In this document: positions 1-34,855 of the stretch, piece after piece | Numbering within the stretch: position 1 is the first letter of the stretch | Layout of the letters: the number at the start of each line of letters is the position of its first letter | NCBI RefSeq assembly: GCF_001194135.2 | Contig: NC_068998.1 | Coordinates: 21,482,764 to 21,517,618 of the forward strand | Length of the DNA: 34,855 bases | Direction of reading: 5' to 3' | DNA from: Octopus bimaculoides | Taxonomy: Eukaryota | Program-made: the position numbers and the translations under genes | The notes under the pieces: model-generated | What the model was told of the DNA's origin: nothing | The model's input: the letters and a program-made list of their open reading frames with translations, nothing else | The model's database searches: none

Positions 1-593
1 GTGGCTCGAGAGTTAATACGTACAGAAGCAACGAGAGGGGGCATTTCTGACGGTCCGAACGTGGAAGGTCCAAAGGTCTGTACAGATGTCCATTCACGCG
101 AATTACCGAACGGAATAAATGATGGATTTTTTCCCTTATGAGGTTTTTTTCACGCTAGCTACTTGATAAATTCTTGTAAAAGAATTCATCCTATTATTGA
201 ATTTAAATATATAACCAGAATATATTCAGTGCTGAATTTATTCTGAAAAAAACATATGTACCGAGATGCAATTCGAAAAGCCCGCCACTTACATAGGTAT
301 ATAGCGATAAACAATCTTCTATGTACTATGCTGGATACACGGTGTTCGTTTGGTTTGTTGATTTTCTGTTTATGTCTATGTATCTTGACCATATTATACT
401 GACGAGTAGAAGTTGTATAATACTACAATAACTACGAAATCATGATCAATAATTCAGTCTGTTTTTAAGGGGATAGCTTTGAGAGTTGCATTTCCTCGCG
501 TTCGGTAAAAATGTGTATATTATGGTAGTTTGACCATAGAGTCCCTCATAGCGTGAGGCATTCTTGTATAGTAATGCCCTTATATAAATGGAT

Positions 594-617
594 AAATATA
601 TATATATATATATATAT
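594..617. repeat. (TA)n microsatellite within a TA/CA/TG-rich low-complexity block (~590-830)
   Basis: Direct reading; the YIYIYI/HTHT ORFs in the track derive from it. Confidence 0.95.
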
Positions 618-913
618 GCATATAATATGCGTATATACATATATATCTATTTATATACACATGTACGCACAGACATACAGGCACACAAAAACGCACACTT
701 ATACATATGTATCTATACACATACACACACACATGTATATCTATATGTGTATATGTGCATGTGTTTGTGTGTATGTGGCAGGGCATATATGCGTGTGTGT
801 ATGTATAGGTATATATGCATATATATTATCAACTAAGCATTTTGAGCGATGTGCTAATGATTCTTCCAACTCGCCGCCTGTTTTACTGAGGGTTAATATT
901 ACCATTTCGTATA

Positions 914-1121
914 AGGCCGGGAGCTGGAAGCATTATGACGCTGGACAAAAACCGCGTTTCGTCCGCTCTTATGTTCTGAGTTAAAATTCTACCGAGGTCG
1001 ACTTCGGCTTTCGTCCTTTCAGAACCCATAAAATAAGTATCAGTTGAATACTGGAGTGGATGTAATCGACTTAGCCCCTCCCTAAAATCTATTGGCCTTG
1101 TGTCAAAATTTAAAACCAACA
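914..1121 (+). mobile_element. tRNA-derived SINE, type A (diverged)
   Basis: Head gagctgg...gttctgagttaaaattctaccgaggtcgac and body aataagtatcagttgaatactggagtggatgtaatcgactt align by eye to the copies at 13014, 23454, 24506, 30344 and 32151. Confidence 0.85.
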
Positions 1122-1129
1122 TTACTGTT

Positions 1130-2000
1130 TCGCTCATTGGGTGAATTACATTTATGATATTTCGTAGCAACAATGTTTCTTAATAGTATAAATATCTATA
1201 AAATCATTAGACTGTTCAGGAGTATCTAATTGAGAAAACTCTTCGAAGAGAGAGAGAGCATTCTTGGCACAATATCTGTGAATTGCTGGGAGAAATTAAC
1301 TCTAAACAATCACGAAATATAGCTGCAATATGTCAAGTATTTTGCTTTCGAATTAACTAGGAGTATTCTTTTTAAATTCCTTTCCAAATCTGTATGATTT
1401 CTGAGTGAGAATTAAAAAATTGCTTCCGAATTTAAGTCATCAAAATATTGTCATTAAAAATCTAGTGCCTCTTTACCATCAGCAATTTCAGTTCGAAGTA
1501 AAACTTTCTCTTCAAACAATAGGGTATTTTAGTAACATGTTGCAATAACTGAATTCAAAATTTCAGTAGAACCAAATTTAAAATTCAGCTGTGTTCTGTT
1601 AAGTAAAATTTGTTTAGTAAAATTTGGGATAAACTCTATTATACCTTGATTATATGCACAATTTGCCTTCCATTTAATTCATGGTTATGCATTGTAGCAA
1701 ATCAATATGCATAGTATCTAATGACCTTGTCTTGAATTTTAAGAAGACAAACTATAGCATATTCTTTGACAGTAAATCCATCCAGTCTTTGAATGAACTG
1801 TTTTTTCCATCAAATCGTTTCTGTATATTATAGCTGTCGATATATTTTCTGCGTATTTTTTTTAATGTTGCGTATTCTTAATTACAGAAGATGTTGATTC
1901 AGTTGTTTTGAAAGATCTGCGTAATGAAGATACAGACTGATTGATGCTTGAACAGTTTACAATTTCCGTCTTTAAGTGAACACTTCTTCACTTTCGAACG
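1130..2000 (-). pseudogene. Possible degenerate coding sequence of unknown origin (stops and frameshifts)
   Basis: Successive minus-strand peptide-like blocks: EYATLKKIRRKYIDSYNIQKRFDGKNSSFKDWMDLL, KQFIQRLDGFTVKEYAIVCLLKIQDKVIRYY, WKANCAYNQGIIEFIPNFTKQILLNRTQLNFKFGSTEILNSVIATCY*NTLLFEEKVLLRTEIADGKEALDF. No family recognised. Confidence 0.3.
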
Positions 2001-2879
2001 TTCATTAACAATTTACATTTCACTAATTTTAGTTTAGGTTATAATTAATAAAAAAAAGATGAAGTTTCTAATACTAAACAGAGACATTTAAACGCTGCTA
2101 TATGTAATTGTACTATAGAGTAGATGACTGCAATAGAATTTGGTATACAAACAAAAATGAGAGATAACTCGCCTACAAACATATCGCTGTTGCACTTATA
2201 TTTCAGTCTACTGTTTCAATATTCTGCTTACGTGGATGATTTCCTGTTTATTATTTTCCATAAATAGCTAGTTCTGCTGTAGCGTTGTTTTGTCAGAAAT
2301 TTCTAAATGTAAAACAATAATTTCAAACAATATGATTACTATTCTATAATTACTATTCATATGACATTATAGTCTTATAACATAATGGCAAATGAAGAAA
2401 TAGAAGTATAAGTTTCATAGATTTAGTGCGCATAAATAAATAATATCTGAATAGATAGAATACAAAAATTGGATTATCAGTGTTACTTCATAAGATATGG
2501 CAGTCTTGTGTATAAAAATGAATGGGTATGAATAGAGTTTATATAATTGTTTCTAATGAAGCTTGGATTGCGTCCTAATTACAGAGAATGGGTAAAATAA
2601 TTTTTCATGTCTGGAATTCGTTTTATCAACTTTAAAGCAATGAAAGCTAAGTCGGTAACGGTGGTGTTGGTACTTCAGAACACAGTGCATGAAATCGGTT
2701 GGAGTATTGCTTCAGTACCAGCGCATTCAGAGATGTATACTCTACTATATGAGGAAAAAGGAAGAGAATTAAAATGTCACCGCATTCAATTAAACAATAT
2801 GTATGATGCTTATAGAAACACATCTAACCTCTAATATAACAGATGCAGGAATACACATATCAGATATATTGTATTTCAT

Positions 2880-3640
2880 GCACACAGAAGAGAAGAATCC
2901 ACGGAGTTGTTGCATACAGGCGCGAAAATATCACACACCTTATTGTAGTCAGACTCAGACTCAATTTGTGACACTTCAATAATGCATATAAAGCAAACTG
3001 ATCTAGCTATACATACACCACATCGTCCACCAAATGCCCTGAACCATAATAGGGAACTTGAGGATAGACGCAGGCATATAGAAGTAGTCACAAGCTTTGA
3101 CCAGCATATCAATATACACTACCTGGGTGAATTCAACCTCCCAAATATTAAATAGCCTGCTGGCCCATCCTCTCTGGGATGTACTGCTTGTACAATGGGC
3201 GGTAGAATCATTACTTGAACCTGATAATATGCTGTTCATGGAACAAGTGATACTCCAGCCAACTAGGAGTAACAACATCTTGGATATCTGCTTTGCAAAT
3301 AATGTGAAGACGACGCCAATAGCACTGTTGTCATCTGTCTTATTAGAGGGACTCACGTCATATCCAACTTGAATTTCAATAAAACAAAACTGAAATCAAT
3401 CCGCAAAGAGGTCCACAAACGAAACTGGTTCGACATTCTATCTATGCAAGACATTGACTGAAAACTCAGTCAATTTATGTCGAGAAGGAAAGCTATATGA
3501 GTTAAACAGAAAGAAAGAGCTATCATACCTACTAACACAGTCCCCAGAGACCAGAAAATCCTTATGAGACACAAATCAAAGGTATCAAACCGGTCGACAG
3601 GGAAACTTAAAGACGGACACTCCCATTAATTGAAAAAAAA
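2880..3640 (+). mobile_element. Decayed non-LTR retrotransposon (CR1/L2-like clade) AP-endonuclease fragment
   Basis: Ordered APE motifs across frameshifts: HRPPN, LGEFNLPNIK (GDFN motif), EQVILQPTRSNNILDICFANN (PTR..NILD motif), followed by linker sequence. Multiple stops. Confidence 0.85.
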
Positions 3641-3689
3641 AATCTAATATCCCATCACAAGGAAATAAGAGAGCAGAGCAAAGAGAGGG

Positions 3690-3789
<100 letters not shown>

Positions 3790-4675
3790 CTGAGCTGAGG
3801 AAAAGGTAAAAACGAACCCTACAACTTTCTATAAATTTGCGAAAGAAGCAGCCACAGTACAAAAGCAAAATTTAGGACTGTTGTTCCAAAAAATGACTAA
3901 CTGACTTAGGGAAACGATGGAGTAAGACGTCAGAAATACGTTTGTCGTAAAATGTCGTTTCCTTGGCTACCTGAATCTACCATAATTCCTTGGTCAGAAT
4001 GATGAACGGTGAGTGCGGATAAGTCGTGATTGTAGAAATAGAACGGGATATGGTGCTTATGTTGTATATAACTAAGAATAAATACTACCGACTGAATGTC
4101 CTTGCAATAGTTTACAAATAGTTGAAAAGGGGTAACCATGAGCTATAAGTGATAACTTAAGGACACACACACAAACACACACGCGCACACACACACGCAC
4201 ACACACCCAAATTCTTATACATATATGACGAATTGAAAAAATAATAACTCAAACATAAAATCACAATGAATGATAAATGTGTTCCAGTAGAATAAATTTG
4301 CACCATAATTGGGAAACTAATTAACATATTTCTTCCCTAGATTAATTGCAATTATGGAATGATGAATAAGCGAAACTTAATTGAGGTGTAAATATATAAT
4401 AATATACCGAGATATTAATTTAAGGACATACATGTCAATGCAGTGAGCATTTTTATATGCTTAATACAATTCACACTGAAATAACTTTCGTCGAACAATT
4501 TTGTGACAAACTTTTACACATCGATATTTTATAGTTCATATATAACAGGTAATTATTTGCAAGATGGTTAAGAGCTAAATAGTTTCAACATAAATCGTTG
4601 TGCTAGTTATCGAGAGTACCTTTAATGATATAATCACAGCTCAATCGATAAAAATATCTTTCTATAACCTCTTTT

Positions 4676-4696
4676 CTCTCTCTTTCTATTTCTCTG

Positions 4697-4734
<38 letters not shown>

Positions 4735-4760
4735 TCTCTCCCCCCTCTCTCTCTCTATCT
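4676..4760. repeat. (TC)n microsatellite, interrupted
   Basis: Direct reading. Confidence 0.95.
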
Positions 4761-4934
4761 ATCCGGACACAATTTTTTGTTTCTCTCTCCATGTTTTCCT
4801 CTCAAACCTTTCTGTCGAAGAGTGTAGGCTTGAAATGTCAAAGACATTTCTATTTTTTCCTAGCCTCAAACTAAACCACCTGCTTGTTGTTTATTCACTC
4901 GTTTCTGTAGTGTGTTTTCTGTACATTTGAGCTA

Positions 4935-4976
<42 letters not shown>

Positions 4977-5091
4977 TATGCATATATATATATATATAAC
5001 TTTTGTTATTTATACTCATACTAATATATACTTTTGTTATTTACACCACCTGTCCTCGTCTGTTGTTATTTTTTGTATATTCTCCTATATA

Positions 5092-5154
5092 NNNNNNNNN
5101 NNNNNNNNNNNNNNNNNNNNNNNNNNNNNNNNNNNNNNNNNNNNNNNNNNNNNN
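5092..5154. other. Assembly gap flanked by (TA)n and (GT)n (5160-5255)
   Basis: N run. Confidence 0.99.
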
Positions 5155-5155
5155 T

Positions 5156-5201
<46 letters not shown>

Positions 5202-7279
5202 CGTGTGTGTGCGTGTGTGTGTGCGTGAGTGTGCGCGCGCGCGTGCGTGTGTGTTTACTAGTTAGTTTTGACAGCCTCTTTCTAAAATAAATACGCGAGT
5301 GATGTTGAAATCAGGTTAACGCAATCCACAAATATTGCAGTTTTGATTGTGCCTTTGCTTAGAACATAGAGTAATTACGACCTAATGTATATATTTCAAG
5401 TTATCTTCGCTCGAGGCTTATATAATTAATATTCTTCTGAGTTATTACAGTCTAAATATAGTCCTGGGTTGCTCTAATAAGGTGAAAATTATTATTGTCT
5501 CTCATGATTGTACTGAATGTATTAAAAGTACATTCCGTTTCTTAATGAACAAACAGCTGTATTTTCACCAATTAACTGATTGTCACACAACACAGTTTGT
5601 TATTAATCACTGCTTGGAATATTTTTGATGCCACACAATAGCAAATATCCTCAAATGTATAGAGCAAGTAATGTTTTCAACTAGAATCCACAGGGATGTG
5701 TCTTGTCGATTTTGCGAAAGTCTGTAAATGGATAAGGAAAGGCGTTTCTTTTATGGCTAATTCACAGGGTGTATCAGATTGGATTTATGTCATCAATAAG
5801 GATATGGTTGATCGACTCTACTGTAGAAAGGACAAAGCGTTTCTAATGTGTTTAATCGATGGAATCAACCACGATTGATTAATGTTTCTTGAAATCTGAA
5901 CATGGATGAATAAAGTAAAGCTACAAAGGTTGTTCATTATTTCTGGCAATTATAGCCTCCCATGCAGGAATGTCCATTCCCTATATTGCGAAAATGCCCG
6001 AAGTGGACAGATGAAGTGTTTAATTAATTGAGATGAAATTTCTACTTCACTGGTATTTAAATTATGAACTCCTACAAGATGAAAGGTAAAAGTGAAATCG
6101 TTGAATCTGAAGTGAGAATGGGAACTGAAGATAAATAAAATAAACCAAATAATTCAAAGTAATTTCGTTACTTTACACTATCGACTATTCCGCTGTCATA
6201 ATATATTGGATATTCTCTAATGTCTAACAGGCTCTGGTTAAGCACGTTTTCTTTTTGAGCTCTTACTCACTCAGCTACAGCAATAATCATAGAACATCTG
6301 TAGCTCTTCCAGCTATGCAGCATATATTTTGTTTTACTATTTACGAAAAGCTTATTTTTCTTCTTTAGTTTTACACTCTCTCGCACATGTATCACCATAC
6401 CTATGGTGACAAATCTTTGTTTCTCTCCCCAATCTGCAAAATTAATCATTTCCCTTGCTGCATTGACCCTTAGCCAGCTAGCAGACCATGGATGTAATTT
6501 CAACTTAACGGTGCCCCTCCTCTTTAAGAAACATTGTACCTTGATAGGAACGTTCCTCACACTGTTTCAAGGTCTTTCAAAAATTAGCAACGACTCACAT
6601 CCAGCATCCGGTTATACGGCTGGATTGGTTATACTAACCACAGCAAGAGTCATTAGCAACAATGGTTGCACTGTTGCTTTCCCGACTTCTGCTAAAACTG
6701 AATAAGTTTAAAAGTATGAGCAATGATTAGCACAACACTAGGAATTAGAGAAGAAATGGTGAATCGATTTTATCCATATCATTACTCCATGTTTTATTTT
6801 ATAAATTCTCTTAAAGTTGACATTGTCTGTACTTGAACTCAGAAGGTAAACTGCGGAAAGAAATCCCGAAAGGTATCTAGTATGATGCTAAAACGAATCT
6901 ATTATATACATTTTAATCGATGAAGTAAAATATCAAGTGTAATCAGTGTACTGGACAATTCTGTATGTCAGCATTTCACATGGCCCTTCCTGCACAATCC
7001 TGTTTCTAGCACAATCCTGTTTCCAGCACGAAATTTTATGTTTAATTCGGTTGAATGGGGACTTTCAAGAGATTTGGCAGGAAATGGAAATGTTTTTTTT
7101 TTTTAATTTCAAATGTCTTGCTGAATGACGAAATTCGCTAGTTTTAACAAAAATTGGCGTATTCTGATTACGTACTGGGTATCTGTGCTAAATTCAACTG
7201 TTTATATAAAAGGAAACGAAAAAAAAAATATCGCATGCAAAAATATGACTATTTAAAAATAAACGTCTGCAAGGACGTT

Positions 7280-7485
7280 TTATTAAGCCCAGAACTTATT
7301 CTCTCGATCTCTTATGCTGAATCGCTACGGTACTGGGACGTAAAAACACCAACACCGGTTGTCAAGTGGTAGTGGGAACAAACAAACACAGAGACACACA
7401 CACATACATACATACATACATACATACATACATACATACATACATACATACACACACACATATACACACAGACATATATACAACG
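7280..7485 (-). mobile_element. tRNA-SINE type B, 3' half only, with internal (TATG)n microsatellite
   Basis: Reverse complement matches the tail of the full copy at 12577-12965 (gacaaccg..gtg..tttacgtccc, gatagaataagt). Ends at atatatacaacg, where the SINE head should continue. Confidence 0.8.
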
Positions 7486-7493
7486 TAATCTTT

Positions 7494-9105
7494 TTTTACG
7501 GCGTACCTAAAATACACAAGAGCATAAAAATTAATGAAGCATGCAAACAACCACCAGGTAAATACATAAATTTCCTAGCACCAGAGGATTTAAAGTTTAA
7601 GCCTATCATTGCCTGTGAAACCCACCACTTAAACAATTTTCTAGACATTCAACAGAAACCCTTGCTGAAATACATCAAACGTTTCATTAGAGACGATCTA
7701 AATATGTTTAAGCACCTACCAAAAACTAATGAAGAGACATTATCAGTTTCCTTCGATGTTATTAATCTTTACACCAACATCCAACATGACTATAGAATAG
7801 AAGCAATACAATTCTGGCTGGAAAAGTACCCCGAAGAATTTCCGGAACGCATAAACCAGGTTTTTTATCATTGCAACTTTGAAATTTATACTTCAGAACA
7901 ATTATTTCCTATTTGATGACACCTATCGACAAAAATGTGGAATTGCGATGGGGACAAAAGCAGCCTCTGTTCTGGTGAACCTAATTATGGGATATTTTGA
8001 ATTCACCATATAAGAAGTGTCACTGCAAAAATATGGATATCCATTTCATGATTATCTAAGAGAGAACTGGAAAAGATATCTGGATGTCAGATTTACCATT
8101 TAGAAGGAGACCAAATATAAACTAAACAGTATATATTCTAACATTCAGTTTACAATGGAATATAGCAAGAAACGGCTCCCATTGTTAGATATATTCTGAT
8201 AAAAAATCAATAACCAAATTATAACTGACATTTATCATAAACCAACGGACTCAAAACAATATCTTCTACTTACTTCATGCCACTCGTAACAACATCAAAA
8301 GAAATATTCCCTTTAATTTAGCGAAAAGAATTTTCTGATGGAAATACACGGGATCTCCGTCTTCAGGACCTCAGAATAACACTAACTGAGACACGCCATC
8401 CACTCTCACTTATACATGATGGAATTAAACGTGTCAAGAAAATAGGCATTAAAGCACTAAGGGAAACAAAACAAACCAAAAACTCCTCATCTCAAAATTC
8501 TACCGTTTATATCAACTCACAACCATAGAAACACTGGCATAGAATGCTATTGTACAAATCTGCCAATGCTTACTAGGGATCCAAAAACTAACAACATCCT
8601 GAAGACACATTAATTCATCAAATGTAAAAAGCAACTCAAATCTCTGAAAAAACTCCTGACAAATGCAAAGCTTTACACAACAAATACGAAACCGATGGTT
8701 AAAAAATGAGGACGTCCAAACTGTGGAACATGCCTCAGCCTACTAGAAGGATCGGAATTTCAATTCAAACAAGGGGAGAGGTTCACAATTAAGACCAAAT
8801 GCATGTGTGCATGCGAGAATGTAATCTATGTTTGAACTCGTTCAGGTTGTGGATATAACTATACAGGATAGACAAGTATGGAACTTAGAAGGAGAACCAC
8901 ACTACATAAGAAACAGATCCATTTGCTAAAGTATAGGCATATATATTTGAGTGAATACGTAGACTGATGTGCAGGGAATCGCCAACCAAATTTCACAGTT
9001 TTCTCCATCTACCAGTGCAAAGAAACAATTGCTGTACTAGAACGCTTAAATAAAGAAAATTTAGTTATAGAAAAATACAGAACACGCTTAAATATGAAAG
9101 CATAA
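7494..9105 (+). mobile_element. Penelope-like retroelement, 5'-truncated and decayed (RT + GIY-YIG endonuclease)
   Basis: FYGVPKIHK, FKPII, SFDVINLYTNI, YRQKCGIAMGT, WKRYLD, TDIYHKPTDSKQYL, then CGTC...NVIYV*TRSGCGYNYTG (GIY-YIG) and KENLVIEKY..LN* at the C-terminus. Many stops and frameshifts. Confidence 0.92.
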
Positions 9106-9598
9106 CCAACTTTGGTCTCAGTATGTATTTCAATTCATGATCACATATTCACCACTGTACATATTTTATCTCAAAACTTTAGCTTATGAGTTTTTGTGTG
9201 TTTATTGATCCCACCCCATCAATGAGCAATTATCTCTCCTGTAACGAGTAATAACTATCACCAGCTACCTCACCTTAATTTTTTCTACTTGTTGATTCAT
9301 TCGCACACTTCCATTCAAATACATGGACAAACATCTTCTTAAGAAAATACGATATTACAATAATTTCAATGACATGATTAGCGAAATAGAAACCAGTCGA
9401 CAAGCACAATACTCTTTCATTTAAAACATATTAAAACTATATAAAATACGTGTATTTTGCTTCTTTTAATTTATGTATATATTTTTTGCATTAGAGCTCA
9501 CCATGTAGGGGTAATCGAAATTCTCTTCCTCTCTTTTCTTACTATACATGCACACATGCATACATATATACATACATGCAACATGCATATATGTATAT

Positions 9599-10447
9599 NN
9601 NNNNNNNNNNNNNNNNNNNNNNNNNNNNNNNNNNNNNNNNNNNNNNNNNNNNNNNNNNNNNNNNNNNNNNNNNNNNNNNNNNNNNNNNNNNNNNNNNNNN
9701 NNNNNNNNNNNNNNNNNNNNNNNNNNNNNNNNNNNNNNNNNNNNNNNNNNNNNNNNNNNNNNNNNNNNNNNNNNNNNNNNNNNNNNNNNNNNNNNNNNNN
9801 NNNNNNNNNNNNNNNNNNNNNNNNNNNNNNNNNNNNNNNNNNNNNNNNNNNNNNNNNNNNNNNNNNNNNNNNNNNNNNNNNNNNNNNNNNNNNNNNNNNN
9901 NNNNNNNNNNNNNNNNNNNNNNNNNNNNNNNNNNNNNNNNNNNNNNNNNNNNNNNNNNNNNNNNNNNNNNNNNNNNNNNNNNNNNNNNNNNNNNNNNNNN
10001 NNNNNNNNNNNNNNNNNNNNNNNNNNNNNNNNNNNNNNNNNNNNNNNNNNNNNNNNNNNNNNNNNNNNNNNNNNNNNNNNNNNNNNNNNNNNNNNNNNNN
10101 NNNNNNNNNNNNNNNNNNNNNNNNNNNNNNNNNNNNNNNNNNNNNNNNNNNNNNNNNNNNNNNNNNNNNNNNNNNNNNNNNNNNNNNNNNNNNNNNNNNN
10201 NNNNNNNNNNNNNNNNNNNNNNNNNNNNNNNNNNNNNNNNNNNNNNNNNNNNNNNNNNNNNNNNNNNNNNNNNNNNNNNNNNNNNNNNNNNNNNNNNNNN
10301 NNNNNNNNNNNNNNNNNNNNNNNNNNNNNNNNNNNNNNNNNNNNNNNNNNNNNNNNNNNNNNNNNNNNNNNNNNNNNNNNNNNNNNNNNNNNNNNNNNNN
10401 NNNNNNNNNNNNNNNNNNNNNNNNNNNNNNNNNNNNNNNNNNNNNNN
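9599..10447. other. Assembly gap
   Basis: N run followed by (TA)n. Confidence 0.99.
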
Positions 10448-10485
<38 letters not shown>

Positions 10486-10494
<9 letters not shown>

Positions 10495-11978
10495 ATGTAT
10501 TAATGTGTTTGTATTACATACAAATATATACACACGCATATATATATATATATTATATATATGTGAAACACGTTAAAGTGTAGCGTACATGTTCGATATA
10601 GTGTTACAGCTGCTCTTCAATAATCTAGATGATAAATCTAGAAATACCCTCCGAAAATTCTACAACTAGCTTTAACGTTTCTTTGTTTTGCTTCTGTTAA
10701 CTACCTTCCATCTTTACACCATCTTCTCATTGTTCCTCTGAATACTACGCCAAATCTCTTCCTATCGATACTCTGCTTCCTCTTGAAAATGCAAGACTGT
10801 CTAAAGTTTTGAGTCCGTATTTGTTCCCTAATCTACTAAATTTGAATGTTTTTTCACTGCCTTGTTTGTTTTGCCTGGAAGCGATTTGGAAATATTCGGA
10901 CTGAACATCAATAGAAGCAATTTCCTGTTCCTGAGAGACATTTGGTGGATAAATGTTTATGAAATCTCTGTAGTTTTCCTTTTTCATTGTCTTCTCACCT
11001 ATCGATTACTAATTGATTGTAAACATTTATATTTGAGACCTACATTTCACCCAACCAATTCAATGTCAATGTAACTACTTACTAGTCGTTGCTTTGCACA
11101 CGATCAGTGGTACTGTGAAGTACAAAATCGCTTTAATCTTTAGATTCATATCATGGTTTTCAATGGTGCACTATTTATTAAGTAAGGAAACAACTGGATT
11201 TCTATGTGTAGTCATTTACTCACAGAACTATTTGGGAGTAAACAATAAGGGTTTAACAAACAGTCACTCATAAATGTGTGACAAAATATTTCCATGAGAG
11301 AAAAGCTGTTAGGATATGTTGACTTTATGTAGATATATAACTTGATAATTTTAAATGATATCCTGCTTTTGGAAGTTTTATATAACACTCATTATGTAAT
11401 AAGATAAAGGTAAAAGAAGATAGACAAATATATGTATAAATGGAGATAAATTGTTGGAGAGAGCTGAAGAAGTACAGAGTGTTAAAAACTTAGATCAGTA
11501 ATGCCCTTGTCAAAAGTTCGTTGTATAAACTAAATTAAATTGCATTATAATTGGAATTAGAAAAAGATATTACAATTGCGAGAACAAATGATGAACGAGC
11601 AACAACTAACTTTTTTTTAATGTCAGGAATAGATGACAGAACACGCATTTTGTTAACACTTAAATAGTTTAGTTGAATGAAAAGTATAGGGTATATATGC
11701 AGAGTATTATTTCAGTCCTCGTTGTACTGACATTAATATTAATTATTTAAATATTTGTACAAATGTTTTTCATCTTCACATTTTATATTATTCTCGAGTT
11801 AAACATAATATCACTTGTTAGAATAGTAAGTAGCTTGAGATAGTATATACCTCACCTCACACTGACAAACATGCACAGACATATACACTCATATATAATT
11901 ATTGATACATATATATAATATATATATATGCGTGTGTATATATTTGTATGTAATACAAACACATTAATACATATACAT

Positions 11979-11981
<3 letters not shown>
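10486..11981. repeat. Pair of ~75-bp near-identical inverted repeats (10486-10563 and 11908-11981)
   Basis: tgtatgtatatgtattaatgtgtttgtattacatacaaatatatacacacgcat... is present in both orientations, differing by one TA unit. Confidence 0.9.
10745..10998 (-). CDS. Candidate terminal coding exon or small ORF, unknown product
   Basis: Open frame (G)EKTMKKENYRDFINIYPP...SRVSIGRDLA* in non-repetitive sequence. The AG acceptor has a weak pyrimidine tract, and this ORF length can occur by chance. Confidence 0.25.

Positions 11982-12072
<91 letters not shown>
11980..12072. repeat. Compound (CA)n(TA)n(TG)n microsatellite (self-complementary arrangement)
   Basis: Direct reading. Confidence 0.95.
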
Positions 12073-12576
12073 TTGCTGATGTGTAGCGTGTGTAAATCAT
12101 AAATTACCGGATATAGCATAATCAATAATACACATTAGTCATTTGTAAACTTAAACCAGACTTTGAAAACACAAATATTTAAGTTATAATATATTAACTT
12201 ATATGAGACAACGAGTGTGCTTCTACTTATTTGTTCGAACTGTTAGAGATGTTGCCGGAATGTATTTGGACATAGGTCTTAAGAACTGGAGCCTAAAAGA
12301 GCTAAACGATAACTCTTCCCTATAATTTCTTCTTTCCTAAACGTGATCTCTTGCTGTCGAAAATCCCAGATTAATCTACATCACGTAAAGAAGCTGAAAA
12401 GTAGGAAGCAAGGTCTAAGTTACTCCTTCACCAAAAGAAAACCACATAAAAACGGCCATTGACTACCCTGGCGGTGCTCCAGCATTACCACAGACTTTGG
12501 GCAGAATTACATCAAAATCTAAAGAATAGAAGAATAGAAAAACAATAGGTGAAAAAATATATAGGTTAAATGTATA

Positions 12577-12745
12577 GGCGCAGGCATGGCTGTGCGGTAA
12601 GTACCTTGCTTACCAACCACATGGTTCCGGGTTCAGTCCCACTGCGCGGTACCTTGGGCAAATGTCTTCTACTATAGCCTCGGGCCGACCAAAGCCTTGT
12701 GAGTGGATTTGGTAGACGTAAACTGAAGAAGCCCGTCGTATATAT

Positions 12746-12790
<45 letters not shown>

Positions 12791-12965
12791 ATTGTGTGCC
12801 TGAGATTGTCCTCCCACTATCGCTTGACAACCGATGCTGGTGTATTTACGTCCCCGTAAACAGAGACCGATAGAATAAGTACTAGGCTTAAAAAGAATAA
12901 ATTCTGGTATCAATTTGTACGACTGAAGCATGGCCACAGCCAAAAGACTGAAACAAATAAAACAA
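12577..12965 (+). mobile_element. tRNA-derived SINE type B, essentially full length, with internal (GT)n
   Basis: A-box/B-box-like head (tggctgtgcggtaag...ggttccgggttcagtccc), ccttgggcaa core-like segment, aagaagcccgtcgtatata, (GT)n and tail. The head matches the copy at 34689. Recalled as a common octopus SINE. Confidence 0.92.
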
Positions 12966-13013
12966 AAATAATGGCAAAGTCAGTACAGTAGTATTGTAGA
13001 ATTATAAATACCT

Positions 13014-13231
13014 AATAATCCTTTCTAATATAGACACAAGCCCTGAAACATGTGAAGAGAGGGTTAGTCGATTACATAGGCTCCAGTGCGTAACTGGTAC
13101 TATATTTTCGACCCCGAAAGGATGAAAAGCATATTCGACTTAAGCAGAATTTGAACTCAGAACGCGAAGAGGGGCGAAATGTCGTTAAGCATTGTGCCCG
13201 GCGTGCTAACCCTCTGCCGGCTCACCACCTT
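13014..13231 (-). mobile_element. tRNA-derived SINE type A
   Basis: Reverse complement gives ggtggtgagccggcagagggttagcacgccgggcacaatgcttaacgacatttcg...gttctgagttcaaattc...cctttcggggtcgaaaat. Confidence 0.9.
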
Positions 13232-13694
13232 AGATAAATACCGACTACTAATGATAATAAAAGTAATCAAAATGAAAAATATTAATAATGATGATAATCA
13301 AACACGATCTCTTCAAATAAATGAATATATGTATGAATGCATGTACGTGTACAAATGTTTGTCTGCACATGTGTACATGTGTATGCATGTATGCATATAT
13401 ATGTATGTACATGCATGCGTGTACAGTTTTTTATTATATGTATGTAAAATTCATTAGAAATGAAAAAGGGTTGCACGAAGGACTGGAAAGAGCGGAGAAA
13501 CCCCTTGAAATCTATCCTCTCTTATTGTATAATACCCATACATCAGCAGAAATCTCTTCACACAAGCTCATACGTACCTAAGCATACACACAAACATATA
13601 CACACGCATACACACAAACATATACACACGCATACACACTCACACTCATTCTATTTGTTCCCTTCTTTTCTACGTGTCTGGCTGGCTGCCATTC

Positions 13695-13825
13695 TCTTCT
13701 CTTCTCTCTCGCTCTCTCTTTCTCTCTCTGCCCCTCTCTCTCCATCTCTTTCTTCCCTTCTCTCTCTCCCTCTCTTTCACCCCTTCTCTATCTCCCTCTC
13801 TTTCTCCCCTTCTCTCTCTCCCTTT
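13695..13825. repeat. TC-rich polypyrimidine low-complexity tract
   Basis: Direct reading. Confidence 0.9.
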
Positions 13826-14789
13826 CTCTGTTATAATTGAAGCTTTGCTACGTGTTTGTGTATCTCAGTTCCAGTTTGTGTCTTGACGTATTCATATACA
13901 TGAATTTGTGTTGTGTCTGCGCATGTGTGTCTGCATGACTGTGATTCTGGTGTGTGTACGTATGTGTTTACGTTTGTGTTCGAATGAAAATAACTTTGGT
14001 TATTACGTGTGCCCTATATTAGCCAGGTGTTAAAAATATATTTAAAATAAAAGCGTTATCCAAAGCTGTTTTATCAAGTTATGACATCATAATTGCAAAT
14101 GTATAGAAATGTTACAATATTGCTATACTATTCATTTGCAATATTAACACCTATTTGGAAGCCAGCTCTTTGCAGTTATCTATTCAATACATTTTTGCGT
14201 TAATATACTTAATAATCTTTATTTTCTCTTATTTTTTCCAACATTTCCGAACGCATTGACCGTCCGGGTTTCATCGCCAGTCTTTGTGCAGGATTCCAAA
14301 GAATTCTACAGTGAATGAATCCCTGTCTTAGCCAACCGAAAACGTTTGATGATGACACAACGATAGATGCCGTAGAACTTACTCCAACGGTAGTAGATTT
14401 GTTATCTGCAGCCACGCCAGACGACATGGGTGATTTTTGAAGAATGCAGTTTGTAATTTTGCTTTGACAACTTAAATTGCTTTCATCTCACACTTTCTCC
14501 GCCCTCTCTCTCTTTCTTTTTGCACAAACTCATAAACAAGCAGAAACTCATATAAACATATGTGCGTGTATGTGTGTACGTAGACATGTATATTTCTTGA
14601 GTAAGAGAATTGGAGTTAGATACTACATAGTTCAATAAATATACGTCCAAACTATGTTTTAACCAGACATAGAAGACATTGCCGCAATGTCAATTGCAAA
14701 TCACGGAATACTCCGTTATACTACTTTGATAAAATGATGCTCAGACGATCGTTACCTTCTACAGAATGTTGTCTATGCTCATACATACT

Positions 14790-14885
14790 TACATACATAC
14801 ACACATACATTCATATATACATACATACACACATACATTCATACATACATACATACATACATACATACATGCATATACACATACA
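14790..14885. repeat. (CATA)n microsatellite, degenerate
   Basis: Direct reading. Confidence 0.9.
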
Positions 14886-15036
14886 TATTGTATGTATGTA
14901 TTTACGTACGTATGCATGTGTGTGTATGCAATTATGTAACATGACTGCTTCCATAATTATATACACATATGTATCTACCTATGTATCAATCCGTCTACCT
15001 ATCTCTATACACACACAAACACACTCAGATATATAA

Positions 15037-15318
<282 letters not shown>

Positions 15319-16026
15319 TCATTGATGTAATTTATAAATATTTTAATGCATCGCTACGCGCGTTTCCAAAAGTCACATATTTCTTGCGATCATGTTCTGT
15401 ATTCCTGGGATGATTACAGTGCAGTCCGTGATATCTATGGACATCGAGTGGATCATATTCATGCGTTTATTTCTTCAGGCTATATGGCATTCACGTTGGA
15501 AGCAGCAAATGTATAACTGAAGGTTTCTTACCATTATTGATTAATGGAAAGTTTGATTGAGGTATGTGGGCAGTTCAGCGTGTGGAAGGAGTAGAATGTG
15601 TGGGACAGAGAGAAAATAATGTTAGTTAATTAGGGGTGGGATATGTGTGATGATATTAGACCTATTTTGATATTTGCTATGCAGATGACGTAGATAGAAA
15701 TAAACGTAGATATAAATAGTGAAAAGACAATAGAGAGAGTTAAAACGAAATACAGTAAGAAACTCAATAGATCTATTAAAAGAAATGGAAAAATAAATGA
15801 GGAAATTATTTTGTTTAACTCAATGTTCAATTCACAAATAAAATACCAAATAGGTCAGAAATTCTTCTAAGCATTACACAGCCACTTCCTAAAATGGTCC
15901 AAATATCACAAAGGTTCAGCGAAAAGTCTGAGTTTCCCAGCAATGGAGTTTTCCAGTTTATTTTGCATGGTTCCAACGAATGTGACATCGAAATCACGCG
16001 TAAGCGGTTCCTTTCCTATGAAAAGG

Positions 16027-16145
16027 AAAGATTTGATTGCTATTTCTTGCACGCATTAATACCACGTAACATGTATTTCGAGTTCTTTATCGCAAATAGC
16101 TGTTACGTGGTAGCAGGGCTTGCTAGAAATAGTAGCCAAATATTT
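16027..16145. repeat. Imperfect foldback with ~55-bp arms and a short loop
   Basis: Perfect core TACCACGTAACA/TGTTACGTGGTA, with outer arms ctatttcttgcacgc / gcttgctagaaatag. Confidence 0.85.
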
Positions 16146-16799
16146 GGCGGTGAGACGCGTTGAATGCACTCAAAAAATTCCTATGGAAAAAAAAGTATCT
16201 CACACCGAGGTAACGAACAGGTCTTTTACGAAATATTTACCGTATTCTTCAAGTCATTTTCACTTTAAAAAATATTTCTAAATATACCAAAAAAAAAAAA
16301 TGTTTTGTAATGGTATTTATTCACTGGTAAATAATTTAAAAGATAAAAGTATTGCCTGTTTAAAGAAAGCTAAAATATGAATACTTATTGTACAAACAAC
16401 TTATATTTTTGAAATCACATTCACATAAAAATATTTCTAAATGATTAAAATATTGTGTTTAACAAAAGCGAAAATACAAACACTTACTGTAAAAAAACTA
16501 ATTTATATTTTCGTTGTCAAATCACAGTCTAATCAAAAGGTAAGTACCCTCTCAGGATTAAATTTAATTTCGGAGACTTTTCGCATTATGCACCGTTTTG
16601 GGTATTTATATCCCGAAAACCCCAAATGTCTTCACAAACACGTACCCGATTTGTGTTAAATTCGTGTCATTCCGTTCGTCTTTACATTTCAGGGCACTTA
16701 ATTCATAGTATTTTCCCATTTTGCGCCAGTTTGGCTGAGTAATGTTGCATACAAGATTCAATCTGATTTTTAATGTATTATAGATATAAAACAAAAGAT

Positions 16800-17090
16800 G
16801 TGTGTGTGTGTGTCTCTATGTGTAATACGCATGCATTTCTACGACTTCTAACCAATTTTCCCAAAACTTTAAACACACCTATGTTCCATGGATGGTCATG
16901 CACTATAACATTTTGCCCAGAGCTCCCACGTAATGCGACAAACTGACCGTAAAAGAAAGTTTTTCACATGGGTTTTTCTCCTAAACACTGCAGTTTTCAA
17001 CCGATTTTCACCTTTTTCTCTCTGTTTATTTCTTTTTCTTTGCCCCCTATCACATATACAGACACCTGTTTCTTTCCCTCACTCACCCTC

Positions 17091-17144
<54 letters not shown>

Positions 17145-17635
17145 TGAAATTTGACTGCAGTGTATTTCAGTTTTGCCGTGCGTAAATATCTTTCTCTTCA
17201 CGCTATTTGTACGTTCTCCCTACAACATTACTTACTTTAAATTTTCTGCACTCCGTCTATTTAAATACTATATTTATACTTCTCCCTCTATCGAAAGCAG
17301 TTGTGTAATATTGCTTCACTTTTGTGTGTGTGTTTGCGCGTTCGAAGTGTACGAGATAGTAAAGGACATTTCAAACCACGAAGACGACGACATCTCATAT
17401 ATGAGTGCATGTGTCTTTCAGTGTATGTGTGTGTATGAGTGTGTATGTCTCTCTGACTTTGTGTGTTTCTACGTTCAGTACGTTATTAAACACACACATC
17501 TACACAGATATACACATGTGATGACTGACATGCGTAAATATATGTCTGTGTGTGTCTCTCTTACTATATGTATATGTGCGTATCATCACCTTTTTTTATA
17601 TGCATGTGTATGTGTCTCTGAGTGTGTGTGTGTGT

Positions 17636-17678
<43 letters not shown>

Positions 17679-17780
17679 AGCGCCGTTTACCTACGTTATT
17701 AAACATATACCTACATCTGCACAAATTGTTGACAAAAAAAAAATTTCGTGGAAGGTCCAAGTTATATAAAAGTACACATC
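16800..17780. mobile_element. Possible non-autonomous rolling-circle-like (Helitron/DINE-type) repeat with internal microsatellites
   Basis: Motifs ccaattttcccaaaact and ttttcaaccgattttcacc follow a (GT)n run, with internal (TC)n at 17093-17143 and (GT)n at 17621-17675. Resemblance from memory only; termini not confirmed. Confidence 0.3.
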
Positions 17781-18299
17781 TGCCATTCCATTAACAGTTG
17801 ATAATTATCGTAGCAGTTGCAAGGTTGCATGGTATTAATAATTTGATTATATTAGGTTACTTTATGCTGCACACAAAAATAGATATACTGCATGTATACA
17901 ACTGCTTACTGAAATAGAGATAAATGTATATTTTGTTCTATGTACATACTGTTTTGTTTAAAACGTTGAAAAAGAATATGCCACCAAAGTAAACACGTAA
18001 TCTCAGGATTAAATATGAGATTTCATGGTCGATTATGAACTATGCAAAATCCTACAACACACATTCTAGGACCTGTGGCTCATGCTCTGAAGAATCACTA
18101 TCAATCTTGCTTACTAGGAAAGAGGCCATTAATAAATTAAATGAATGCATTACACGTTGTTTATATGCCATAAAAGTCACCTTCAAATATTATCACCCTG
18201 TAAACACATCACCGAACTGCCATATTCCACTTTGAACAGTGAAAGCCATGCTATATTCCATACATTGCTATGTGTCCATGGACAATTGTATGGGCTTTT

Positions 18300-18930
18300 G
18301 TGCATGTGTTGTTTATTGGTCTGTACCTGCATGTGTCTGAGTAGTCTTGTGAGTGTGTGCATGTAAGCACAATGTTGTGCTTCTATATGCCTGTGTGTGT
18401 ATATACGTGCTGATTGGAAGTCTCTAGTTTTTACTGGTGTGTACATGAACATATCGGTGTACGAACGTGTGTGTATGTATAAATATGTGAATGTATAAGT
18501 GTACATACCTGCAGACATGTGAAACTATGGGTGTTAATGTACATCTCGATTTGTATGTCCTGTGGCGTCGGTGTGATGGGTCGTGTGTGTGTGTGTGCGT
18601 GAATCTGTGAGCATTATGTGAGGGTGTGTGTGTGTGTGTGCTTGCACGAGTATCTATGGGGCTGTGTCTGTGTGAGTGCATGCATGTGCTCTATGGAGAT
18701 AGTGTTGATATGATCTCTGTATGTGTTTGGGTGGGTGGTTTTTCTGCTCTGAGGGATGTATCCGTGCATGTAGGTGTATTTCTGTATGTGTGCATTAGCT
18801 GTGTACGTGTGTGATTGACTGATATATATGTGTGTCTGGGGAATCTGTGAATATTATGTGAAGATGTGAGTGTGCACGCCTGTGTGCGTGTGTATGTTGC
18901 AGCACCTGTGTGAGTGCGTGTGCTTTATGG
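18300..18930. repeat. Degenerate GT-rich low-complexity block with an internal direct repeat gaatctgtga..attatgtga
   Basis: Direct reading (copies near 18601 and 18841). Confidence 0.75.
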
Positions 18931-19555
18931 ATATATATATTAAAGGTAATAAGAGAAGATGGAATGTACCAACAAAGAAATTTATATTACCGCAAAAATT
19001 ATTTCATCTTCAAGCTGCAACTCACAGTGCATACAAGACTCCTCAGATAAGATAACTTAAGTTTTAAGCTGGGCGATTTACGATTTACTTTCGGTGGTCG
19101 CAAAAGTTACAGTAGATGGAGATGGCACTTTTTCGAAATTACATGTCTATATAATATGGCTGTCTGATGTGGGAGTTTGCGCGTACACCTATCAAAGATC
19201 TTTTAAATTATAGTAATAAGCTTATTATTTATTCACAGTTCAGTAATTTCAGTTTCGCCTCATAATTACATTTCCATGTCGTAATATATGACTTTTGCAA
19301 AGTTATGCTTCTATCTCTCCCTTACTACGAGCATCACCAATGTAGGGGAAATGTTTATTATTAATCGAAGTAGTTGTAAACCATCTTTTGAGAACGCGTC
19401 TGTTTAGTCTATGATACCGGGTGTATTATAAGCCTGGATATTTATTGATCACACGAGTGTTCCCCAGAAACGTTTTGTCATTGGTTTCTCGGTTCAGATA
19501 AAATTTTGTTTTGTGGAGTCGATCTACTATGTTATATTTCTGAAATTTCGTTTAC

Positions 19556-19630
19556 CTGGCACAGTGTAATAAGCAACGTAGATCCCAACGATTTGGAGCA
19601 GGGTTTTTAGTGAAAGGAGACGAGTACAAG
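19556..19630 (-). CDS. Candidate 75-nt phase 1-1 internal exon encoding a hydrophobic, TM-like segment
   Basis: ttttctaccttcaaaacattAG | ...CCAG | GTAAAC, reading (A)CTRLLSLKTLLQIVGIYVAYYTVP(G). No family recognised. Confidence 0.3.
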
Positions 19631-19718
19631 CTAATGTTTTGAAGGTAGAAAATGCAGTACAATGCATTTTCTACTGATAGCGGATTTACCTGCCTTTTCG
19701 GTCTTCTGGATACCAAAA

Positions 19719-19730
<12 letters not shown>

Positions 19731-19808
<78 letters not shown>
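19731..19808. repeat. (TA)n microsatellite preceded by (TC)n
   Basis: Direct reading. Confidence 0.98.
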
Positions 19809-19810
<2 letters not shown>

Positions 19811-22014
19811 GGGTGTTAGGCATGCGAATAAACTATATAATAAATGGGCTATGGAATGTTATGCTTGAGTGTTTTATATTATGGGAACTTATTTTAGAAG
19901 ATGATTAATAATTCCTCAAGGCCATTATGCATGTAAAAGAAAAGGAATCGTTACATGGCCGATTAGAAATTCAAATTGTACGATATCAAATGATCTAAAA
20001 AAATATGATGAAAAAAATAAGATGAAAAGTATTCATCTGTCAGTAGAAATTCGTGAATAATCTCAAACAGAAAACATTTCCTCTATTATCTCTGACTTAA
20101 TATTTGCTTCAGAAAATATATTCCCTTGATATTTATTCCATTGGCGTGTTCACTGTTTCTATAATCAGTAAATAAAAAAACTAATTACTGTTTGAAACAT
20201 TTCCGTAGATGAGTGAATAACACTTACGATAATATTAATGTATTTTGTCATATATTTATGTTTATACTCGAAGAAGTACTATTTCATATCTACGAAACAG
20301 TCACCAGTTAAACGATATTCGTTTATAAATATTACAGACGAGCCATCACTTGTGCTTGGAAGAAAGAAATAGACAAGAGTATGGAAGGTTCTAACAACAA
20401 TCGGTGTACTGCATTATTTTTAACAGCTGTTACCTAAATTACATAGAAATCAGTTGTGAAATCGGCACACACTTTCAGTAGTTATACAGTCTATTTTTAT
20501 CGCTTAGTATGAACTTGATTTACATTTAATAATTGTTTCCATTTTATTGGATCAGCTCAGCATAAAATTGCCATCATAAACGCAACACAAAGCTAATGAC
20601 TGCTTATGAATCATGTGTACTTTGGCATTTTGAATGACATATGATGAATGTCGATAGCCTAGTAGTTCAGCGCGGAAAGAAATATAAAGTAAAAATACGA
20701 TATTAATGCATTAAGTTAAAATAAGATGGGATACATTTATGAAATGGTCGCTTATCAGGGAACGTAGAAAGGTTATCTTTCTCTGTTGTGTGTTATAGAA
20801 TTTCGCTATGTCTTATATTTACGCTGAGCTAATTAAATGAAATAATAAATCATAGCAACCATCTCTGTGCAATACATTTAAATTTTCAAACATGAAACAT
20901 GTTCGATGCTTTACAGTGGTGGGCTATTGTCAGATCTAACAAAGAAAAATAGTTACTGAGCTTAACTTGTCCGTACGTCTTAATCATTCCCTCGATAGAT
21001 TACATCTGCAGGGAATGCATTCAATTTCAGATAACTTCCTTGAACATACAGAAGATTTATCCATATCAAAAATTACAGCATTACAATTTCGTTTCCTGCG
21101 AAAATTGAAAGATTAATCCAGGAGGAAACACGTTAAATGAATATAAATGAAAACAGAAAATCCAAAATGTATACCTAAGTTTTAAAGTTACAGTGTCGTA
21201 GATTCTACTTCATTTAGATATTGTTAAATGCATTGCGTTTTCTATTTCTCGACATGAAGTAAGCTGAATATAACTTAGCTTCAGTTATATTATAATATAT
21301 GTAGAAGAGATTTTATGAGACGTGGAATAGTTATCAGATAATGGGTAAGATATTCTACACAGGGAATCTCACGTTTTCTTATTTTCTATAGCAAACCTAA
21401 ATATATGTTATTATTCAGTTGACATGGATGGTATTTGTCTTTTATGAAGTCCATAGGAAAAACTTTTTTATCGTCTGAGTATTGTTATTCTTATCCTTGC
21501 CCCGTCATAAGTCACTGGACAATGTTAATTGCAATAATACTCTATGTATATAATAACATATCTTTGTTAATCGTATGTGACTTGGTAAAGTAGAGATTAT
21601 ATCAGTTTTCCTTTGTATACTAAATGATTAAAAAAAAGCTGACCGAATTCAACTGGGATGAATTTATTTACATTTATGCATATTTTACACCGATTGTGAA
21701 GTGCTCATCAGTATTCTACCAACCTAACATATATAAAAGAAAGAGGTTATATTAAACTGAACAGTAGAAATAAGTTGCAGTAATATACAAGTAATTCCAA
21801 GTTTGTAACCATGATAACAATATAAATGTAAACTAATCGTATCACACCAGGAGTATAATCATAATTTGTGTCTCCAATTGCAGGTATACACATACTGACA
21901 TCTTTATCAGAAATATTTAATATCACTTAAATTCCATTTGTTAAAAAATTATCGGGTCAGTACCTAAAGCGGTGTTTATATTGTAAAATAAGATGGATTT
22001 CTACTTTTTCTCAG

Positions 22015-22134
22015 TTCCAGACCATTGCAAGTTACATCATTTACTTATTTGATGCGTCTGATATGAGAAAGTGCCAAGCTTATCTTACCAAATTTGAAAT
22101 GAAAAAGATCATACAACTTGAGGATTTTCTATGG
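22015..22134 (+). CDS. 120-nt exon-like cassette, copy A (part of inverted duplication 22003-22351)
   Basis: actttttctcAG | FQTIASYIIYLFDASDMRKCQAYLTKFEMKKIIQLEDFLW | GTAAGC. Only one frame is open; phase 0-0. Confidence 0.4.
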
Positions 22135-23453
22135 GTAAGCTGGAAGCAGTCATAAAATCGTTGAAGGTAGTTCGTTTGGAGGAAATCCCAGCTGACTATA
22201 TAATGCTACTGTGGTAGGGCAATACAGTCGATCTTTTCTGAACGTTTCCAAAATACAAAAACACCCGGACATCACAGGACTTCGAAATTGCCTTTGAGAA
22301 ATTGACGGTAAAACTGATTTAGATTCGTAGATAAATTACTTCTGAAGGAATACATAAGTTACTTCTGTTTCTTGATTAAGCTATTTTGCAGGACAAGAGG
22401 AGTTAGATCATGTGGCTAACCTCAACCTGCACAAACGGATGTGGGAATTGCTCGTAGCATATACGCCGACAGGTTATGGAAATATTCTTAGTAGAAAGTT
22501 GGTTAGATGTTGCAAATTACATCTGTGTGAAATATTGTTAACGTTGGATACAATTCACTAATAATTCTAATTAGTATCAACACTTTTCATGTATAGAACT
22601 GCCAAGTAGTGAGGGAATGTTGTTTCACTCAGCGTAATTACAACCACACGTTTCAAAATATTGTTCGACTCGATAATATAACAATATGTAAAGAGAAGCC
22701 TAAAATAAATATTATTGTGTGTAATTTCATTTCCTTGGAAAAAAAAAACGTCTGCTTCTCACGTTGTATAATTACTTCAAATGAAATATTTTTCTAAGCA
22801 ATAAATTTTATTTTTTCAATAAGTTTGGTTTTAATCAATACGCCTTGTTTTAAGCATAGGCTTATACAATATCCTTAGTGTTTTATTATTTTTTTAAGAG
22901 ATAAAGAGAATAAGCTTAATATAAACTACTATAGTCTATTGATCTTCGACTTGAAAAGGTTGTGACCCCATGCAAAATGTCAGTTACCTCAGAGTAGAAG
23001 TAATATCTATAACTTGGAATTTACATAAATTCAGCTAAAAAAACAAACTATTCCCATAGTTTTAGAGGAAGGAGAGGAAGTGTTTGAAATTCAACTGCGA
23101 GTATTCGTAACCGTATACCAGTTCAGTTTGTAAAGTAACTGTACATCCCTCAAGTTCTAAGTTATAAAAGGAGCACTAAACATTGTCCCCACCATACAGA
23201 GTCACTGCAATGCATATTACGAGACAAACGACCAGGGAGTTTATCTCCACTTCGTTTCCATTTGGGAAACATGTTATTTCGTTTACACAATTTAAAGCCT
23301 TTGAAAAAGGTAAGAGACATAAAAGCTTACATCTAGTCTTAAATTCTATGTTACTGTATCTTAAATAAACATATTACTGGTTATATATTGATATCTATCA
23401 TTCAAGTATTTATATCATAATATCCGTTTTTAACATTTTTAATGCAAGTTAAC

Positions 23454-23670
23454 GCGGCGATCTGGCAGATTCAATAGCGCGCCGGCCAAAATGCTTAGCG
23501 ACATTTCGTCCGTCTTTACGGTCTGAGTTCCAACTCATCTGAGGTCGTTTGAACCTCAACATCCTTTCGGGATCGATAAAATATGTACCAGCTAAATACT
23601 GGGCGTCGATGTAATCGACCTAATCCTTTCCCCGAAATTCCTGGCCTTGTACAAAAATTTGAAACCAAAA
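23454..23670 (+). mobile_element. tRNA-derived SINE type A
   Basis: gcggcgatctggcagattcaatagcgcgccggccaaaatgcttagcgacatttcgtccgtctttacggtctgagttc...gatgtaatcgacc. Confidence 0.9.
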
Positions 23671-24505
23671 TGTTTACTCAAGGTCAGTGAATGGGAGAAA
23701 GAGAGCATTGCACCAATTTCGTTGTGTTGTTCATTGATGTCTCCCTACATTCCGACTTTAAATCACGGCAATGCCACATCTGGATTGAAATTTACACCGA
23801 TTCTTACGAAGGATTAGTTATGTTTGCGGGGATGAGATCTACATTACAAAAAACATAAAATTTCTTTAGTTGTATAAATATGCCCGTATGGCTTAATGTG
23901 GCTAAAATGAAAATGCAAAGAAAAAAAAAAGAAAAGAAAAGAGAGCAACATTCTGTAAAAGGCCACTGCTAGTTATTATAGATATGAGGCTATCGATGTG
24001 TTGAATTGCCTAGTTTGCAATTAATGGTTTTGACAAGCTTTGATACTGCTACATTGTTTAAATAATATCTAATACACAAAATAGTGCAACTCAGAAGAAC
24101 TGAAATCAATACGATATACCATAGAATGCAATATTGAGAGGGAAATCAGAGTACATATTCTCAATGGAGCTGAAAACACACTATGATACAGTCTGTCATC
24201 AACTGCCAACCTCTTTTTCCCTGCACACAAAAATCATGGAAGAAATGCATTTGTGTGATCCAGTAGAGGTGGAATCACCAGATAAGTACTCTTTCTTTCT
24301 CGTTCTATTTTTTGCACCAACTTTATGCACGTTTTTTCCACGTTTTTTTTTGTTATTTTCTTAATGTCCAGCGTTCTTGCTTTTAAATATATATATAATG
24401 CATAAACAGAGCCTTAAGGATTAAAACGTATGAGCCACTTTACTCGCATGGGGGCATTTTAAACAATTTATTCTTTAATTTGTATTTATACATTCACACA
24501 CATAT

Positions 24506-24722
24506 ATTTAATTCTTTATTGCCCGGGCTAAACATAGAGGGAACAAATCATGTCAGACAAAGGGATTAAGTCGATTACATCAACTCCACTTGATGTAAAC
24601 CGGTATTATTTATCACAAGCAAAGTCGAGCTCGGCGGAATTTGAACTCAGAACGTAAAGACAGACGAAATACCGCTATGCATTTCGCCCGGAGTGCTAAC
24701 GTTTCTGCCAGCTCGTCGCCTT
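24506..24722 (-). mobile_element. tRNA-derived SINE type A (well-preserved head, distinct tail)
   Basis: Reverse complement gives ggcgacgagctggcagaaacgttagcactccgggcgaaatgcatagcggtatttcgtctgtctttacgttctgagttcaaattccgccgagctcgac. Confidence 0.92.
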
Positions 24723-24811
24723 ACACATATATATTATACAGACTGTTTACTGCGGTACACATTCCACGCTTCTAAAAAGCAAATATAAGTTCGTTTACAT
24801 AAGTGTTGTTG

Positions 24812-25237
24812 NNNNNNNNNNNNNNNNNNNNNNNNNNNNNNNNNNNNNNNNNNNNNNNNNNNNNNNNNNNNNNNNNNNNNNNNNNNNNNNNNNNNNNNNN
24901 NNNNNNNNNNNNNNNNNNNNNNNNNNNNNNNNNNNNNNNNNNNNNNNNNNNNNNNNNNNNNNNNNNNNNNNNNNNNNNNNNNNNNNNNNNNNNNNNNNNN
25001 NNNNNNNNNNNNNNNNNNNNNNNNNNNNNNNNNNNNNNNNNNNNNNNNNNNNNNNNNNNNNNNNNNNNNNNNNNNNNNNNNNNNNNNNNNNNNNNNNNNN
25101 NNNNNNNNNNNNNNNNNNNNNNNNNNNNNNNNNNNNNNNNNNNNNNNNNNNNNNNNNNNNNNNNNNNNNNNNNNNNNNNNNNNNNNNNNNNNNNNNNNNN
25201 NNNNNNNNNNNNNNNNNNNNNNNNNNNNNNNNNNNNN
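24812..25237. other. Assembly gap
   Basis: N run. Confidence 0.99.
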
Positions 25238-25774
25238 TATATTATATATTATATATTCCATATTCTATATCCCACAAAAATTTTACAAGAATATAAATAA
25301 AAAACATAAAAAGCAGACAGAGGGCAGAGATGAAGTGCGTGATGTTTTACACTTAACCTACAAAATATATATATTTTGACTGAGAACATTCAGATTGTAT
25401 TCAATAAATGCATTGCTAGGGACATTTCAATGTAGAGAAGAAAATGAAGTTAATTAAGATTTAACCTCAAGTACACACAATGCACGATTATACAAGATTT
25501 ATTTTTGTTATATTAAATGGTGAATACAGAAATGTGGCGGTCGAATCAGTAATACAAACTGTCTATTCACTTTCGGTTTCTACCATTTAAAAAAGTTTTG
25601 TTTAAATTAAATGATAAATTACATCACCCATAAATTTTCCCTGTGATAAACCCCAAATATTGTCTGCGTAAATAATATTTACAGCATTGTTATATCATTA
25701 AAACCGTATTTTTTCTGATAAAATATCAATAATAATTATAAAATAAAGCATTAAAGATTTTATGATTATTTTGA

Positions 25775-25842
25775 CTAGACATTTCTGTTAGATTCTGATA
25801 TTATGTCAATCAAGTAACCTCTTGAAATATCAATATAAAAAT
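25775..25842 (-). CDS. Candidate terminal exon Y (FYIDISRGYLIDIISESNRNV*), paralogous to 30872-30944
   Basis: Long pyrimidine tract then AG; shares peptide and stop position with the 30.9-kb copy. Confidence 0.3.
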
Positions 25843-27215
25843 CTTAATTGAAAGAGAAGTGTTAACAAATGAAAATAATAGAATAAGAGAAGTAACAAAC
25901 GATAATAAATTTATAAATATACAAAAAAGATATTGTAATAATTTTTTTTATTCCAGAAAAGTGTGTTATTTAGAGATAAATCTGAGGCCGAATATTGCAC
26001 ATATAATTCTTCTGTTTTGTTATATTCGAATCCTATTTTCAAATCCTCCTGAATCACACAGAACAAGACTGCATTTTATGTAAGGATATAAATTCCCATG
26101 TTACGCTAGGATTTGAGAATCTTGTTATTTATATCAAAACACCAAATGCCGAAAATTAACACTATATACCTAAATGAACTTTTAAATGGAATACAGTAGT
26201 AGGCTAAACAATCAAGCAATTGTATGTTTCTCCTTTTTATGCTATTTATACTTCCAGTCTATAGCTCTCTAAGTTAGGCTCATATCTTGTATAACATTTG
26301 TTAGCTGCAATGCTAGTACTACTATTGAATGATGGGTAGTTCTTCATTTTGCCCTACTGAACCCAGTCACACCTGTCACACGTTGGCAAATAGGACCAGA
26401 AGGGAACACGTTGTGGTCCTATTTGCCATTTGCACGCAAAATTTTAAAACAATTATCATTCAGTGAAATAGAGTAGCAGATAGCAACTTAGTGAAACTTA
26501 AGTAAACGACTGGAACAAAAGTGATTTTCTTTTTCTTTTCAATTTTGCGGTATAAATAAGAATATGTCGGTATTCTTATTTTAAATAAATTCACTGAATA
26601 AACTACGGTAATTTTTTATTAATGAAATTCCTGAGTGATCTTACGTAAAACTAATAATTTCTAGGTCCGAAAAGACGAGTCTTACTGTCTATAATTCATC
26701 CCCTATAATTCATAATATATCTACTGGCTTGTGATTAAATTATACTTGCTAATATAATCAGGTCGAAATTATTAATTGCCATTCAACTTTCTTAGTTTGA
26801 TGAAGTAAACATCAGTGCTTGCGGTAAGACACCGATAATAAAGGTAGGACCATGGGCGTTTCATATGAGAAGTGGTAGGGGAGAGAAACAGAGAGTAATA
26901 GAAAGAAAGAGGAATAGAAAGAGACAGAAAAGAAGTAAATAAAATCAAGAGTGTGGTGAATAGAAAAGATGGGATCTGAATTAAGTTGAAATATAAGAAA
27001 GGATCTAATGGATTAAGCAATACGTGGGTAGAGGCATAATGTCCATTCAAATCTGTCGCTGATGTAGCACTAATTTCGCTCGAATACGAAACATCTTTCC
27101 TTCCGGTCCATTGATAATGGAGACCCATGGTTTCGAGAATCCTCACATTAATGAGGAAGCGATGAAATGGCCTGTACTGTTGCTGTGTGTGGGTGTGTCC
27201 TGGCATGCGTATATA

Positions 27216-27412
27216 CAATAATCCCTCGGCTATCGTGGGTGTTACATTCCAAAACCTCTCTCAGAAATAATTAAAATCTAAAACATTATAAGTCCCTTCA
27301 GAAACCCGCGATATACTGAGGAGTCTGCAATATAAATTTACATATATTATCCAGAAAAATCCGCGATGTACCGAGTGCGCAATAGGCGAACCGTGATGTA
27401 CAGAGGGCGTGA
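27216..27412. mobile_element. pogo/Tigger-type MITE, degenerate
   Basis: TA-flanked start CAATAATCCCTCGGCTATCGTGGGTGTTACATTCC, internal ccgcgat repeats, and a degenerate inverse end gaaccgtgatgtacagaggg. Confidence 0.55.
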
Positions 27413-27449
27413 TAGGTGAATATATATACACCAAAGCACACACATGCGT

Positions 27450-27694
27450 AAAAAAATAAATGCACCCTTTTAAAGTCTAGCGAGGCTCATGGGCTCGGTT
27501 TCCCGATTTCAATGGCGTATGCGTTCCCCAGCTTGACGGGACGCCTGTCCATCGCAGCGTTACTAATTTTTGCCAGGTGAGTAGAAATAAAGTGTTGTGC
27601 ACAAGAACGCAACGCTTCACCCGGTCCATGATTCGAAACCACAACCTTACGATCATGGTGCCAACACCCTAACCACTAAGCCACGCACCTCCAC
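27450..27694 (-). mobile_element. tRNA-derived SINE type C
   Basis: Reverse complement: A-box tggcttagtggttagg, B-box-like ggtttcgaatc, central tgcgatggacaggcgtcccgtc (resembles the V-domain from memory), T-rich end. Confidence 0.85.
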
Positions 27695-27925
27695 GCACAC
27701 TTACGTACATTCCTTCAGAAGTAATTTATCTACGAATCTAAAGCAGTTTTACTGTCAATTTCTCAAAGGCAATTTCGAAGTCCTGTGATGTCCGGGTGTT
27801 TTTGTATTTTGGAAACGTTCAGAAAAGATCGACTGTATTGCCCTACCACAGTAGCATTATATAGTCAGCTGGGATTCCCTCCAAACCAACTACCTTCAAC
27901 GATTTTATGACTGCTTCCAGCTTAC

Positions 27926-28045
27926 CCATAGAAAATCCTCAAGTTGTATGATCTTTTTCATTTCAAATTTGGTAAGATAAGCTTGGCACTTTCTCATATC
28001 AGACGCATCAAATAAGTAAATGATGTAAGTTGCAATGGTTCGGAA
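27926..28045 (-). CDS. 120-nt exon-like cassette, copy B (part of inverted duplication 27710-28057)
   Basis: Strong tract tgttttctccctcaactttttctcAG | FRTIATYIIYLFDASDMRKCQAYLTKFEMKKIIQLEDFLW | GTAAGC. The other two frames are closed. Confidence 0.5.
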
Positions 28046-28250
28046 CTGAGAAAAAGTTGAGGGAGAAAACACAGCACAGTGAATGTGAGGTTCGCTAACA
28101 AACAGGAAGCGATAAATCACTCCACTGTGACGCTAAGGACGCAAGAGTGGGTACTTCTGCCAACTTAGTGTGGCAAACGAGTGACTAAAGTAAGGATACA
28201 CAGAGTACCCCCGGTAATTAAAGAGGCGTGGCTGGTGGCAGCTACGTATG

Positions 28251-28707
28251 CAGGCCCAACTGCACGTTGGAAGAAGACGCCAAATATCCGTAAACTACCT
28301 TAACATATCACCATAAAACTATGAACACGCGTTGTCCTCGAGTAAATAAACGAAACACATTCATGAAATGGTTCAATTACATATCAGTTTAAGACGTGGT
28401 CGAAATAAACGGAACCAGATTTTTGAATTTTTATTTTGTATATAACTACGAACAGAGTTGTAGATACGTTGTACTCATCTGTACGTATATTTGTTCGTGC
28501 TTATATGCATTTGGGTTGTATTACACTGATGATGGAAAAAAAGGGATTTCACTCTTAATCCTGAAATCAGTTGATATGTAATTGAACCGTTTCATGAATC
28601 TGTTTCGTTTATTTGCCCGTGGACGATGCGTGTTTATAGTTTTATGGCGATATCTTAAGGTAGTTCAGAGATATTTAGCTTCTTCTTCTAGCGTGCAGGT
28701 GTGCCTG
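28251..28707. mobile_element. Inverted-repeat element with ~140-bp arms (MITE or inverted Penelope-type terminal repeat)
   Basis: 28251-28388 is the reverse complement of ~28572-28707 (caggc...aactaccttaa.atatc.ccataaaacta...ttcatgaaa.ggttcaattacatatca). Flanks are TG/TA within a TACGTA palindrome. Confidence 0.8.
28520..28582 (+). ncRNA. Type I hammerhead-ribozyme-like motif, probably degenerate
   Basis: Stem I ATTACA/TGTAAT, core CTGATGA, stem II GGGATT/AATCCT, GAAA, minimal stem III ATCA-GT-TGAT, AUA cleavage triplet. A 10-nt insertion sits before stem II. Confidence 0.5.
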
Positions 28708-28803
28708 TATACGTACTAACTTGCCCTGAATATATATTTAACCATCACCGGTTGATTGCATGTTGAATACCTGATAAAATCAAATATAGATTTTATCCTT
28801 AAA

Positions 28804-28843
<40 letters not shown>

Positions 28844-29810
28844 NNNNNNNNNNNNNNNNNNNNNNNNNNNNNNNNNNNNNNNNNNNNNNNNNNNNNNNNN
28901 NNNNNNNNNNNNNNNNNNNNNNNNNNNNNNNNNNNNNNNNNNNNNNNNNNNNNNNNNNNNNNNNNNNNNNNNNNNNNNNNNNNNNNNNNNNNNNNNNNNN
29001 NNNNNNNNNNNNNNNNNNNNNNNNNNNNNNNNNNNNNNNNNNNNNNNNNNNNNNNNNNNNNNNNNNNNNNNNNNNNNNNNNNNNNNNNNNNNNNNNNNNN
29101 NNNNNNNNNNNNNNNNNNNNNNNNNNNNNNNNNNNNNNNNNNNNNNNNNNNNNNNNNNNNNNNNNNNNNNNNNNNNNNNNNNNNNNNNNNNNNNNNNNNN
29201 NNNNNNNNNNNNNNNNNNNNNNNNNNNNNNNNNNNNNNNNNNNNNNNNNNNNNNNNNNNNNNNNNNNNNNNNNNNNNNNNNNNNNNNNNNNNNNNNNNNN
29301 NNNNNNNNNNNNNNNNNNNNNNNNNNNNNNNNNNNNNNNNNNNNNNNNNNNNNNNNNNNNNNNNNNNNNNNNNNNNNNNNNNNNNNNNNNNNNNNNNNNN
29401 NNNNNNNNNNNNNNNNNNNNNNNNNNNNNNNNNNNNNNNNNNNNNNNNNNNNNNNNNNNNNNNNNNNNNNNNNNNNNNNNNNNNNNNNNNNNNNNNNNNN
29501 NNNNNNNNNNNNNNNNNNNNNNNNNNNNNNNNNNNNNNNNNNNNNNNNNNNNNNNNNNNNNNNNNNNNNNNNNNNNNNNNNNNNNNNNNNNNNNNNNNNN
29601 NNNNNNNNNNNNNNNNNNNNNNNNNNNNNNNNNNNNNNNNNNNNNNNNNNNNNNNNNNNNNNNNNNNNNNNNNNNNNNNNNNNNNNNNNNNNNNNNNNNN
29701 NNNNNNNNNNNNNNNNNNNNNNNNNNNNNNNNNNNNNNNNNNNNNNNNNNNNNNNNNNNNNNNNNNNNNNNNNNNNNNNNNNNNNNNNNNNNNNNNNNNN
29801 NNNNNNNNNN
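28844..29810. other. Assembly gap preceded by (TC)n 28807-28840
   Basis: N run. Confidence 0.99.
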
Positions 29811-29849
29811 TATGAAAACATACGCATTATATATTTGGTGTTCACTTGC

Positions 29850-30331
29850 TTCACCTTTATTTCATATTAACTGTATTTCGGCCAAAACAGTTTTGCGAGA
29901 TGTTTGGAGTTCTGATGTAAGTTTTCAAACCTTTGTTCTCGGATTTTGTTGAACCAAAGCATTTACTCCTTCGTGCCGAATAACAAATTTTGGCCTACCC
30001 CTTCGTTTATTTACAAGGCTATCATCTCCTGAACGAGAGCTTTGGAACCACGTCAGAACAGTTCTGATGTCATCAAAACCATTACCAAAAGCCTGCTTGT
30101 AGAACTTCTGCGGCAGAGCGACCCAGTTTGTACTCATACGAGAAAATCACTCAACATTGTATGGTTGTTATCATTTTCATAAGGTCTGTGGATACGAATT
30201 TTGTTTACCAATATTGTTGGGAAAGAAAAAGAGTCAAGATTAAACGCAAGGTATACATAATTGAGATGACTTTTCAAATGACTGAAATAACAAATAATTA
30301 AAAATGCGACACTTCATGTGAAACAACCTAA
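29850..30331 (-). mobile_element. Mariner (Tc1/mariner) element, 5' end: TIR plus decayed transposase N-terminal HTH
   Basis: TA|TTAGGTTGTTTCACATGAAGTGTCGCATTTTT TIR, then IFSYEYKLGRSAAE / QAFG..IRTVLTWFQ..RSGDDSLVNKRRGRP....ALVQQNPRTKV, matching the mariner paired-like HTH. The catalytic domain is not seen. Confidence 0.88.
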
Positions 30332-30343
30332 TATTAGTCTCAG

Positions 30344-30548
30344 TCCATTGGTTTCAAAATTTGGAACTAACCCAGCAATTTTGTGTGAGGAACTGAGTCG
30401 ATTTCAAAGTCCCAGGTTTTCAACTAGTACTTATTTCATCACCCCTGAAATGATAAAGTCACTTTTGTACTCAGGACGTAAAAACTTAACAAAATGCTGC
30501 TAAGTATAGTGACCGCCGTGCTAATGACTCTGCCGGCTCGCAGCCTTA
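30344..30548 (-). mobile_element. tRNA-derived SINE type A, internally deleted
   Basis: Reverse complement gives ggctgcgagccggcagagtcattagcacggcgg...cttagcagcatttt...cgtcctgagt, and tail aaattgctggg...aaattttgaaacc. Confidence 0.8.
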
Positions 30549-30871
30549 TTAGCCTCACCATATTAAAAGTGAATCTATTACAATAGTCTTACTGTTCTTT
30601 TGTCTTATATTAGGTGGTAATTGCTCAGGTGTAGTACTAAAGTCATTGTGATGCAAGCTATCGATTCCATTTCAGTTGCGATTAGTGATATGTTGTTTAT
30701 ATAATAAAATAATGAATTACAACACACGAATTTTGTTTTTGAAAAATCTGAAATATTATGTCTGTATAAATAAATTTGTAGCATTGTTATATCATTAACA
30801 CTCTGTTCTATTGATAACACTACGATAATAATTATGAAGGAAAATATTGAAGATTTTTGCGATTGCTTTCA

Positions 30872-30944
30872 CTAGACATTTTTGTTAGATTCTGCTATTA
30901 TGTCAGTCAAGTATCCTCTTGAATTATCGATTTCGAATGATAAC
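30872..30944 (-). CDS. Candidate terminal exon X (LSFEIDNSRGYLTDIIAESNKNV*)
   Basis: Branch-point-like ctaac plus ttttatgtttAG acceptor; the other frames close early; paralogue at 25775-25842. Confidence 0.35.
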
Positions 30945-31257
30945 CTAAACATAAAAGTTAGAAAACAAACGTAAAAATATACAACAAAAGAAACACAATA
31001 GTAAATATTTAGAAAAAATATTTGATAAACTGAACGAGGATATTGAGCATTTGTGCTTTTATGTGTGGTTTTTTTTTTTTTTAGTTACATTTAAATTGCA
31101 TAGCAAAACGATTTAATTGTAAAATGTAGTTTCCGACTGGTAAAATGATATGATGCAGTGGACCCATTACAATTTTCAAAAGAAAAATTTCTGATATTTG
31201 CAGACCAACGCAATTGAAGAAATTTGGCCAGATGTGAAATTGTTTGTACATATATAA

Positions 31258-31269
31258 NNNNNNNNNNNN
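31258..31269. other. Small assembly gap in (TA)n
   Basis: N run. Confidence 0.99.
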
Positions 31270-31899
31270 ATATATATATAAAGATTTAACTGGTTTCACA
31301 GTTTACACTAATCATCAAATGTAATAGAAGGACGTGGCTTAAGTAACAGCTGTTTTGCTTCTAAGTAGTGTTTGAAGCTTGACATATTTTTATAGGGAGT
31401 TCATGGCTCGAAGTAGTATATGTTTTGAATAGAGTTTGATTAGTAGAGGATAGTCACATGACTGGTGTTAGAAATTGTTGTAGGTTCCCCGCTACGTCTA
31501 CCTGTTAGTATCAAGTGACAATGTTTAGCGTCCCAAGTTAGGGTCGGTATGGGTGACTGAACACGTCTAGTGGTAGTACTACACAGTCAATGCTCTGAAT
31601 ATTCTCTGTCAAATGTTTGTAGAGAATGAACACGTGATTAAATTTACAAAGTTCTGTACGTTTCCCGCTACACCCGTGCGTAAGTGTCACGTGTCAGTAT
31701 ATTTTACGCGGAGGATGAAGGCCGATACGGTCGAGGTATAATCAAAGTATTCCACATTTAATCTGACTGGTGGTAGAGTAGACGGGCGTCATTTGTTTGT
31801 AGCTAAGTGGCTAACCATATACATAACGAACACTACGAAAGTGACAGTGATTTACCAGTAAGCTACCAAGTATAAATCATTCGTTTTGTTATCTAATAT

Positions 31900-31929
31900 C
31901 TAATAATAATAATAATAATGATAATAATA

Positions 31930-31988
<59 letters not shown>

Positions 31989-32015
31989 AATAATAATAAT
32001 AATAATAATGATAAT
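31900..32015. repeat. Compound (AAT)n-(GAT)n-(AAT)n microsatellite
   Basis: Direct reading. Confidence 0.97.
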
Positions 32016-32150
32016 ATATATATCACATTATTTAGATACGTTATTGTATGGCCTACTGTTTTACTGAATACACAACAGTTATTTTAATTACTGTACTTAA
32101 TTAGTTAAATATTTGTCCAGTACTCCAACTATTCTGCAGCCCCTCCATCA

Positions 32151-32335
32151 TTTCAGGCATAAGTCCTGAAATTTTGGGGGAGGGTACTAGTCGATTACAT
32201 CATCTCCAGTGCTCGACTAGTACTTAATTATTCGTACCGGATAGGATCGATAAAAGGTTTAGCGAAATTTGAACTAAGAGCCTAAAGTGTCGGAAAGAAT
32301 GCCGCTAAGTATTTTCTCCGGCGCAGTATCAATCC
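32151..32335 (-). mobile_element. tRNA-derived SINE type A, diverged
   Basis: tagtcgattacatc..ccagtgctcgactagtact, aatttgaactaagagc, ccgctaagtatttt. Confidence 0.8.
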
Positions 32336-32742
32336 TAAAAATAATTACATCCTCCAACGTACAATATAAATTATAGCGAGGAATGTCACTTTAAACAGAA
32401 ATGAATTTAACTTTAAAATGAAGTTTCCTTTCTTTCTTTTCTAAAACTTACGTTAAAACTTTCAATATCTAGTATGGAAAGAGAAAATTTAGTTTCACAA
32501 AGGATGCTTAAAATACTCTTGCCTTACAAAGATATCGAAGACTGTCTTTTTGCCAAGAAGTATCAAATGGTACAAAGGCAGTCAACTTCAACAGTCATAA
32601 AACGACGTATGTGATCTCAGCGGTATGTATGGAGTAGATCATTGTTTTATTTGCGATATTTGTTTCGTAAACTAACTTTCAAAATACAATATGATATTGC
32701 ACAGGTATAAATCAACGTGTGTACGTATATATATATATATAT

Positions 32743-32968
32743 NNNNNNNNNNNNNNNNNNNNNNNNNNNNNNNNNNNNNNNNNNNNNNNNNNNNNNNNNN
32801 NNNNNNNNNNNNNNNNNNNNNNNNNNNNNNNNNNNNNNNNNNNNNNNNNNNNNNNNNNNNNNNNNNNNNNNNNNNNNNNNNNNNNNNNNNNNNNNNNNNN
32901 NNNNNNNNNNNNNNNNNNNNNNNNNNNNNNNNNNNNNNNNNNNNNNNNNNNNNNNNNNNNNNNNNNNN
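32743..32968. other. Assembly gap inside (TA)n
   Basis: N run. Confidence 0.99.
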
Positions 32969-33939
32969 ATATATATATATATATATATACGTATATATAC
33001 ATATATATATATGTATGCATATGTATACATATATATGTGTTTATATGTATATATGCATACGCGCGCACGTGCACACACACATTTACATATTTGCAGTATT
33101 AAATAGAAAAAGACATTACTCCAGGCATTCGACACATCATAGATATTAATGAATATGTAACAATTATGGTGAGATACCGGCACCTTAGGTTCTTCCTAAT
33201 AGGGAATCTACTAGCATTTTTCGATCGGTACGTTGTATGGCGGCAATCCAAGGTAGCTGTCAAACAAAACCAGTCTTCTTGGCTTAAATCCAGACTTCAG
33301 GCCGACTGAACAAATGCAGGCCGATGAACTTTTCTTAAAACAAATGCAAGTTATCGGCAGGTTTATCTTAGCGTAATTAATATAATAACTATGTTGGACC
33401 GAGATCAGTAACATAATCTATACGATGTCTATGATATTTATAAAATGCCCAGAATTTAATTTCCATACATAATAATTTATAAATTAATTGCTTTGTAAAA
33501 TTAAAACGTTTTTATTTTTTAACTTATCAATTGATTACAATCGAGGACAACGTACACCACTTAAAGTTCAACGATTGTTATATTTTATACATTTCAAGTA
33601 TGTCGAAATGTGGTGCTACTTACTTTGGGAATATTTAAAGAAATCGGTGTGTATCTTATTATATGCCTTGTTAGTTAAATGTATGATTCACTAGTAAGAA
33701 CGAAATTCAAGTTGTCTCAAGCTTAGAATAGTGTAGTATTCAGAATGGTACAATTTAAAGAATACACATACATGTGTTTGTGTGTCAGTATGTGTATCCC
33801 ATGATTCTCTGAAACACCGATAATACGAACAGCAAAAGTAAGTAAACGGCAGCAGTAACTTAGAGACTGTAATCTGGATAGATTTACATGCATTTTATAT
33901 TGAGGTCATTTTCTTGTTAACAGAGTTATTCTATAAAAT

Positions 33940-33990
33940 CTATCCATCTATCTGTCTATCTGTCTGTCTGTCTGTCTGTCTGTCAGTCTG

Positions 33991-34032
<42 letters not shown>

Positions 34033-34037
34033 CATCC

Positions 34038-34097
<60 letters not shown>
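33940..34097. repeat. (TCTG)n/(TCTA)n tetranucleotide microsatellite
   Basis: Direct reading. Confidence 0.97.
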
Positions 34098-34098
<1 letters not shown>

Positions 34099-34688
34099 GA
34101 GTTTGGCATTTAAGGAACCAATTAGGTGATGGAAGATTTAAGTGAAAATGAAATGAAATATTTTTAATAGAAAGAGTATCCAATGGGTGGGAATAGGCAA
34201 CACGGTACTGATGGAGTTAGAAATTAGTTTGGAAGTTAGAGAAATTGTGGAGTAGATAAGCTGAAGAATTTCGGTAAGTTTTATTTTTTCCTGTCATTCA
34301 GCTGTTCTTGAATTGATCAAAAGATATGTTGCTATCATAATTTGCAATATATTAAAAAGTTCCTCCTGATTAGGAAATAGACGAATATTCATGTCTCCAC
34401 ACATTGTAAGTAGAAGTTATATTTCTTCTAAACTGTAAGTGAATGTCATTTCATACACACAGGCATCTAAACTATTGATAATATCTACAAAGTTTTATCT
34501 ACATCGACCTCTGGGGACGATGCTTATCACATCCAGAATGTTCAATGAATTTATTGATGAATTTTGCAAAAAGTGTCGACGTTTACTGGAATTATTTAGT
34601 ATAACAACAGCTGAATGATCGGTATTCTGCATACATATATTAGTCAATGTGTGTAAATAAAATTAAATATTTAACGTGTAAATAAGTA

Positions 34689-34855
34689 GGCGCAGGAATA
34701 GCTGTGTGGTAAGCAGCTTGCTTATCAACCACATGGTTCCAGGTTTAGTCCCACCTTGGACAAGTATCTTCTACTATAGCGTCGGGCCGACCAAAGACTT
34801 GTGAGTGGATTTGGTAGACGGAAAATGAAAGAAGCCCGTCGTATATGTATATATA
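34689..34855 (+). mobile_element. tRNA-derived SINE type B, 5' half (runs off the window)
   Basis: Aligns to 12577-12747 (gctgtg.ggtaag..cttgctta.caaccacatggttcc...gggccgaccaaag.cttgtgagtggatttggtagacg). Confidence 0.92.

Follow-up and report, generated by a model that had tools for sequence, protein, structure and literature searches.

The DNA analysed here, a window of 34,855 nt from Octopus bimaculoides, contains two nearly identical segments of about 350 bp in opposite orientation. The question raised by this arrangement is whether the pair is what the original prediction proposed, i.e., a recent inverted duplication of a whole exon cassette that provides the transcript with a built-in editing-complementary sequence. 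An inverted-repeat search pairs 22000-22351 with 27709-28060, that is, 352 nt that are 98% complementary and separated by 5357 nt, which is the longest non-simple inverted repeat of the window. Local alignment of the two arms over ~352-360 nt gives eight mismatches and no indels (plus/minus positions 22002/28058, 22019/28041, 22020/28040, 22031/28029, 22173/27887, 22183/27877, 22307/27753 and 22317/27743). In blastn, weak homology reaches 22359/27699, with nothing further on either side. Seven of the eight mismatches fall within 22003-22351, in agreement with the seven differences reported at the outset, and the arm peptides begin FQTIAS and FRTIAT, as described. The features of the locus are collected in Table 1.

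Table 1. Features in and around the two arms, in positions of the window.
Feature	Positions	Strand	Remarks
Upstream exon	14153-14452	+	Ends in GAAGAATGCAGTTT followed by gtaatt; start at 14153 estimated from the size of the 644-nt X12 contig
Parent arm	22000-22359	+	Last 12-15 nt of intron and first ~345 nt of terminal exon; inverted-repeat search, local alignment, blastn
Terminal exon	22015-22704	+	Low-abundance, lncRNA-like transcript; acceptor AG at 22013-22014
Core of older low-copy dispersed family	22120-22166	+	Kept across octopus species; 3-4 further contigs per species
Proposed donor GTAAGC	22135-22140	+	Unused in the RNA seen; X12 contig unbroken over 22015-22358
Assembly gap	24812-25237		In the spacer between the arms; outside arms and transcript
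tRNA-headed SINE	27447-27694	-	Abuts inner end of the minus copy; contig depth 10^4-10^5
Derived arm	27699-28060	-	Copy of the segment, inverted in the scaffold; inverted-repeat search, local alignment, blastn
Dispersed repeat	28059-28242		Terminus abuts outer end of the minus copy

The minus arm lies on a 3.6-kb piece of assembly (25238-28843) that has a gap at each side. The left flank of the gap in the spacer (24532-24811) is an extremely high-copy repeat, with a contig depth of 10^5-10^6 as against 10-50 for single-copy sequence, and no contig or read bridging this gap was found. Therefore, the 5.4-kb spacing of the arms and their inverted orientation are scaffold-level statements, taken from the assembly. 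In a short-read, gap-rich octopus assembly such as this one, a hairpin should not be read from how a 3.6-kb piece flanked by two gaps happens to be oriented.

The existence of a second copy is indicated by the outer flanks. In every DNA run, the contigs covering 20500-22061 and 27999-28161 are each of single-copy depth and lead into one and the same downstream contig; the two loci thus have unique flanks of their own, both at full depth, as in a segmental duplication. The contig across the outer junction (27999-28161) was recovered at single-copy depth in X1, X2, X6, X7, X11 and X13, and 10 of 10 probe words for this junction were found in 13 DNA runs, so that we count the outer junction as established. 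Because the arm-spanning contig is only 0.8-1.3 times as deep as the single-copy sequence beside it (five runs), a dispersed repeat or transposable element was rejected; with the whole unit at the depth of one to two copies, the duplication is genuine and limited to two copies. An uncollapsed haplotype (haplotig) was likewise rejected, since both versions have full single-copy depth and their outer flanks differ.

The interior variant letters of the minus arm are present in contigs of X13, X11, X2 and X7, and both variant states occur inside the reference animal. In three runs of one 2015 sample, two clusters of these variants appear in the states plus,plus (X6), plus,minus (X7) and minus,minus (X11). 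The interior variants might alternatively be alleles of the plus locus, which counts against reading them as a duplication.

The inner junction of the minus copy (27708/27709) we infer from the assembly. It is crossed by none of the Logan contigs of six DNA runs, and 0 of 5 sampled probe words were found in any run, where contigs can show presence, not absence; raw DNA reads cover it at about 0.7x per run, too thin to decide. These data are also what an assembly artefact would produce, in which the only real arm-like sequence is a stub of ~60 nt (27999-28060) that was extended through shared k-mers by way of an alternative haplotype of the plus locus and then joined to the SINE. Such an artefact would be in keeping with the position of the minus arm between two gaps, and with the finding that its letters always occur on a contig that continues into the flank of the plus locus (22352-23509). 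Averaged over the shared contig, depth is higher in X1 (1.16x) and X6 (1.29x), in line with two copies, and is not higher in the other three of the five runs (X2, X13 and X7). However, since two full-depth contigs feed one contig, the second copy must continue into the shared sequence, and its exit would be hidden from contigs regardless. Judging from the behaviour of assemblers, the ~66-nt unique unitig between the shared sequence and the SINE head would be a dead end prone to clean-up, and the inner junction is probably missing from the contigs because clean-up is expected to drop so short an end. Furthermore, 4-5 differences in 290 bp are far above normal allelic diversity, and at 22031 the two loci show a fixed difference across all animals, with G in all contigs of the plus locus and C at the matching base in all contigs of the minus locus and in the sister species. 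We therefore regard an artefact of this kind as unlikely, and proceed with the two-copy duplication.

The same comparison with sister species identifies the parent copy. In species B (3301 nt, 94.5% identity) and in species C (2726 nt), one contig crosses both ends of the plus arm uninterrupted (21902-22746), and the plus locus is therefore ancestral. No second copy was found in species B or C, where the only contig on the minus arm is that same orthologue of the plus locus; sequences orthologous to the outer flank (X15, 28073-28426, 93%; X16, 28067-28262, 94%) do not extend into the arm. Absence of the copy from the sister species and the polarity of parent and daughter are, like the outer junction, established. 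The duplication is thus recent, as was proposed, in that it postdates the separation from the sister species. Convergent paralogues, put forward initially as an alternative account of the two arms, are excluded. Since the duplication, the parent has acquired five fixed or nearly fixed changes and the copy three, and the arms now diverge by ~2%.

Both ends of the minus copy coincide with repeats. At the outer end, many contigs of all four runs start exactly at 28059 and run to ~28242 with ~83% identity, with a summed depth of 20-50x single copy. At the inner end, hundreds of reads and contigs end at 27694, the boundary of the SINE. A possible target-site duplication of this SINE, seen by eye, consists of TACGTAAGTGTGC (27707-27695) and TACGCATGTGTGTGC (27449-27435).

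Within the arms, the suggestion that the unit is a fragment of a transposable element holds for the core at 22120-22166, ~45 nt that have a few relatives elsewhere in four octopus genomes, and fails for the rest of the unit. Matches to this core start at 22120, 22125 or 22134 and end at 22166; X15, X18 and X19 share an identical stretch of 33 nt, and the contigs from these three that match the core also have similar flanks. About three extra core matches are found in the O. bimaculoides run X11, and core relatives overall number about 3-10.

The explanation that we consider probable is a lineage-specific, DNA-level duplication of ~360 bp in O. bimaculoides, whereby a segment of the plus-strand terminal exon was copied nearby, with no detectable transcription of the copy. 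The source would be 22000-22359, which takes in the last bases of a 7.5-kb intron with its functional acceptor and continues for ~345 nt into the terminal exon. One copy of this segment would have been inserted ~5.4 kb downstream, inverted according to the scaffold, and flush against the end of the older dispersed repeat at 28059; the SINE may have arrived later, at or beside the other end of the copy, at 27694. The mode of origin may have been templated insertion during the repair of a break, or template switching during replication.

In a different scheme, a LINE reverse transcriptase at work on SINE RNA would have switched, at the SINE 5' end, to unspliced RNA of the plus locus, and arm and SINE would have been co-inserted. 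An arm 5' of a SINE is the layout of known SINE/LINE chimeric retrocopies, and on the minus strand the arm indeed directly precedes the SINE head on its 5' side, with the same sense and at most 5 nt between them. Nevertheless, the arm includes 12-15 nt of the intron ahead of the acceptor and lacks any sequence from the upstream exon, no target-site duplication was seen around arm plus SINE, and the other end of the arm coincides with the terminus of another repeat. By eye, the imperfect duplication that can be seen seems to belong to the SINE by itself, and its 5' copy includes arm-derived bases. We consider a retro-chimera very improbable, and retain DNA-level duplication as the preferred explanation.

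The parent arm belongs to a transcript. RNA contigs (X12) cover 22015-22358, 22332-22515 and 22495-22674, with zero depth upstream of 22015. The 644-nt contig of this set begins to match exactly at 22015 and runs to 22358, and its non-matching 5' part ends in GGTGATTTTTGAAGAATGCAGTTT, whose single occurrence in the window is at 14429-14452, directly before a GT. The AG at 22014 is thus a used splice acceptor, as predicted, because this contig joins 14452 to 22015, across an intron of ~7.5 kb. The cassette exon that was to end at the GTAAGC donor did not hold up: the RNA reads through 22135 to ~22674, so that the exon beginning at 22015 is the terminal exon, although a minor spliced isoform could escape the contigs. 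An AATAAA lies at 22704-22709, just past the end of RNA coverage. The RNA evidence is one small contig set (X12), of a kind that loses minor isoforms and partial editing; in three deep raw RNA runs expression of the plus locus was undetectable, and these runs are thus uninformative on read-through. The transcript has at least two exons (up to 14452, and 22015 to ~22700), and is rarely expressed.

The proposed exon was also described as a 120-nt single open frame. Such a frame is unremarkable here, as 30% of the 120-nt windows in the region are open in some frame. Changes in frame in species B comprise three non-synonymous and one synonymous, with no visible constraint. The only homologue of the 40-aa peptide is its own 49-aa gene model, A0A0L8HLH7 (an 'uncharacterized protein' of O. 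bimaculoides), which is the same locus: it consists of an upstream ATG (14444) joined to 22015-22152 and, like the RNA, reads through GTAAGC. Its sequence (P0001) begins MQF-FQTIAS and ends DFLWVSWKQS before a stop. No Pfam domain was found in any frame or in either arm peptide. A LINE reverse transcriptase N-terminal motif was considered as a candidate element-encoded protein; word-index, PDB and Pfam searches found no such element protein, with the low power of a 30-aa query, and an exhaustive HMMER search with the same query, of similarly low power, returned only two repeat-protein artefacts. The longest open reading frame of the spliced RNA as we reconstruct it is 49 aa. We regard this frame, the 40-codon frame and the GTAAGC 'donor' as incidental; in this assembly, an AG and a GTAAGC that enclose a 120-nt open frame do not indicate a coding exon. 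The transcript behaves as a long non-coding RNA, and is apparently just that.

The arms could form a strong duplex if they were joined in one RNA. Pairing over their 352 nt would include uninterrupted stretches of 141 and 123 bp; the cofold energy is -615 kcal/mol. In O. bimaculoides hyper-editing is exceptionally high, and most of it falls in non-coding RNA that carries repeats in opposite orientation (PMC5625713). The RNA data do not extend this potential to use. On the minus arm, RNA in X12, X25 and X26 amounts to cross-mapping of the contig from the plus copy, and no transcript joining both arms was seen, in what is one expressing library only. On the unique part of the spacer (~22700-23380) there are no RNA contigs in X12, X25, X26 or X27, and RNA matches elsewhere in the spacer fall only on repeat elements (23380-23667, 23812-23955 and 24244-24811). 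No A>G difference is found in 660 nt of RNA contig, although partial editing would not show in contigs and none of the raw RNA reads fall on the locus; the sole RNA-genome difference is an A>C at 22317, a site that is also variable in the DNA. Therefore, of the proposed built-in editing-complementary sequence, the pairing potential stands, as a possibility at the level of sequence, and transcription of the minus arm, a joint transcript and editing do not.

A functional hairpin would require the transcript to pass its poly(A) site by at least 5 kb, so that the ~350-bp duplex attracts ADAR and is hyper-edited, or enters a small-RNA pathway. The complementarity of the arms and the editing propensity of the species favour this idea. 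The halt of RNA coverage at 22674, before AATAAA, the silent unique spacer, the cross-mapped origin of minus-arm RNA, the nature of the one RNA-genome difference, the lack of detectable transcript in the three deep runs and the scaffold-level orientation all argue against it, and we give it only a slight chance. Equally slight, in our estimation, is the prospect that read-through in another tissue or condition yields a ~350-bp hairpin, in which case the locus would be a young source of dsRNA, peculiar to this species and either hyper-edited or processed to small RNAs. If true, the locus would show a natural substrate of editing or silencing shortly after local inverted duplication gave rise to it; read-through, once demonstrated, would make the locus a dated example of how a dsRNA substrate originates, after the split from the sister species and at ~2% arm divergence. 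As matters stand, the arm pair is an ordinary small duplication, nothing shows the minus copy to be transcribed, spliced or used in editing, and this copy is probably without function.

Comparison with known systems leads to the same assessment. The locus resembles ADAR substrates formed by oppositely oriented repeats (PMC5625713) in being a near-identical inverted pair within 5.4 kb in a species with high hyper-editing; it differs from these, and from classical intronic editing-complementary sequences, in that its arms were never seen in one RNA and no A>G was seen. Classical editing-complementary sequences lie within the same intron-exon unit, whereas the octopus minus arm lies beyond the poly(A) site; and as the octopus 'exon' is non-coding, no recoding is at stake. 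A second likeness is to the hairpin-RNA (hpRNA) loci of Drosophila, where part of a transcribed unit is likewise duplicated in inverted orientation near the parent. The hpRNA loci produce endogenous siRNAs from inverted duplications of gene fragments, with both arms in one transcription unit and abundant small RNAs, whereas no transcription was found on the second octopus arm.

Small local duplications of non-coding DNA are common in large, repeat-rich genomes, and the octopus duplication, with no sign of use, is of little importance in itself. Its closest counterparts are small intrachromosomal inverted duplications and templated insertions, such as the filler DNA of break repair and FoSTeS/MMBIR-type duplications, from which it differs in that its orientation derives from scaffolding and its mechanism is a proposed one. 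Like these, it is a single copy of a few hundred bp placed a few kb from its source, inverted, ~98% identical and absent from sister species, and its ends lie at the termini of repeats, which are frequent sites of breaks and template switching.

The inverted arms of this region form a real, species-specific duplication of about 360 bp of non-coding transcript sequence, whose orientation is scaffold-based. No activity has been demonstrated for the duplication, which is an ordinary case of known small duplications and, by our own verdict, of low interest. An inverted-repeat scan of the window pairs 22000-22351 with 27709-28060, that is, 352 nt that are 98% complementary with 5357 nt in between. 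Local alignment of arm against arm gives eight mismatches and no indels, and seven of the eight fall inside 22003-22351, which bears out the near-identical inverted arms with seven differences of the original prediction; blastn stretches the similarity weakly to 22359/27699. Six N-gaps are contained in the window, and the one in the spacer lies outside both arms and the transcript. The left edge of this gap is an extremely high-copy repeat (contig depth 10^5-10^6, against 10-50 for unique sequence), and nothing among the contigs and reads placed on the window bridges it. When the 5.8 kb to its left were compared by blastn with the 3.6 kb to its right, no similarity was found besides the arms. 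Because the piece that carries the - arm is flanked by two gaps, the inverted orientation and the 5.4-kb spacing of this arm rest on scaffolding. The long 'inverted repeats' I2-I6 are repeat-finder artefacts.

Coordinates of the arms and of neighbouring features in the window
Feature	Position	Strand	Remark
+ arm (parent)	22000-22359	+	
arm (copy)	27699-28060	-	
Spacer gap	24812-25237		N-gap
Piece carrying the - arm	25238-28843		3.6 kb, gap on either side
Repeat core of the arm	22120-22166		
AATAAA	22704		
ORF in upstream exon	14315-14440		41 aa, MNPCLSQPKTFDDD...MGDF*
Spacer element	23487-23667; 24532-24811		Very high copy, opposite orientation, ~1 kb apart
SINE beside the inner junction	27694 to ~27447	-	tRNA-type head at 27694
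Dispersed repeat at the outer end	28059 to ~28242		~83% identity
Inverted repeat outside the - arm	28243-28386; 28572-28715		144 nt, 86% complementary, 185 nt apart
Second tRNA-headed SINE family	12553-12727; 34665-34829		Direct copies, 81-91% identical
Transposon-like ORF	7359-7916	+	
Transposon-like ORF	29925-30137	-	
I2-I6	10221-10488; 32701-32968		From N-gaps and (TA)n runs

Contigs of six O. bimaculoides DNA runs were compared with the arms: those of X1, X2, X6, X7 and X13 with the + locus or with both arms, those of X11 with the - arm only. All five sets contain the same three contigs, namely A (20500-22061), B (22032-23509) and C (27999-28161); X11 has contig C and, on the arm, a shorter contig (1329 nt). 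Contig B shares 30 nt (k-1) with A and likewise with C, and both A and C have single-copy depth. In X6, the depths of A, C, the next contig on the outer flank of the - arm and the next contig on the + locus are 13.7, 13.6, 13.6 and 13.6, respectively; in X1 they are, in the same order, 31.4, 32.5, 30.6 and 30.9. At 28029, 28040/41 and 28058, contig C shows the letters of the - arm, and it extends through 100 nt of unique flank; all 10 words sampled on the outer junction, near 28060, occur in 13 runs from at least nine samples. Two full-depth paths thus lead into one contig, and we conclude that a second copy runs on into the shared sequence.

The interior letters, at the clusters 22173/83 and 22307/17, read +,+ in X1 and X6, +,- in X7, -,+ in X2 and -,- in X13 and X11. 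Since X6, X7 and X11 are libraries of one 2015 sample, that animal has both states at both clusters. Such mosaics are as expected from contig clean-up that collapses two paralogous paths, although heterozygosity could mimic them; against heterozygosity, A and C are fixed for different bases at 22031 in every run. The - arm letters on the + locus contigs of X13 and X2 might suggest that the - arm is a mere allele of the + locus. We rejected this reading on three grounds: two full-depth contigs feed the shared contig, three runs of one animal yield three different mosaics, and the - letters are the ancestral states in sister species. All three are accounted for if the contigs have merged paralogous variants.

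At the inner junction (27708|27709), no contig of the six DNA runs crosses, none of the five words of a 61-nt probe occurs in any run, and the depth of 27712-27750 exactly equals that of contig B (or of the X11 arm contig) in all six. The mean depth of B is raised, as two copies would predict, in X1 (1.16x) and X6 (1.29x), and is not raised in X2, X13 and X7. We do not accept the missing junction as a refutation of the second copy, since the exit of this copy would be masked in the contigs, whatever sequence it leads to; from the way the assembler presumably works, a short unique path (~66 nt) that ends in the SINE head was likely removed as a tip. Contigs show presence, not absence, and the raw DNA runs X23, X24 and X42, sampled at 1-2%, gave only 0-4 reads per bin around the copy. 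In our assessment the second copy probably exists essentially as assembled; a real copy that differs at its inner end is unlikely, and it would be most surprising if there were no second copy at all.

To compare related genomes, contigs from three other octopus species were placed at 80% likeness. In sister species B one contig, of 3301 nt, is unbroken across 21902-22746 (94.5% identity, with 46 of 845 nt differing), and in sister species C one contig of 2726 nt is unbroken over the same interval, in each case across both arm ends. Because these contigs continue uninterrupted through both ends, the + locus is ancestral. The - arm interior is covered in both species solely by those same + locus contigs; with no separate contig there, species B and C lack a second copy. 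The duplication accordingly arose in the O. bimaculoides lineage. The best matches of these species to the outer flank, X15 (28073-28426, 93%) and X16 (28067-28262, 94%), have 59-122 additional bases unlike the arm. At 22031, 22173, 22183, 22307 and 22317 the sister species share the letter of the - arm, and at 22002, 22019 and 22020 that of the + arm; thus, five of the changes fell on the parent and three on the copy. The divergence between the arms is ~2.2%, versus ~5.5% between species.

The RNA evidence for a transcript at the + locus is one small contig set from 2015 (X12); in three deep raw RNA runs (X25-X27), not one read falls on 20500-23380. Bases 301-644 of a 644-nt X12 contig correspond to 22015-22358, so that the match begins exactly at the proposed acceptor. 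The non-matching part (reverse-complemented, the contig having been placed on the - arm) is GGTGATTTTTGAAGAATGCAGTTT, which the window contains a single time (14429-14452), with gtaatt directly after it. An exon ending at 14452 is therefore spliced across a 7.5-kb intron onto 22015, and the acceptor is in use as predicted. Two more X12 contigs extend the coverage to 22674, with zero depth upstream of 22015; the RNA thus passes through the predicted GTAAGC donor, with its junction at 22134, for at least 540 nt more. The donor is contradicted by this read-through, and the database gene model reads through it too. Consequently, the duplicated unit is not a cassette exon plus intron; it consists of an intron's last bases and the first half of a terminal exon. 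RNA coverage halts shortly before an AATAAA. The X12 contig combines G at 22307 with C at 22317, which neither assembled arm does, and A/C at 22317 is therefore probably still segregating at the + locus.

Among 5.8 billion proteins, the sole match to the 40-aa peptide of the proposed exon is A0A0L8HLH7, a 49-aa 'uncharacterized protein' of Octopus bimaculoides. This model (MQF + FQTIAS...DFLW + VSWKQS*) starts in the upstream exon, crosses the GTAAGC and ends at a stop; an exact-sequence look-up of it found no contig on record. It is the longest ORF of the inferred ~1-kb RNA, the next having 41 and 40 aa. In this AT-rich region, 30% of all 120-nt windows are open in some frame, as are 109 of 313 AG...GTRAG intervals. 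Neither arm peptide has a Pfam match, and translation of 22000-22800 in the + frames gave none either. The arm peptides do show the two amino-acid differences originally described, Q>R and S>T. Species B has at least four changes within the frame (S>T, one synonymous, F>S and L>R), and these give no hint of constraint. With no Pfam domain, only its own gene model as a match, and open frames commonplace here, the 40-codon frame does not stand as a coding exon, and the + locus RNA is treated as non-coding. The 41-aa ORF in the upstream exon, which has no Pfam match, stops two codons short of the ATG that opens the annotated 49-aa frame.

Hyper-editing in O. bimaculoides is exceptionally high and falls chiefly on non-coding RNA that contains repeats in opposite orientation (PMC5625713). 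The suggestion that one RNA holds both arms and folds into a duplex holds as to pairing potential, since the duplex would be very stable, with perfect runs of 141 and 123 bp and a cofold energy of -615 kcal/mol, but not as to a spanning transcript, as the RNA ends ~5 kb short of the second arm. The unique sequence of the spacer has no RNA matches, the repeat elements alone collecting them, and the - arm has no RNA beyond the cross-mapping + copy contig. In 660 nt of contig there is one RNA-DNA difference, an A>C at a DNA-variable site. On this thin RNA sampling, it is highly improbable that both arms share one RNA and form an editing duplex. Separately, the spacer element has a contig depth of up to 10^6 and is abundant in RNA reads, many of which show 'opposite strands' joints between its two copies. 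Its RNA reads have A>G-type differences at 23501, 23572, 23651, 24561 and 24568; as these reads are drawn from every member of the repeat family across the genome, the differences may reflect variation among copies and not editing.

The outer end of the - copy adjoins the terminus of a dispersed repeat, where many contigs in four runs begin at exactly the same base. The inner end lies at most 5 nt from the SINE head, at which hundreds of reads stop. This SINE has an imperfect target-site duplication of its own, TACGTAAGTGTGC and TACGCATGTGTGTGC (by eye), and as the first of these contains arm-derived bases, the SINE appears to have entered after the arm was duplicated. A retro-chimera of SINE and arm, made by template switching, is possible but not favoured, since no target-site duplication was found around arm plus SINE. 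Most economically, the copy would have originated by templated insertion at a break or by a replication template switch. The inverted repeat just outside the - arm recurs at moderate copy number in every octopus run and is possibly a MITE-like element. The second SINE family in the window is a different one; Rfam and tRNA scans of the window gave no matches.

The repeat core of the arm matches three or four further contigs in each of four species, and has about three relatives in O. bimaculoides. Among those further contigs, three species share a 33-nt stretch without any difference, and the contigs have similar flanks. Thus, part of the terminal exon comes from an old, low-copy dispersed family. 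The translation of the core (..GKLEAVIKSLK..G.[DE].IPA[DE]) seems to resemble a non-LTR reverse transcriptase N-terminal motif. A LINE reverse-transcriptase origin of 22125-22217 (FSMGKLEAVIKSLKVV.LE.IPAD) was unconfirmed by word-index, PDB, Pfam and exhaustive HMMER searches, the last of which gave two matches, to ARM-repeat and other repeat proteins, that are due to composition. The two transposon-like ORFs of the window, which have no Pfam match, may resemble a reverse-transcriptase fragment (+ strand) and a mariner-type helix-turn-helix (- strand), respectively.
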